From the NCBI GenBank assembly GCA_965202665.1, contig OZ241841.1, positions 2,240,001 through 2,304,000 of the forward strand: a stretch of 64,000 nucleotides of DNA, read 5' to 3'. The DNA comes from Candidatus Spongiisociaceae bacterium. GTDB taxonomy: Bacteria; Actinomycetota; Acidimicrobiia; Spongiisociales; Spongiisociaceae. Below are positions 1-64,000 of this stretch, in pieces. How positions within the stretch are numbered: position 1 is the first letter of the stretch; every line of letters begins with the position of its first letter. The notes beneath the pieces were generated by a model, which saw only the letters and a list, made by a program, of their open reading frames with translations, did no database searches and had not been told where the DNA came from. The translations under genes were made by a program, and so were the position numbers.

Positions 1-183
1 CGCGCTCTACCCGACCGATGAATTCTTGTGCTTTTTGGCGCATTTGCGGGTTTCCTTTGATTGCCGTTGCTGTTTTCCAGGTAGCAGGCTGAGCGGTGGT
101 GGGTAACCGCCCGCCAAACCGGTTTCTCCCCTGTCTGGCGGATATAGGATAATGGCCGGCCTTCGTCAGGCGGGACGGATACG

Positions 184-530
184 ATGGCTGACAGTTTGGC
201 CGGGCTGACCGGTCGGCGGGTTCCGGTGGACGGCGCCGGCGCTCCCGCCGAGGCCCGGGATTTGCAGGCGGGGACGTTGGGGCGCATCGTTTGAGGCGTT
301 GCCGGCCGGGACGTTCTGCTGGAACGGCTCAACACCCGCCCCAGCTGTCGCATCGTGAAAGCCATCCGGGAGCTGGTCAGATCCGAGCAGGCCGGGCCGG
401 CCGCCAAAATCCGGCGGCTCCGCCAGTTGGTAAACAAAGCCGGCTTGCACCCCCCTGAAATCCCCGACCCCCCTGCCGAAAATCACCTGGGACGACATCC
501 ACCTGGTGGCGTGGAGCGCCGTCCAAAGCG
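184..530 (+). pseudogene. Possible decayed C-terminal fragment of an actinobacterial helicase-related protein
   Basis: Frames broken by a stop and a frameshift join to ...AKIRRLRQLVNKAGLHPPEIPDP/LPKITWDDIHLVAWSAV. This resembles from memory the C-terminus of PLD/SNF2-type helicases; weak. Confidence 0.25.
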
Positions 531-619
531 CGGCGGCCCGCTCATAGGCAAACCGGTAGCCGTACAACAACCAACAACAACCCAAACCGTCGCCAACGTC
601 CCGGCCAAGTCCTGGGTGG

Positions 620-1245
620 TACCAGAGTTACGGAGGGGCCCTCCGCCCGGTTCTACCCCGAAACCGCTACCCGCCCGCCCGCCGGGGCGAACCGGAAGAA
701 ACCCGACCGCGGCGGCCTGACAATCCCCGACCAGCCGGGTGGAATAGAACCGGAGGGGTTCGGTCGTCCGTCCTGGGCTAACCCGCCCAGCGTTCGCCCA
801 GTATCCCCCCGGAGGGGCGGAGGAAATAGGGCAGAACCCGCCGGGTTACCGGTTCGTGGTTTCGACCCGTCCGGCCTGTTCGTCCTCCGTCCGGGGTTCT
901 ACCGGGTAGTCCGGGCGGGGCGGAACGGGGTCGGCGGCGGTCGGGTAGTTCGGAACCCGATAGTTCGGGTCGGCGGCGCGCCGGATAATGTCGTGGGGGT
1001 TCGGGAATTTCGCGTCGGTCATCGTATCCTCCGGGTTTCTATCGGTCGGTTCTATTCTATTCCTCCGGTATCCGGGCGCGGAGTTCCCCCGCCGGAGGGG
1101 GCGGTTCGTAATCCGTCATCGTTCCCGCCCTCCGGTACCCGGTCGGCGGTAGCGACGGGGGGCGAGTTTCTGTTCGGCTAGCGGTCGGGTTCGGGTTATC
1201 CGCCGGGGGATAACCGGAGTGGCGGCGGGGGATAATCCGCGCCGA
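620..1245 (-). mobile_element. Phage-like DNA fragment, internally deleted copy of 1945-2745
   Basis: Same CA/TG-poor composition as 1945-3590 and near-identical to parts of it. Confidence 0.55.
706..1068. repeat. 363-bp direct repeat of 1945-2307; similarity resumes 1069-1245 vs about 2575-2745 after a deletion
   Basis: Base-by-base comparison, offset 1239, only a few substitutions. Confidence 0.95.
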
Positions 1246-1940
1246 GGATGCGGGTTCGGAAGTTGCGGAATCCGAAGGCGACGCGTTGATGAGGTTGTTG
1301 GCTGATTCGGTGGGTCCGTTGCTCACTCGGGCGTGATGCCAAGCGACGATCTGGGAATGCCAGGTGTGGAGGGTGCGTCCGAGTTGGTTGAGTTCGGGGG
1401 AGCAGGATTGGTCTTGGAGTTCCGCGGTGAGCAGGCGGGTGTATTGGTCGCCTTCGCCTGGATGGTGGGTTTGGTAGATTCCCCGTACGGTTTCTTTAGC
1501 GTGCCATGCGTCGCGTACTTCCCCGCGGGGTCTCCTGCTTGGAGGAGGCCGGTCAGTTTTTGCTCGCTGCGGGGGTGGAGTCGTTCGCGGGCGAGGGTGA
1601 GGAGTTTGCGTATCCGGTACAGGTCGTCGCCTTTCCTTCCCCGGTGCCCCAATGTTTCTTCTTGCACGCGGCGGCGCACCCGGTCCAGGCACAGGTTGGC
1701 CAGCCGGACGACGTGGAACGGGTCGGCGATCTGAACGGCGTTGGGCAACGCCCGCTGGTAGGCGGCCCGGTAAGCTCCGGACAGATCCAGGGTGGCCCAT
1801 CGTATTTTTCTCCCGCCGCCAGGCCGGCTGCTCCAGCAGCCACCGTACGGCTCCTTTAGCGTCTTATTCCTGAGAAAACGTCGATCAGCCGACGGTTGCG
1901 GATGTCCACCGCCGCGGTTATCCATATCCGCCGTCGCCAA
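1243..1940 (-). pseudogene. ISL3-family transposase, frameshifted internal fragment
   Basis: Motifs WATLDLSGAYRAA, IADPFHVVRLAN, GHRGRKGDDLYRIRKLL and SNGPTESANNLI...VAFGFRNF across 2-3 frames. Confidence 0.92.
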
Positions 1941-2084
1941 CCCTACCGCGGCGGCCTGACAATCCCCGACCAGCCGGGTGGAATAGAACCGGAGGGGTTC
2001 GGTCGTCCGTCCTGGGCTAACCCGCCCAGCGTCCGCCCAGTATCCCCCCGGAGGGGCGGCGGAAATAGGGCAGAACCCGCCGGG

Positions 2085-2261
2085 TTACCGGTTCGTGGTT
2101 TCGACCCGTCCGGCCTGTTCGTCCTCCGTCCGGGGTTCTACCGGGTAGTCCGGGCGGGGCGGAACGGGGTCGGCGGCGGTCGGGTAGTTCGGAACCCGAT
2201 AGTTCGGGTCGGCGGCGCGCCGGATAATGTCGTGGGGGTTCGGGAATTTCGCGTCGGTCAT
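2085..2261 (-). CDS. Small phage-like hypothetical protein (MTDAKFPNPHD..., 58 aa)
   Basis: GGAGG RBS upstream of the ATG; duplicated at 846-1022. Confidence 0.45.
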   Translation of the reverse strand: MTDAKFPNPHDIIRRAADPNYRVPNYPTAADPVPPRPDYPVEPRTEDEQAGRVETTNR

Positions 2262-2295
2262 CGTATCCTCCGGGTTTCTATCGGTCGATTCTATT

Positions 2296-2625
2296 CTATT
2301 CCTCCGGGTCGCCCTCCGCTAGTTTTTCTACCCGATATAGTTCAGCGTCCGCGCGGAGTTCGTAATCCGATTTCCCGGCGATTTCGTCCGCGCGGTCGTG
2401 CAGGCGGGCTAATCCCGACCGGGCTACCCTCCGGGCGTATTCGTCCGGGTCGTTGCCGCCCGGCGTTCGGACGAACCCAGCGAGTTCGTCCTCCGAATAC
2501 GCGGCGAGCGTCGCGCCGAATATTCGTCCGATTTCGTCTGCTACCCGCCGGAGTTCGGCGCGTAACGCCCATTCTATCCGGGCGCGGAGTTCCCCCGCCG
2601 GTGGGGGCGGTTCGTAATCCGTCAT
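2296..2625 (-). CDS. Phage-like hypothetical protein (109 aa)
   Basis: GGAGGG RBS, ATGA overlap with upstream ORF 2622-2840, helical and protein-like composition. Confidence 0.6.
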   Translation of the reverse strand: MTDYEPPPPAGELRARIEWALRAELRRVADEIGRIFGATLAAYSEDELAGFVRTPGGNDPDEYARRVARSGLARLHDRADEIAGKSDYELRADAELYRVEKLAEGDPEE

Positions 2626-3664
2626 CGTTCCCGCCCTCCGATCGGTTCGTCCTCCGTTACCCGGTCGGCGGTAGCGGACGGGAGGCGCGTTATTCGGCTA
2701 GCGGTCCGGTTTGGGTTATCCGTCGGGGGATAACCCGCGCCGAGTTCTATCCGCAGGGTTTCTACCCCCTTCGCCGAGTTCGCCGGTGGCGGTCGCCCGC
2801 CCTCCGCCGTATCGTCCGGCCTGGGTTCGTCCGTGATCATCCGGGTATCCTCCGTTTGTTTCTATACCCCATCCGCGTACGGCCTATTTTATACGCCCGG
2901 CAGAATAACCTCAGTCCTCCACCCCGCCGCCCGCCCGGTCGTTTATCCGACCGGTTCGGGTCGGGCTACGGACATTCGAAAATTCCCGCCCCGCAGTTCG
3001 GGTTTCGGACGCGGCGGTTCGTAGTTCGGCGACAGCTTCCCGTCCAGCGGCGTTAGCCGAACCGGCGGTCGTCCGTAGTTCGGCGTCGGTCATCCTGTTC
3101 GGCGGGTAAAACCTCCGCCCCCGGCGACTGGGGCGGTCGGGACGGCGGGGTTTTACTTGTTTCCTCCGGCGAGCAGTCCGTCCGCGTATCCGTCCGTAAA
3201 GCCCGTCCGGAACCCGATGCGGTAATCGCCCGCAGCCCGATCGCCCTCGATGTCCGGGAATTCTTTGCCGCCCTCCGGCGGTTTGTCTATCCCGCCGCCG
3301 TTCGGGGCGAGTCCTGTTTGGAACCCAGCCGGTAGCCGTCTTAATAACCGGCGTTCCAGTGTTCGTTCGTCCTCCGCCGCGCGGCGGGGGGTTCGTCCTG
3401 TTCCATTCGGTTATTCGTTCGCGACCGGAGTCGTCCGGGCGGGAGTGGTGGTCGCCATCGTTCGTCCTTTCCACCGGGGCTATCCGGTCGGTTCGGCGTC
3501 CTCGGCGGCGGACGGAAGCCGTTGCCGGGTTATCCGCCGTTCGGTTTACATCCCCCGGTCCGGTTGCGTATCCTATGGGTTTCGGACAACTCAGGGCAGT
3601 CGGCAGAGACTTGGGGACCCTGGGTCCGTCATCGTTTCCGACATAGGGGTTCCGCCCCTTGTTT

Positions 3665-4495
3665 TCAGGGGTTGAGGGGGGAGTGCCGCCTCAGCCAGGA
3701 GAGGGTGAAATGGTTCCACTCGTCGGCCATTTCGTGGAAGGCTATGTGGCTGGAGGCGGGGCCGGTGAAAACGTGCATGGTGGAGCCGGGGATGCGCCGT
3801 TGCACCTCCAACCCGTAGCGGGTGGGCACCTGCCAGTCCGCCTCCCCGGAGGTGATCAGGGTCGGAACCTGGATCCGGTGCAGGCGGTCCAGCGCATCGT
3901 GCGTTTTGTCGGCGTGGAAATGCCCCAACATCCCCTGTTTGGTGGGCGGATGGGGATGCTCCAGGATGAACCCCCGCTCGAAAGCCTCCACGTCCTCCGG
4001 CCGTTCGTTGATGAAATGGGGGCTGGCCACCCACAGCAGCGCCGTCCTTATATATTGGGCGAAGTCGTCGTGCAGCACCGGCAACTCGTTGGTTTCGATC
4101 ATCCGGACGAACCATTCATCGGAACGCCCCCAGGTGCAGTGCAACTGCAGGGTGGCGACTTTGCGGGGATGGTTGACGGCCAACTCCTGGGCGGTGGCGC
4201 TCCCCAGCGACAACCCGGAAACGTGCGCCCGTTCCACCCCCAGATGGTCCAGCAGCGCCGCCGCGTCGTCCGCCAAAACCCGCATGGAATAAGACAGGGG
4301 GTCGGCGGGCTGGGAGGACTGGCCGGTCCCCCGGGCGTCGTAGGTGATCACCTGAAACTCCCCCCGGTAGGCCTCCACCTGCCCGGCCCACACGCCGTGG
4401 TCGGCGGCGGTCCCCATAATCAGCAACAGCGGATCCCCCGCTCCGGCCGTCTCGTAGAAAACGTTGATTCCGGTGGACAGGTCGGCGAACGGCAT
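3665..4495 (-). CDS. Alpha/beta hydrolase (PcaD/RutD-like)
   Basis: YDARGTGQS, nucleophile motif GLSLGS, PTLITSGEAD and C-terminal His; GAGGAGG RBS. Confidence 0.9.
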   Translation of the reverse strand: MPFADLSTGINVFYETAGAGDPLLLIMGTAADHGVWAGQVEAYRGEFQVITYDARGTGQSSQPADPLSYSMRVLADDAAALLDHLGVERAHVSGLSLGSATAQELAVNHPRKVATLQLHCTWGRSDEWFVRMIETNELPVLHDDFAQYIRTALLWVASPHFINERPEDVEAFERGFILEHPHPPTKQGMLGHFHADKTHDALDRLHRIQVPTLITSGEADWQVPTRYGLEVQRRIPGSTMHVFTGPASSHIAFHEMADEWNHFTLSWLRRHSPLNP

Positions 4496-4532
4496 AGTTG
4501 TTTCCTCCTCTCAGCGGGTTTCTTTCAGCGGG

Positions 4533-5981
4533 TCACGCGGGCCGGTCGGGTTGGGGATGGGGCGGCCGGGACGAATGGACGGGGGGCGTCCGTTGCGACC
4601 AGTCGGTGGCCGACTCGTAGGCGAACCCGGCCCGCAGCACGGTTTCTTCGGCGAACGGGCGGCCCGCGATCTGCAAGCCGATGGGCAGCCCGGCCCGGTC
4701 GAAGCCGCCGGGGACGCTCAGCGCGGGCAGGCCGGACAGGTTGAAAGGGGCGGTGGTGCGCACATAGGACAAAGTGACCGGCTCCGCCTCGTTTCCGAAA
4801 ACGAACTCTTCCTGTTCCAAACCGGCGGCGGTGGCGGGCAGGGCGGGGGAAAGCAGCACGTCCAGCCGATGTTCCTCGAACGTCCGGCGGATAGCGTCCC
4901 GGATCACCAGCCGGGCTTGCAGGCCTTTCAGGTAATGGGAGCCGGGCATGAGCGTTCCGGCCGTCAACAGCCCCCTGATGCCGGGGTCGATCAGATCCGG
5001 CCTTTCCCGTAACAGCCGCCGGTGGTGGGCGGCCGCTTCCGCGCCGACGATGGCGAATTCGGCGGGCAGGACCGTCTCCAACACCGGGATGTCCGTTTCC
5101 ACCGTTTCCATCCCCAGCCCCCGCAGCGTCTCCACCGCCGCCCAAAAGGCCGTCTCCACATCCTCCTGCATCGGCGCGAACGGCGCACCGGCCAGCACCC
5201 CGGCCCGCATCCCCGCAACACCCCGTTCCAACCCGGCCCGGTAGTCGGGGACCGGCGGGGCGGAGGCGGTGGTCGGGTCGGCCGGGTCGGGGCCGGCCAT
5301 CGCCCCCAGGCTGACCGCGCATCCCCGCACGGTGGCCGCCAGCGGGCCGAAGTGGTCCAGCGACCAGGCCAGCGGTTCCGCCCCCGACCGGGACACCCGC
5401 CCGTAGGTCGGTTTCAAACCGGCCACCCCGCACAACGCGGCCGGGATGCGGATGGACCCGCCGGTGTCGCTGCCCACCGCCATCGGGACCAGGCCGGCCG
5501 CCACCGCCGCCCCCGACCCGCCGCTGGAACCCCCCGGTATCCGGCTGGTATCCCACGGGTTGGCCGCCGGTTGGCTGTACACCCCGCACGCCAACTCGTG
5601 GGCGGTGGTTTTGCCGACGATCACCGCCCCCGCTTCCCGCAGCCGGCGTACGATGAAAGCGTCCGCGGCGCGGGGAGAAGCCGAATAGGCGGGGGAGCCG
5701 CAACGGGTGGGCAGCCCTTTCATATGCACGATGTCTTTCATCCCGATGGGGACGCCGGTGAGCGGCCCGCTCCGCTCTTCCCGCAGGAGGAGGTCGGCGT
5801 CCCGGGCGGCGTCCCGCGCCCCCTCCCGGTCCGTCAAAGCGAACGAACGCAGTTCCCCGTCCAGCCCGTCGATGGCCGCCAGCGCCGCTTCGGTCATTTC
5901 CGCCGCGCTGACCTCCCCCGCCCGCAACCGGGCAACGGCCGAAGGTATGGACAGGGCGGGCGGGACGGGGGCCGTGTTCAT
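4533..5981 (-). CDS. Amidase-signature family enzyme (GatA/AtzE-like)
   Basis: GVPIGMKD, PGGSSGGSGAAVAAG, GSDTGGSIRIPAALCG, GLKPTYGRVS; start taken at MNTAP. Confidence 0.93.
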   Translation of the reverse strand: MNTAPVPPALSIPSAVARLRAGEVSAAEMTEAALAAIDGLDGELRSFALTDREGARDAARDADLLLREERSGPLTGVPIGMKDIVHMKGLPTRCGSPAYSASPRAADAFIVRRLREAGAVIVGKTTAHELACGVYSQPAANPWDTSRIPGGSSGGSGAAVAAGLVPMAVGSDTGGSIRIPAALCGVAGLKPTYGRVSRSGAEPLAWSLDHFGPLAATVRGCAVSLGAMAGPDPADPTTASAPPVPDYRAGLERGVAGMRAGVLAGAPFAPMQEDVETAFWAAVETLRGLGMETVETDIPVLETVLPAEFAIVGAEAAAHHRRLLRERPDLIDPGIRGLLTAGTLMPGSHYLKGLQARLVIRDAIRRTFEEHRLDVLLSPALPATAAGLEQEEFVFGNEAEPVTLSYVRTTAPFNLSGLPALSVPGGFDRAGLPIGLQIAGRPFAEETVLRAGFAYESATDWSQRTPPVHSSRPPHPQPDRPA

Positions 5982-6102
5982 TTTCCGCCCGCCCAAAGGT
6001 TGTTTGCCGTCGTCCTGGGTGAAGGTTGGTGGGGTTCCCGGTTGGTGGGCGGGCGGGGGTCTCCGGTGTGGCCGGGCGGGCGGGGCCGGGGTGGGTTCGG
6101 TT

Positions 6103-6318
6103 TCATTGCCAGGTCGCCTGAAAGTTGGCCGGGTCCCCGGTTCGCAACTCGTGGGCGGCCATGGTGAGCAAATCATCGAGTTGGTCGTCCGCTTCCCGCC
6201 AACTGGCCAGCATTTCCGCCGTTTCCGCCGGGTCGAACTCCGGGCCGCTCAGCCCGTTGCGGGCCAGCAAGACGGCCGCCATCTCCGTCGCCGTGGGCCC
6301 GGCGTTCTCCTCAGTCAT
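6103..6318 (-). CDS. Small acidic protein, possible GatC/AtzG-like amidase partner
   Basis: 71 aa, overlaps the RidA stop and lies directly upstream of the amidase. Confidence 0.55.
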   Translation of the reverse strand: MTEENAGPTATEMAAVLLARNGLSGPEFDPAETAEMLASWREADDQLDDLLTMAAHELRTGDPANFQATWQ

Positions 6319-6703
6319 CGTCAATCACCGCGATCACGTCCACTTCCATTTTCAGACCGGGCAGGCCCAGGGCGGCTACCTGCACGGCGGTGACGGCCGG
6401 GGGCGGACGGCCCGCGAACACTTCTTCCCGGATGGGGATTTCCCGGGCGATTTCCCGGATGTCCTGCATGTAATAGGTGATTTTGACCACCCCGGCGATG
6501 GAACTCCCGGCCGCTTCCAGCACATCGGCGATGTTGCGCCACACCTGCCGGGCTTGTTCTTCCACCGTCTCGCCCGTCACCCGCCCCTCCCGATCCAGGG
6601 AAACCTGCCCGGCCAGGTAAACGGTGTTCCCCGCCCGGATGGCGTAAGAATAAGGTTCGGGCGGCGGACACAGCACCCCGGTTTCTATCGCTTCGATGCC
6701 CAC
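6311..6703 (-). CDS. RidA/YjgF family protein
   Basis: PYSYAIRAGNTVYLAGQV, VVKITYY, PAVTAVQVAAL...EVDVIA. Confidence 0.92.
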   Translation of the reverse strand: MGIEAIETGVLCPPPEPYSYAIRAGNTVYLAGQVSLDREGRVTGETVEEQARQVWRNIADVLEAAGSSIAGVVKITYYMQDIREIAREIPIREEVFAGRPPPAVTAVQVAALGLPGLKMEVDVIAVIDDD

Positions 6704-6779
6704 GGATTACCTTTCGGTCGCGTCTGCCGCCATCATATACAATCAGGCCAGGCTACGACCGGAAAGTCGGGAGGACCGA

Positions 6780-7613
6780 ATGCACATAGCCCGTTTTCTG
6801 AAAGAGGGGAACCCGGAGTGGGGTTTGGCGGACCCGGAGGCGGGCATGGTCCGCCCCATCGCCGGCCCGTCGCCGTTGCGGGAGGCGCTCGGCGACCCCG
6901 GCGCTTTGGCGAGCCTGCGGGAGCGGGCCGGCCGGGAAGTCCCGTTGGCGGAGGTGGAACTGCTGGCACCCATTCCCGACCCGCCCCAGTTCATCGGCAT
7001 CGGCCTCAACTACCGGGAGCACGCCCGGGAGTCGGGGATGGCCGAACCCGCCACCCCGGTCAGTTTCCCGTTTTTCAATTCGGCCATAATCGCCCCCGGC
7101 CAACCGATCGTCCTTCCTCCGTTCACCGACCAGGTGGACTGGGAGGTGGAGTTGGGGGTGGTGATCGGCCGCCCGGCGCGGGACGTCGCCCCCGAGCGGG
7201 CTTTGAGCCACATCGCCGGCTACGTCATCGTCAACGATGTGTCGGCACGCGACATTCAGATGGGGGAAGGTCAGTGGAGCCGGGGCAAATCTTTTGACGC
7301 TTTCAAACCGATGGGGCCTTGGATCGCCACCGCCGACCAGTTGGGGACGGCCGACGACTTGGCCGTCAAACTGTGGGTGAACGGGGAACTGAAGCAGTCT
7401 TCCACCACCGCCGACCTGATATTCGACGTGTCGGCTTTGGTGTCCCACATGTCGCAGTCGCTGACTTTGGGGACGGGGGCGGTTATTTCCACCGGCACCC
7501 CCAGCGGAGTCGGGTTCGCCCGCACGCCCCCCGAATATTTGCGGGCGGGAGACGAGGTGGCGATGGAAATCGAGGGCATAGGGAAGATGTCCAACCCAGT
7601 GACAGCCGGTTGA
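6780..7613 (+). CDS. Fumarylacetoacetate hydrolase family protein
   Basis: IGLNYREHARE, VDWEVELGVVIG, NDVSARDIQ, GKSFD, STGTPSGVG. Confidence 0.95.
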   Translation: MHIARFLKEGNPEWGLADPEAGMVRPIAGPSPLREALGDPGALASLRERAGREVPLAEVELLAPIPDPPQFIGIGLNYREHARESGMAEPATPVSFPFFNSAIIAPGQPIVLPPFTDQVDWEVELGVVIGRPARDVAPERALSHIAGYVIVNDVSARDIQMGEGQWSRGKSFDAFKPMGPWIATADQLGTADDLAVKLWVNGELKQSSTTADLIFDVSALVSHMSQSLTLGTGAVISTGTPSGVGFARTPPEYLRAGDEVAMEIEGIGKMSNPVTAG

Positions 7614-7782
7614 AGTTCCCGCTCCGGGGGACAGGGTTCGTGGTCGCCGAAGCCGGGGTCTTGGTAATTCTGTGGTGACTGGTTGAGGTGTTTGCCCTGG
7701 GGGGCTGATTTACGGCCGCTCAGGCCAGCGGTTCCGATGATCCAGTAGCAACCGGATAAAGTTCCCGCTCTAGGGCATCCGG

Positions 7783-8199
7783 GGAATGGCAAAGCGGGCA
7801 TTTTTGGTTCCAAGGTTCCCAATATTGTTACATATGGTTTTCGCGACCTAAGAAAACTTTTCGCGTTCTGAAAATGGGGGGGGACCCGCCCGCCCCCCGC
7901 CCTCCCACCCATAACGTAATAAGTTTTTTCGGGAAAAACTAGGGGGTTGTTTTCAGAGATTTCTGATCACCCGAACATCTCGCACATTTCCCGCATGCAT
8001 GGGGTGGCGGAGAAGCGGGTTGGTTGGGGCTGTTCTAAGCATCTAAGAAGAGCAGCGGGCGCAACGGCCCGATACGTGCAAATCCACCCGGCGGGCGGTG
8101 AAACCGTGTCCGCTCAGCAGGTGGGTGCGCACCTCCTGCACCAGGCGCCCGGCGTGATGAACCACCTGCTCGCATTCTTCGCACACCAGGTGAAACTGG
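7783..8199. repeat. Copy 1 of an intergenic element plus Fur 3' end; copy 2 at about 8957-9466
   Basis: Direct comparison; 8043-8199 matches 9310-9466 with 6 substitutions. Confidence 0.93.
8043..8199 (-). pseudogene. Duplicated 3' fragment of the Fur-family gene
   Basis: QFHLVCEECEQVVHHAG...LHVSGRCARCSS* with no N-terminus. Confidence 0.9.
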
Positions 8200-8255
8200 G
8201 TATCGGGAGGATGTCCAACCCGGTGGCGGCCGGTTGACCTTCCCGCTCGGGGGGA
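8198..8255 (+). repeat. Diverged duplicate of the FAH gene 3' end (7574-7631)
   Basis: GIGRMSNPVAAG* vs GIGKMSNPVTAG*, followed by a shared TTCCCGCTC.GGGGGA. Confidence 0.85.
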
Positions 8256-8347
8256 GGTCCCTTTAGTAGAAAGAGAGTCCGGACGGCAACAACCCAATCC
8301 CGGCGGTCGCTTTTGGCCCCCAAGCGCCCGGCGTTTCCGCCCTGCCG

Positions 8348-8797
8348 TCATCTGCTTGGGGCCCATTGGTTTCCTCGTAGGATTTCCAAACAGTCTATTG
8401 GATCGTCCCCGGAGGTGGCGATGGCGTTGTTGTCGGAGCACACATATCCGTGGATGTCGAGCCGGAAGTCGTTGGGGATTTGGCTTGTGAACGAGGTTCG
8501 GCAGACGCGCTCCCCCGGGTTGACGCCTATCGGGCGGACTTCTGTTGTCTCCTCCACCCGGTAGAGGGCGTCCACCCCTATTTGTTCCCGCGCGACCTCC
8601 GCGGCTATCTCCCGGCACTCCGGCGGCGGGACAGCGGTGGTAGCGGGGGCGGCGGATGGTTCCACGATCCGGGCGTGCAGGGCGATGGCGAGGTCTCCGA
8701 GGAGCCAGCCGAACCATCCGCCCAGGGCGAGCCATATGACCGCTCCCAAGGCGCGCACGACAGTCGCTGTTGCGCCGGCGCCGGACCGCAAACTCAC
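8348..8797 (-). CDS. Hypothetical membrane-anchored/secreted protein
   Basis: AAGGAGG RBS before GTG at 8797, one hydrophobic segment, four Cys in the extracytoplasmic part. Confidence 0.65.
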   Translation of the reverse strand: MSLRSGAGATATVVRALGAVIWLALGGWFGWLLGDLAIALHARIVEPSAAPATTAVPPPECREIAAEVAREQIGVDALYRVEETTEVRPIGVNPGERVCRTSFTSQIPNDFRLDIHGYVCSDNNAIATSGDDPIDCLEILRGNQWAPSR

Positions 8798-9134
8798 ATC
8801 CCTCCTTCGCCGCCCGGTACCGGCTTCATCACGCCCCTTTCCGTCCGCCGCGGAGCATCGCCAAATAATATTCAAGCCATCCTTCGCCAGGGGGGATCCA
8901 GCCCGCGCGTAAGACTTCTGATATGCGGGCGACTCGGGTGCTGTATCGGCTCCGGGGGATGGCAAAAGCGGGCATTTTGGGTTCTCAAGGTTCCCGATAT
9001 TGTTAGATATGGTTTTCGCGACCTAAGAAAACTTTTCGCGTTCTGAAAATTTGGGGGGCCCGCCCACCCCTAACGTAATAAGTTTTTTCGGGAAAAACTA
9101 GGGGGTTGTTTTCAGAGATTTCTGATCACCCGAA

Positions 9135-9188
9135 CACCTCCCGCATCTCCCGCATCTCCCGCATCTCCCGCATCTCCCGCATCTCCCG
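9135..9188. repeat. 9-bp VNTR, (CATCTCCCG)x5 plus 1 imperfect unit
   Basis: Read directly; only about 2 degenerate units in the paralogous copy near 7976. Confidence 0.95.
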
Positions 9189-9309
9189 CATGCCCGGGGT
9201 GCCGGAGAAGCTGCTCTGACGGGGTTCCCATCGCGGCTGAGGGGGGATCGTATGTTTTCCGCATGCCTGGGTGGGGGAGAAGCGGGTGGGTTGGGGCTGT
9301 TCTAAGCAT

Positions 9310-9807
9310 CTAAGAAGAGCAGCGGGCGCACCGACCCGACACGTGCAAATCCACCCGGCGGGCGGTGAAACCGTGTCCGCTCAGCAGGTGGGAGCGCACA
9401 TCCTCCACCAGGCGCCCGGCGTGATGAACCACCTGCTCGCATTCTTCGCACACCAGGTGAAACTGGTCGTCGGCGTGGGCGGTTTCCCAGCGGGCGGGCT
9501 GGTCCGTCCCCAGGTTCAACTCCCGGGCCAGCCCCAAGTCGGCGAACAGGGACAGCGACCGGTAGACGGAAGACCGGTTCGCCCCCGGGTCGGCGGCGCG
9601 CGCCCGTTCGGTCACCTGTTCGGCGGTGAGATGCTCGGCGGCGGTAAACAGGACCCGCCACACCGTTCGCCGCGGTCCGGTGAGGCGGTGGCCGCTTTCC
9701 CGCAGGACGGCACCCAGAACGTCGTCCATCGCCTGTTCCAATTCCAAGTTGGAATGCGCCGACGGATTGCTCCGGCGGTCGGAGGGGTCCGGTGCGGCGG
9801 GCGTCAT
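9310..9807 (-). CDS. Fur-family metalloregulator (Nur/Zur-like)
   Basis: GHRLTGPRRTV, HLTAEQV, SSVYRSL, HLVCEEC and terminal CARC. Confidence 0.93.
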   Translation of the reverse strand: MTPAAPDPSDRRSNPSAHSNLELEQAMDDVLGAVLRESGHRLTGPRRTVWRVLFTAAEHLTAEQVTERARAADPGANRSSVYRSLSLFADLGLARELNLGTDQPARWETAHADDQFHLVCEECEQVVHHAGRLVEDVRSHLLSGHGFTARRVDLHVSGRCARCSS

Positions 9808-9829
9808 GGAAACAACCTGGATCCTGGGG

Positions 9830-9856
9830 CCTTATTGCGAACGATTCGCAATAAGG
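9830..9856. promoter_or_regulatory. Perfect palindromic operator CCTTATTGCGAA-CGA-TTCGCAATAAGG (Fur-family box)
   Basis: 12-3-12 inverted repeat between divergent fur and cbiM, next to a TAGCAT -10-like hexamer. Confidence 0.8.
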
Positions 9857-9873
9857 CTAGCATAGTCCCCGCC

Positions 9874-10908
9874 ATGCACGCCCCTGATGGTTTTTTGAAC
9901 GCCGGCGCGGCCGTCGCCACCGGAGCGTTGAGCGCCGGGGCGGTCGGGGCCTCTTTGCGCTACGCCCGCCGGCGGCTGGGCGACAGGCACCTCCCCCTGG
10001 CCGGAATCACCGCCGCCTTTATTTTCGCCGCCCAGATGGTCAACTTCCCGGTGGCGGCCGGAACCAGCGGGCATCTGCTGGGCGGGACGTTGGCGGCGGT
10101 TCTGCTGGGGCCCCCGTTGGGAGCGGTGGCGATGACGGTGGTGGTGGCCGTCCAAGCCCTGGTGTTCGCCGACGGCGGACTGACCGCCCTCGGATACAAC
10201 ATCCTCAATTTGGCCATCGTCCCCGTGTTCGGGGGCTACGCCGCCTTCCGCCTGTTTCTCCGTATGCTGCCCGCCGGCCGGTCCGGGGCGGCGGCCGCGG
10301 CCGGGCTGGCCGGGCTGGCGTCGGTGCTCCTGTCGGCCATGGCCTTCTCCTTGGAATGGCTGTTCGGCGCCAGCGCCCCGATTCCGTTCGACCGGGTGTT
10401 CGGGGCGGTGGTGGGAGTGCATGTTTTAGTCGGGGCGGGGGAGGCGGTGATCACCGGCCTGGCGACCGGGGCGGTGCTGGCCGCCCGTCCCGACCTGGTG
10501 TTCGGAACCCGGGACTTGGATTTGGGTTCGTTGGAAACGTCCGGCGCGCGGCGTCCGGTTCGGGGCCGGACGGCGGTCATCGCGGCAATGTTGATCGCCC
10601 TGGTAACCGCCGGGGCGGTCAGCCAGTTCGCCTCCGACGCCCCCGACGGTTTGGAACGGGCGGCGGCCGAGCTGGGAATCTCCGGACGGGAAGCCCCGGA
10701 CTGGCTGCCCGCCGCCGACTACGCGGTGCGGGGGATAAACAACCCGACCCTCAGTTTGGCGGCGGCCGGGGCGGCCGGGGTACTCATCGTGTCGGCGGTG
10801 GCGGCCGGGGTGGCGCTGGCGGTGCGGGGCGGGCCCGGCGGTTCCCCGGGTTCAACCGTTCCGCGCGGTTCCGTTTCATCCGACGCCGACGGGAGGGGCG
10901 GCTCATAG
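9874..10908 (+). CDS. cbiM: ECF Co/Ni transporter S component, CbiM fused to a PDGLE domain
   Basis: N-terminal MHAPDGFL, GTSGHLLGG, ADGGLTALG, ASDAPDGLE. Confidence 0.93.
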   Translation: MHAPDGFLNAGAAVATGALSAGAVGASLRYARRRLGDRHLPLAGITAAFIFAAQMVNFPVAAGTSGHLLGGTLAAVLLGPPLGAVAMTVVVAVQALVFADGGLTALGYNILNLAIVPVFGGYAAFRLFLRMLPAGRSGAAAAAGLAGLASVLLSAMAFSLEWLFGASAPIPFDRVFGAVVGVHVLVGAGEAVITGLATGAVLAARPDLVFGTRDLDLGSLETSGARRPVRGRTAVIAAMLIALVTAGAVSQFASDAPDGLERAAAELGISGREAPDWLPAADYAVRGINNPTLSLAAAGAAGVLIVSAVAAGVALAVRGGPGGSPGSTVPRGSVSSDADGRGGS

Positions 10909-11669
10909 GAGCCGGTCACGCCCACGCCTTGTACGTGCACGGGCACAGCCCTTTGCACCGGTTGGCGCCCGAATGCAAGACGGCGGCCGTCTTCGGGTTC
11001 GTCGTAGCGGCGGCGGTCACACCCGGTGAGGCGGCATGGGCTTTCGGGGCGTACGCCCTGGCCGTGGCGGCGGCGGCCCGGTTGGGGCGGATTCGGACGC
11101 GGTTCATCCTGGCCCGGCTGACGGCGGCCGCCCCGTTCGTGCTTTTCGCCTTTCTGATACCTTTCGTAGCCTCCGGGGAACGGATGGAGGTTTTGGGCGT
11201 GGGGGTTTCCCGGCCCGGAATGTGGGCGGCGTGGGCCATTATCGCCAAAGCCGTCATCGGGGCCTCCGCCGGGATTTTGCTGGCCGCCGTCACCGAAGTT
11301 CCGGAAATCATCCGGGGGTTGCGGCGGTTGCGGGTTCCGGCGATGCTGGTTTCAATCGCCGGGTTCATGGTGCGGTACCTGGAACTGATCGCCGAAGAAC
11401 TGGGGCGGATGCGCATCGCCATGCTGTCCCGGGGCTGGCGGGGGCGGGGGGCCCGTTCCGTCCGTCCGCTGGCCGGCGCGACGGGGGCCATGTTCGTGCG
11501 CTCCTATGAGCGGGGGGAACGGGTGTACGCGGCCATGCTTTCCCGCGGTTACACGGGCGAAATGCCCGATGCTTTCAACAAGCCCGCCCCCCGTTCCCAC
11601 TGGCTGGCCTGCCTTTCCCTCCCTTTGGCGGCGGCGGCGGTGGCCGTCCTGGCCCGGGTGACGCTGTGA
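10905..11669 (+). CDS. cbiQ: ECF transporter T component CbiQ (apparent ATA start)
   Basis: GAGHAHALYVHGHSPLHRL, RYLELIAEE, RSYERGERVYAAMLSRGY. Confidence 0.9.
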   Translation: MGAGHAHALYVHGHSPLHRLAPECKTAAVFGFVVAAAVTPGEAAWAFGAYALAVAAAARLGRIRTRFILARLTAAAPFVLFAFLIPFVASGERMEVLGVGVSRPGMWAAWAIIAKAVIGASAGILLAAVTEVPEIIRGLRRLRVPAMLVSIAGFMVRYLELIAEELGRMRIAMLSRGWRGRGARSVRPLAGATGAMFVRSYERGERVYAAMLSRGYTGEMPDAFNKPAPRSHWLACLSLPLAAAAVAVLARVTL

Positions 11670-12415
11670 ACCCGGCGGCGGTGGAAGTCCGGGACTTGGA
11701 ATTTCGCTACCCCGACGGGCGGACCGCGTTGCGGGGGGTGAACCTGCGGGTGGAAGCGGGGGTGAAAACGGCTTTGCTGGGGCCGAACGGGGCGGGCAAA
11801 ACCACCTTGGCCCTGCACCTGAACGGGATCTACCGGGCCGCCGCCGGATGGGTGCGCATCGGCGGGCTGGAAGTAACAGAAGACAGTCTTTTGGAGATTC
11901 GGCGGCGGGTGGGGATGGTGTTCCAAGACCCCAACGACCAGCTGTTCATGCCCACCGTGGCCCAAGATGTGGCGTTCGGCCCGGCCAATCTGGGGGCGTC
12001 CGGCCGAGAACTGGAAGAACGGGTGGATGAAGCCCTGCGGACGGCGGGCATTTCCGGCGCCGCCCGTCGGCCCCCCCATCATCTGAGCGGAGGGGAACGG
12101 CGGCGGGCGGCGTTGGCCTCCGTGCTGGCCATGCGCCCCGGCGTGTTGGTTTTGGACGAACCCGGTTCCGGTTTGGACCCGGCGGGACGGCGGGATCTGA
12201 TCGACACGCTGGCCGGTTTGCCGACGACGATGCTGGTCATAACCCACGACCTGTCGTTCGCCGGGGAACTGTGCGAAAGGTCGGCGCTGATGGACGAAGG
12301 CCGGGTGGCGGCCGAACTCCCGACCGAGGAGTTGCTGGCCGACGAAAAACTACTGGCCCGGAGCCGCCTGGATTTCCCCAGCAGGGCCAAAGGAGCCGGG
12401 CCGGTCGGGGCGTAA
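11666..12415 (+). CDS. cbiO: ECF transporter ATPase CbiO
   Basis: GPNGAGKT, VFQDPNDQLF, LSGGE, LDEP. Confidence 0.93.
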   Translation: MNPAAVEVRDLEFRYPDGRTALRGVNLRVEAGVKTALLGPNGAGKTTLALHLNGIYRAAAGWVRIGGLEVTEDSLLEIRRRVGMVFQDPNDQLFMPTVAQDVAFGPANLGASGRELEERVDEALRTAGISGAARRPPHHLSGGERRRAALASVLAMRPGVLVLDEPGSGLDPAGRRDLIDTLAGLPTTMLVITHDLSFAGELCERSALMDEGRVAAELPTEELLADEKLLARSRLDFPSRAKGAGPVGA

Positions 12416-12587
12416 GTCAGGCGTGTCCATCTGGATAGAGGGAACCATCCAGTTCTGACTCTACTTCTGGGGTCCTAAAACTCAAGTCTTAATACCCCAG
12501 CACACTTGGCAAAGCCAACAGCCACCATAACCTGTCCTGACGCACTGGTAACATCCACAATCACCAAACAAGAATAGGAGAAACACT

Positions 12588-13340
12588 ATGAAACTGAGAA
12601 CCACACTTACAGCATTGCTGGTGTTTGCTTTGGTTTTGCCTGTGGTGGCAACCGCTGCTAACAGGTTCTCTGATGTTGAAGGCCATCAGTATGAAGAGGC
12701 TATCCAGGCAGTTGTAGCGACCAGCCTCTTTCAGGGTTATCAGGACAACACTTTCCAGCCTGACAGGAAACTTTCAGCAGATGAGTGGCGGGTTATAGCA
12801 GGCAGACTATCTAGCAGAGGGTGGAGCAGAGCAGAGGTGGCAGTGTTCCTACAAGCAGGTCTTGAAGCATTAGAGCAACCTTCATCCAGTTCTCAGCCAG
12901 CAAATGAAGAGCCTATCTCCACCACTTCCCGGCCTGTGGTGATAGAAACCACTACTTCCACCACCACTGGCTCTGTGTCTACCAGTTTCTATTCAGAAGG
13001 TGAGTATCCTGCTGTTGCTGTCCTTTCTCGTCCTGAGGTTCTGCTTGTGGTTTCGCCTGAAGGCTGGGATGGTCTGGACTGGGAGTATCGTCTTCTGACT
13101 TCAAACCCAGACTGCCCTCCCGCAGAAGGTTGGAATAGTTTTGGACAGCCTGAGTATTTTACTTATAGCAACATTCCTGACTGTATCTTTGGCAGGATAA
13201 ATGTTGGAGAAACCTTCTGGTTTGAAATCAGATGGCCAGATGGGAACATCACCTCCACTCCTCACTGCCAGCCTTGGGCTGGAGAGTGTGTGGGCTTTCC
13301 AGGTTGGAGAGACCACCTGCCTTCTTGGCTACCTAGTTAG
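12588..13340 (+). CDS. Secreted SLH-domain protein on foreign, CpG-depleted DNA
   Basis: Signal peptide, FSDVEGHQYEEAIQAV...FQGYQDNTFQPDR SLH motif, S/T linker, Cys-containing C-domain; AGGAG RBS. Confidence 0.8.
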   Translation: MKLRTTLTALLVFALVLPVVATAANRFSDVEGHQYEEAIQAVVATSLFQGYQDNTFQPDRKLSADEWRVIAGRLSSRGWSRAEVAVFLQAGLEALEQPSSSSQPANEEPISTTSRPVVIETTTSTTTGSVSTSFYSEGEYPAVAVLSRPEVLLVVSPEGWDGLDWEYRLLTSNPDCPPAEGWNSFGQPEYFTYSNIPDCIFGRINVGETFWFEIRWPDGNITSTPHCQPWAGECVGFPGWRDHLPSWLPS

Positions 13341-13341
13341 A

Positions 13342-13802
13342 TGTACTTGGCCGGAACGTTGGAGACGGTTTGGTTGTTGCTTAGGTGAAGATCTCCTGGT
13401 GTTATGGGGAGTGAAAAAGTGCCCTATAGCACGGGAGGATGTCTTCGGGATGCATGGTAACGCGAGGTCGTCGCCTTTTGGGGATGATGTTGCTGGTAAT
13501 AGGGGGCGAGCCGGTAGCGCGGGTGGCTAGGGGTATGGGCATGTCCCGGCAGTGCGTGTCCAAGTGGGTGCGTCGCTACCGGGAAGAAGGCCGGGCCGGT
13601 TTGGAGGACCGGTCGTCGCGGCCGCGTTGTTCCCCCATGCGCACCAGCCGGGAGGTGGAGGAACAGGTGTTGCGGAGCGTTGCGTCTGTGGGAATGTGTC
13701 TATCTGACCGGCGAGCCGCTCAAAACCCTCCCAGCACCCCACTCCAGCCTTGGAGGCAAACCACCAACCTCCAGACTGTAACCAACCTACCGGCCATGTA
13801 CA
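13342..13802 (+). mobile_element. IS481-family element, internally deleted (461 bp)
   Basis: TGT...ACA ends with IR TGTACTTGGCC/GGCCATGTACA; HTH motif SRQCVSKWVRRYREEG...LEDRSSRP; flanks GTTAGA/GTTAGG. Confidence 0.9.
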
Positions 13803-14199
13803 GTTAGGGTTGCGCTTACCGCTACCGGACCGCCCCATGGGAGCGGGCCGTCGGCGGAGCGGGGAATCCAACCCCGCCATCCTCCAGGGTGCGACTTATC
13901 CCCGGAACTCTGTCGGCGGTGCGTTACGCCGCCCGGCTAATTGAGATACCGCCGATCCCGCGCCGGGGCCATCTTAGCACGGTCGTTTTGATCCCCTCGC
14001 CGCTTCCGTCTTCGGGCGTCGGGTTGAGCCGCGAGGGGGGTGGGCCTCCATCCCCCGCCACCGCCCAGATTTCGGGTTAGGGGTGGTCTCCCCGCTCGGC
14101 GCCCCTTTTTGGCGGGGCGTTGGGGCGCGATGGACGGGTGGTTTTGGTTTGGGTCTGAAAGGCTGGCAAGGGTTTGCGGGTGTGTTCTGGGTGGTCGGG

Positions 14200-14660
14200 G
14201 AGGCGGGTTGCGGCCGGGGCGTGGGTGGGTTTTCCTGGGGTTGGGTTTGATTTCTTGTGTGTGGCCGGTGGGGGTGCTTGGTTTGTCCGGGCTTGGTGGT
14301 TGCGCTCTGGCGGGGATAGGTGGTCTGGAGGTGGGCCCGGAAGAACCTGGCCTGGACGGCTTTGCTCCGTCCGGGGAGCATAGCCAACGTCTGGACGGGC
14401 CGTACGCATAGTGAATTTCCTCTCAAACTCGGCGCGCCGTTCCACATGCGCGCCGCCGTACTCCCCGCCCTTAAACCGTCGCCGCACCCAAATCAGCACA
14501 GTATCCCGCTCCCGGGTCGGGAGATCCCGCACCCGCCGGCAACCCGTCCCGCACACTGGGCAAACTGACCACCCCTCAACCATCCCCACCCGCAACATCA
14601 GCATCCCCGCGCCGTCTTCCACCGCCCAATCACCAATCGCGAAGACCCGGATTGTTTGTT
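14200..14660 (-). pseudogene. ISL3-family transposase N-terminal relic
   Basis: CPVCG...VRDLPTRERDTVLIWVRRRF zinc-finger region; heavily decayed, boundaries approximate. Confidence 0.7.
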
Positions 14661-14686
14661 TGAGCGTTGTAGTGTTTGGCGGAGCT

Positions 14687-15526
14687 ATGAGCGGGAGGTT
14701 GGTCTTGAGGCGGGGCGGGGTTGGTTTTCGGGGGCGGGGGTTCGCCGGTCGGCGCGGGGGGGCCGCGGTTCGGGGGGCTGGAGGAATGTTTTTGGCGTTG
14801 GCGTTGGCCGCGGTTGCCGCTGGCGTCGCCGGGTGCGGGGCGGGAGATGACGGGCGGAGGGAGGTGCTGGTGGCGGCCGCTTCTTCCCTGGGCGGGGCTT
14901 TTACGGAGATGGCGGCCGAATTTGAGCGGGCCCATCCGGGAGTGGAAGTGACGCTCAACTTGGCCGGGTCGGGACTGTTGCGGGAGCAGATACTGGCCGG
15001 AGCCCCGGCGGATGTGTTCGCCCCGGCCGACCTGTCCGCCATGGAGGCGGTGGCCGGGGCGGGGCGGTTGGCCGGGGAAAGCCGGGTGTTCGCCCGCAAC
15101 CGGCTGACCGTGGCGGTCCCGGACGGCAACCCGGCCGGAGTTTCCGGTTTGTCCGACCTGGCCCGCCCGGAGCTTCTGGTCGGATTGTGCGACCCGGCGG
15201 TTCCCTGCGGCGAATACGCCCGGCAAGCCCTGGAAGCGGCGGGGACGACGGCGGCGGCCGACACCCGGGAACCGAACGTCCGCGCCCTGCTCACCAAAAT
15301 AGCCGCCGGGGAGTTGGACGCCGGTATCGTCTATGCCACCGATGCGGCGGCGGAACAGGGAGTGGAGGCGGTGAAAATACCCGACGGGTTCAACCGGACG
15401 GCGGAATATCCGATTGCGGTGGTGCGGGGGGCCTCCCATCCGGCGGAAGCGGAGGCCTTTGCGGAATTCGTCCTGTCCGAGGCGGGCCGCCGCCTGCTGG
15501 CCGGACACGGGTTTCTCCTCCCATGA
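14687..15526 (+). CDS. modA: Molybdate ABC transporter substrate-binding lipoprotein
   Basis: Lipobox VAGC, VAAASSL, GAPADVF, DPAVPCGEYA, DAGIVYATD; start uncertain. Confidence 0.92.
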   Translation: MSGRLVLRRGGVGFRGRGFAGRRGGAAVRGAGGMFLALALAAVAAGVAGCGAGDDGRREVLVAAASSLGGAFTEMAAEFERAHPGVEVTLNLAGSGLLREQILAGAPADVFAPADLSAMEAVAGAGRLAGESRVFARNRLTVAVPDGNPAGVSGLSDLARPELLVGLCDPAVPCGEYARQALEAAGTTAAADTREPNVRALLTKIAAGELDAGIVYATDAAAEQGVEAVKIPDGFNRTAEYPIAVVRGASHPAEAEAFAEFVLSEAGRRLLAGHGFLLP

Positions 15527-16347
15527 GGATCAGGTTCGCCGCCCGGCGGACGCCCCCCGCCCGCATCCGCCCCCGGCCGCCGGTTGCGATAGCGGTTTTG
15601 GCGGCGGCCGGGTTGGCGCTGTTCGCGGTTCCGATTTTGGGGTTGTTGTTCCGCGCCCCGTGGCGGAACCTGCCGTCGTTGATGTTCACCGGGACGGCGG
15701 GGGAGGCCCTGCGGCTGTCGCTCACGGCCTCCCTGGCGGCGGCCGGGGTTTCGCTGGCGCTGGGGGTTCCTTTGGCGTGGGCGCTGGCCCGGTTGGACTT
15801 CCCCGGCCGGGCGGCGGTGCGGGGGCTGGTCCTGTTGCCGTTGGTGCTTCCCCCGGTGGTGGGGGGCGCCGCCCTGCTGTTCGCCCTGGGGCGCGGAGGG
15901 TGGCTGGGGGAACCGCTGTTCCGGGCCGCCGGCCTGGTCCTGCCCTATTCCATGTGGGGGGTGGTCATCGCCGGATCGTTCGTTTCCATGCCGCTGATGG
16001 TGATAACCGTAGAAGGCGCCCTGACCAACCTGGATCCCCGTTTCGAGCAGGCGGCGGCGTCCCTGGGGGCGGGGAGGTGGACGGTTCTGCGCCGGGTCAC
16101 CCTGCCCATGATCGCCCCGGCGGTGATGGCCGGGCTGGCCCTGACCTGGGCCCGGGCGCTGGGCGAATTCGGGGCCACCATCACCTTCGCCGGGAGCCTG
16201 CCGGGGCGCACTCGCACCCTGCCGTTGGCGGTCTACACCGCTTTGGAATCCGACCGGGAGGCGGCGGTGGCCCTCAGCCTGCTGATGGCGGCGGTGTCGT
16301 TGGCGGTGCTGATTTTGCTGCGCGACCGATGGTGGAGGACCCGGTGA
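15523..16347 (+). CDS. modB: Molybdate ABC transporter permease
   Basis: LPLVLPPVVGG, ARALGEFGATITFAG, TLPLAVY; ATGA overlap with modA. Confidence 0.95.
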   Translation: MRIRFAARRTPPARIRPRPPVAIAVLAAAGLALFAVPILGLLFRAPWRNLPSLMFTGTAGEALRLSLTASLAAAGVSLALGVPLAWALARLDFPGRAAVRGLVLLPLVLPPVVGGAALLFALGRGGWLGEPLFRAAGLVLPYSMWGVVIAGSFVSMPLMVITVEGALTNLDPRFEQAAASLGAGRWTVLRRVTLPMIAPAVMAGLALTWARALGEFGATITFAGSLPGRTRTLPLAVYTALESDREAAVALSLLMAAVSLAVLILLRDRWWRTR

Positions 16348-17399
16348 ATCCGGGACTGGAAGCCCGCATGACGCTGGCCCGGGGGGAGTTTTCCCTGCAA
16401 GCGGAGATGACGATCGCGGCCGGGGAAACTTTGGCGCTGCTGGGGCCGAACGGGGCGGGCAAGTCGACGGCGGCGGAAGCCTTGGCGGGCCTGCTGGCTT
16501 TGCAACGGGGGAGCATAACCTTGGGGGGGCGGGTGCTGGACGATCCGGAGCGGGGGGTGCTGGTGGCCCCGGAGCGGCGGCGGGTGGGGGTGGTTTTCCA
16601 GGATTTGGCCCTTTTCCCCCACTTGGACGTGCTGGAAAACACGGCTTTCGGGTTGCGGGCGCAGGGGGCGTCGCGCATGGCGGCCCGCCGGTTGGCGGGG
16701 GAGCGGCTGGAGCAAGTGGGATTGGGGGGGCTGGCCGCCCGCCGCCCCCGGGAACTGTCGGGCGGCCAGGCGCAACGGGCGGCGCTGGCCCGGGCTTTGG
16801 CCGCCCGGCCGGAAATGTTGATTTTGGACGAGCCGTTGGCGGCCCTGGATGCGACCGTCCGTGCCGAAACCCGCCGCATGCTGGCCTCCTACCTGGCGGA
16901 ATTCCCCGGCCCGCGGCTGGTGATCACCCACGACCCGGCCGAGGCTTTTCTGCTGGCCGACCGGGTGGCGATTCTGGAAGGGGGGAGAATCAGCCAGGAA
17001 GGCGACCCCGACCAGATCCGGTTGCGCCCCCGCACCAAATACGCGGCCGACCTGGCCGGAGTGAACCTGCTGGCGGGCCGGGTTTCGGAAGGGGTGTTGG
17101 AAGTCGGCGGATTCCGGCTGGCGGTGCCGGAAGGGGTGCGGGGCCCGGCGGCGGCGGTCATACATCCCCGGGCCATTTCCCTGCATGTGGCGCGGCCCGC
17201 GGGCAGCCCCCGCAATGTGTGGCGGACGGCGATCGAACGCATCGAACGTTACGGCGATTTGGCCCGGGTGCGCACCGGGGAGCCCCTGCCCCTCACCGCC
17301 GAAGTGACCGCCGGGGCCCTGTCCTCCCTGGCGGTGGAAGAAGGCTCCCCGGTGTGGCTGTCCCTGAAAGCCACCGAAATCACGCTCCAGTCCCGTTAG
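16344..17399 (+). CDS. modC: Molybdate ABC transporter ATPase with TOBE domain
   Basis: GPNGAGKS, VFQDLALFPHL, LSGGQ, C-terminal LKATEI; GTGA overlap. Confidence 0.93.
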   Translation: MNPGLEARMTLARGEFSLQAEMTIAAGETLALLGPNGAGKSTAAEALAGLLALQRGSITLGGRVLDDPERGVLVAPERRRVGVVFQDLALFPHLDVLENTAFGLRAQGASRMAARRLAGERLEQVGLGGLAARRPRELSGGQAQRAALARALAARPEMLILDEPLAALDATVRAETRRMLASYLAEFPGPRLVITHDPAEAFLLADRVAILEGGRISQEGDPDQIRLRPRTKYAADLAGVNLLAGRVSEGVLEVGGFRLAVPEGVRGPAAAVIHPRAISLHVARPAGSPRNVWRTAIERIERYGDLARVRTGEPLPLTAEVTAGALSSLAVEEGSPVWLSLKATEITLQSR

Positions 17400-17402
17400 T
17401 TT

Positions 17403-17890
17403 GCTCTTCGGCTTTGAAAGGGATTAGGGGGTTGCGGTGCGGGGAATGCGGGGGCGGGCTATGGCTCGGTGGGCGACGGGGGGCGGACGGTGTCGGAAGT
17501 GGCGGAGCTGGGTTGCTATTGGCATACGGTGTCCAAGGAGATGGACCGGTGGGGTGAGGCCTTGTTGGAATCTGACCGGGATCGGGTGGGGGCGGCGGAG
17601 GCTTTGGGGTTGGATGGAACCCTGTTCATCCGCCAAGGTCCCGTCGCCGTCGGACGCGGATGACTTCGGCGGTGGACATTAGCAACAGTAGGCTGATCGA
17701 TGTTTTCCCAGGTAAAACGGCTGAAGAAGCCGCCGGTGACTACTGGGCCAACCGGCCTGGTGGCGGGAGAACATAAAATGGGCGACGCTTGACCTGTCCG
17801 AGGCTTACCGGGCCGCCTGCAACCAGGCGCTGTCCCGGGCCGTTCAGAACGCCGATCCGTTCCACATCGTCCATCTAGCCAACCAGTACG
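17403..17890 (+). pseudogene. ISL3-family transposase relic
   Basis: RTVSEVAELGCYWHTV, ALGLDGTLF, KWATLDLSEAYRAA, ADPFHIVHLAN in broken frames. Confidence 0.85.
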
Positions 17891-17971
17891 GGAATCTACA
17901 AAATCGCCCACCCCCGAGAAGGCGGCGAATACACCCAACTGCTCGTCGCCGACCTCAATCCGCGGGTGCGT

Positions 17972-19762
17972 CTAATAGAGGGCGAGGATGCGGGCGAAAA
18001 AAGAGGCCATCTGGGCGCGGGTTACCGGCTGGGCGGGGCAGAAACGGAGAGGCGAAACCCCGCAACCGGAGGTGATCCCCATCCGGTACAGGGTTTCCGC
18101 CGCCAAAGTGGCTTCCACCGTCGCATCCCCGGTGTCGGCGAACAGGTTGCCCGGTTGCTCCGCTACCTCTATTTTTTGGAAGGTTTCGGACAGCATCAGG
18201 GCCATGTCCGCCCGACTCACCGTTTCGTCGGGGTGAAACAGGCCGCCGGCCACCGTCATGCCCCCCCACGACGCCGCCCATTCCGCGTACGGCCGGTACC
18301 AAGCGCCCTCCGGAACGTCGGTCATCTCGATCTTTCTCACCCCCAATCCGAGGGCGGCCCGGTCGGCGTGCCGCACCGCCCGGTGCAGGAAAGCGGCCAT
18401 CTGACTGCGGCGGATGGTCCGATCCGGGCAGAAATAATCCGCCCGGCACCCTTTCGTCACCCCCGCCTCGGCGATGGTTTCAATGCCGGTTTCGTGCACG
18501 CTTCCGTCGTCATCGCAAAAAGAACCCCGGTGCACGTCGTCGCATCCCCAGTCAATGTCGGATTCGGGGATGTTGCGGTCCCAAACCCGCACCACGTAGG
18601 CGTCGCCCACCCGTTGCCGCACCTGCAGCCACCAGTCGTCCAGTTCGAACCGGGGGCTTCCCGCCTGATGAACATGCCCGGTGGACGTCCAAGTTCCGCT
18701 CGAGCCGGAATACTGCTTGGTGCGCCGCCCCAGGCCCCAGCACCATTCCCCGATGGGGCTTCCGTTTTCGCATGAGCCGTATCTCGAATCGGGCGGGTCG
18801 TCGCCCTGCTGATTCACCAGATACACTTCCACGCCTTCGGCGGGGATGTTTTGGTCGTATTCGCCCCGCACCCGCACCCCCAATGTGTAGAACACCCCGG
18901 CCCCCTCGTAGGCGGGGATGACCAGCATCTGCACACCCCCGTCCCCCACCGGGCGGAGGGCGTAGCTTTCGTAACCCCGGTCGTGCACCGCCACCTGTTC
19001 GGGGGGGATCCACCCGGCGGCGTAGCGGTTGATGGCCGGGGTGCCCGTTTCCAGCCCGCCACTGCCCCCGCTCATCAGGTCCATCGGGTTGTCGTATTCG
19101 TCGGTGACGGTATGCCGCCAGTTGCTATTCGACGCCCTGTTTCTATCCCCGCTGTAGGAGTGGGGGAAAGACAGCACATGCCCCATTTCGTGGGCCACCA
19201 CCCCCACGCCGGAGGTGCCGCCCACCCAGGCCATGCCCCCCGTTATCCGCCGCGGCCACAACTTCCCGTACTCCGAACCCCACAGTAGGTCCGGGGCGGC
19301 CTCCCCGCCCCCGTAGCCGCTGGTGTCGACGATGAGGGCCGGATGGCCGCGGGCGGTTTCATCCCGAACCGCCTGTTCCCGGCACCGTTCCCGCTGTTGC
19401 GGCCCGTCGGTGATGCCGGGGGCGTTCAGGATGCGCTGGCCGACGAACACCGGGCGGTATTTTCCCTGCGACAGCCACACGAAGTAGGGGGTGACCTGCT
19501 TGTTGTAGATGCGGGCGTATTCGGAGGGGTGGCGCAGTTCCGAACCCGACCCGCCCCGGGCCACATCGCACACCCACACGTGCCATTCCTGGGTTCCCAC
19601 CGTCCACCCGCGGATCACCTCCGCCCCGGCTACCAAGCCGTGCGGGTCGTCGAAGGCCCGCCTTTGGGCTTCCTCCGACTGCCCGGCGGCCCCCGGCCCG
19701 GCGAAGGCCGCCGCCGCCAAAGCCAGCATCAACGTTGCCGTTATTCTGGTTCGCATTCGCAT
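17972..19762 (-). CDS. Secreted zinc metalloprotease (M6/M11-like metzincin) with C-terminal SLH repeats
   Basis: Signal peptide, HEMGHVLSFPH, Met-turn DLMSG, SLH motifs FCPDRTIRRSQMAAFL and FCPAQPVTRAQMASF. Confidence 0.85.
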   Translation of the reverse strand: MRMRTRITATLMLALAAAAFAGPGAAGQSEEAQRRAFDDPHGLVAGAEVIRGWTVGTQEWHVWVCDVARGGSGSELRHPSEYARIYNKQVTPYFVWLSQGKYRPVFVGQRILNAPGITDGPQQRERCREQAVRDETARGHPALIVDTSGYGGGEAAPDLLWGSEYGKLWPRRITGGMAWVGGTSGVGVVAHEMGHVLSFPHSYSGDRNRASNSNWRHTVTDEYDNPMDLMSGGSGGLETGTPAINRYAAGWIPPEQVAVHDRGYESYALRPVGDGGVQMLVIPAYEGAGVFYTLGVRVRGEYDQNIPAEGVEVYLVNQQGDDPPDSRYGSCENGSPIGEWCWGLGRRTKQYSGSSGTWTSTGHVHQAGSPRFELDDWWLQVRQRVGDAYVVRVWDRNIPESDIDWGCDDVHRGSFCDDDGSVHETGIETIAEAGVTKGCRADYFCPDRTIRRSQMAAFLHRAVRHADRAALGLGVRKIEMTDVPEGAWYRPYAEWAASWGGMTVAGGLFHPDETVSRADMALMLSETFQKIEVAEQPGNLFADTGDATVEATLAAETLYRMGITSGCGVSPLRFCPAQPVTRAQMASFFARILALY

Positions 19763-19770
19763 GGGGGCTA

Positions 19771-19792
19771 AAAATACATATTCCCTGTGACA
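19771..19792 (-). promoter_or_regulatory. TGTCAC-N10-TATTTT promoter motif just upstream of the protease ATG
   Basis: Same architecture as the motifs at 26175-26196 and 26440-26461. Confidence 0.45.
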
Positions 19793-19843
19793 AAAAAGGC
19801 GGGGCGGGGGAAAACCCCTGATTGCGCCCCCCGAACTTGGGAT

Positions 19844-20194
19844 TCAGACGCGGGTGGTCAGTTCATACTCCATGCCCCGGCGCCGGCACCACTCTTCGGC
19901 CGCGCTCCGTTTGCGCAGCACGGAAGGGGAGTCCATCTTGTCGGAGCCTTTGACTTCGATGATCGCCAAGCGCCCGTCGGCGTATTCCACCAAAAAGTCG
20001 GGCAGGTAACGATGGCGGCGGCCGTTTTCGTCGATCCAGGTGATGGAAACGTCGTGCCGTTTCTGCCATTTGGCCACTTCCGGGTCGGCTTCCAACCTTT
20101 CCATCATCCGCCGTTCCAAGTCGCTGTCGTAAAACTCCAGGTTGAACGGGCTTTTGCGGGGGGCTTCGAACACGCCCCGTTTACTGATCGCCAT
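19844..20194 (-). CDS. Stand-alone TnsA-N-like PD-(D/E)XK endonuclease
   Basis: YDSDLE...YLPDFLV...IIEVKG...K..AAEEWC...Y; overlaps the helicase stop by 14 nt. Confidence 0.85.
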   Translation of the reverse strand: MAISKRGVFEAPRKSPFNLEFYDSDLERRMMERLEADPEVAKWQKRHDVSITWIDENGRRHRYLPDFLVEYADGRLAIIEVKGSDKMDSPSVLRKRSAAEEWCRRRGMEYELTTRV

Positions 20195-22223
20195 ATTTCA
20201 CCATCCCTTCCACCAGGCCGGATTTTTCCGTGATCTGTTTTTCAACCAGGGGGATCATCCTCCGGGCGGCTTCCAGGCGGTGCCGTTCCGCCAGCCCCAA
20301 AGAAGCCCCGTCCAAGAACTGGGAGCGGACATGGCTGAGGAGAATCCGATATATTTGGCCGGTGAACTGGGCGGTGTGCCCGGCGTGGAGCAGCAAACTT
20401 TCCGCCATTTCCAACAGTTCGGTTTTTACGGCCTCCGCCAAATCCTCGTCCTCTAAATCGTCCAGAGCGTCCAAGGCCTCTAAAGCGTCTGTTACGGGAC
20501 CGGCCTGCTCCGGGTCGGGTGCGGATTTGACGGTGCGCCAGCCCTCCGAATCCAGTTGCCTTTCATCCACCCCGGTTATTTCCTGGTCGGTGATGGTGAT
20601 GGTCTGGGCCGGATATTCCAGCCCGTCCAGAACCTCCCGCCAGTTGCGCAACGGCTCGGGGATGGGGCTGTTGATATCCACGGTTATGTCTTCGTCGTCT
20701 TCAAAGTCGGGGACGGGGACGACGATGATGTTTTGCGGGTTGACCAGGTACTGGCGCATTCGGACCGTGGGCAGATCCTCGGTTTCTTCGAACTCATCGT
20801 CCAAACCCACGTTGTCCCGTATCGCGCTGTCGAAAATTTTCCACAGCCACTGATGTTCCAGTTTCGGATGGTCCACCACCGCGCAGATTTGCGGTTCGTC
20901 CTCCGCCACCTCGCGGTTGCGCACCCGTCGCAGGCCCCGGCCGATGACCTGTTGCCCGTACACTTTGCTGGAAAACTTGCGCAGGAGCAGAATAACCCCC
21001 ACCTCCGGCACGTCCCACCCTTCCCGCAACATCAGCACGCTCACCACCGCCTTATAAGGTTTCCCCGCCCGGCGGGCGTTTTGCAAGTCGGCGGCTTGGC
21101 GCCGTTCCGCGTCGCTGCTTTCCTCCGTAATCAGCAACGCGTTGACCTTGAAGTAGTTGTTGAGGGTTTTGGCGGCGTGTTGGGCGTCCAGTTTGCTCAC
21201 CGCCACCACGAACAAGATCGGCTGGTAACGGCCTTTCGCCCGCCGTTCCTGCTCTTTCAGGCGCCGGAGGGCGATCTGCATCTGCTGGCGCATCGGCTTG
21301 TCGTCGGTCACCCACTGCGCGGGGCTGATGCCTTTGCGTTCCACCTCCTCCCAGTCGATTTCCTCCACGCGGCGGGTTTCCCCGGTGTTGCGGTCGGTGT
21401 AGGTGAGTTCCACGGTGGCGATGTTCGGCTGATACACCACCGGGGTTTTCACCAGCCGGTCGGCCAGCGCGTCTTGGATTAGATATTCGTAGATCATTTT
21501 GCTGTCCGGCTGTCCGCCGTCCGCCCGGTCGGGGGTGGCGGTGGTGTCCACCCGCAGAATGATGTGCTCCCGCAGGGTTTGCAAAGTGTTGTCCCATTCC
21601 GGGGCGGGGGAGTTGTGGGCTTCGTCGTTGAACAGGGCGAACCGTTCGCCGTTGCGCAGGTGGGCCAGGTGGGCCTGCCCGGTTTTGCTACTGGCGTAGA
21701 ACTGGTGGATGTTGCCCAAAATGACCGTCGAACCCAGCAGGTTCGTCCACCCTCCCGGCCGGTCGCTGCCCAACGTGGTGAGGGCGAAGTCGTCCCGGTC
21801 GATGACCGAATCGGGCGGGATCAAATCCCGGTCCGCGAACACCCGTCCGTTCGCGAAGTCGTCTTCCAAGCGGTCCCGCACGATCAGGTTGGGGCACAGG
21901 AGGACGAACCGCTGAATGTCGTGGGCGGTGCGCAACCAGGCCATAATCGCCGCGATGACGGCCGTCTTGCCGCCTCCGGTCACCACGTTCAGCAGGAGGC
22001 CGTCCGGTTGCGCCAAATCGCCGCGGCGGATTTCATGGGAGAAGACGACCCGCAGCAGGGAATCCCACTGATGGGGCCACAGGGTTCCCTCCCGGGGTTC
22101 GGTTTCGTCAAGCGGGTCGCTCAGGTGGTGCAGGTAATCCAAAGTTTCCGGGCGGGCGCCGGGGTAGCCGCCTTTCACCCAGTTTTGAAACTCTTCTTCG
22201 TAACGGCTGAACTGGTTGAGCAT
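20181..22223 (-). CDS. Type III Res-like SF2 helicase lacking a nuclease domain
   Basis: VTGGGKT, NDEAH, TATPDR, MLREGWDV, QVIGRGLR; acidic C-terminal region without PD-(D/E)XK. Confidence 0.88.
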   Translation of the reverse strand: MLNQFSRYEEEFQNWVKGGYPGARPETLDYLHHLSDPLDETEPREGTLWPHQWDSLLRVVFSHEIRRGDLAQPDGLLLNVVTGGGKTAVIAAIMAWLRTAHDIQRFVLLCPNLIVRDRLEDDFANGRVFADRDLIPPDSVIDRDDFALTTLGSDRPGGWTNLLGSTVILGNIHQFYASSKTGQAHLAHLRNGERFALFNDEAHNSPAPEWDNTLQTLREHIILRVDTTATPDRADGGQPDSKMIYEYLIQDALADRLVKTPVVYQPNIATVELTYTDRNTGETRRVEEIDWEEVERKGISPAQWVTDDKPMRQQMQIALRRLKEQERRAKGRYQPILFVVAVSKLDAQHAAKTLNNYFKVNALLITEESSDAERRQAADLQNARRAGKPYKAVVSVLMLREGWDVPEVGVILLLRKFSSKVYGQQVIGRGLRRVRNREVAEDEPQICAVVDHPKLEHQWLWKIFDSAIRDNVGLDDEFEETEDLPTVRMRQYLVNPQNIIVVPVPDFEDDEDITVDINSPIPEPLRNWREVLDGLEYPAQTITITDQEITGVDERQLDSEGWRTVKSAPDPEQAGPVTDALEALDALDDLEDEDLAEAVKTELLEMAESLLLHAGHTAQFTGQIYRILLSHVRSQFLDGASLGLAERHRLEAARRMIPLVEKQITEKSGLVEGMVKYGDQ

Positions 22224-22235
22224 GGTTACGGCGTC

Positions 22236-24047
22236 CTACTGCACGTCCAGCGCGCCGGTCCACATGCCTTCGCCTCCCATGCTGTCTTGCACGCGACAGG
22301 CGACTTGGTAGCGGCGGGCTGTGTTGAACTTGTGGGTTACCCGCAGGGATTTCTTCTTGTCCCGTTGAAACGAATAACCGGGGGTGGCCGTGAAACGTTC
22401 CCCGTTGTGGTCGAAATCCCATTGCACGTTGATGATTTCCGCTCCCGGGTTGACCACCGCCGACTCGCTGGCGTCGAAGGTGACGCATTTGCCGCCCAGC
22501 GTTTTCCAGCCGACGCTCACCACCGGCGGCCGCACGAAAGTCAGAAAATCGCGATAGTCGGCCCGTTCGGTGGAATGCTTGGTGATGTGCGCCCGGAACC
22601 GGTCGTCGTCGATACTTATCTGGGCCAGGCTGACAAAGTTGACATCAATTTTTTCCCGTTCCCGCAGTTGTTTAGCCGCTTCCACCGCGTCGGGTCGAAA
22701 CCCCCAAGCCAGCATCTCCCCGTTACGCAAATGAGAATGTTTATACTGTTCGGTACGCAGAATGGCGTTGGCAAAATCCTGCACATCTTGGGCGGTAGCC
22801 TGGGAAACCAGTTCCGGCGAGCCGACCCAAATAGGCATTTGGTTGCGCCACCCGTGAATGTTCCCCGAATTTTCCCTCCGGGTAGCCCCGTAACAAGTAA
22901 GCGTAAACTCCCGAAAGTCACTTTCCGGTATCCCCGAAAGTTTTTCCGCCTCGTAGATACCCCATTGTTCTACTGTAAAATCAAGCCGCGGTTCTTCCCC
23001 AAGTTCCAAAGTCATAGACTCTTGTTTTAGTCTCTCAGCAGTAACCGCAATGGCAACCCGCGATTGGTCACAAGATATATAACGTCTCCCTAATTGTTGT
23101 GCAACAACAGCTGTAGTGCCGCCTCCTATGAAGGCATCAAGAACAACATCTCCTTTATAACTTGAAGATTTTATAATACGCTCTAACAGAGACTCAGGTT
23201 TTTGTGTCGGGTATCCAACCCTTTCTTTAGAGACATTTATTATAGGCTTTATGTTATCCCACACATCCCTGATATAAACGTCGGCATAATATTTACCTTC
23301 CTCATCAATTTGTTCAGTAAAAAAGGGCTGTTCGTAATAAATTCGCTCCTGAATAGGTTGATGAATGTAGTTATCAGATTTTACATATAATAGTAAAATA
23401 TCATGTTTACGAGGCCAGTGTCTTTTACTTACACCACCGGTTCTATATGTCCAAACAATCTCATTCCGAAAATTATCATGTCCGAATATCTTATCCATTT
23501 CAACTTTTATATAGTGACTAGCATGCCAATCGCAGTGTAAATATATAGATCCTGTAGACTTTAGTATCCGTTTCATTTCGTAGAGGCGGGCATTTAGCCA
23601 GATCAAATAACCATCCAGGCCACCTTCCCAGATGTCTTCGAACGACCTCAACTCGTTTTTGTCGCCCCATATCTTATTATAGTTACGCCCGGAGAAGAAG
23701 GGAGGATCTATGTAAATCAGGTCTACTGTGTTGCTGGGGATGGATCTCATTATATGTAGATTGTCGCCCCATATGAGGCGGTTCGGTTGGTGGGGCTCTC
23801 GATTGCCGAGATGCACCCGCTCTACAATTTGGGTGGGTAGGTCAATTCGGGGGTAGAGCCTGTAAAACCCCGAACGCCGGTCCCAGCCCTTGGGCTCTGC
23901 CTCCGGAGGGATGCTCCCAAAACGGGCGGGAGCCCGGTAGAACTGCTCTTGCTCGGGAAGCGTTTCTACCGTTACGTTGTTTTGCGATGAATAGGGGGGG
24001 GGGGTTGCATATTTGAATATTTTACCAAATCTGGGAAAAATTTCCAA
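22236..24047 (-). CDS. Type III Mod-like amino-methyltransferase (beta class); start uncertain (TTG 24047, or ATG 24010 via the poly-C tract)
   Basis: LIWGDNL, IYIDPPF, SIYLHCDWHASHY, YPTQKPESLLERII, DAFIGGGTT; C-terminal beta-sandwich-like tail. Confidence 0.92.
   Translation of the reverse strand: MEIFPRFGKIFKYATPPPYSSQNNVTVETLPEQEQFYRAPARFGSIPPEAEPKGWDRRSGFYRLYPRIDLPTQIVERVHLGNREPHQPNRLIWGDNLHIMRSIPSNTVDLIYIDPPFFSGRNYNKIWGDKNELRSFEDIWEGGLDGYLIWLNARLYEMKRILKSTGSIYLHCDWHASHYIKVEMDKIFGHDNFRNEIVWTYRTGGVSKRHWPRKHDILLLYVKSDNYIHQPIQERIYYEQPFFTEQIDEEGKYYADVYIRDVWDNIKPIINVSKERVGYPTQKPESLLERIIKSSSYKGDVVLDAFIGGGTTAVVAQQLGRRYISCDQSRVAIAVTAERLKQESMTLELGEEPRLDFTVEQWGIYEAEKLSGIPESDFREFTLTCYGATRRENSGNIHGWRNQMPIWVGSPELVSQATAQDVQDFANAILRTEQYKHSHLRNGEMLAWGFRPDAVEAAKQLREREKIDVNFVSLAQISIDDDRFRAHITKHSTERADYRDFLTFVRPPVVSVGWKTLGGKCVTFDASESAVVNPGAEIINVQWDFDHNGERFTATPGYSFQRDKKKSLRVTHKFNTARRYQVACRVQDSMGGEGMWTGALDVQ
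23994..24004. repeat. G11/C11 homopolymer at the 5' end of mod
   Basis: Minus strand reads ATG CAA C11 TAT TCA. Confidence 0.9.
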
Positions 24048-24083
24048 ATCCGGGAAAAGGGCGGTGGGGGCAGTGAGGGGGTT

Positions 24084-24899
24084 TTAAGAAACTGGGGCGG
24101 GGCCGGTGGTGGGGGGGCCGGCGAAGGCTTGGGCTATTAGCAACCAGTCGCGGGCTTGCGGGGTGGTTTGCAGGGCGGTGTCGTCGGGGTGAATGCGTTG
24201 GGTTACCACCAGGCAGAAATCTTCGGCGGGGCCGGAAACTTTTTCCGGGGCGTCTTCCGGGCCGAGGTTCCAGGTTTCGCCATCGGGGGCGGCCAGGGTT
24301 ACCCGCACCGGCTCCGGCGGGGCTTTCCGGCCCCGGTTTTCGTACGACCATTCCCGGGTGATGAATCCCAGGCGGGCTATGTGCCTGAGCCGGTTGGCGG
24401 CGGGCAGTCGGGCTCCCACCGCGGTTGCGATGTCTTGGCCGTGGGCCCAGGTTTCCATCAGGCGGGCGGTCAGGAAAGATTTGCTCCCCATGGTCGGCCC
24501 GTACCACACCACCCGGGAATTGTTTTCCAGGCCGGACGCCGCCCGGTGGAGAGTTTCCCGGGCCCGCCGCCATTCGCCTAGAAGCACTTCGGGGGTCATA
24601 GATCGGTATTTGCCCAACGTCAGCTCGTCCAGTGTTTCATCCGGATTTCCCGAGTCGGTCAGGGGGCCGCGCAACCGCGCTACCTCCTTGGAGAAAGCAT
24701 CAGGGTCGGTGATGGCCAACGCGGCGGTCAGATCGAAGTAGGCCAGGTGGCCGATCTGGTCGGTCACCGTCCATCCCGGGCTGGGAGTGTCCGCCGACCA
24801 CTGCTCCGGGGACAACCCGGAAAGCAACCGGTCCAGGCACTCGTGTTCGGCGGCCAGGTCGGCCAGCACCTCGCTTATGTCAACCGGTTTGTCGATCAC
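24084..24899 (-). CDS. TIGR03084 family (MDMPI/DinB-like) metal-binding protein
   Basis: TPSPGWTVTDQIGHLAYFD, TARLMETWAHGQD, AQAFAGPP. Confidence 0.9.
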   Translation of the reverse strand: MIDKPVDISEVLADLAAEHECLDRLLSGLSPEQWSADTPSPGWTVTDQIGHLAYFDLTAALAITDPDAFSKEVARLRGPLTDSGNPDETLDELTLGKYRSMTPEVLLGEWRRARETLHRAASGLENNSRVVWYGPTMGSKSFLTARLMETWAHGQDIATAVGARLPAANRLRHIARLGFITREWSYENRGRKAPPEPVRVTLAAPDGETWNLGPEDAPEKVSGPAEDFCLVVTQRIHPDDTALQTTPQARDWLLIAQAFAGPPTTGPAPVS

Positions 24900-24922
24900 C
24901 CGGTCAGTTTAGGCGGGCGGGG

Positions 24923-26167
24923 TTACGGGGCGGGACCGGCTCGGGCGGGCGGTCCGGGCCGGGGCCGGGTTTTCCACTGGCCCTTATGCTGGAAAAGTTC
25001 CAGGTTGCGTTCTTGCAGGCGTCGATGGTGGGACCCGCAGAGGGACGCCAGGTTGTCGATGTCGGTGGGGCCGCCGTCGTACCAGTCCCAAATATGGTGC
25101 AGCTGGTTTTGATGGGTGGAAATGTCGCATCGGACGCACCCCCCGTCCCGCACCGCGGCCGCCATCCGCTGGGCGGCGTTGCCCAGACGTTGGTTGCGTC
25201 CCAGCCACAGCACCCGTCCTTTCCCTCCGAAGATAATCCCACTCAGCGAAGTATCAGGCGAGAGACGTCCCAGAACGGAGGGCGGCACCGGCCCGCTCCC
25301 CAAAACCTCGCACCGCCCCTCCGGCCCGGTCCCGTCTAAAACCCCAATGTCGGCCACCACCACCAGTTGCGTATGATTTTTGCCCGTTTGAGCCTCCGCC
25401 TCGGGCAAGGGCTGAAAAGTTTCAGAATCGCGGCCGGTCAAAAGTTCGAACAGGGCGTCCGCCCGCCGTTGCTCGTTGGAACGAACCTCATCGGGAGGAA
25501 CCCCGCGGCCGGAGTCAGCCCGCCGCAACCGGTCCGCGCCCAGGTCCAAAGCCTGCCGCACCTGCCCGAAAGCGATCCGGTCCAATTCAGCGTGCAACAC
25601 CCCCATGTCTTTGGCCGGGTCCCAGAACATATAAGCTTTGCGCCGCCGCCGTTGCCGCCGCAAAGTTTCCTCTTCCCGGTCCCGGCTGTTGGCGGAAGTC
25701 CATTCCCGGGCTTTCTTGCGGAACCCGTCCGGGTTGGAAACAACCGCCTCCCCCAACAAGCCCTTGTCCTGGTCCACCCGCCGGGCCCCGCATTCCCGGG
25801 CGGCGTTGGTCAGGGAGGAGGCGTGTTCCAAGGTGATTTCCCCCGCCGCCAGCTTGGCCCGCGTGTTGGGCATCTCCGCCAACCCCTCCGACACTTTGGT
25901 GATGTGTTTGGCCTGGTGGGATGTCATGCCCATCTGGTCTTGCATAATCTCAGCCGCCTCCCGTTTTCCCTCCGCCCGGGACAGACGCAACGCGATAGCG
26001 GTTTCCAAGCCGGCCAAACGGGCTTTGGCCCGCTTCACCGCCCCCGCCACCTCCTCCAACTCAGCCCGGGAGGCGGCGCGGGCGGCTTCCTCTCTCAGGA
26101 TGTCCAACCCGGCCCCGATCTGCTCATCGGCCGCCTGAACCCGCTCGGAATTGGCAATACGCTTCAT
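24923..26167 (-). CDS. DUF222-HNH endonuclease (13E12-repeat-like)
   Basis: QRRADAL, WLGRNQRLGNAAQR...RDGGCVRC, HHIWDWYDGGPTDIDNLASLCGSHH. Start set at the proximal MKRIANS; alternative 26278. Confidence 0.88.
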   Translation of the reverse strand: MKRIANSERVQAADEQIGAGLDILREEAARAASRAELEEVAGAVKRAKARLAGLETAIALRLSRAEGKREAAEIMQDQMGMTSHQAKHITKVSEGLAEMPNTRAKLAAGEITLEHASSLTNAARECGARRVDQDKGLLGEAVVSNPDGFRKKAREWTSANSRDREEETLRRQRRRRKAYMFWDPAKDMGVLHAELDRIAFGQVRQALDLGADRLRRADSGRGVPPDEVRSNEQRRADALFELLTGRDSETFQPLPEAEAQTGKNHTQLVVVADIGVLDGTGPEGRCEVLGSGPVPPSVLGRLSPDTSLSGIIFGGKGRVLWLGRNQRLGNAAQRMAAAVRDGGCVRCDISTHQNQLHHIWDWYDGGPTDIDNLASLCGSHHRRLQERNLELFQHKGQWKTRPRPGPPARAGPAP

Positions 26168-26311
26168 ATTCCCCAACGTAACAGAGGAGTGTGACAAATT
26201 CTCCCCGCCCGGAGTTGGGCTCGCGCCGGCGCGCTCAGCAACCTGCGGCAACCGCTCGGAATTGGATATGCGCTTCATATTCCCCAACTTAATAGGGGGG
26301 GTGTGACAAAT
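26140..26311 (-). repeat. Tandem duplication (period 111 bp) of the promoter and first codons of the HNH gene
   Basis: AATTTGTCACAC...GTTGGGGAATATGAAGCG.AT..CCAATTCCGAGCGG occurs twice. Confidence 0.9.
26175..26196 (-). promoter_or_regulatory. TGTCAC-N10-TACGTT (RecA-NDp/PafBC-like) promoter, probably leaderless
   Basis: -10 hexamer is 7 nt upstream of ATG 26167; second copy at 26286-26308 has N11. Confidence 0.6.
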
Positions 26312-26439
26312 TTCGCTGGAAAACGCTACTCAACAATAAAAACCAAAAATAGTCTAAAGATTTTTTTCGCGTTCTCAAGGCGGGCAGTTAAGGCGGGTGG
26401 CAGGTCGGGCGGCCGGGAAGGGGAGCAGGGGAGGATTTA

Positions 26440-26461
26440 TGTCACAGACCTCCGCTACCTT
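26440..26461 (+). promoter_or_regulatory. TGTCAC-N10-TACCTT promoter motif upstream of the nitronate monooxygenase gene
   Basis: Read directly. Confidence 0.45.
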
Positions 26462-26500
26462 AGGTGCTGAAACTTGGAACCGGCGAATGGGAGGCTTCCG

Positions 26501-27637
26501 ATGCGCAATCAGATAACCGAAATGTTCGGGATCGACGTTCCTATTTTCGCTTTCAGCCATTGCCGGGATGTGGTGGTGGCGGTCACCAAAGCGGGCGGGA
26601 TGGGGGTGCTGGGGGCGGCCGGTCACAGCGGCGAAGAACTGGAAACCGACCTGCGCTGGATAGAGGAGCAACTGGACGGGGCGCCCTACGGGGTGGATGT
26701 GATCGTGCCCGCCTCCTACGCCGGGGCTGACCGGGGCGGTTACACGGTGGGGGAGGTACAGGAACTCATTCCCGATGAGCACCGTCTTTTCGTGGACGAC
26801 CTGCTGGAACGGTACCAAGTGCCGGAACTGGCCGACGAGGCCCGGGGCCTGTTTGATTTGTCCCCCGACGCCCCCGCCCCGTTGTCGGCCGGCCAGGTCG
26901 GTCCGCAACTGGACATCGCCCTGGCCCGCAATCCGGTCCTGCTGGTCAACGCCCTGGGGTCGCCGCCGCCGTTCATGATCGAGAAGGCGGGGGAGGCCGG
27001 GCGGCGGGTGGGGGCGTTGGCCGGTCTGCCGCAACACGCCGAACGGCATCGCAACGCCGGGGTGGAGGTGATAATCGCCCAAGGTTCGGAGGCGGGCGGG
27101 CACACCGGGGAGGTGGGGACTATGGTGCTGACCCCGCAAGTGGTGGAGGCGGCGGCCCCCGTTCCGGTGCTGGCCGCCGGGGGGATCGGGCGGGGCAGCC
27201 AGATGGCGGCGGCCATGGCCTTGGGGGCGCAGGGAGTGTGGTGCGGCTCGGTGTGGCTGACCACCCACGAGGCGGAAACCCATCCGGCGGTGAAAAACAA
27301 ATTCTTGGAGGCGTCTTCTTCCGACACCGTTCGTTCCGCTTCCCGCACCGGCAAGCCCGCCCGGCAACTGCGCACCGCTTGGACGGAGGAGTGGGAGCGG
27401 CCCGACGCCCCCGAACCGCTGGGGATGCCCATGCAGCCGGTGCTGGTGGACGAGGCGCTGCTGCGCATCGAACGGGCCGCCCACCGGGAAGGTTCGGGGG
27501 CGGAACGTTTGATTAATTATTACGTGGGGCAGGTGGTGGGGTCGCTGAACGAGTCCAAACCGGCCGCGCAAGTGGTGTATGAGATGGTGGAGGAGTACAT
27601 AGAGAGCGCCCGCCGAATGTCGTCCCTGCTGGAATAG
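26501..27637 (+). CDS. Nitronate monooxygenase / FabK-like flavin oxidoreductase
   Basis: PIFAFSHCRDVV, AQGSEAGGHTG, AAGGIGRG, VWCGSVWL. Confidence 0.92.
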   Translation: MRNQITEMFGIDVPIFAFSHCRDVVVAVTKAGGMGVLGAAGHSGEELETDLRWIEEQLDGAPYGVDVIVPASYAGADRGGYTVGEVQELIPDEHRLFVDDLLERYQVPELADEARGLFDLSPDAPAPLSAGQVGPQLDIALARNPVLLVNALGSPPPFMIEKAGEAGRRVGALAGLPQHAERHRNAGVEVIIAQGSEAGGHTGEVGTMVLTPQVVEAAAPVPVLAAGGIGRGSQMAAAMALGAQGVWCGSVWLTTHEAETHPAVKNKFLEASSSDTVRSASRTGKPARQLRTAWTEEWERPDAPEPLGMPMQPVLVDEALLRIERAAHREGSGAERLINYYVGQVVGSLNESKPAAQVVYEMVEEYIESARRMSSLLE

Positions 27638-27660
27638 CCCCGCCGCTGGAGCCCCGGCGG

Positions 27661-28060
27661 TCAGTCCCCTTCGTCCGGGTTTTCCCCTCCGGGCTGGTCG
27701 GCGTGGCAGCCCTGCATCAACCCGAAAATGTTGCCGCCCGGTTCCCGGATTTGGATCCAACGGCCCACGCCGGTTATGTCTATGATTTCGGTAACCGCCC
27801 CGCCCCCCGCCTGCTCGGCGGCCGCTATCGCCTCTTCCAGGTTGTCGACGGCGATGGTGTTCAAAGTGTGCGGTCCCCGGTCTTCGGGGGCGGGGGCCAC
27901 CGCCCCGTCGATGCCGGGGCCGTCGGGGCCGGTGAAAGCCGGCCAGTAAGGGTTGTCGTCCCACTGCTGGAAGTTCCACCCGAAGGCGCGGGTGAAAAAT
28001 TCCACCGAAGCGGCCGGGTCGGCGGAGTAGAACTTCAAAATGAACCGGTCGGTTGGGCAT
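27661..28060 (-). pseudogene. VOC/glyoxalase family gene with a 1-nt frameshift
   Basis: AGGAGG RBS + MPNRPVHFEV, then one extra base; continues YSADPAASVEFFTRAFGW...EPGGNIFGLMQ in another frame. Confidence 0.8.
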
Positions 28061-28093
28061 GTTCCCCTCCTATCCGGCTCGATGGCGGTTAGT

Positions 28094-28950
28094 TGTACTT
28101 GGCCAGGACGTTGGTGACGGTTTGGTTGTTGCATAGGTGAAGACCTCCTGGTGTTATGGGGAGTTAAAACGCACCCTATAGCACGGGAGGAGGTCTTCAG
28201 GGATGCATGGTAACGCGAGGTCGTCGCCTTTGGGACGTTTGGGGATGGTGTTGCGGGTAATAGGAGAAGTGGAACCGGTAGCGCGGGTGGCTCGGCGGTG
28301 TGGGCCTGTCCCGGCAGTGCGTGTCCAAGTGGGTGCGCCGTTACCGGGAGGAAGGCGAGGCCCGGTTTGGAGGATCGGTCGCCTCGGCCGCGTTGTTCCC
28401 CTATGCGTACCAGCCCGGAGGTGGAAGAGCTAACTTCGTCCATACCGCCCGGCGGGGGATGGAAGGTACACGGCCGGGGCAACGCCCCCGCCGGGGGAGC
28501 GGGATGGACCTTTGTGCACTCCATAGTGGACGACTACACCCGCCTCGCCTACTCCGAGCCGTTACCGGACGAGAAAGGAACCACCGTCGCCGCGTTCACC
28601 GCCCGCGCCCTCGCCGCCTTCCGCCAAAAAGGCATCACCCACATTACCGAGATCATGACCGACAACCATTGGAGCTACACCCGCAGCCGCCTATTCGCCG
28701 CCCTGCTCGCCCAACACGACATCCGTCATATCACGATCAAACCCTATCATCCCCAGCAGAACGGCAAAGTAGAACGATACAACCAAACCCTCAAACGAGA
28801 ATGGGCCAACTCCCAACCCTGGCCCGACAACCAAGCCCGAAACCAAGCCCTCCACCACTGGCTCCACTACTACCACAACCACCGGCCCCACTACAGCCTC
28901 GGAGGCAAACCACCAACCTCCAGACTGTAACCAACCTATTGCCATGCACA
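28094..28950 (+). mobile_element. IS481-family element with a frameshifted, internally deleted transposase; 6-bp TSD GTTAGT
   Basis: TGT...ACA ends; VDDYTRLAYSE, MTDN, PQQNGKVERYNQTL, RPHYSLGGKPP; GTTAGT at 28088-28093 and 28951-28956. Confidence 0.95.
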
Positions 28951-28982
28951 GTTAGTTGGACGGTTTTCGGCTTCCGGGCCGG

Positions 28983-29678
28983 TCAAGCCGGGGGACGGGC
29001 CAGGCGGGTCAGCGACATCCCGTCCCCCAGCGGGACCAGGACGGTTTCGGTACGGGGGTCGTCCTGCAAACTCCGGGCGAATTCGGTCATAGCCGTAGCA
29101 TCCGGGCCCGGTTCGGGTTTCACCACTTCGCCGTTCATGAAAATATTGTCGGCGACTATCACCCCATGCGGGGCCAGCCGGGCCGCCAAGGTCCGGTAGT
29201 AGTCCGGGTAGCCGCTTTTGTCGGCGTCTATGAAAGCCAAGTCGATGGGTCGTCCGTCCGCCCCGCCCAAGGCGGCTGTCTCCTCCCAGTCGTCCATGGA
29301 GGACAGGGAGGCGGCGGCCGGGCCGATGCGCAACGTGATCCGGTCGGCCACTCCCGCCCGCTCCCAGAAACGGCGGGCCACCGCGGTGTATTCCTCGCTG
29401 ATATCCAAACACACGATGCGGCCGCCGGGGGGCAGGGCCCGGGCCATGGCCAGGCTGGACAGGCCGGTGAAAGTCCCGATTTCCACCACCAGCCGGGCTT
29501 GCAGCAGACCGACCATGAAACCCAGGAAAGCCGCCTGGTCCATCCCCGCCTGCATGCGGGCTACGTCGCCCATCGCCTCGGTTTCGGCCACCAGTTCGGC
29601 GGCCAGGTCGTCGGGCGGGGGGTTGTGGGCCAGCAGGTATTGGTAGATGGCCGGGTCCAGGTGCGGGTTGTGGTTCAC
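28983..29678 (-). CDS. Class I SAM-dependent O-methyltransferase (CCoAOMT/COMT-like)
   Basis: VEIGTFTGLSSL, DLAFIDADK, ADNI, PLGDGM. Confidence 0.93.
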   Translation of the reverse strand: MNHNPHLDPAIYQYLLAHNPPPDDLAAELVAETEAMGDVARMQAGMDQAAFLGFMVGLLQARLVVEIGTFTGLSSLAMARALPPGGRIVCLDISEEYTAVARRFWERAGVADRITLRIGPAAASLSSMDDWEETAALGGADGRPIDLAFIDADKSGYPDYYRTLAARLAPHGVIVADNIFMNGEVVKPEPGPDATAMTEFARSLQDDPRTETVLVPLGDGMSLTRLARPPA

Positions 29679-29704
29679 AGCCCCCCAGATTACCCGCCGC
29701 CGGT

Positions 29705-30952
29705 ATGCCCAATGGGGCGGTACCATTCACGGCAGTGCCTACCTGCGACATCGCCGTTATCGGAGCCGGCCCGGCCGGGGCGGCCCTGGCCATCGCCGCC
29801 GCCCGGCGGGGGGCGGATGTGGCCGTGTTCGAACGGGCCGGTTACGGGCGGGACAAGGCGTGCGGGGACGGGCTCACCCCCCGGGCGGTGGGGGCCTTGC
29901 GCCAACTGGGCATAAGCATGGACGGCTCCCATCCCATCCGGGGGTTGCGGATGATCGCCGGGCGCACCGAACGTATGCTGCCTTGGCCGGAAACGGCCCG
30001 TTTCCCGGCGCAGGGGGCGGTGTGGCCCCGCCGCCGCTTGGACGCCGCCCTGGTCGACGCCGCCGCCGCGGCGGGGGCGCGCATTTTTTGGAACTCGGAG
30101 GCCCTGCCGGTGATGGACGGGGGGCGGGTGACCGGGGTGCGGGCCGCGGGGGGAGAATGGCGGGCCGGGTTGGTGGCGTTGGCCGCCGGCGCTCCGGGCA
30201 AGGCGGCCCGCATGCTGGGGGCGGTGCGGGTGGAATCCGAACCTTACGGGGTGGCCATCCGCAGCTATGTGGAATCCCCACGGCACGATGAGCGCTATCT
30301 GGAGGCCTGTCTGACGATGAGCGACGCGGCGGGCAATTCGGTGCCCGGCTACGGATGGCTGTTCCCGGCGGGGGACGGGGCCGTCAACATCGGGGCGGGG
30401 GCGCTGTCCACTATGCGCCGTTTCAAAAGCCTCAATTTGAACAAACTGCTGGACTTGTATCACGGCTCGGTGCGGGAACGGTGGGGGGCGGGGGAGTTTT
30501 TGGAGAAGCCGCGGGCGTGGCGGTTGCCGATGAGCGCCGGGCGGCGGCACGGGCCGGGATGGGTGGCGGTGGGGGATGCGGCCGGTCTCATCAACCCGAT
30601 GAACGGGGAAGGCATCGACTACGGGCTGGAGTCGGGGATGATGGCCGCCGACTTTTTCCTGTCCGACCCGTCCACGGCGGCGGACCGTTACCACGCGGCG
30701 CTGGGGGAAAAATTCGACGGTTTCCTGCGCACCGGGCGGCGGTTCTCATTCCTGATCGGCCATCCGCGGATTTTGCGGGCCGGCCTGCGGTTGGCGGTGG
30801 GCACGCAAACCATCGCCGACATCACCTTGCGGGTGATGGGAAACCTGGTCGATTCGGAGACGCCGGGGACGGCCGGCCGGGTGCTGTCCGCCGCCGACCG
30901 GGTGCTGGCCGCGGCCGACCCGCTGTTGCGCCGCACCCGCGCCCGCCGTTAG
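29705..30952 (+). CDS. Geranylgeranyl reductase family flavoprotein (MenJ-like)
   Basis: IGAGPAG, RDKACGDGLTPRAV, GYGWLFP, VGDAAGLINPMNGEGIDY. Confidence 0.9.
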   Translation: MPNGAVPFTAVPTCDIAVIGAGPAGAALAIAAARRGADVAVFERAGYGRDKACGDGLTPRAVGALRQLGISMDGSHPIRGLRMIAGRTERMLPWPETARFPAQGAVWPRRRLDAALVDAAAAAGARIFWNSEALPVMDGGRVTGVRAAGGEWRAGLVALAAGAPGKAARMLGAVRVESEPYGVAIRSYVESPRHDERYLEACLTMSDAAGNSVPGYGWLFPAGDGAVNIGAGALSTMRRFKSLNLNKLLDLYHGSVRERWGAGEFLEKPRAWRLPMSAGRRHGPGWVAVGDAAGLINPMNGEGIDYGLESGMMAADFFLSDPSTAADRYHAALGEKFDGFLRTGRRFSFLIGHPRILRAGLRLAVGTQTIADITLRVMGNLVDSETPGTAGRVLSAADRVLAAADPLLRRTRARR

Positions 30953-30984
30953 ATGTAGCTGAAATCGCCAAATTCTGGATTTAC

Positions 30985-31012
30985 TTGACAAATTGGGGGG
31001 GGGGGTTAGCGT
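30985..31012 (+). promoter_or_regulatory. Sigma70-type promoter TTGACA-16-TAGCGT with a G11 tract in the spacer
   Basis: TTGACA aatt G11 t TAGCGT upstream of the GAAGGAGG RBS of the large SLH gene. Confidence 0.7.
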
Positions 31013-31099
31013 TTTTGCCTGTTGGGCTTTACGGCGTGTGAGGTTGCCCGCCTGATGGCCTGCGTGGTTAAAGAAAAATCCTGAGGAAGGAGGATGTAA

Positions 31100-34000
31100 A
31101 TGTCGGTTCGCGTGTCGGGGAAGGTTTGGCTTGTAGGATTGTTGGTGTTGGGTTTGACGGCGGGTTTGTTGGGTGCGGCTCCGCCGGGTGCGGTGGGGAC
31201 GCATGGGGATGATGCGGATGTGGATTATGAGCCATCGTATTCAGCCTGCGTGGGGGCGGCGACGGAGTCTTTCGGGTTTGAGGACACGGAAGGATCCTTC
31301 GCGGAGGAGGCCATAAATTGTTTGGCGCATTATGGGATCACGACGGGACGGTCGGCGACCATGTTTGCTCCCAATGATTCGGTGTTGCGGTGGCAGATGG
31401 CCCTGTTTTTGGCGAGGGCGGCCGCGGCGGCGGGGATCATGTTGGCGAACCCGGCCGCTGATCAGGGGTTTACGGATGTTGGGGCGGTGTCGGGGGAGGC
31501 CCGTAACGCCATCAACGGTTTGGCGGCGGCGGGAATAATGCCCGGTGTGTCGCAGACCACTTTCTCGCCGAATGCGTCGGTGACGCGCGGTTCCATGGCC
31601 ATGTTGCTGGACGCGTTTTTGGCGGCGGCGACGCCGGGGGCGGGGGCGTTTGGGGGGGAAATTGAGAAGTATTCGGATATAGAAGTGGATAATTACAATG
31701 TTTTCAACGATATCGATGGGGTGTCGTTGAATATTTATAATGCGATTTATCGGATTTATGAGGTGGGGGTGACGCAGGGGGTGGGTGATCATCAGTTCGG
31801 TCCGGGTCGTAACGTGACAAGGGCGCAGATGGCGGCCTTCATCACTCGGGCGTTTGCGCATACGGTGGCTCGTCCGGCGGGGGTGTCGATTCAGGCGGAG
31901 AAGGATTCGGTACTAGGCGAGTCGTCGGTGCAACTTATCGTGTCGGTGCGGGATGCGATGTTTCAGCCGGTGGTGGATGCGTCGGTGGATGTGTTCCGTT
32001 CCACCGACCCCGACAACGCTTTGAAAGACGACGGCACATGCGACACAGCCAGTGTTGGTCAGGTGGCTGGTATCGGCCGGGCGGCGTGTGAGGTGGATAC
32101 GGGGGATGAGACGACTGACGCGGCGGGGGATATCACATCCTTGCAGTTGCAGGTGTCGGATGCTGATGTGACGGTGTGGGCGTGGACCGGGGACCGGGCT
32201 GACAAGTTTGATTCCGATGACATCACCGCCGCCCAGCTGACCGTCGGTTTCTCCAAGGCGGCCAGCCAGTTGTTGGTTACTGACAATTTGGAGGAGGGGC
32301 AGACTCATTTGCAGTTTGGGGAGACGGCTACGTTGACGGTGCAGGTGGCTAATGAGGATGATGAGCCGGTGGCGGAGAAGGGGGTGCGGGTGAAGGTCGC
32401 CCAGGTTACTACTCCGGATGTGAGCAAGGCGACGGAGACCAACTCGTCCACCAACACCTATACCACGGACGCTACCGGCAAGTTTCAGTTGTCGTTCACC
32501 CAGACCGATCCCAGTTCCGGCGATGATGAGGACGCAACGGTGGTGGTCACTTTGAGTGAACCGTCCTCCTATTCCCTCCAGGATGAAGACGGCGAGGCAT
32601 TCACTGCCAAGACTTTCACCTGGTCGGACGAGGCGGGGATTCCCGCCAAGTTGGTGTTGGAAACCCGGCAGAAGTACGCCGAAGCGTCCGATGAGGGCCG
32701 GGGGGCGACGGCGGCGGTTACCGCCACTTTGACCGACCAGTTCGGCAACCCGCTGCGGGGCCAACGAATCCACTTCTGGTCGGATAATCCAGAGGGAGTG
32801 GGCGAGAAAGCAGAGGATTCCCTGCTGGACCAGGTGCGGGCCAGCCTCGCCACGATTGAACCTCGGGGAGCTTCTGAAAGCGGAAATGATTTCGCGGCGC
32901 GCGTTCGAGCATTCAACCGCCGCGTATGGTCCTTCTCCTACTCGGTGATCGATGATTTGCGGGGCGAGGCGCGGTTTTTCCGTACCACCAACCGGGCGGG
33001 ACAGGCCACTTTGTCTTACAACCGGGATGCGGCCACGGCGGTGGTGGAGACCGTGCGGGCCCGGTTGGTGCGGGGTGAGGATGACGCCCAACGAGTGGAC
33101 GATGACACGGAGGATTTGCTGAGCGAGCGGGTGGCGATCTACTGGATCAGCGAATTGGGCGAAGACGATTCGGCGGCGGGTCGGATTTTATTCAACGACG
33201 CCGACAATCGCCGGGTGGTGTTCGCCGACCGCGACGGTCGGGCGAGGATGATCGACTTTGACGCCAATGATCAGTTTAGTATCGGCGGGGCGCCGGTGCT
33301 TTTCTCCGATTTTGAGAAGTACCTGCGGGACACCGCGGGCCACATCACCGTGCTTTCCTATGCGGAAACTACGAGTGATGTGAGTTCGATCAACTTGGAG
33401 GCCGAGTGGCCGAAGGTGGACTTGTCCGATATTCCGGTCGCCGCACCTAGATGGTCCGAACTGAGTATTGGTCATATCCATTACGCCTCGGATGGGGGAA
33501 CCATCGTGGTCAGCTACTTCGCTCATAACAACTTTGCGGGAGCGGTATGGGTATACGACGGGGTGGACGACGCCGATCCGCAGATGCTGACCGCTCCTAC
33601 GCCGCAACCCTTTTCCGGGCCCGCCAACGGCAGGCCGTGGAGGGATGACGAGTTGCAGAAGGGGACTACCGGCGGATGGTTCGGTTTTGCGGTGGACATT
33701 CGCGGGGGCACTTTGGCGGTGGGCGAACCGGGCCGGCTTGACACCCGCACCGGCCACACCGACAAACCCAATGGCGCGGTTCATATTTTCACCAAAGGGA
33801 GCAACGGCTCGTGGGCCCATGACGCCACTTTGACTACGACCAACACCAGCAGCGGGTTGACCGCTTGGCCGGCGGACCGGGGCATGTTGCTGGGCCGGGC
33901 GGTGGCCGTTTCCAAAAACGAGACGGTGGTGGCGGCTTCCGCCCCGAGGTTCCACGGCGCCGCCCATCGCATTTCCGGGGTGTACCTGTTTACCCGGCCC

Positions 34001-34840
34001 GACCAGGCCGGCCGCGCCGCGGGCGACAAATGGGCTGACCAGGACGGTTCCGCTTCCCCCCGGCTGCAGTTGTCCCCTACCGTGTCCAACGCCAATCAGA
34101 ACCGATGGGCCAGGGTGGCCTATGACCGAAATTTGGCGATCTCGGAGGACGGAACCACCGTGGTGGTGGGCGGCGCGGAAGGCAGTTTCGGCAGGGTGGT
34201 AAACGGCATTAAGTACGACGATGCGGGAGCGGCCTTTGTGTTTACCAGGCCCGGCGCGGCGTGGAGCACCGCGGCCGATACCTACCAGGACGCCATGTTC
34301 TACTCACCGGCTCCTTTCACGGCGGAGAAGCTGGGGAGGTCGGTGGCGGTGTCCGCCAACGGGGACACCATCGTGGTCGGGGATAACTACCGGCCCAACC
34401 TCTTGCGGCGCGGCAAGGTGCTGGTGTACGCGCGCCCCGACCAGGCCGGCCGGTCCGCCGGCGACCAGTGGGAGGACGAACCGGAGCCGACCGCCGTCTT
34501 AGCGGGGCCGGATCACCCGGACGCCCCTGACAGTTGCCCGCCGGCCGGGGCGTTTAGGGTTTGCAACTTGGGGGATACGTTCGGGCAGTGGGTGGACATC
34601 ACCGATGACGGGATGACGATTTTGGCTTCCCGTTCTACCCGGGCGGAAGACTATCAGCGGGGTTCGATCCATGTGTTCGCCAAGCCCGCGTCCGGCTGGT
34701 CGTCGTCCGTGACCGGGGTTGAATATCAGGGGAGCGGGCCGGGATCGGAGTTCGGATGGCGCAACCATTTCGATCAGGCCAACGGCAACATCGTGGCGTT
34801 GGAGAGCGAGCCGGTAACCATCTACCAGATAAAGCGGTAG
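31100..34840 (+). CDS. Large surface protein: signal peptide, SLH repeats, Ig-like domains, FG-GAP-type beta-propeller
   Basis: RWQMALFL, VTRGSMA, VTRAQMAAF; LTDQFGNPL and TTDATGK Big-like motifs; FGFAVDI, LGRSVAVS, GAAFVF repeats. Confidence 0.85.
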   Translation: MSVRVSGKVWLVGLLVLGLTAGLLGAAPPGAVGTHGDDADVDYEPSYSACVGAATESFGFEDTEGSFAEEAINCLAHYGITTGRSATMFAPNDSVLRWQMALFLARAAAAAGIMLANPAADQGFTDVGAVSGEARNAINGLAAAGIMPGVSQTTFSPNASVTRGSMAMLLDAFLAAATPGAGAFGGEIEKYSDIEVDNYNVFNDIDGVSLNIYNAIYRIYEVGVTQGVGDHQFGPGRNVTRAQMAAFITRAFAHTVARPAGVSIQAEKDSVLGESSVQLIVSVRDAMFQPVVDASVDVFRSTDPDNALKDDGTCDTASVGQVAGIGRAACEVDTGDETTDAAGDITSLQLQVSDADVTVWAWTGDRADKFDSDDITAAQLTVGFSKAASQLLVTDNLEEGQTHLQFGETATLTVQVANEDDEPVAEKGVRVKVAQVTTPDVSKATETNSSTNTYTTDATGKFQLSFTQTDPSSGDDEDATVVVTLSEPSSYSLQDEDGEAFTAKTFTWSDEAGIPAKLVLETRQKYAEASDEGRGATAAVTATLTDQFGNPLRGQRIHFWSDNPEGVGEKAEDSLLDQVRASLATIEPRGASESGNDFAARVRAFNRRVWSFSYSVIDDLRGEARFFRTTNRAGQATLSYNRDAATAVVETVRARLVRGEDDAQRVDDDTEDLLSERVAIYWISELGEDDSAAGRILFNDADNRRVVFADRDGRARMIDFDANDQFSIGGAPVLFSDFEKYLRDTAGHITVLSYAETTSDVSSINLEAEWPKVDLSDIPVAAPRWSELSIGHIHYASDGGTIVVSYFAHNNFAGAVWVYDGVDDADPQMLTAPTPQPFSGPANGRPWRDDELQKGTTGGWFGFAVDIRGGTLAVGEPGRLDTRTGHTDKPNGAVHIFTKGSNGSWAHDATLTTTNTSSGLTAWPADRGMLLGRAVAVSKNETVVAASAPRFHGAAHRISGVYLFTRPDQAGRAAGDKWADQDGSASPRLQLSPTVSNANQNRWARVAYDRNLAISEDGTTVVVGGAEGSFGRVVNGIKYDDAGAAFVFTRPGAAWSTAADTYQDAMFYSPAPFTAEKLGRSVAVSANGDTIVVGDNYRPNLLRRGKVLVYARPDQAGRSAGDQWEDEPEPTAVLAGPDHPDAPDSCPPAGAFRVCNLGDTFGQWVDITDDGMTILASRSTRAEDYQRGSIHVFAKPASGWSSSVTGVEYQGSGPGSEFGWRNHFDQANGNIVALESEPVTIYQIKR

Positions 34841-34969
34841 GGGCGGCGATAGGGGCATAGAAGCGTTTCACTCAACCCGACCCTCGGATAGGGGCTCCCG
34901 CTACGGCGGGGGCCTCCGTCCGGTTTGGGCCATCCCGCCCCCGCGCCCCGCTGAGCCCCAGTTGATTGC

Positions 34970-35102
34970 TTTTCGCGACCTAGATTTGGTTTTCGCGTTC
35001 TGAAAATTGGGGGGACCCGCCCGCCCCCCGCCCACCCACCCATAACATACGGTGGTTTTGTTGAAAATTCAAGGGGGGCGATAGAGATATTTTTCGCGTT
35101 CC
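34970..35102. repeat. Third copy of the intergenic element seen at 7838-7970 and 9013-9120
   Basis: TTTTCGCGACCTA-N7-TTTTCGCGTTCTGAAAAT..GGGGACCCGCCCGCCCCCCGCCC..CCACCCATAAC conserved. Confidence 0.85.
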
Positions 35103-35231
35103 GGTTTCGGCTCACCGGTCAGCGGGCCCACTGAGAATTGTCAAAAGGCGCTGAATGCCGAGAAGATTATGCGTCCTTGACCGAAAGGAACTGATGACGG
35201 AAGGAAAATTGCCGAAAAGCCGCCGAATCGC

Positions 35232-35337
35232 CGGGAAGATAATGCCGGGTTCCATCTTCCGACAGCCAACACTGCGCTGGTGAACGGTGCTAGTTGGAGC
35301 GGCGGGAAGATAATGGCCGGGTTCCATCTTTCGACAG
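35232..35337. repeat. Two 34-35 bp hairpin-forming direct repeats separated by 37 bp
   Basis: CGGGAAGATAATG(G)CCGGGTTCCATCTTYCGACAG at 35232 and 35303. Confidence 0.85.
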
Positions 35338-35503
35338 GGCTTCCCCTGCCGGTTGGACTCTTTCGCTGCGGTGCGCCAATCGCAACCTGGCTCCGCTTCC
35401 GCCGCCGTCCATCCCCTTCGGTTCACCTGCCAAGTCGCCCAACTAACCCAACTAGCCGTCCGCGTAGTCAGGGTCGTTGGTTTCCGGTAGACTGCGGGAG
35501 AGC

Positions 35504-35577
<74 letters not shown>

Positions 35578-35597
35578 CCGCCGTCGCCGTTCCTTGG

Positions 35598-36248
35598 TCA
35601 AATGTCCCCCAATTGGGGAATCTGGTTCAGCCACGCCCCGCGGGGGTGGCGGCGGGCGGCTTCCAAATCGGCGGGGGAATCCATGTCCAGCAGAAACCCG
35701 AACCGGGCCAGCGCCAGGGGGGGAGGGCCGGCGCGCAGATGGCGGTGGAAACTGCCGGGGCCGTAGGCGAAGCGGCCGGGGCCGGTTCCGCCCAGGGCGG
35801 AAGTGCCGCCGTCGTAGGAGGGGGCCAGGACCCTTTTCCCTTCCCGCACCGCCCGGATCGCCTCGGCCGCTTCTTCCGCGGTCAGGCAGGGCAGGTCTGA
35901 ATGCAGGATCAGCCAGGGCCGTCCCCGCCGGGCGGCGAATTCGGCTACCGCCCGCGCCGCCCCGTTCAAACCGCCCTCCTCTGGCTCCGGAATGGCCCGC
36001 CGTCCGCCGTCCGCCGCCCACTGCAGCACCTCCGGGTCGGAGGAAACCACCAGCAACCGCCCGCCCGCCTCCTCCGCCGTCCGCGCGGTGCGGGAGGCCA
36101 TGGCCTCCGCCAGGGCGCGGCGGGCGGCCGGGTTCAGCCGTTGCGCCAGCCGTTGATTGGCCCCCCGCCAGGAGCGGATCGGCAATCCGACTACCGGGTC
36201 CGCCCCCCGTCGGTCAGTTGTCGGTGATGATCCGCCCGGCCAGCACAT
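35598..36248 (-). CDS. cofC: 2-phospho-L-lactate guanylyltransferase (F420 biosynthesis); start uncertain
   Basis: PIRS...QRLA, GGLNGAA, LHSDLP, DGGTSAL, FAYGPGSFHRH, LDMDSPADL. Confidence 0.85.
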   Translation of the reverse strand: MCWPGGSSPTTDRRGADPVVGLPIRSWRGANQRLAQRLNPAARRALAEAMASRTARTAEEAGGRLLVVSSDPEVLQWAADGGRRAIPEPEEGGLNGAARAVAEFAARRGRPWLILHSDLPCLTAEEAAEAIRAVREGKRVLAPSYDGGTSALGGTGPGRFAYGPGSFHRHLRAGPPPLALARFGFLLDMDSPADLEAARRHPRGAWLNQIPQLGDI

Positions 36249-36735
36249 CTTCCAAAGAGCCCTCCGGCAGTTGCAATTCGCCCCACTCCGCCAGCTGGAC
36301 GACGACGCCGTGGGCGGTGGCCGGATGCAGGAAACATTCGCTCCAACCGCCCGGCTCCCCGGCCAGCCGCAACCCGGTCACTTTCCGGTTCGCTTCCTCC
36401 GCCCGCCGGGCCGCTTCGGCCACCGACGACACCCGGAAAGTCAAATGGTGCACGCCTTCGCCCCGGCGGTTCAGGAAATCCCACAGGAAACAGTCCCCGG
36501 CCACCGGGGACAAAGCCTCTATTTTGGACTTTCCGGAACCCCCGGATTCGCCGAACAGAAACTGCACCCATCGGAAACCGCCCCGCGGGTTGTCGCCCCC
36601 GCGCAGGAACTCCCCGCCCAGCATTTGCAGGAAACCGGCCGCCGCCGCCAGGTCCCGCACCGCCAAGGCCACATGGTCGAAGCCCAGAATCAGATCGCCC
36701 AAAGCGGGCGGCAGGGAATCGTTCCGGTCGGTCAT
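36214..36735 (-). CDS. VOC family protein (methylmalonyl-CoA epimerase-like)
   Basis: FDHVALAVRDL, KIEALSP, GEGVHHLTFRV, FLHPATAHGVVVQLAE. Confidence 0.88.
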   Translation of the reverse strand: MTDRNDSLPPALGDLILGFDHVALAVRDLAAAAGFLQMLGGEFLRGGDNPRGGFRWVQFLFGESGGSGKSKIEALSPVAGDCFLWDFLNRRGEGVHHLTFRVSSVAEAARRAEEANRKVTGLRLAGEPGGWSECFLHPATAHGVVVQLAEWGELQLPEGSLEDVLAGRIITDN

Positions 36736-36879
36736 AGGGGGACAACGATACCGGCCGCGCCCGCCGATCGCCGCTTTGGGAATTTTCCAACCGGACGGGG
36801 CCGCGCCGCCCCCCGAAATTCGCCGTGAACCCCTTATATGCCGTGAAACGGGCTCCGGGGCGGCTACCGTTGGAAAATT

Positions 36880-38331
36880 ATGACGCGCCGCACCAAGATT
36901 ATCGCCACCATGGGTCCGGCCGCGGCCGCCCCCGGGACGGTGGAGAAGATGGTGCGGGCCGGAATGGACGTGGCCCGGCTCAACTTCAGCCACGGCGACC
37001 ACAGTTTCCACAGTCATATGGCCGAACGGGTGCGGGAGGCGGCCCGCTCCGCCGACCGTCCGGTGGCCCTGTTGCAGGACATCCAAGGCCCCAAAATCCG
37101 GGTGGGGAACTTCCCCGGCGGGTCCGTCCTGCTCGAAGAAGGCGACCGGGTGCGGCTGGCCTGCGGGGAAGGGGAGTCCCCGCCCGGAACCCTGCACATC
37201 GGATACCCCCGGCTGGCCGCCGACCTGAAACCCGGCGACCGGGTGATACTGGCCGACGGGTTGATACAGGGAAGGGTGGACGACTCCCCCGGGGAGGACC
37301 CCGTTTTGGAGATTCATCAAGGAGGGGAGTTGTCCGACCGCAAAGGGGCGGCTTTCCCCGACAGCCAGCTCACCATGGCCGCCCTCACCGAACAAGACCG
37401 GGAAGACCTGTGTTTCGGACGCACGCTGGGGGTGGATTACGTAGCGGCCTCCTTCGTGCGCACCGGGGAGGATGTGGCGACGGTGGCCGAACTGGCCGGC
37501 GGGGACACCCCGGTGATCGCCAAAGTGGAGCTGGCCGTCGCCTACGAAAACCTGGATTCCATCCTGAAGGCCGCCTACGGGGTGATGGTGGCCCGGGGCG
37601 ACCTGGGTGTGCAACTCCCGTTGGAGACCATCCCCCATGTCCAAGCCGACATTCTGCGCCGCACCAACCAAGCCGGGCTGGTGTCCATCACCGCCACCGA
37701 AATGCTGGAGTCGATGGTGGCCGCCCTGCGCCCCAGCCGGGCGGAAGTGACCGATGTGGCCACCGCGGTGGCCTCCTACACCGATGCGGTCATGCTGTCC
37801 GCGGAAACGGCCATCGGGGACAACCCGGTGCTGGCCATCGAGGCGATGTCCTCCATCTGCCGGGAGGCGGAACGGCACCGGGAACTGCATCCGGCCCCGC
37901 AGGAAGTGGGGTTTTTGGAAAGGGGGCAAAATTTCGCCTCCGCCATGGCCAAAGCGGCCACCGAAGCGGCCCGCAACCTGGGGTTTCAGACGATTGTGGC
38001 TTTTACCGAATCGGGTGGAACCGCCGAACTGCTGTCCAAATACCGGCCTTCGGCCCAAATCATGGCCTTCGCCGCCGACCCGCGCATCCGCCGCCGTATG
38101 GCCCTGTTCTGGGGGGTGGCGCCCATCGAGTACGAGCCGCGGCCTTCCACCGACCTGATGTTCGCCGCCGCCGAAAAATACCTGGAAAAGGAGGGGATCT
38201 GCCGGCGGGGGGAGGGGGTGGTGATGGTGGCCGGGTCGCCGCCCAACGTGGGGGCCTTCACCAACTTGATTAAACTGCACGTGGTGGGCGAACGCCTCCG
38301 TTCCGTCCGCACCCCCGGCGCCCGCACCTGA
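36880..38331 (+). CDS. pyk: Pyruvate kinase
   Basis: RRTKIIATMGP, RLNFSHG, MVARGDLG, TDAVMLS.ETA. Confidence 0.97.
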   Translation: MTRRTKIIATMGPAAAAPGTVEKMVRAGMDVARLNFSHGDHSFHSHMAERVREAARSADRPVALLQDIQGPKIRVGNFPGGSVLLEEGDRVRLACGEGESPPGTLHIGYPRLAADLKPGDRVILADGLIQGRVDDSPGEDPVLEIHQGGELSDRKGAAFPDSQLTMAALTEQDREDLCFGRTLGVDYVAASFVRTGEDVATVAELAGGDTPVIAKVELAVAYENLDSILKAAYGVMVARGDLGVQLPLETIPHVQADILRRTNQAGLVSITATEMLESMVAALRPSRAEVTDVATAVASYTDAVMLSAETAIGDNPVLAIEAMSSICREAERHRELHPAPQEVGFLERGQNFASAMAKAATEAARNLGFQTIVAFTESGGTAELLSKYRPSAQIMAFAADPRIRRRMALFWGVAPIEYEPRPSTDLMFAAAEKYLEKEGICRRGEGVVMVAGSPPNVGAFTNLIKLHVVGERLRSVRTPGART

Positions 38332-38342
38332 AAGGAGGGGAA

Positions 38343-39095
38343 GTGACTGAAGGAGTGTTTGCGGCCATCGATGTGGAGACCGCCGCCAAGCAGGCGGGTT
38401 CCATCTGCCAAGTGGGGGCCGTCGTGTTCGATGAAGCCGGCCGTCCGGTGGAGGGGCGAAGGCGGGAATTGTTAGTGCGTCCGCCGGGCAATCGTTACAG
38501 CCCCGACTTTTCCAAATATCACGGGATAAAGCCGGCGGACACCAAAGAAGCTCCGGCTTGGGCGGACGCCGCCGCTGTGATAGCGGAAATCGTCAAAGGG
38601 TTGCCTTTGGTGGCGCACAACGTCGAATACGAGTTGGAGCAGTTCGCCGCCGCTGAGGGCACCCCTCCTGAATTGCTGTCCGCCTCTTTCTATTGTTCGT
38701 TGCGCCTGTCCCGTTACGTTGACTGCCGGGAGGGAAAACATACTTTGGAGGAGTGCGTACGTCGCAACGGGGTGCGAAGGGCGGGGAATAAAAGTGCGTT
38801 GTCCGATGCCCTGCTCGCCGGGCAACTTTGGGTGAAACTGGCCGCCAAAGAAGGGTGGGGCGTCCCCAATTCTTTTGCCGAAATGGACGCGTTGCCCGCC
38901 GAAGTGGGCTCCTGGGAATGGTTGCAGGAGTGTTTACCGCCTACTGAACGGCAGATTGACTTCCTGGTTTCCCTGATAGAAGAAAGCAGAGCGAAAGTGA
39001 AACTGGGTGGAAAAAAGGTGCGCAAACGAAGGGATTTATACCAACTGTCCCGCGCCTCGGCATCGGATCTGATAGATCGCCTCAAGACGCGATGA
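38343..39095 (+). CDS. DnaQ-like 3'-5' exonuclease with C-terminal extension
   Basis: AIDVETA, ICQVG, YHGI, LVAHN, ALSDA. Confidence 0.8.
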   Translation: MTEGVFAAIDVETAAKQAGSICQVGAVVFDEAGRPVEGRRRELLVRPPGNRYSPDFSKYHGIKPADTKEAPAWADAAAVIAEIVKGLPLVAHNVEYELEQFAAAEGTPPELLSASFYCSLRLSRYVDCREGKHTLEECVRRNGVRRAGNKSALSDALLAGQLWVKLAAKEGWGVPNSFAEMDALPAEVGSWEWLQECLPPTERQIDFLVSLIEESRAKVKLGGKKVRKRRDLYQLSRASASDLIDRLKTR

Positions 39096-39195
39096 GAAGC
39101 AAGGCCGGCAAAGGCGACGGCGGTTTGCTAACCTGCCGGGGGTGAGCGGCGTCCGGGGAGCCGGCGCCGGTCCGGGAATTCGAGTAGGGAGAAAG

Positions 39196-39501
39196 ATGGG
39201 GCAGACGGTACAGGTGGAACATGTCCTGCTGGACGAGGTGGTCATATTCGACACCGACCGCAGCCTGTCCGGTCAGGAAGGGGAAACTTTCTCCGATGCG
39301 GAAGCAGCGGCCAAAGCCGACACTTTCCCGGCCCGGTTGGCCGCCGGCCTGTTCGCCGTACGCCCGGAGATCAGGTCGGTGTACGTCTATTCCAACACGG
39401 CTTCGGTGCTGGGGCCGGGGGGATGGAGCGAAGAGCAGGCCCGCCAAATGGAGGACGTGATACGCAATAGCCTGGTCTACTACGACCAGAACCGGAGCTG
39501 A
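39196..39501 (+). CDS. Small conserved protein (NifU N-terminal-like fold)
   Basis: FDTDRSLSGQ, LAAGLF, SVYVYSN pattern; GGAG RBS. Confidence 0.6.
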   Translation: MGQTVQVEHVLLDEVVIFDTDRSLSGQEGETFSDAEAAAKADTFPARLAAGLFAVRPEIRSVYVYSNTASVLGPGGWSEEQARQMEDVIRNSLVYYDQNRS

Positions 39502-41769
39502 TCAGGAACCTTCCCCGGCCTCGTCTTCCGGTTCCGCCCCGGCCTCCCCGTCCCCGGCATCCGCATCCCCCGTATCATCTTGCCCGGCGCTGGTGGTACT
39601 GGTGGCACTGGTGGCGCTGGTGGTAGTAGTTCCCGGCTCGGTAGGTTCCCCGTCGGTGTTGTCGGTTGGTGACTCGCTTTCCGGTTCGGTGGTGGCGACG
39701 GGGACGGTATCCTCCGTTTCCCCCTCCGGTTCCGAAGTGGTCGTCGGGGCGGTTTGCTCCGTTTCCCCCTCTGGTTCCCCTTCCGGTTCCGAGGTGGTAG
39801 AGGCGGTCGCGGCGGTAGTAGTGGTAGTGGCAGGGGCGGTGGTCGTGGTGGTTTCCTCGGGCGGGCATTCCTCTTCGGTGTATTCCTCGTGGCCTTCCGG
39901 CAACCGGCAGGGATGCACCTCCACTTCCCTGGGCCGGGCCCGGTAGCGAACCGGCCATCTTTCTTCTTTTTCGGCGCCGTCCGCATAGGTGATCACCCGT
40001 CCCACCGTAACCGACCAGCCGCCCCGCCCTTCCACCACCACATGCTCCTCGGAGTAGGGATCCCGCTCCGGATTGGCTATGTACTCCACCGGCGGTTCGG
40101 TGGGGGAGTAGCGTCCCGACAACCAGCGCCGCACCTGCCGTCCCCCGTTGTCGCCGAAGAATTTGACCGTGATGGAAGTGTCGGTGTATTGGGTGCGAAT
40201 CAGCACCGCCGCCTCCGTGTCGTTGCGGAAAATCAGATCCGGGTCCCGCCAGCTGATGGTGGCCTCGTTGCCTTCCGGGTAGCGGCTGAAATAGTAGCTG
40301 TGGGGGTGGTGCTCGATGTCCTCCAACCCGGCGTAGAACACCGCGTTGTAGAAGGTGGTGGCGAACTGGCTAACCCCTCCTCCCACCGTGTCCTCCAGTT
40401 TGCCCCGGATAATGGTGGGGGCGGGCTTGAAGCCCCTCTCCGTGGTGCGCTCCCCCACCGCGTCGTTCAAGGACAGGGTGTCGCCGGGCATCACTATGGC
40501 GCCGTCGATTATGTCGGCGAACAGGTGGATGTTGGTCACCCGCGGCTGGCAGCAGGAATGCCTGGTGGTGAACTCGGAGATTTTCCCCTTGATGCCCAAG
40601 GCCAGGATGTCCTCGGTGGTCACTTCCGGCGGCGCCCCGTCCAAGACGGTCATCTGGGCGGTCCGGTCCGCCCGTTGCGCCGCTTCGGCGGCGGCGACGG
40701 CAGCCAACTCCGGGTCCAGCAGGGTGCCGGGGAGTCCGGGGTTTACCACCACGTTGTCGTCCCGGTCGGTGGTGATGGAGGCGTTGACCGGCGGGTCCTC
40801 GAATTCGCCGCGCAAAGTTTCCAACGGAACCACGAACAACGCCGAGTCGAAACCCACCGCCATCCGGGGGGCGGGCTCCCGCTCCACCCGGCTGTAGAAG
40901 GCGCTTACCAGCAGATCCCGCTCCAGCGTTATCCGCCGGGCCGGATTGTCCGGATCTTCCGGTTGTTCCGCCCCCGTTCCGTTGTCCGTTTCCGAATCGG
41001 TTGCGCCCGGTTCGGCGGAGGCGGCGTCCGCGCGGCGCAGGACGAGGGTCACCGGTCCGGCCAGTAGGGCTTCGGCTTCGTCCACCGCCCTGGATACGGC
41101 CGAAACGGTGAGCAGGGGGGCCCGGTCGACGACGTCCAAAACGACCGTGCCGGTGCGGGGAAAGGCGAGCAGGGCTTCGGTCAGGGCGGGGATGGCGGCG
41201 TCCCGGTCGATTTTTTCCCCCGGCCGGGGGTATTCGGCTACCGGGGTGGTTCCCTCCAACCGGATGGAACCTTCGAACGGAACATCCAACACTTCGCTTT
41301 CATAGTCGTTCAACAGGCTGTTCATGGCCCGTTCGTTTATGGAGGCCGCCGGTTCCAACTCCGCCGGCCAACCCGCCTCTCCGTCCGTCATCGCCTGCAA
41401 GCGGAGGACGAGGGCCTCCGGGTCGGCGCTGTCCGCCGCCTGCTCCGCCAAAGCCGCTTCGTCCAGGTCGAAGCCGACATCCGACGGGTTCAGGGCGAAT
41501 TCGGCTCCGGCCACCCGCACCGTCACCGGTTGGGAGGACATGGCGTCCTCCAGAGCCAGCAACGTCCGGTATATAGCGTCTTGGTCCGGATCGGGGGTTC
41601 CGTCCGGCTGGGAGCCGACCGCGATGGACCCCGGCGACGGGTCGGGGCCGGAACGCAGGTTGCCGGTGATCCAATACACCGCGCCCGCGATGACGGCCAC
41701 CCCGATCAGCGCCACCGAGGTGTAAAGAACGTTGCGGCCGGTTTCTGTTTTGCGTCTGTGCTTTGCCAT
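39502..41769 (-). CDS. VanW family protein (TM anchor, PG-binding region, VanW, G5-like, T/E-rich tail)
   Basis: RVTNIHL, GGGVSQFATTFYNAV, HSYYFSRYPEGNEAT, DLIFRND. Confidence 0.9.
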   Translation of the reverse strand: MAKHRRKTETGRNVLYTSVALIGVAVIAGAVYWITGNLRSGPDPSPGSIAVGSQPDGTPDPDQDAIYRTLLALEDAMSSQPVTVRVAGAEFALNPSDVGFDLDEAALAEQAADSADPEALVLRLQAMTDGEAGWPAELEPAASINERAMNSLLNDYESEVLDVPFEGSIRLEGTTPVAEYPRPGEKIDRDAAIPALTEALLAFPRTGTVVLDVVDRAPLLTVSAVSRAVDEAEALLAGPVTLVLRRADAASAEPGATDSETDNGTGAEQPEDPDNPARRITLERDLLVSAFYSRVEREPAPRMAVGFDSALFVVPLETLRGEFEDPPVNASITTDRDDNVVVNPGLPGTLLDPELAAVAAAEAAQRADRTAQMTVLDGAPPEVTTEDILALGIKGKISEFTTRHSCCQPRVTNIHLFADIIDGAIVMPGDTLSLNDAVGERTTERGFKPAPTIIRGKLEDTVGGGVSQFATTFYNAVFYAGLEDIEHHPHSYYFSRYPEGNEATISWRDPDLIFRNDTEAAVLIRTQYTDTSITVKFFGDNGGRQVRRWLSGRYSPTEPPVEYIANPERDPYSEEHVVVEGRGGWSVTVGRVITYADGAEKEERWPVRYRARPREVEVHPCRLPEGHEEYTEEECPPEETTTTTAPATTTTTAATASTTSEPEGEPEGETEQTAPTTTSEPEGETEDTVPVATTEPESESPTDNTDGEPTEPGTTTTSATSATSTTSAGQDDTGDADAGDGEAGAEPEDEAGEGS

Positions 41770-41946
41770 TTTCGTAGTGTTCGGGGGATCGCGGACGGCT
41801 GATCCGCGGATGGGGCAGTACCAAAAGGGGATGTTACCCATCCCCGGCGACAAAACCGCACATATGCGGTCAAGCGGTCCGCATTCGCCTAACCCGATAC
41901 AGGGGCGGGTGTCCGACGTCGGCGGAGAGTCTGCCACAATAGGGTC

Positions 41947-42738
41947 ATGTTTTCATTCCCGGAGATGACGCCAGGCGAGTTCCTGGCAGTGTCGGCTACG
42001 CTTTACAACCTTTACCTGCAGTGCCCCGACCGGGCCCTGGCCCATACGGAGGGAGTATACGGCCCGCCCTCGCCCGCCTCCTTTAAAGGGTCGCTGGCCC
42101 ACCGGATGTTCGCCCGGCGCCTGACCGAAGGGCCGATCGGGGCCGGGGAGTTCCAGCAGGCGGCCCGGAGCGAAGTGGGATCCAATTCCTTCCTCAACCG
42201 GGATTTGGGCAAACTCACCCGCGAGGGGAAGATGCGGATGGAGGATTTGAACAACGTCATTTCGGAGGTGGAAGTTTTATACCAGCGGTTCGACAAATAC
42301 CCGACCGAAGGGTTTCAGGAGGCCGAGATATTTTTGGACTACCAGTTGCCCGGCGAGGTGGTTTTGCGGGGGCGGGTGGACGCCTGCTTCGACGACGGGG
42401 AGGGGGTGCGGCTGGTGGATTGGAAAACCGGAGGGCTGGGGGAGTGGCGCGCCCAGTTGCGCTTCTATTCGCTGGTGTGGGCCATGGAGCGGGGCGCCGT
42501 CCCCCATCGGGTGGAGGCGATTTCGCTGCACACCGGGGAGAGGGAAGGGGAGTCCCCCACCGTCGACATGTTGCAGGAGACGGCCGAGCGGGTGGGGGAA
42601 CTGGTCAACAATATACGGGCCGTCGTCCCCGGAGTTGAACGGCTTCCCCGCCGCCCGGGACCGTTGTGCGAGTACTGCCCGATCCTTGACTCCTGCGATG
42701 AAGGCCAAGGGGCCATGGCAACCCTGCAGTCGGTCTAG
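41947..42738 (+). CDS. PD-(D/E)XK RecB-family nuclease
   Basis: QCP, GSLAH, LRGRVD, LVDWKTG, QLRFY, CEYCP...C. Confidence 0.85.
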   Translation: MFSFPEMTPGEFLAVSATLYNLYLQCPDRALAHTEGVYGPPSPASFKGSLAHRMFARRLTEGPIGAGEFQQAARSEVGSNSFLNRDLGKLTREGKMRMEDLNNVISEVEVLYQRFDKYPTEGFQEAEIFLDYQLPGEVVLRGRVDACFDDGEGVRLVDWKTGGLGEWRAQLRFYSLVWAMERGAVPHRVEAISLHTGEREGESPTVDMLQETAERVGELVNNIRAVVPGVERLPRRPGPLCEYCPILDSCDEGQGAMATLQSV

Positions 42739-42841
42739 GAATCTTGGGAAGCCAACCAGCCAAGTATTTTTTCGCGTTCTTAGTATTTTGGGGAATTTCA
42801 AGGGGGTTGGTTTAGCCGGGGCGGGGGCCGGGCGGCTTTCG

Positions 42842-43798
42842 TTACCGAGGGGGGCGGATCACCCGCAGGTAATCGGGTTGGACGGCCAAGGAGAACTTGC
42901 GGGGCGTCCCCAGCAACTCGCCGTCGGCTTGGGCGGGCACCGGCGGGGCCGGGTTTTCGGCGGCCTCCGGTTCGGCCAGGGGGGCGATGGTCAGCGAGGT
43001 CACCCCTTCCCAAATGTCCACCCCCTCCATTCGATCCAGGTCCATGCCGGCCGCCGCCCGTGCCATCACCGACCCGATTTTGCGTCGGGGAAGGGAGCGG
43101 AACACGGCCGCGGTGGCGGTGTCCGGCAGGCGGTTTCCCAGACGCAACGGCATTCTCCCGAAGAACGTGTAGCGGTCCTGCAACTGCACCAGCGCCGCCA
43201 CCGCCTCCGCCGTTCTCTCCCCGGAGCGCACCCGGAGGCGGGGCGGTTGTCCGGCGTATCCGTTCCAGACCGCCCCCAGCGCCGCCCGGGCGTAGTGCAA
43301 CTGCCCGAATCGGTTTTTGCGGTAGGGCTCCCGTTCGGCCCGTTGCATGGCTTCGGCGTCGAACCCCATCCCGGCCGCGAAGGCGGCCACCCGGCTTTCC
43401 ACCAGGCCCGGGGCGTGATCCAAAGTGAGCGCCCCGGCTGACATCGGCCTGGGCCCGGGTTGGGAGCAGATCAACTCCACCGCTTTTTGCGGACGGGCGG
43501 GGATGCCCAGCAGCCGGGCGAACACGTTGCTGGTGCCGGCCGGAATTACCGCCAGCGCGGTGGGGGTGCCTCCCACCCCCTGGGCTGCGTGATGCACCAC
43601 CCCGTCGCCGCCCATGGCCGCCACCAAGTCGTACCCTTCGGCGGCTGCCGCCGCGGCAGCCGCCCGGGTGTCGGCGGCCGTTTCCGGCCACTCGTCCGCC
43701 ACTTCAAAATGACGGCTCAGCCCGCTCATCACCGCCCGATGCATGCCCCCGGTGAAACCGGAAGCGGAAGGGTTGGCGCACAACAGAAGTCTTTTCAC
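42842..43798 (-). CDS. Diacylglycerol kinase family lipid kinase
   Basis: NPSAS, MGGDG, PAGTSNVFAR, QADGE. Confidence 0.9.
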   Translation of the reverse strand: MKRLLLCANPSASGFTGGMHRAVMSGLSRHFEVADEWPETAADTRAAAAAAAAEGYDLVAAMGGDGVVHHAAQGVGGTPTALAVIPAGTSNVFARLLGIPARPQKAVELICSQPGPRPMSAGALTLDHAPGLVESRVAAFAAGMGFDAEAMQRAEREPYRKNRFGQLHYARAALGAVWNGYAGQPPRLRVRSGERTAEAVAALVQLQDRYTFFGRMPLRLGNRLPDTATAAVFRSLPRRKIGSVMARAAAGMDLDRMEGVDIWEGVTSLTIAPLAEPEAAENPAPPVPAQADGELLGTPRKFSLAVQPDYLRVIRPPR

Positions 43799-43872
43799 GC
43801 CGGTCAGGCTAGGGGTTCAGTAGAATTCGCCGGTGTTTTTAGCAAAGTTGGAAAGGTAGTTGCAAAATTCAA

Positions 43873-45270
43873 ATGCCCGCCCCGCCCGCCGTCGTTCTCA
43901 ACAACATCTCGGTTTTGGCGACCTTGGACGACCGGGGACGGGAGTTCAGTCCGGGTGCCGTCCGTTTCCGGGACGGGTGGATCGAGGCGGTGGGATCCCC
44001 GGAGGAGGCGGCGCCGGACGACGGGGAAACGCAAGTGATCGACCTGTCCGGTTACGCGGTTCTGCCCGGCCTGGTCAACACCCATCATCATCTTTACCAG
44101 ACGTTGACCCGGGCCCTGCCCGCGGTGCAAAACGCCCCCCTGTTCGACTGGTTGCGGGGGCTGTATCCCATCTGGGCCCGCCTGGACGCGGAGGCGGTTC
44201 ACACGGCCACCATGACCGGTTTGGCCGAGTTGGCCCGCAGCGGATGCACCACCGCATTCGACCATCAGTATCTGTTTCCCAACGATTCTTCCATCGACGA
44301 TCAGTTCCGGGCCGCGGAGCGGGTGGGCATCCGCTTCCACGCTTCCCGCGGCTCCATGAGCCTGGGGGAGTCGGACGGCGGCCTCCCCCCCGATTCGGTG
44401 GTGGAGACGGAGGAGGCGATTCTGGAGGACTGCCGGCGGGCGGCCTCCCTTTTCCACGACCCGCGACCGGGCGCGATGCGACGGGTGGTCATCGCCCCCT
44501 GCTCGCCTTTTTCGGTTACCCCCGATCTGATGCGGGAAGCGGCCGGGTTGGCCCGCAGCCTGGGCCTGCGTCTGCACACCCATTTGGCGGAAACCAAAGA
44601 CGAGGAGGAGTTCTGCCGGGAGCGGTTCGGCGCCCGCCCGGTGCAGTTCGCCGAAGATCTGGGATGGGCCGGCCCCGACGTGTGGTTCGCGCATGCGGTG
44701 CACGCCTCCCCGGACGAGGCGGAGCGCATGGGCCGGGCGGGCACCGGCGTGGCCCACTGCCCCACCTCCAATATGCGGTTGGCGTCGGGCATCGCCCCGG
44801 TGGCCGCCTACCGGGCGGCGGGGGTTCCGGTGGGGCTGGGGGTGGACGGGTCGGCCTCCAACGATTCAAGCCATATGCTGGCCGAAGCCCGGGCCGCCCT
44901 GATGCTGGGGCGGTTGGCGACGGCGCCGGGGGTGGGGCCGGGGCAACCTGGGCGGATGATGACGGCCCGCGAGGCGCTGTGGATGGCCACCCGCGGGGGA
45001 GCGCGGGCGCTGGGGCGGGAGGACATCGGTTCGCTGGAGGCGGGCAAGGCGGCGGACATTATCGCCGTCTCCCTGGACCGTATTGAATACGCCGGGGCCC
45101 TGCACGATCCGGTGGCGGCGTTGCTGATGTGCTCGCCGGCGAACGTGGATTATTCCTGGGTGCACGGACGCCCGGTGGTGTCAGAGGGCCGCCTGACCGG
45201 TTTGGACGAGGAAGATCTGGTCGCGCAACACAACCGGGTCGCCCGTCGCCTAGTGGGGGACGGGGACTGA
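43873..45270 (+). CDS. 8-oxoguanine deaminase (amidohydrolase)
   Basis: PGLVNTHHHLYQTLTRA, SRGSMSLGESDGGLPPD, APCSPFSV, HTHLAET, GVDGSASND. Confidence 0.92.
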   Translation: MPAPPAVVLNNISVLATLDDRGREFSPGAVRFRDGWIEAVGSPEEAAPDDGETQVIDLSGYAVLPGLVNTHHHLYQTLTRALPAVQNAPLFDWLRGLYPIWARLDAEAVHTATMTGLAELARSGCTTAFDHQYLFPNDSSIDDQFRAAERVGIRFHASRGSMSLGESDGGLPPDSVVETEEAILEDCRRAASLFHDPRPGAMRRVVIAPCSPFSVTPDLMREAAGLARSLGLRLHTHLAETKDEEEFCRERFGARPVQFAEDLGWAGPDVWFAHAVHASPDEAERMGRAGTGVAHCPTSNMRLASGIAPVAAYRAAGVPVGLGVDGSASNDSSHMLAEARAALMLGRLATAPGVGPGQPGRMMTAREALWMATRGGARALGREDIGSLEAGKAADIIAVSLDRIEYAGALHDPVAALLMCSPANVDYSWVHGRPVVSEGRLTGLDEEDLVAQHNRVARRLVGDGD

Positions 45271-45409
45271 TGAGGGGGTTGCGGGGGCGGACTTTTACGG
45301 GCGGTTCGCGGGCGGGAGGGGGCGGGGCGTAGTAACATGGGGCGATGGTTTTGCTTATCAGCGGGCGGTTGTCCGCCGCGCCGTCGGTTCCCGGGGGGGC
45401 GGGTTTGCG

Positions 45410-46255
45410 ATGTTGGAGGTGATCCGCCCGGACAGCGTGCGGGAGGCGGTGGAGGCTTTGGCCGCCCACCCGGACGCGGCTCTGTTGGCGGGGGGGACGG
45501 ATCTGATGGTGGAAGTCAACTTTGGCCGCCTGCGGCCCGCCAAAGTGATTACCTTGCGGCGGCTGGGGGAGTTGCGTGAAAACTCGCCCCGCCGCATCGG
45601 GGCCGGAGTGACCTTCCGCTCCTTGGAGACCGGCCATCACAACGCCTTGGCCCAAATTGCCCGCACCATCGGCTCCCCCCAGATCCGGGAAGCCGCCACT
45701 TTGGGGGGAAACATCGGGACCGCCAGCCCGGCCGGGGACGCCCTTCCTTTCCTGGCCGGTTTGGACGCCCGCATCGAACTGCGCTCCGCCTCCGGCGCCC
45801 GCCTGCTCCCCTGGGACGAGTTTTTCACCGGCGTCAAACAGACCCGCCGCCGCCCGGATGAGCTGATTACGGCCGCCGAGTTGCCCGCCGACCTCCCCGA
45901 CCGTTCCGAATTCGCCAAAATCGGCCAGCGCAGCGCCATGGTCATATCCATCGTCTCCGCCTGCGTGTTTCGCTGGTCGGACGGACGCACCCGGGTAGCC
46001 CTCGGTTCGGTCGGCCCCACCCCGGTGCGGGCTCGCCGGGCGGAGGAGATGATCTCCGCCGAAGGCCCCGCTCCGGGAGCGGAGGCGTTGCGGGAATTCT
46101 CCAGATTGGCGGCTGAAGAGGCGGCCCCCATCACCGACCACCGGGGAACCGCTGAATACCGCCGCCGGGCGGCGGGCGTTCTGGCCCGGCGCCTGCTGGA
46201 AAGGTGCCTGGCCGGCGTCCCCGGTCCCGCCGCCGACGGAGGGGGGGCGGGCTGA
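45410..46255 (+). CDS. Xanthine dehydrogenase family FAD subunit
   Basis: AGGTDL, GSPQIR.AATLGGN, ASPAGD, PITDHRG..EYR. Confidence 0.92.
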   Translation: MLEVIRPDSVREAVEALAAHPDAALLAGGTDLMVEVNFGRLRPAKVITLRRLGELRENSPRRIGAGVTFRSLETGHHNALAQIARTIGSPQIREAATLGGNIGTASPAGDALPFLAGLDARIELRSASGARLLPWDEFFTGVKQTRRRPDELITAAELPADLPDRSEFAKIGQRSAMVISIVSACVFRWSDGRTRVALGSVGPTPVRARRAEEMISAEGPAPGAEALREFSRLAAEEAAPITDHRGTAEYRRRAAGVLARRLLERCLAGVPGPAADGGGAG

Positions 46256-46712
46256 TGATGGTCACCGCCCAGATCAACGGCCGCTCCCGCACCTGGGAGG
46301 TGAAAGGCTCCGAAAGCCTGCTGTTCTCGTTGCGGGAGGAACTGGGGCTGTGGGGCTCCAAAGGGGCCTGCGAGCAGGGGGAATGCGGTTCCTGTTCCAT
46401 AATGCTGGACGGGAAGCTGGTGTGCGCCTGCCTGGTGATGGCGGTCGACGCCCACCAATCGGAGGTGGTGACCATCGAAGGGTTGCGCGAGTCCGGTTCG
46501 CTCCATCCCGTCCAGAAGGCGATCGTGGAGGCGGGGGGCGTGCAATGCGGGTTCTGCACCCCCGGGTTCGTGGTGGCGGCCGCCGCCCTCTTCGAGGAAA
46601 ACCCGGCCCCCCTCCGGGACGACATCCGGGAGGCCCTGTCCGGCAACATCTGCCGATGCACCGGCTACGGGGCCATCCTGCGCGGCCTGGAAGAGCTGGC
46701 GGAGGAAAACCG

Positions 46713-46716
<4 letters not shown>
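46255..46716 (+). CDS. Xanthine dehydrogenase family 2Fe-2S subunit
   Basis: CEQGECGSC, QCGFCTPG, GNICRCTGY. Confidence 0.95.
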
Positions 46717-48965
<2,249 letters not shown>

Positions 48966-49015
48966 GGGCGGGAGACTCGCAATACTCCGGGGCGGGGCGG
49001 GAGGCGCTCCTGCGT

Positions 49016-50227
49016 TTACCCGGCCAGGAAGTCGCCTAGGCGGGTCAGTCCCTCTTCCAAGTCCCGGTCGCCGAGGGCGTAGGAAAACCGGCTGTAGCCG
49101 GGGGCCCCGAAGGCCTCGCCGGGCACGAAAGCCACCTCCGCCTGCTCCAGGCAGACGGCCGCCAACTCCAGGGCGGTGGCCGCCCGGAAGCGCCCGCCGG
49201 GGCCGAGCGGCCGGTTCAACGCCCCCTCCATGGACGGAAAACAGTAAAAGGCCCCCTCCGGCTCCCGGCAGGACACCCCCTCCATCGCCTGCAACAGGCC
49301 GTGCATGGCCCGCCGCCGCCGGTCGAAAGCCTCCCGCATGGCCTCCACTTCGTCCAACGGGCCGGACACCGCCGCCAAAGCCGCCGCCTGCGCCACGTTG
49401 CATACATTGGAGGTGAGATGCCCCTGCAGGCGGACGGCCCCGGCCATCACCTGCGGCGGGCCGATCATCCACCCCACCCGCCATCCGGTCATGGCGAAGG
49501 TTTTAGCCACCCCGCTCACCACCACGCACCGTTCCGCCGCCTCCGGGGCCTGCGCCGGAAGGGACGAAAACCCGGCCCCCCCGTACACCAGGTGCTCGTA
49601 AATCTCATCGGTCAAAACCCATATCCCGTTGGCGGCCGCCCACCGTCCGATCTCGGCCACCTCATCCGGGGCGTAGACGGCCCCGGTGGGGTTGGAGGGG
49701 GAAACGAAGATCATCGCCTTGGTACGGGCGGTGCGGGCCGCCTCCAGTTGGTCGACGGTCACTTTGAAACCGCCCGCGGAGTCGGTGGGGATGGGGACCG
49801 CCTTCCCCCCCGCCAAACTGATCGCCTCCGGGTAGGTGACCCAGTAGGGGGCCGGCAACAGCACCTCGTCGCCCTCCTCCACCAGGCACTGCACCCCGGT
49901 GTAGACCGCCTGCTTGCCCCCGTTGGTGATCAGCACTTGAGACGGCTCCGCCGCCAGTCCGGTATGGCGCCGGGTCTTCTCCGCCACCGCCTCCCGCAAC
50001 TCCGGCAATCCGGCGGCCGGAGTGTATTTGTGCATGGCCGGGTTGCGGGCCGCCTCCACCGCCGCTTCCACGATGGCGGACGGAGTGGGAAAATCCGGCT
50101 CCCCCGCCCCGAACCCGATCACCGGCCGCCCTTGGGCCCGCATCTCCCGGGCTTGGGCGGTGATGGCCATGGTGGCCGACTCGGCGATGTTGGATATCCG
50201 TTGCGAAACGCCCCGCGCGTTGGTCAT
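49016..50227 (-). CDS. PLP-dependent aspartate aminotransferase (class I/II)
   Basis: [34 protein letters not shown]. Confidence 0.93.
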
Positions 50228-50349
50228 TGGCTAGCCTCCCGGCCTCTTTCCGCCTACTCTTGACGAATGAAAGCATACCCGTCCCGCCCGCCCCCGCAGG
50301 TCCCCGGGGCCGGAGCGTTGAAACAGCGAACATTCAAGAGGCCGCGCAT

Positions 50350-51471
50350 ATGACGCAAACCCCCGTTATCATCCCCGCCGACCTGTTGCCCGCCGACGGG
50401 CGGTTCGGCTCCGGTCCCTCCCGGGTGCGGCAAAGCTCCCTGGACGGGCTGGCCGCCGCCGGGCCCAACTACATGGGTTGCTCCCACCGCCGGGAGGGGG
50501 TGCGTTCGGTGGTGGCCCGGATACGGGAGGGGATGGCGGAAATGTTCGGCCTCCCCGCCGGTTGCGAGACGGTGCTGGGCAACGGCGGGGCCACCGCCTT
50601 CTGGGACGCGGCCGCCTTCGGCCTGATCGAACGATCCAGCCAGCATCTGGCCTTCGGGGAGTTTTCCGCCAAGTTCGCCCGGGCGGTGGCCGGGGCGCCC
50701 CATCTGGAGGAGCCGACGGTCATCTCCTCCGAGTTCGGGACGCATCCGGTTCCCGAACCCGACGACCGATTCGACCTGTACGCCCTCACCCACAACGAAA
50801 CCTCCACCGGGGTGCGCATGCCGGTCCGGCGCGTCCCGGGACGGGGGCTGACCGCGGTGGACGCCACTTCCGCGGCGGGCGGCCTGCCGTTGGACCCGGA
50901 CGGTTTCGACGTCTATTACTTCTCCCCGCAAAAGGCTTTCGCCGGGGACGGCGGGCTGTACGTCGCCCTGTGCTCGCCGGCCGCCGCGGAACGGGTGGAG
51001 TCGGTGGCCGCCTCCGGCCGCTGGATACCGCCTTTCCTGTCCCTGCGCGCCGCTTTGGAGAATTCCCGCAAAAACCAGACCTACAACACCCCCGCCCTGG
51101 CCACCCTTTTCCTGTTGATGGATTCGGTGGAATGGATCAACCGCCGCGGCGGGCTGGCCTGGTCGGCGGGCCGTTGCGCCGAGAACGCCGCCGCCCTCTA
51201 CGGATGGGCGGAACGCCATCCGCTGGTTTATCCTTTCGTGTCCGACCCGGCCATGCGCTCCCCGGTCACCGCCGTCGTCGATTTCCAACCGGAGGTTTCC
51301 GCCTCCGCTTTGGCGGCCGCCTTGCGGGACAACGGGGTGGTGGATGTGGAACCCTACCGTCTGCTGGGCCGCAACCAGTTACGCATCGGATTGTGGCCCG
51401 CCGTTCCCCTCTCCGACGTCCAGGCCCTCCTGGCCTGCCTCGAATACCTGATGGAACGGCTCGCCGCCTAG
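50350..51471 (+). CDS. serC: Phosphoserine aminotransferase, actinobacterial type
   Basis: DGRFGSGPS, NETSTGV, DATS, FSPQK, NQTYNTP, LGRNQLR. Confidence 0.93.
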   Translation: MTQTPVIIPADLLPADGRFGSGPSRVRQSSLDGLAAAGPNYMGCSHRREGVRSVVARIREGMAEMFGLPAGCETVLGNGGATAFWDAAAFGLIERSSQHLAFGEFSAKFARAVAGAPHLEEPTVISSEFGTHPVPEPDDRFDLYALTHNETSTGVRMPVRRVPGRGLTAVDATSAAGGLPLDPDGFDVYYFSPQKAFAGDGGLYVALCSPAAAERVESVAASGRWIPPFLSLRAALENSRKNQTYNTPALATLFLLMDSVEWINRRGGLAWSAGRCAENAAALYGWAERHPLVYPFVSDPAMRSPVTAVVDFQPEVSASALAAALRDNGVVDVEPYRLLGRNQLRIGLWPAVPLSDVQALLACLEYLMERLAA

Positions 51472-51497
51472 CGGCCCGGCCGGTTCGCCCAACGGTT

Positions 51498-52085
51498 ATG
51501 CCCGATACGCCCCATCCGCCGGACAAGGTGGACAAGCGGGACACGCGGGATGCGCCGGGCGGCGACTCCCCCTTCCTGGTCCTGGCCTCCGACCTGCTGA
51601 ACGCGCCGGGCGCCCGCCGCCGAATAAAGATAGAGGGGGAGTTGGAGGGGATTCTGGATATAGACCTCCCGCAGGTGGAGTCGTGCGGCCCGGTGACCGC
51701 GGATTTGGAACTGGAGGCGGCCTCCGGCGGGGTGGTGGCCCGGGGGCGGGCCCGCTCTCTGGTCACGGTGCTGTGCAACCGGTGCCTGGGGGCGGTGAAC
51801 CGGCCGGTGGAAGCGGAGATTACCCAGCTGTTCGCGGTTGCCCGCGCCGAACCCGGTCAACCGGTAGGATACGATTCGGTAAAATCAGACGGCTGGATCG
51901 ACTTCGGGCCGTTGTTGCGCGACGAGATCTCCTTGTCCGTTCCGCTGGTTTCCCTCTGCCGGGAGGAATGCCGGGGAATGTGCGCAACGTGCGGAGCCGA
52001 TTTGAACGCCGGCGAATGCGGCGGGCACGACGACAAGCCCGCCTCCCCGTTCGCCGAACTGCAAAACTTGTTAGACCGGATGTAA
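51498..52085 (+). CDS. DUF177/YceD family protein
   Basis: CNRCL, LCREECRGMCATCG; upstream of rpmF. Confidence 0.9.
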   Translation: MPDTPHPPDKVDKRDTRDAPGGDSPFLVLASDLLNAPGARRRIKIEGELEGILDIDLPQVESCGPVTADLELEAASGGVVARGRARSLVTVLCNRCLGAVNRPVEAEITQLFAVARAEPGQPVGYDSVKSDGWIDFGPLLRDEISLSVPLVSLCREECRGMCATCGADLNAGECGGHDDKPASPFAELQNLLDRM

Positions 52086-52117
52086 ACCGGTGCCGGCCAC
52101 AACGGAAGGGATGCGCC

Positions 52118-52309
52118 ATGGCGGTGCCCAAAAAGAAAATGTCGCGGTCCCGCACGCGGAGCCGCAAAGCCCGCAACATGCGGGTCCCCCAGTCGTCGAC
52201 GGTGGACTGTCCCCGGTGCGGCTCCCCCAAGCTGCCCCACCGGGCATGTTCCGGTGCCGACGGTTGCGGAACTTACCGGGATAGGACGGTCGTCCCGGAC
52301 GCCGGGTAA
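52118..52309 (+). CDS. rpmF: 50S ribosomal protein L32
   Basis: MAVPKKKMSRSRTRSR, CPRC...PHRAC. Confidence 0.97.
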   Translation: MAVPKKKMSRSRTRSRKARNMRVPQSSTVDCPRCGSPKLPHRACSGADGCGTYRDRTVVPDAG

Positions 52310-52327
52310 CCGCGCCGGGCGGGTTCA

Positions 52328-53302
52328 GTGGCGCGGGTTGCGCTCGATGTGATGGGCACCGACCGGGGCCCGGCCGAAATGGTGGCCGGGGCCCGGTTGG
52401 CCGCCGAGGCGGGCCGGGAAGTGGCCCTGGTGGGGGACCGGGAAGTGGTCGCCCCCCTGTTGAAGGACGGCGGGGCCGGCCTGGAGCTGGTGCACGCCGG
52501 CGAAGTGGTCGACATGCACGACGACCCGGCCAAAGCCCTGCGCATGAAACCCGACGCCTCGGTGATGACCGCCGCCCGCCTGGTGGCCTCCGGCCGGGCC
52601 GACGCCCTGGTCTCCGCCGGGTCCACCGGGGCCGCCCTGGCGGCCGCGGTGGTGGCCCTGGGCCGCATCGAGGGGGTGCTCCGTCCGGCGATCGCCACCG
52701 CCATCCCCGCCCCCAACCACCCGGCCCTGTTGCTGGATTCGGGGGCCAACCCGGAGGTGCGGCCCGAACATTTAGCGCAGTTCGGAGTGATGGGTTCGCT
52801 GGCTTCGGAAATAATCTACGGGGTGTCCAACCCCCGGGTGGGCCTGCTCAACATCGGCGAAGAACCGTCCAAAGGGCGGGGCTTGGAACGGACCGCCCAC
52901 GCCCTTCTGTCCAAATCCCCGGTCAACTTCGTGGGCAACGTGGAAGGGGGCGACTTGGCGGCCGACGCGGTGGACGTGATCGTCACCGACGGGTTCACCG
53001 GCAACATTTCCCTCAAGTTCATCGAAGGCACCGCCCGCTTCACCGCCGGGGTGATCTCCCGGGCCTTGACCCGGGTTCCGGAGGAGGCGGCCCCCCATCT
53101 GGAGGCGCCCCTGGCCGAGTTGCGGATGGCGGCCGAACCGGATGAGTACGGAGGGGCCCATCTGCTGGGAGTGCGGGGCGGGGTGGTGATCGGGCACGGC
53201 TCCTCCACCAGCTTGGCGATTTCCAACGCCATCCGCATGGCGGTGGAAGGCGTGAAAGGGGGGTTGGTGGAACGACTGCAACAGGGCTTGTCCGTTCTAT
53301 GA
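52328..53302 (+). CDS. plsX: Phosphate acyltransferase
   Basis: ALDVMGTD, SAGSTGA, LDSGAN, LNIGEE..KG, TDGFTGN, GHGSS. Confidence 0.95.
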   Translation: MARVALDVMGTDRGPAEMVAGARLAAEAGREVALVGDREVVAPLLKDGGAGLELVHAGEVVDMHDDPAKALRMKPDASVMTAARLVASGRADALVSAGSTGAALAAAVVALGRIEGVLRPAIATAIPAPNHPALLLDSGANPEVRPEHLAQFGVMGSLASEIIYGVSNPRVGLLNIGEEPSKGRGLERTAHALLSKSPVNFVGNVEGGDLAADAVDVIVTDGFTGNISLKFIEGTARFTAGVISRALTRVPEEAAPHLEAPLAELRMAAEPDEYGGAHLLGVRGGVVIGHGSSTSLAISNAIRMAVEGVKGGLVERLQQGLSVL

Positions 53303-54039
53303 CCGCGGCGGAGGAATACGTCCGGGACGGCCTCCGGCATGATTTCCCGAATACGGACGGCCTGGAAACGGCCCTCGGTTACCGGTTCGCCGACCGGAGG
53401 CTGTTGCGGCAGTCGCTGCAGCATCGTTCCTATGTGGGGGAAAACGACGACCGGGAGTCAAACGAGCGGATGGAGTTTCTGGGGGACGCCATTCTGCAAC
53501 TGGTGGTAACCGATTACATATACGACCGCTACCCCTATCTGTCGGAGGGGGGCATGGCCCGCATCCGGGCCCGGGCGGTCAGCGGGGCCGCCTTGTACGA
53601 GGTGGCCCGGGAAATGAGTTTGGGGAGGTACATGTTGCTGGGCCGGGGGGAGGATCTGCAGGGGGGGCGGGACAAGGTTTCCATCCTGGCCGACGCCATG
53701 GAGGCCCTGCTGGCCGCCGTTTACCTGGACGGGGGCTTGGAGAAGGCCCGCCGGGTAATCATGTCCCGATGGGTGTCCCGCATTTCCCGGCTGGCGGAAA
53801 CCCCCGAATACCGGGACCCGAAAAGCAACCTCTACGAAAAAATGGCCGTATGGGGCAACAAGCCCGAATATCATCTTTCCTCCGTCGGGCCCGACCATGA
53901 GAAAGTGTTCCGGGCGGCGGTGACGGTGGAAGGCGAGATCATGGGCCGGGGGGAGGGCGGCACCAAAAAAGAGGCCCAGCAACGGGCCGCCCGCCAGGCC
54001 CTGCTGGCGATGGAAGCCTGGGCGGACGCACCGGACTGA
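53299..54039 (+). CDS. rnc: Ribonuclease III
   Basis: NERMEFLGDA, ADAMEALLAAVYLD, dsRBD KKEAQQRAA. Confidence 0.97.
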   Translation: MTAAEEYVRDGLRHDFPNTDGLETALGYRFADRRLLRQSLQHRSYVGENDDRESNERMEFLGDAILQLVVTDYIYDRYPYLSEGGMARIRARAVSGAALYEVAREMSLGRYMLLGRGEDLQGGRDKVSILADAMEALLAAVYLDGGLEKARRVIMSRWVSRISRLAETPEYRDPKSNLYEKMAVWGNKPEYHLSSVGPDHEKVFRAAVTVEGEIMGRGEGGTKKEAQQRAARQALLAMEAWADAPD

Positions 54040-54045
54040 ACCCGG

Positions 54046-54876
54046 GTGCCGGAACTACCCGAGGTTGAAACCACCCGCCGCGGACTGGAGCCGGCCCTGC
54101 TCGGCCGGCGCCTGGCGGAAATCCGGACGGGCCATCCCCGGTTGCTCCGCCGCCAGCCCCACCCGCCCGACTTCGCGGCCCGGCTGCGAAACCGGAAGGT
54201 GCTCCGGCTGGGCCGGAAGGGCAAATTCCTGATGTTCGAAACGGACCTCGGCCTGACGTGGGTCATCCACCTGGGAATGTCGGGCCGCATGTCGGTGCGC
54301 CCGGCCGGAGCACCGGAGGAGAAGCACACCCGCCTGGCGGTGCGCACCGACCGGGGGGAGGAGATACGAATGGTGGATCCCCGCACCTTCGGATGGAGCG
54401 CCGCTTACGCCCCCGAAGAGTTGGCCGCCTCCAGCCTGGCCCGGCTGGGACCCGACGCCTTGGACGAGTTGCCCCCGGCCCGTTCCCTGGCGGAGACCGC
54501 CGCCTCCCGCAGCATCGCCGTCAAAACTTTGCTGATGGATCAGCGCTTTTTGGCCGGGCTGGGCAACATCTACGCCGACGAGTCGCTGCACCGGGCCCGC
54601 ATCGCCCCGGCCCGCCCCGCCCGCCGGGTTTCCCCCGCCGAATGGGGCGCCCTGCGCCGGGGGGTGGGGGCCGCCTTGCGGGACGGCCTGAAATACGGGG
54701 GAACTTCCCTGTCCGACCTGGCCTACCTGCTGCCCGACGGCCGGGCCGGGGAAAACCTGAAACGCCTCCGGGCCTACGGCCGGACCGGCCTGCCCTGCCC
54801 CCGGTGCGGGGAACCGATAACCCGCCTGCGGTTGGCGGCCCGCTCCGCCCATTACTGCCGGGCCTGCCAGAAGTGA
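54046..54876 (+). CDS. mutM: Formamidopyrimidine-DNA glycosylase
   Basis: PELPEVET, HLGMSG, GLGNIYADE, CPRC...CRACQ. Confidence 0.97.
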   Translation: MPELPEVETTRRGLEPALLGRRLAEIRTGHPRLLRRQPHPPDFAARLRNRKVLRLGRKGKFLMFETDLGLTWVIHLGMSGRMSVRPAGAPEEKHTRLAVRTDRGEEIRMVDPRTFGWSAAYAPEELAASSLARLGPDALDELPPARSLAETAASRSIAVKTLLMDQRFLAGLGNIYADESLHRARIAPARPARRVSPAEWGALRRGVGAALRDGLKYGGTSLSDLAYLLPDGRAGENLKRLRAYGRTGLPCPRCGEPITRLRLAARSAHYCRACQK

Positions 54877-54979
54877 CCGGCCCGCCGCCGGAGCCGGGTT
54901 GTCGCGTCGAGGCCGGGGAGCGCGCTAACCTGGAAACCTAATCACATAGGTGTAAGAACCCCGAGCGCAGGCGGTCAAG

Positions 54980-57900
54980 TTGCATCTCAAATCTTTAAGC
55001 ATGGCGGGCTTCAAGTCCTTCGCCGACCGCACCCGGCTGGAGTTCGAGCCGGGGGTGTCGGTGGTGGTCGGACCCAACGGCTCCGGCAAGTCCAACATCG
55101 TGGACGCGGTGGCCTGGGCGCTGGGCGCGCAGACCACCCGCGGGTTGCGTACCGACAAGATGGAGGAGGTCATCTTCGCGGGCGCCGCCGCCCGCCGCCC
55201 GCTGGGACGGGCCGAGGCGACGGTCTTGCTGGACAACGCCGACCGGGCCCTGCCCCTGGATTTGGAGGAGGTGTCCATCACCCGCCGCCTCTACCGGGAC
55301 GGGGAGGCCGAATACGAGATAAACGGGGTGGGTTGCCGGTTGCTGGACGTCCAGGAACTGCTGTCCGATGGGGGGATTGGCCGTCAGCAGCATCTGATCG
55401 TCGGCCAGGGCCGCCTGGATTTGATTTTGGAGGGACGGGGGGAGCAGCGCCGTCAGATAATCGAGGAGGCGGCCGGCATCCGCAAACACCGGATGCGCAA
55501 AGCCAAAGCCGAACGCCGCCTGGAACGCACCGGCGCCGACATCCTCCGTTTGCACGACCTTCTGACGGAAATGAAACGCCGCCGCCGGCCTTTGCGCCGC
55601 CAGGCGGAGGCCGCCCGCCGTTACGACGAAGTACGCGACCGCCTCCGGGCCGTCCGAATGTGGGAGGGCGGCCGGGAACTGCGCCGGCTGCGGGAGCGGG
55701 CCGGGCAGCTGGCCGAGGAGCGGGAAACCCTGCAGGAGCAAACCGCCGAGGGGACGGACCGCTTGGCCGCCTTGGAGTCCGAAGCGGAAGAGCGGGCCGC
55801 GGAACGGGAGGAGCTGTCCGGGCGGCTGGAGCGGGCCGGGGGAGCGGCCGCCCGGCTGGAGGCGGCGACCGGGCGGTTGCAAACCGTCGCCTCGGTGGCC
55901 CGCGAACGGTCGGGGGCGATCGCGGCCCGCATCGCCGGAGAGGGGGAGCGGCGCACCATGTTGGAGGAGGAAAAGTCCCGTCTGCGGGAAGATTTGGAAC
56001 GGGCCGCCGCTGAGGAAACCGAGGCCCGCAAGCAGGCGGAAATCAGCGAAACCGTCTTGCGGTCCTTGGAGGGGGAACTCAGCTCCCTGGCCGAGCAGGA
56101 GGCGATGCCGGCCGCGGGGGCGATGGCCATGGCCTACGGCGACCTCCGTTCCTTGGAAGGGGAGGAAGCCCGCGACTTGCGGGAGTTCGAAGACGTGCGC
56201 CGCCGCGTGGAAATGCTGGAAGCCGGACGGGAAAGGGAAACCGAAGAACGGGAAAGGGTGTCCGGCCAGATACGTTCCACGGACGAGCTGGCCACCGCCG
56301 CCGGCCGGGTGTATCGGGAGAAGGCCGCCGCCCGCGCCGCGGTGCAGGCCGACTGGGAGGGGGCGGAGGGGCGCCTGCGCGCCGCGGAGGCGGCCTACGC
56401 CGGGGCGGAGGCGAAAGCGGAGGCCCTGCGGGCCGGCGCGGTGGGTTTGGCCAACCCGCAGGCGGCGGAAGCGGCCGCCGCCTCCGCACAGGTGATGGGA
56501 AACCTCCTCGACCGGCTGGACATCCCCCAAGAAATGTCCGCCGCCTGCGCCGCCGCCTTGGGCGGATGGGCGGAGGCCCGGCTGGTTTCCGACCGGGCGG
56601 CCCTCGGCCAAGTGGCGGCCTCCCTGAAATCCTCCGCCCTGGGGGGGCTGGCCTTGCTGGTCGCCTCCCGCCCCGGGGCGAAGCCTTCTTTTCCGGCCCG
56701 GGAGGCGGCCCAACGATGGGGGGCGGAGCCGCTGGCGGACCGGCTCGGCCCCAACGCCGACCCCGTTTTGGCGGCCGCCCTGCTCGGGGATGTGGCGTTG
56801 GTGGAAGGATGGGCGGGGGGCTGGGATCTGGTGGGACGCGAGCCGGGGGTGCGGGCGGTCACCCCGGAGGGCGATTTGATCACCCCCTTCGGAATTCACT
56901 TGGCCGACCCGCAGGGCGACGCCCCGGCCGCCCTGCGCGCCGCCCGCCGGGAGCGGGAAGCGGCCGAAGCGGATCGGGACCGGGCCCGCGCCGCCGAAGC
57001 CGACGCCCGGGAGAAGTTCGAAGAAGCCCGCCGCCGGGAACGGGCCGCTTTGGAGGACCTGGAGGCCTTGGAAGCCGCCTTGGCCGGGGCCGCCGATTCC
57101 CTGGATCGGATCACCCGCGCCGGGGAGGCCTCCGCCCGCGAACTGGAGCGCCTGCAGGGGCGAATGCAGGTGCTGACGCAAGCCTCGGAGGGCCGCCGCG
57201 AACGGCTGGGGAACCTGCGGGGCCGCATCGCCGGCTGGGAGAAGCCGGAAGGCGGCGAAACAGACGACGGCCAAACCGACCCGGCCGTCCGCCGCCGGGA
57301 GGTGGCCGAACGTTGCGAAGAAGCCCGCCGTCTGCGCGACCGGTCGCTGGCGGGGGAGGCGGCCGCCGCGGAACGGAGGCGCATGCTGGAATCCCGGCTG
57401 GGGGAGGCCCGCCGGGCCCCGGAGGGAGAACCGGCCGCGGAGGGGTCCCGGGAGCGGATGCGGGTTCTGCTGGACATCGAAAATCTGGCCCGCCGCGCCC
57501 TGGAGACGGTGGGCGGGCATGTGCGGTCGTTGCGGACCGGCCAAATTCAGGCCCGGGCCGGGCTGGAGGAGGCCGACGCCCGTCTGGAGGAGGCCCGCCG
57601 GGAGATTTCCCGGTTGCGGGAGGAGACCGGGCAAGCCAAGGAGCGCCTGGCGGAGACGGCGGTGGAAGCCGCCGAAATCCGGCTGCGGATGGAAACCGCG
57701 GCCGAAAACCTCAGGCGGGACGCCGACGCCTCCGAGGAGGAGGCCCTGGCCGCCCCCCGCCCCCGGCTGTCCGCCGGAGACGAGGCCCCCGGGGAGGAGC
57801 CGTCGGATGAGGAGCTGGCCGAAGAAGCCCGCTCGCTGGCCGCCCAGCTGGCCCGCATGGGCCCCGTCAACCCGCTGGCGGAACAGGAGTTCCAAGAACT

Positions 57901-58468
57901 GGAGGAACGTTACCGGTTGATAACCGGGCAACTGTCCGACCTGGAGACTTCCAAAGCGGACTTGCGCAAAGTGGTCAAAGCCCTGGACCAAGAAATGGAA
58001 TCCCTGTTCCTTCAAGCTTTCGAAGACGCCGCCCGCTTCTACCAGCGCTTTTTCACGACGCTGTTTCCGGGCGGCGCGGGGCGCCTGTCCCTCACCGACC
58101 CTTCCCAGCCGCTGGAGGGGGGAGTGGAGGTGCGGGCCCAGCCGCTGGGCAAAAAGGTAGGCAAGTTGTCGCTTTTGTCGGGAGGCGAACGCTCCCTGGC
58201 CGCGCTGGCTTTCCTGTTCGCGGTGTTCGCCGCCCGCCCCGCCCCCTTCCACATTCTGGACGAGGTGGACGCCGCCTTGGACGACGCCAACCTGCGCCGC
58301 TTCCTGCGCCTGCTCGACGAGTTCCGGGGCAACGCCCAGCTGGTGGTGGTCACCCATCAGCAACCGACCGTGCAAGCGGCCGATGTCCTGTACGGGGTGA
58401 CGATGGAACCGGGCGGCTCCTCCCAGGCGGTGGTCAAACGGATGAGCGACATGGCCCTGAAAGTTTGA
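54980..58468 (+). CDS. smc: Chromosome segregation protein SMC
   Basis: GFKSFA, GPNGSGKSN, coiled coils with hinge, LSGGE, LDEVDAALD. Confidence 0.96.
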   Translation: MHLKSLSMAGFKSFADRTRLEFEPGVSVVVGPNGSGKSNIVDAVAWALGAQTTRGLRTDKMEEVIFAGAAARRPLGRAEATVLLDNADRALPLDLEEVSITRRLYRDGEAEYEINGVGCRLLDVQELLSDGGIGRQQHLIVGQGRLDLILEGRGEQRRQIIEEAAGIRKHRMRKAKAERRLERTGADILRLHDLLTEMKRRRRPLRRQAEAARRYDEVRDRLRAVRMWEGGRELRRLRERAGQLAEERETLQEQTAEGTDRLAALESEAEERAAEREELSGRLERAGGAAARLEAATGRLQTVASVARERSGAIAARIAGEGERRTMLEEEKSRLREDLERAAAEETEARKQAEISETVLRSLEGELSSLAEQEAMPAAGAMAMAYGDLRSLEGEEARDLREFEDVRRRVEMLEAGRERETEERERVSGQIRSTDELATAAGRVYREKAAARAAVQADWEGAEGRLRAAEAAYAGAEAKAEALRAGAVGLANPQAAEAAAASAQVMGNLLDRLDIPQEMSAACAAALGGWAEARLVSDRAALGQVAASLKSSALGGLALLVASRPGAKPSFPAREAAQRWGAEPLADRLGPNADPVLAAALLGDVALVEGWAGGWDLVGREPGVRAVTPEGDLITPFGIHLADPQGDAPAALRAARREREAAEADRDRARAAEADAREKFEEARRRERAALEDLEALEAALAGAADSLDRITRAGEASARELERLQGRMQVLTQASEGRRERLGNLRGRIAGWEKPEGGETDDGQTDPAVRRREVAERCEEARRLRDRSLAGEAAAAERRRMLESRLGEARRAPEGEPAAEGSRERMRVLLDIENLARRALETVGGHVRSLRTGQIQARAGLEEADARLEEARREISRLREETGQAKERLAETAVEAAEIRLRMETAAENLRRDADASEEEALAAPRPRLSAGDEAPGEEPSDEELAEEARSLAAQLARMGPVNPLAEQEFQELEERYRLITGQLSDLETSKADLRKVVKALDQEMESLFLQAFEDAARFYQRFFTTLFPGGAGRLSLTDPSQPLEGGVEVRAQPLGKKVGKLSLLSGGERSLAALAFLFAVFAARPAPFHILDEVDAALDDANLRRFLRLLDEFRGNAQLVVVTHQQPTVQAADVLYGVTMEPGGSSQAVVKRMSDMALKV

Positions 58469-58495
58469 CGGGAAAGTTCGGCTCAAGGAGAGAAG

Positions 58496-59473
58496 TTGGA
58501 ATTCTGGATTTGGGCGACGGCGATCGTAGCGGCGCTGGCGGCGGCGGCCGCCGTCTGGCGGTGGGCCGCCCGCCGTTCCCGGCGCGGCCCCGGTAAGAAC
58601 CCCCGGGGGGCCGCCGAACGCCGCCCGGGATGGAGCCTCGGACTGGGGAGGTTGCTGTCCCGCTTCCGCGGCGTCGACGAAGAATATATGCGGGAGATGG
58701 AACGAACGTTGCTGGGGGCCGACCTGGGCCCGGCGATGACCTCCCGCATCCTGGACCGGGTGCGGGAAGCCGCTCCCCGCGGCCCCGACGAGTTGCGCAA
58801 CCTGGTGGGACGGGAGTTGGTCGGGGCCCTGTCGGAACGGGAGAGGGGGCTGCGTCTTTCGGGATCGCCTGCGACGGTGGTGCTGGTGGGGGTGAACGGG
58901 TCGGGCAAAACCACCACCGCCGCCAAACTGGCCGCCCGATTGACCGGGGAGGGATGGAGCTGCCTGCTGGCGGCCGCCGACACCTTCCGGGCGGCGGCGG
59001 GCGACCAGCTGCGAACCTGGGGCGGGCGGCTGGGAGTGGAAGTGGTAACCGGCGCGGCGGGGGGCGATCCGGCGGCGGTGGCCTACGACGCCTTGGCGGC
59101 CGGGAGGGCCCGGGGCGCGGAGGCGGTGCTGGTGGACACCGCCGGACGGCTCCACGAAAGCCGCAATTTGATGCAGGAGCTGGCCAAGATCGTACGGGTG
59201 CTGGAGCGGGACGGGCAACCGGTGTCGGAGGTGCTGTTGGTCATCGACGCCTCCACCGGCCGTAACGGCCTGGCCCAAGCCCGGGTTTTCACCGAACAGG
59301 CGGGGGTGACCGGTATCGTTCTAACCAAAATGGACGGAACGGCCAAAGGAGGGACGGTAGTGGCGGTGGAACACGATCTGGGAATCCCCGTGAAGTTCAT
59401 AGGAGTGGGGGAGGGCCCCGAAGACCTGCTCCCCTTCCAAGCCGACTTCTTCGCCGAGGGACTGCTGGAATGA
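58496..59473 (+). CDS. ftsY: SRP receptor
   Basis: GVNGSGKTTT, DTFRAAA, DTAGR, TKMDGTAKGG. Confidence 0.96.
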   Translation: MEFWIWATAIVAALAAAAAVWRWAARRSRRGPGKNPRGAAERRPGWSLGLGRLLSRFRGVDEEYMREMERTLLGADLGPAMTSRILDRVREAAPRGPDELRNLVGRELVGALSERERGLRLSGSPATVVLVGVNGSGKTTTAAKLAARLTGEGWSCLLAAADTFRAAAGDQLRTWGGRLGVEVVTGAAGGDPAAVAYDALAAGRARGAEAVLVDTAGRLHESRNLMQELAKIVRVLERDGQPVSEVLLVIDASTGRNGLAQARVFTEQAGVTGIVLTKMDGTAKGGTVVAVEHDLGIPVKFIGVGEGPEDLLPFQADFFAEGLLE

Positions 59474-59886
59474 CCGACAGATGGGACGGCGCCTCCCGAA
59501 CCGCGGAGGAGCTGGCGGCCGAGGCCCGCCGGGCCGCCCAAGACGCCTACGCCCCCTATTCCAACTTTCGCGTGGGGGCGGTCCTGGTGGACGAAGACGG
59601 CGGAATCCACTCCGGTGCCAACGTGGAAAACGCCGCCTACGGCTCCTGCATCTGCGCCGAAGCCACCGCCATTTCCGGGGCGGTCGCCCGGGGGGTGCGC
59701 CGGATAGAAAGAGTGGCGGTGGCCTGCATCGACGCCGCCGATGCGGATGGGGCCTATCCGTGCGGCAACTGCCGGCAGATAATGAACGAGTTCGGGGTGA
59801 AACGGGTAATCGTGACCGCCGGCGAAGGCGCGGAGGTCCGCTCCCACCTCTTCGGCGAGTTGCACCCGCACGGGTTTTTCCTGTAG
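59470..59886 (+). CDS. cdd: Cytidine deaminase
   Basis: AYAPYSNFRVGA, NVENAAY, CAE, PCGNCRQ. Confidence 0.96.
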   Translation: MTDRWDGASRTAEELAAEARRAAQDAYAPYSNFRVGAVLVDEDGGIHSGANVENAAYGSCICAEATAISGAVARGVRRIERVAVACIDAADADGAYPCGNCRQIMNEFGVKRVIVTAGEGAEVRSHLFGELHPHGFFL

Positions 59887-59898
59887 GGGGGCGGTTTT

Positions 59899-60984
59899 TT
59901 GCATCAGCCTTTCGAACTGCCCTTAAGTCCCATGAAAGCCCGGGCGCGGGAGACCCCGCCCGCCGGGGAAGGATGGGCCTATGAGCCGAAATGGGACGGG
60001 TTCCGGGTGATAGCCGCCGGGGCTGGGGATGGGGAAGAGGCGCGGATGTTTTCCCGCAACGGCCGCGACCTGTTGCGCTATTTCCCGGAACTGCGCCCCG
60101 CTTTGGCCGGTTTGCCGCCGGGGACGGTGGTGGACGGCGAAGCCCTGGCGGTGGTGGAGGACGCCACCAGCTTCGATTCCCTGCAACTGCGCATCCACCC
60201 CGCCCGTTCCCGGATAGACCGGCTGGCCTCCGAGATTCCGGCTTCGCTGGTCGTCTTCGACCTGCTGGCCCGCAACGGGGAGGACATCACCGGGGCCCCC
60301 TACCGGGAACGCCGGGCCCGGCTGGAGGAACTGTTCCCTTCCCTGGAAAGCCCCCCCTGGCATCTCACCCCGGTCACCTACGACCTGGAAGAAGCCACCC
60401 GGTGGTTTAGCGACTTCGAAGCGGCGGGATGCGATGGAATCATCGCCAAACGCGCCGACGGGCCCTACCGGCGGGACAAGCGGGAATGGATCAAATGGAA
60501 GCACCGCCGGGACGCCGACTGCGTAGTGGGCGGCTACCGGGTGCACAAAGACGGCGACAAACTGGGTTCCATCCTGCTCGGCTTGTACGACGACTCCGGC
60601 GACCTGCATTTCGTCGGCCATTGTTCGGGCTTCCCCGACTCCGACCGGACGGAGCTGCTGCGCCAGTTCGAAAAAATACGCTCCGGGCAAAGCTTCGGCG
60701 GGGAGGAGGGCGTCCGCCGCCCGGGTGCGCCAAGCCGCTGGGCGACGGAACGCGCCGCGCAGTGGACGCCGGTGGAACCGGAGGTGGTGGCGGCGGTCAG
60801 CTACGACCAGCTGGAGGGAAACCGCTTCCGGCACGCCACCCGCTTCCAACGTTGGCGCCCCGACAAACCGGCCGCCGAATGCACCTTGGATCAGTTGATC
60901 CGCCCCGCGGGCATCGGCTTCTCCCAGGTGACGGGCGGGGCCGCCCCGTCAGGCCCGGCCGTAGACGGGGATGGCGGCCCCTGA
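59899..60984 (+). CDS. ligC: ATP-dependent DNA ligase (LigC-like)
   Basis: YEPKWDGFR, VVDGE, FDLL, DGIIAK, RFRHATRF.RWRPDK. Confidence 0.9.
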   Translation: MHQPFELPLSPMKARARETPPAGEGWAYEPKWDGFRVIAAGAGDGEEARMFSRNGRDLLRYFPELRPALAGLPPGTVVDGEALAVVEDATSFDSLQLRIHPARSRIDRLASEIPASLVVFDLLARNGEDITGAPYRERRARLEELFPSLESPPWHLTPVTYDLEEATRWFSDFEAAGCDGIIAKRADGPYRRDKREWIKWKHRRDADCVVGGYRVHKDGDKLGSILLGLYDDSGDLHFVGHCSGFPDSDRTELLRQFEKIRSGQSFGGEEGVRRPGAPSRWATERAAQWTPVEPEVVAAVSYDQLEGNRFRHATRFQRWRPDKPAAECTLDQLIRPAGIGFSQVTGGAAPSGPAVDGDGGP

Positions 60985-61656
60985 AATAACCCCCGATTCG
61001 CCGGCGAGCACGAAGTCGGCCACCGCCGCTATCTCCTCGGGGGAGGGCCAGTTCACGTAGTCGGCGTAGGGGAGGGCGGCGCGGGTGGTGGGGGTGTCGA
61101 TCACCGACGGCATTATCACGTTGACGGTGATGTCGGACTCTTCCAGTTCCAAAGCAGCGGTCTGCGCCAAAGCCGTCACTCCCGCTTTGGCCGCGTTGAA
61201 AGCCGCCTGCCCGGGAGGGGTGTCGACCGCGCCCCGGCTCCCCACCAGCAGAATGCGCCCCCCGCCGGAGGCGGCCAGGCCGGGAATGGCCGCCCGCAAC
61301 GAGACGAAGGCCGAACGCAGGTTCAAATCCATCATCCGCTCCCACCGCAGGTCGTCGGTGTCGGCCAGGTCCCGCCCGCCCGCCCAGCCCCCCACCAGGC
61401 AGGCCAGGGAGTCCATCCGCCCGAACTTTTCCATAACCTCCGCCATGAAACCCCCCACCTCGTCCGTTTCCACCGTGTTCACCCGCCGCAGAAGAAGGCG
61501 ATCCTCCTCCAACGGATAACGTTGCTCGTACTCGGCCGCCTCGTCGGGGATCAGATAGGTGGCGGCGATGCGATGCCCCCGGGCGGCCAGCCGCTCGGTC
61601 AGGGCCGTTCCCATTGAACCGGTGGCCCCGGTCACCACCGCCACCGGATCGCTCAT
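60949..61656 (-). CDS. SDR family oxidoreductase
   Basis: VTGATGSMG, F-x3-K (FNAAK), PSVIDTP. Confidence 0.88.
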   Translation of the reverse strand: MSDPVAVVTGATGSMGTALTERLAARGHRIAATYLIPDEAAEYEQRYPLEEDRLLLRRVNTVETDEVGGFMAEVMEKFGRMDSLACLVGGWAGGRDLADTDDLRWERMMDLNLRSAFVSLRAAIPGLAASGGGRILLVGSRGAVDTPPGQAAFNAAKAGVTALAQTAALELEESDITVNVIMPSVIDTPTTRAALPYADYVNWPSPEEIAAVADFVLAGESGVISGAAIPVYGRA

Positions 61657-61752
61657 CGCCCGCCCGCCCCGCCGGGGGAAAATTCTCTCATAAGCCGATA
61701 TTACACACGGGGCGCATATGGGCTGAACGGCAAAGCAAGCGCGCTTCTCCCG

Positions 61753-63078
61753 TTACCGGCCGGTTTTGTCCGCAATCCACAGGTCGGCCACATTGGCCCC
61801 GGTGCGCCCCGGTTTCAGCAAAGCCCCGGCTTTTTCCAGGAATGTATAGGCGTCGCACCGTTCCAGATGACGGCGGGCCGCCTCCGCTCCCGCCCCCGCG
61901 CCGCCCGCCGTCGCCCCGTCCACCACCGCCCCGGCGGCGTCGGTGGGGCCGTCCACGCCGTCCGTCCCCACCGCCAGGAAACGATAAGGGGTTCCGGCCA
62001 GCCGGATGGCCGCGGCCAGGGCGGCCTGCTGGTTGCGCCCTCCCCGCCCCCCGCCCGTCACCTGCAAAGTGGTTTCGCCCCGGAACACCCGCGCCTGCCC
62101 CGCCGGGGTGGCCTTCAGCGCCTCCTCCGCGGCCCGCATCGTATTCCCCGTCCAGCGGTCGGGATGCAACCGGGCATCCAACCCGGCCCCGTTCAGGAAA
62201 TCAGCCGCCGCCCGCCCTGCGTCCTCCCCGTCGGCCAACACCGCCGTCACGTCCTCCCCCCAGGAACGAACCCGGCCGAGAGGGCCGTCCTCCCGCCGGG
62301 CGGCGACCTTCCGGATCAGGTCGTCCAAAGCTCGGTCGATCCCGTATTCAAGTAACAAAGATTCCAAAGAGGACCCCGCTTCCCCCGGCGGCGGGGGGAG
62401 GACGGTGGGGCCGGAGGACACGGTCGCCGGGTCGCCTTCCACATCGGAGATGACGAGGGTGATTATCCGCCCCCGGCACCGGCGGGCCAGCCGGCCCCCT
62501 TTCACATCGGACAACGCCGTCCGCAGGCGGTTGATGGCTTCGATGGGGGCCCGGGAGCGCAACAGGGACCGATTCAGGGCGCGGATATCCTCCAACCCGA
62601 CCCCCGCCCGGGGGAACTCCAACAACGCCGACCCGCCCCCCGAAATCAGGGCCAGCAGAACCTCGTCCTTCTGGACGGTTTCCACCAGGTCCACGGCCGC
62701 CCGCCCCGCCCCGGCGCTCCCCGCCCCGGGAAGCGGATGATCCCCCACCGCCAAACGCGCCCATCGCGGAACCGGCCCCGGTTCGTCGGCCACCGCCAAA
62801 CCCCGGGAAATGACATCCCCCAACGCCCGATCGGCCCCCTCCGCCATCCCCCGGGCCGCCTTCCCCACCGCCAAAACCGCCATTCCCCGGCACTTCACCA
62901 GCCGCCCGCCCGCCCGCACTCCGCCCGGCTCCCGGACCAGGGCCTCTTCCACCAACCCCGCCGGCCGCACCGCCGCCAACCCCGCGTCGGCCGCCCCCAG
63001 CAATCGCCGGGTCGCCCCCCGGTCGGACGCGGCCAGTTTGGGCAACAGGTCGGTCAAGGCGGTCGTAAGGGGGGTCAT
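61753..63078 (-). CDS. Glycerate kinase (DUF4147/MOFRL type)
   Basis: VGKAA, ISGGGSAL, VKGGRL, SDV, GGRNQ, GTDGVDG. Confidence 0.92.
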   Translation of the reverse strand: MTPLTTALTDLLPKLAASDRGATRRLLGAADAGLAAVRPAGLVEEALVREPGGVRAGGRLVKCRGMAVLAVGKAARGMAEGADRALGDVISRGLAVADEPGPVPRWARLAVGDHPLPGAGSAGAGRAAVDLVETVQKDEVLLALISGGGSALLEFPRAGVGLEDIRALNRSLLRSRAPIEAINRLRTALSDVKGGRLARRCRGRIITLVISDVEGDPATVSSGPTVLPPPPGEAGSSLESLLLEYGIDRALDDLIRKVAARREDGPLGRVRSWGEDVTAVLADGEDAGRAAADFLNGAGLDARLHPDRWTGNTMRAAEEALKATPAGQARVFRGETTLQVTGGGRGGRNQQAALAAAIRLAGTPYRFLAVGTDGVDGPTDAAGAVVDGATAGGAGAGAEAARRHLERCDAYTFLEKAGALLKPGRTGANVADLWIADKTGR

Positions 63079-63097
63079 AAGGGTGTCAAGGGGGCCG

Positions 63098-63850
63098 TCA
63101 GGGAGTTAATCTCTTGAAGGCCTCCGCCTCCTCCCATCCGTCCGGGGCCGCCTCCCGGGCCCGCCGCCGGATTTCCCGCCGAAACCGGTCGGCCCCGGCC
63201 GCCGAATCCCCGGCCCCCTCCATGGTGGTGGCCGACTGGCTGGAATGGGCCAGCAACGCCTCCGCCTTCCGCCCCGCAAACCCGGCTATGTCCTCCCAAT
63301 GGTCGGGTTCATCGGCGGCCCACAGCAACAGGGCCGCCGGCCGGTGCGGCTGCAAACCGCCTTTCAGTTGTTCGGGGAAAAACAGGGGATCGCGGGCGGC
63401 CACCACGCCGTCCACCACCGCCCAGCCGGTAATCCGATGATCGGGATGCATCATGTAACGCCGCCACGGGTCGTGGGTGAGCACCACCTCCGGACGCTGC
63501 AACCGTATCTGCTCGCACACCAGCGCCCGCAGTTCCAAAGAATATTCCAATTCGCCGTCCACCAACCCCAGGTTTATCACCCCGGCCGCCCCCAGCCGCC
63601 GGGCGGCCTCCACCTGTTCCCCGGCCCGCGTCATCTTCAAATCCGACGGCTTCACGGAAGGATCCCAGGTTCCTTTGGACCCGTCGCTCAAAACCATGAT
63701 GTTCACGTGCGTCCCGCCCGCCGCCCATTTGGCCAAGACGCCCCCCGCCCCGAATTCGGCGTCGTCCGGATGCGCCCCCACCGCCAGCGCCCGCTCCGGC
63801 CGGTCCAAATTGACCCCCGGGGATAGATGGGACGTGCGGTAATCAACCAT
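63098..63850 (-). CDS. PIG-L/LmbE family deacetylase
   Basis: AHPDDAEFG, HPDHR, AHSSQ. Confidence 0.92.
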   Translation of the reverse strand: MVDYRTSHLSPGVNLDRPERALAVGAHPDDAEFGAGGVLAKWAAGGTHVNIMVLSDGSKGTWDPSVKPSDLKMTRAGEQVEAARRLGAAGVINLGLVDGELEYSLELRALVCEQIRLQRPEVVLTHDPWRRYMMHPDHRITGWAVVDGVVAARDPLFFPEQLKGGLQPHRPAALLLWAADEPDHWEDIAGFAGRKAEALLAHSSQSATTMEGAGDSAAGADRFRREIRRRAREAAPDGWEEAEAFKRLTP

Positions 63851-64000
63851 GCCCCCAGCCTACGCTTTCCCCGGGAAATTCGCCCCCGCGCCGCTCCGCC
63901 GAAAAATTCCCGCTTTTTCCGGCAGGCGGACGATAAAGCTGTTATACAAGATGGAACAGGAGCGAACGGAGGAGGTGCGGGTCGTGTATCCATCCGCCTT

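Follow-up and report, generated by a model that had tools for sequence, protein, structure and literature searches.

Does a Type III-like restriction-modification (R-M) locus whose nuclease is encoded apart from its helicase represent a conserved three-subunit system, or a res gene broken by an error or bridged by frameshifting? The question is raised by three minus-strand genes in the 64,000-nucleotide stretch of DNA analyzed here (the window). The longest mod frame (22236..24047, minus strand, starting with TTG at 24047) encodes a Mod-type beta-class N6/N4 amino-methyltransferase. It is followed by a gene for a Res-type SF2 helicase/ATPase of 680 aa without a nuclease domain (20181..22223, minus strand) and by one for a stand-alone 116-aa PD-(D/E)XK protein with the TnsA N-terminal fold (19844..20194, minus strand). 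A preliminary description had reported these ORFs (Mod with DPPF and FxGxG, an SF2 helicase lacking a nuclease motif and the separate nuclease), and all three were confirmed; the AAGGGA sequence, the 14-nt overlap of the nuclease ATG with the helicase 3' end and the TGA two codons 5' of that ATG were each present. The overlapping stop and start signals would couple translation of helicase and nuclease.

A sigma-70 promoter is predicted at 24019..24047 (minus strand; TTGGAA-17-TAAAAT, TG before the -10, 9/12 match), a call of modest value alone since six sites of this quality occurred in the region against 2.2 expected. A sequence scan placed a terminator-like hairpin with a T run at the putative operon end (19801..19818, minus strand); four terminator-like sites were found against 6.8 expected, so that only the position of the hairpin is suggestive. 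Neighbor clustering revealed no conserved fourth gene or defense island, every neighbor family being confined to at most 5 of the 102 loci, and a search of 72,556 plasmid records returned one distant match and no member of the split family.

Mod carries the motifs DPPF and DAFIGGG and matched PF01555 (E 5e-45); DPPF was found in 60/62 aligned Mods and the FxGGG motif in 61/62. The order DPPY/F, TRD, FxGxG is that of the beta-class amino-methyltransferases of Type III systems, as is a variable central TRD between conserved flanks: the short TRD (residues 201-275; 23223..23447, minus strand, a low-GC stretch) shared 25-38% identity with seven close relatives, compared with 71-88% in the flanking methyltransferase regions. 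Other TRD alleles were seen in one public run. The C-terminal region of about 260 aa is conserved and ends in a PKD-like domain; an atlas search with this region returned only clusters without a name, all below 0.9. Mod is homologous nearly end to end with the Mods of fused-Res operons (for example that of L127: profile 65-600 of 601, E 2e-93). By analogy the methylated base would be m6A or m4C, between which DPPF does not decide.

The adjacent SF2 helicase has the Walker A, DExH and motif VI elements of a Type III motor (GGGKT, DEAH and QVIGRGLRR). GGGKT, DEAH and QxxGRxxR were conserved in 39 aligned sequences (ResIII, E 2e-16), and its best 120 matches were 653-680 aa long. Searching the split helicases with a profile of 100 family nucleases revealed no nuclease remnant (best E=0.02 among 103; E=0.34 for this helicase). 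The structure model of the helicase was poor (pTM 0.46), and a fold search with it gave generic SF2 matches only and was uninformative. In the nuclease, which contains the motif string YLPDF...IEVKG, residues E27, P65-D66 and E80-x-K82 were invariant in 100/100 family nucleases, and comparison with locus L003 gave dN 0.116 and dS 0.687; the best 120 matches were 114-124 aa long. Both genes, helicase and nuclease, are intact and under purifying selection, and their catalytic residues do not vary.

The same three-gene order was conserved across many bacterial phyla, the split family spanning about nine phylum-level groups. At helicase identity of at least 33%, 106 of 115 loci had a separate nuclease gene and none was fused; two of the remaining nine also carry the nuclease. 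At locus L092 mod and helicase were present and the nuclease was not found. Fused Res appeared only below 33% helicase identity (30/35). The helicase tree, a FastTree reconstruction that gave long-branch warnings and used a subset of 56 split rows, separated the split helicases from 26 fused Res by a branch with support 100. Judged from these comparisons, the split is ancient.

These data bear directly on the two explanations that deny a real split. That a fused res gene was broken by misassembly or by a recent frameshift has almost no probability left and is already refuted. The preliminary description had held that fused close homologues or an indel at the junction would overturn its reading, and neither was found: 0/115 close loci were fused, and the public contigs X2 and X5 both bridge the junction without an indel. 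The 427-aa database protein P0244 joins helicase and nuclease pieces, as that explanation would predict, but the stretch between them is unrelated and looks out of frame. A search for close fused forms, in itself weak evidence, matched 1 of 126 long candidates, and that one seems to be a frameshift artefact. A programmed +1 frameshift joining helicase and nuclease into a canonical Res chain is very unlikely, even though the 26 closest genome loci all have the nuclease in the +1 frame with an overlap of 11-23 nt. Over 102 distinct loci the nuclease frame relative to the helicase was +1 in 84 and +2 in 15, while three, one of them doubtful, had a same-frame junction behind a stop, and several loci lacked any overlap. 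Since the junctions fall in all three frames, the split is neither an error nor the product of programmed frameshifting. Moreover, no slippery word is conserved, the nuclease ATG is kept in 26/26 loci as TAT-G or CAT-G (never TAC or CAC), and some 175 residues of helicase follow the predicted docking site described below. The TGA 5' of the nuclease ATG, from which a simple frameshift had been argued against, occurs at that position in only 13 of the 26 loci and is alone no proof, because a 1-nt change within the 17 nt that separate it from the helicase stop would still fuse the genes; the exclusion thus holds through the comparative data and not through the TGA.

Where the nuclease came from was addressed by fold and profile comparisons. 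It showed the TnsA N-terminal nuclease fold (TM 0.77 to 1T0F, E 1e-5) and matched PF08722 (E 1e-14) and phrog_218 (E 7e-15). The name TnsA-like is apt for the fold alone, as no transposon context surrounds the locus. A role in a Tn7 transposon was ruled out: the C-terminal half of TnsA is missing (116 aa against chains of about 260 aa), and there are no conserved neighbors, tnsB and tnsC included. The nuclease also matched the C-terminal ends of PADLOC REase_III PDLC03648 (741-826 of 871) and NCBIfam BPTD_3080 (845-940 of 970), with the helicase matching the earlier part of each. The nuclease was nearer to TnsA/phage-type nucleases that stand alone than to the tails of Res, in a tree of only 122 columns whose three groups cannot be rooted. 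An AU test rejected its grouping with the seven nearest Res tails (p 0.027), the group having been chosen after a tree was seen and eight rows dropped, for which reasons the result is a lean only. By sequence, the nuclease may be a recruited TnsA/phage-type enzyme and not a cut-off Res tail.

Modeling of the helicase with the nuclease supported binding. The complex scored 0.77, whereas the best of three controls scored 0.01; contacts agreed at 78% or more and the pLDDT of the partners was at least 81. The mark used for this score was reached by 116 of 157 solved pairs and 2 of 215 mismatched pairs. In the model, nuclease residues 13-21, 42-50 and 68-70 contact helicase residues 489-507 (20703..20759, minus strand), after RecA2, and this linker is the predicted binding site. 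It carries the motif Q-x-L-x-x-P-x-x-x-I-x-x-P, with Q491 conserved in 90, P496 in 91, I500 in 89 and P503 in 91 of 103 helicases. The preliminary description had placed docking on an acidic helicase tail, which these results do not bear out: the last 80 residues are neutral, and the acidic run at about 570-600 stems from an 11-residue insertion unique to this helicase among 39 aligned. Nor does an exchangeable effector agree with the data, because divergence of the nuclease follows that of its helicase (rho 0.87 over 91 loci, a descriptive value as kin are not independent), indicating that it is not freely exchangeable.

The start of mod probably needs revision. TTG 24047 forms the first three bases of the predicted -35 hexamer, so the start is probably the ATG at 24010 (ATG-CAA followed by C11; 23994..24010, minus strand), which across the C11 is out of frame with mod as assembled. 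The promoter ends 8 nt 5' of this ATG; mod mRNA is therefore probably leaderless or nearly so. The assembled mod would probably be the phase-OFF state. The C11 tract is absent from the preliminary description. Equivalent ATG plus C11-13 starts were found in G004 (C11), G002 (C13), G003 (C11) and G001 (C12), giving 5/5 clade genomes with this one included, and the tract length differs between species of the clade; none of 61 other scorable loci had a C/G tract. A C11 within the mod reading frame passes the threshold of at least 9 nt for phase-variable tracts (PMC5909438). Three public runs spanning the tract all lacked a length change (3/3), these being contigs, in which minor variants are lost, and one run possibly being the source. 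Because this genome and G004 have an in-frame TTG and G003 a GTG, the copies in these three could be ON; no alternative start exists in G001 or G002.

Tract lengths were bimodal genome-wide (96 of 8 nt, 1 of 9, 0 of 10 and 75 of at least 11), many surface-protein and R-M genes are tract-linked, and a tract was present in the 600 nt preceding 6 of 15 N6/N4 methyltransferase genes (P=5e-8). In this lineage the C11 at the beginning of mod is likely to switch the system on and off. Slippage of the tract would turn the system ON in a minority of cells. Cells in the OFF state would come to no harm because, with mod out of frame, motor and cutter are left without the site-recognizing subunit.

Taken together, we consider it probable that the locus is a conserved three-gene Type III-like R-M system with a separate, predicted clip-on cutter of 116 residues and a C11 switch likely to operate in the lineage. 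The proposal of a three-subunit Type III-like variant with a stand-alone nuclease appears, from the comparisons above, real and conserved, and the system is classed on its genes as a split-nuclease variant of Type III R-M. By analogy with EcoP15I, a Mod dimer would use its TRD to recognize a short asymmetric site and would methylate one strand. At an unmethylated site the helicase would hydrolyze ATP and the complex would slide along the DNA. Complexes that set out from two inverted sites would then meet, and the nuclease bound to each would nick one strand. Such sliding-type action is an extrapolation, because similarity to EcoP15I Res is limited to 48 residues (E 1.6e-5). A bolder version, possible although rather doubtful, sees here an undescribed subtype of ATP-dependent restriction: an ancestral Type III motor would have lost the nuclease of its own chain and taken on a mini-nuclease of the TnsA/phage type, which snaps onto the linker. 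In sponge-associated Acidimicrobiia the module would then be one of about 75 poly-C/G contingency loci randomizing defense and surface genes.

Two further explanations accept the split and differ on function. The free nuclease might be recruited after Mod-helicase activation by a translocating or locally acting ATP-dependent enzyme of the Type I/ISP or CglI kind. The separate nuclease gene and the weak EcoP15I Res similarity are compatible with this, as is the statement in PMC4267653 that the nuclease-helicase complexes of CglI and NgoAVII need extensive ATP hydrolysis. Such a mode is nevertheless unlikely: for Mod and helicase the closest systems are Type III operons with a fused Res, a recognition domain would not fit into so small a nuclease, and genes that overlap or abut suggest proteins made in matching quantities and held in a stable complex. 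It is less likely still that the locus is mainly an epigenetic switch (phasevarion), in which a phase-variable Mod serves to alter gene expression, restriction having been lost or become secondary. The C11-13 directly 3' of the ATG and the many tract-linked genes would fit; the intact, selected helicase and nuclease and the tract-free starts of the 61 other scorable loci speak against it. Phasevarion and restriction roles are not exclusive.

The literature searched on split Res, TnsA-like nucleases with R-M and phase variation contained no description of this system, in keeping with the earlier suggestion of an undescribed defense architecture, although the supplements of PMC5909438 and PMC8259958 may list members. 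Annotation pipelines label the parts separately as 'DEAD/DEAH helicase' and 'TnsA endonuclease', so the split family has probably been missed or miscounted in defense surveys. The EcoP15I nuclease is disordered in the crystal, and for the question of how ATP-driven sliding licenses cutting a natural system with a separate 116-aa cutter lets one titrate, swap or omit the nuclease and study the motor-nuclease interface directly. If a mini-nuclease was indeed recruited, DNA scanning and cutting would be separable, dosable steps. The poly-C tract points to pathogen-style R-M phase variation in an environmental symbiont.

Among known systems, EcoP15I/EcoP1I (Mod2Res1; PDB 4ZCF) share a beta-class Mod whose TRD lies between motifs IV and I, a neighboring SF2 motor whose RecA lobes flank an insert and whose C-terminal part is helical, and a PD-(D/E)XK cutter encoded last. 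In EcoP15I, however, the nuclease domain occupies residues 729-966 of the Res chain; here it is the product of its own gene, the TRD of Mod is short and its tail PKD-like, and Res similarity is marginal. Since in EcoP15I a flexible linker tethers the nuclease, a domain that can be separated and is disordered in the crystal (PMC4490356, PMC3333885, PMC6158743), a split at that point is plausible. The helicase corresponds to the front and the nuclease to the tail of PDLC03648 and BPTD_3080 (NF046055), whose neighboring Mods are homologous, but those are fused single chains of 850-1350 aa with less than 33% identity, the 116-aa protein has closer relatives than their nuclease tails, and the scores obtained here fall far under the curated Type III Res cut-offs (NF046055, 73 vs 800 bits; PRK15483, 24 vs 564 bits). 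CglI and NgoAVII combine an m5C methyltransferase with a PLD-type nuclease that has its own DNA-recognition domain; the present locus instead has a Mod-type N6/N4 amino-methyltransferase with a variable TRD and a PD-(D/E)XK nuclease. Their resemblance to it (PMC4267653) lies in three genes for a methyltransferase, a separate helicase and a separate nuclease, and in a helicase-nuclease complex and ATP-dependent cutting, both of which are predictions for the present locus. The Tn7 TnsA N-terminal domain (PF08722; PDB 1T0F, 1F1Z) and the phage head-closure/endonuclease families phrog_218 and phrog_15427 share the fold and catalytic layout, whereas our nuclease, without the TnsA C-terminal half and without conserved tnsB/tnsC or phage neighbors, is tied by context to mod and helicase. 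Finally, the locus resembles phase-variable mod genes (phasevarions) in its tract of at least 9 nt in mod, its variable TRD alleles and its host-associated bacterium, and differs from them in the poly-C directly 3' of the start codon, the split-Res system and the uncultured, probably sponge-associated actinobacterium, in which switching is predicted from the tract.

The minus-strand operon of the window comprises mod (24047-22236 in its longest frame, counted from a TTG), a gene for a Res-type helicase (22223-20181, 680 aa) and a nuclease gene (20194-19844, 116 aa). The three ORFs of the preliminary description, with their motifs, 14-nt overlap, AAGGGA sequence and upstream TGA, were all present as claimed. 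Mod matched Pfam N6_N4_Mtase (E 5e-45) and carried a weak PKD-like tail, the helicase matched ResIII (E 2e-16) and the nuclease matched Tn7_TnsA-like_N (E 1e-14). The helicase matched the front and the nuclease the tail of the fused Type III profile PADLOC PDLC03648, as they did of NCBIfam BPTD_3080, with scores far under the curated cut-offs. Public contigs X2 and X5 span the helicase-nuclease junction and hold no indel there, and the nuclease of X4 differs from that of the window by an in-frame 6-nt insertion. The upstream TGA, offered as an argument against a frameshift split, is weak alone because the stretch from this TGA to the helicase stop leaves room for a fusing frameshift.

The C-terminal 260 aa of Mod (22236-23010, minus strand), including the PKD-like end, are conserved in split and in many fused systems, and no named family was found for them. 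Within 5 kb upstream of mod lie an HNH-tailed protein (PF01844; 24923-26287, minus strand) and what we take to be a transposase-like remnant, IS481-like by motifs (28298-28930, plus strand). Among titled relatives the nearest, L003 with 80% helicase identity, is a Ca. Spongiisociaceae and several public runs holding the locus are sponge metagenomes; the host is therefore likely a sponge-associated actinobacterium.

The split system is real. A separate nuclease was present in 25 of 25 genome loci, whose record titles name Actinomycetota, Chloroflexota, Armatimonadota, Planctomycetota, Alphaproteobacteria, Verrucomicrobiota, Nitrospirota, Cyanobacteriota and Binatia. The helicase search, which covered lengths up to 1190 aa, gave 2591 matches, the best 120 of them 653-680 aa long; the nuclease search gave 307, the best 120 being 114-124 aa. 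Of 155 fetched loci (the metagenome set being the best 80 of 573), 150 were scored after exclusion of 5 short overlaps. At helicase identities of at least 33%, 106 were split, none fused and 9 unassigned, and below 33%, 30 were fused, none split and 5 unassigned; the alternative raised in the preliminary description, that all close homologues are fused, was thus not observed. Two of the 9 unassigned loci have a nuclease downstream of a broken helicase, five stop at or near a contig end and one has a truncated helicase; in L092 a nuclease was looked for and none was found. In a FastTree tree, which gave long-branch warnings, 56 sampled split helicases were separated from 26 fused Res proteins by a branch with support 100.

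The nuclease is translated separately. Among 102 loci (4 duplicates removed) the junction frame was +1 in 84, +2 in 15 and 0 in 3, some without overlap, and in the 26 closest genome loci a nuclease ATG within the helicase tail was always TAT-G or CAT-G. Both observations agree with translational coupling rather than with frameshifting. The system occurs in 5 of 29 genomes of the window's family, all in two genera, at the same genomic site in G004 as in the window and at a different site in G001-G003. The mod-helicase gap measures 0.3-2 kb in L002, L004, L015, L052, L066, L067, L092, L094, L100, L111, L113 and L114, some of these gaps hold an inserted ORF, and the gap seems to tolerate insertions. 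The split cassette was also present in 6 of 41 viral-collection loci (L115-L120), whose contigs are viral by collection label only.

The catalytic centres are conserved, and from its sequence the nuclease looks active: 100 of 100 aligned rows (3 short or broken rows dropped) share E27, W43, P65, D66, E80, K82 and K95, and dN/dS against L003 is 0.116/0.687. Its structure model (pLDDT 92.6) has TnsA as best fold match (TM 0.77). It also looks bound to the helicase in structure prediction, the complex called for in the preliminary description scoring 0.77 against 0.01 for the best control, with contact agreement of at least 78% and partner pLDDT of at least 81. The complex-score mark, reached by 116 of 157 solved pairs and 2 of 215 mismatched pairs, is only roughly applicable because our own alignments were used. 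Halves of split genes may pass it through resemblance to solved structures, but this caveat is eased by the EcoP15I nuclease, disordered in its structure according to PMC4490356, and by the marginal likeness to EcoP15I.

The predicted interface comprises helicase residues 489-507, plus 1-9, 232-250 and 462-465, and nuclease residues 13-21, 42-50 and 68-70; Q491, P496, I500 and P503 are retained in 89-91 of 103 helicases and weaken in the deepest branch. Docking on an acidic helicase tail, as proposed earlier, disagrees with this interface: the final 80 residues are neutral and the acidic run at 570-600 is specific to the window's copy. The region around the predicted docking linker (470-520) is acidic across the family. 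The idea of an exchangeable effector fared no better, since nuclease and helicase identities covary (rho 0.87 over 91 loci) and the nearest helicase neighbour is within the nuclease top five at 74 of 91 loci, a correlation that argues against free exchange of the nuclease between systems.

Profile comparison with hhalign shows clear homology of the nuclease to Res tails, at 98.5% for that of P0333, a 906-aa Res; fission and replacement are both possible origins. When 1.84 billion representatives were searched with the profile, the matches ranking after the family itself were mainly TnsA-type nucleases that stand alone or are associated with HTH, NUMOD or intein sequences, and these resemble phage head-closure and endonuclease families; one of the 37 annotated among the top 150 matches was a full Res. 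Nuclease-profile scores were 63-105 bits for TnsA-type nucleases, 11-53 for Res tails of fetched loci and 72 for P0333. An AU test gave weak evidence (p 0.027) against placing the nuclease with its nearest Res tails, the group being named after the tree was seen and 8 rows dropped. Elsewhere in the window's genome, G000, the nuclease profile has a single match (G000:C1:2439625-2439864, minus strand). It covers the tail of a 979-aa frame that lies near a methyltransferase with a C13 tract, so the cell probably also has a canonical fused Type III system.

Mod is homologous nearly end to end to Mods adjoining fused Res, which supports a Type III ancestry of the operon; its alignment shows DPPF in 60 of 62 sequences and a short hypervariable target-recognition region (TRD). 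The methylated base may be m6A or m4C, because m4C Type III Mods, according to PMC8259958, share DPPY/F. Read depth in X4 drops across the TRD, from 162 to about 57, and 23087-23451 is missing from another contig, a sign that one sample may contain several TRD alleles.

A poly-C tract at the start of mod is probably an on/off switch of this gene. The TTG assigned as start forms the first bases of a predicted -35 box, and the predicted -10 ends 8 nt upstream of an ATG (24010) that does not share the mod frame; CAA and eleven C's come next. This ATG lies 17 codons ahead of the conserved LP-QE motif, as in tract-free relatives. The other four clade genomes with the system have the same-place ATG and tract (C12 in G001, C13 in G002, C11 in G003 and G004) in differing surrounding sequence, the ATG again being out of frame; an alternative in-frame start is absent in G001 and G002. 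At the corresponding mod start of the other 61 scorable loci, C/G runs of at least 7 are lacking throughout. By length, the C/G runs of G000 comprise 96 of 8 nt, 1 of 9 nt, 0 of 10 nt and 75 of 11 nt or more, and for 6 of 15 N6/N4 methyltransferase genes such a run lies no more than 600 nt upstream (P 5e-8, with a 1.5% chance for each gene). The tract falls under the repeat definition (at least 9 nt) of a REBASE survey (PMC5909438), which reports such repeats in 17.4% of mod genes. Against a switch count the absence of a tract-length indel in the 3 runs spanning the tract and the presence of a TTG or GTG start in frame in 3 of the 5 genomes; no OFF bias is demonstrated because 5 of 5 genomes being OFF has a chance probability of 0.13. 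With either start, TTG or ATG 24010, a tract inside the coding sequence would switch mod on and off.

Of the 75 long runs of G000, 24 are located in the 15-17-nt spacer of a recurring promoter-like motif, TTGACA ... G11-13 ... TAGCGT-like (window 30985-31012, plus strand, and 23 further sites), mostly upstream of 1200-4500-aa ORFs. SLH domains were found in 4 of 4 scanned ORFs behind it, including window 31100-34837 (SLH, FG-GAP, Ig-like). The strict pattern has 21 sites in G000, 34 in G004, 2 in G002 and 0 in the other 26 family genomes. A family of surface proteins probably varies in phase here through its promoter spacers. Other defence-type genes with a 5'-end poly-C/G run lie at G000:C1 1870408, 1927360, 2606199, 2758626, 598959, 2444737 and 42301, and include an HsdS domain, a NOV_C protein, a DUF1156 protein and several N6/N4 methyltransferases.

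In agreement with the earlier suggestion of an undescribed architecture, no description of the split three-gene system was found among the open-access papers searched; 'TnsA' occurs 0 times in PMC12839542 and 0 times in PMC12707154. By analogy with EcoP15I, as described in PMC4490356, PMC3333885, PMC6158743 and PMC12707154, a Mod dimer would recognise the site and methylate one strand, sliding would be set off by ATP, and two nucleases would converge, each nicking one strand; from this analogy we infer that the system works like Type III. One defining feature of Type III R-M, a nuclease inside the Res chain, is missing here, and the system is therefore filed as a Type III variant, not as a canonical member. 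CglI and NgoAVII (PMC4267653) provide an architectural precedent, but are made of different parts.
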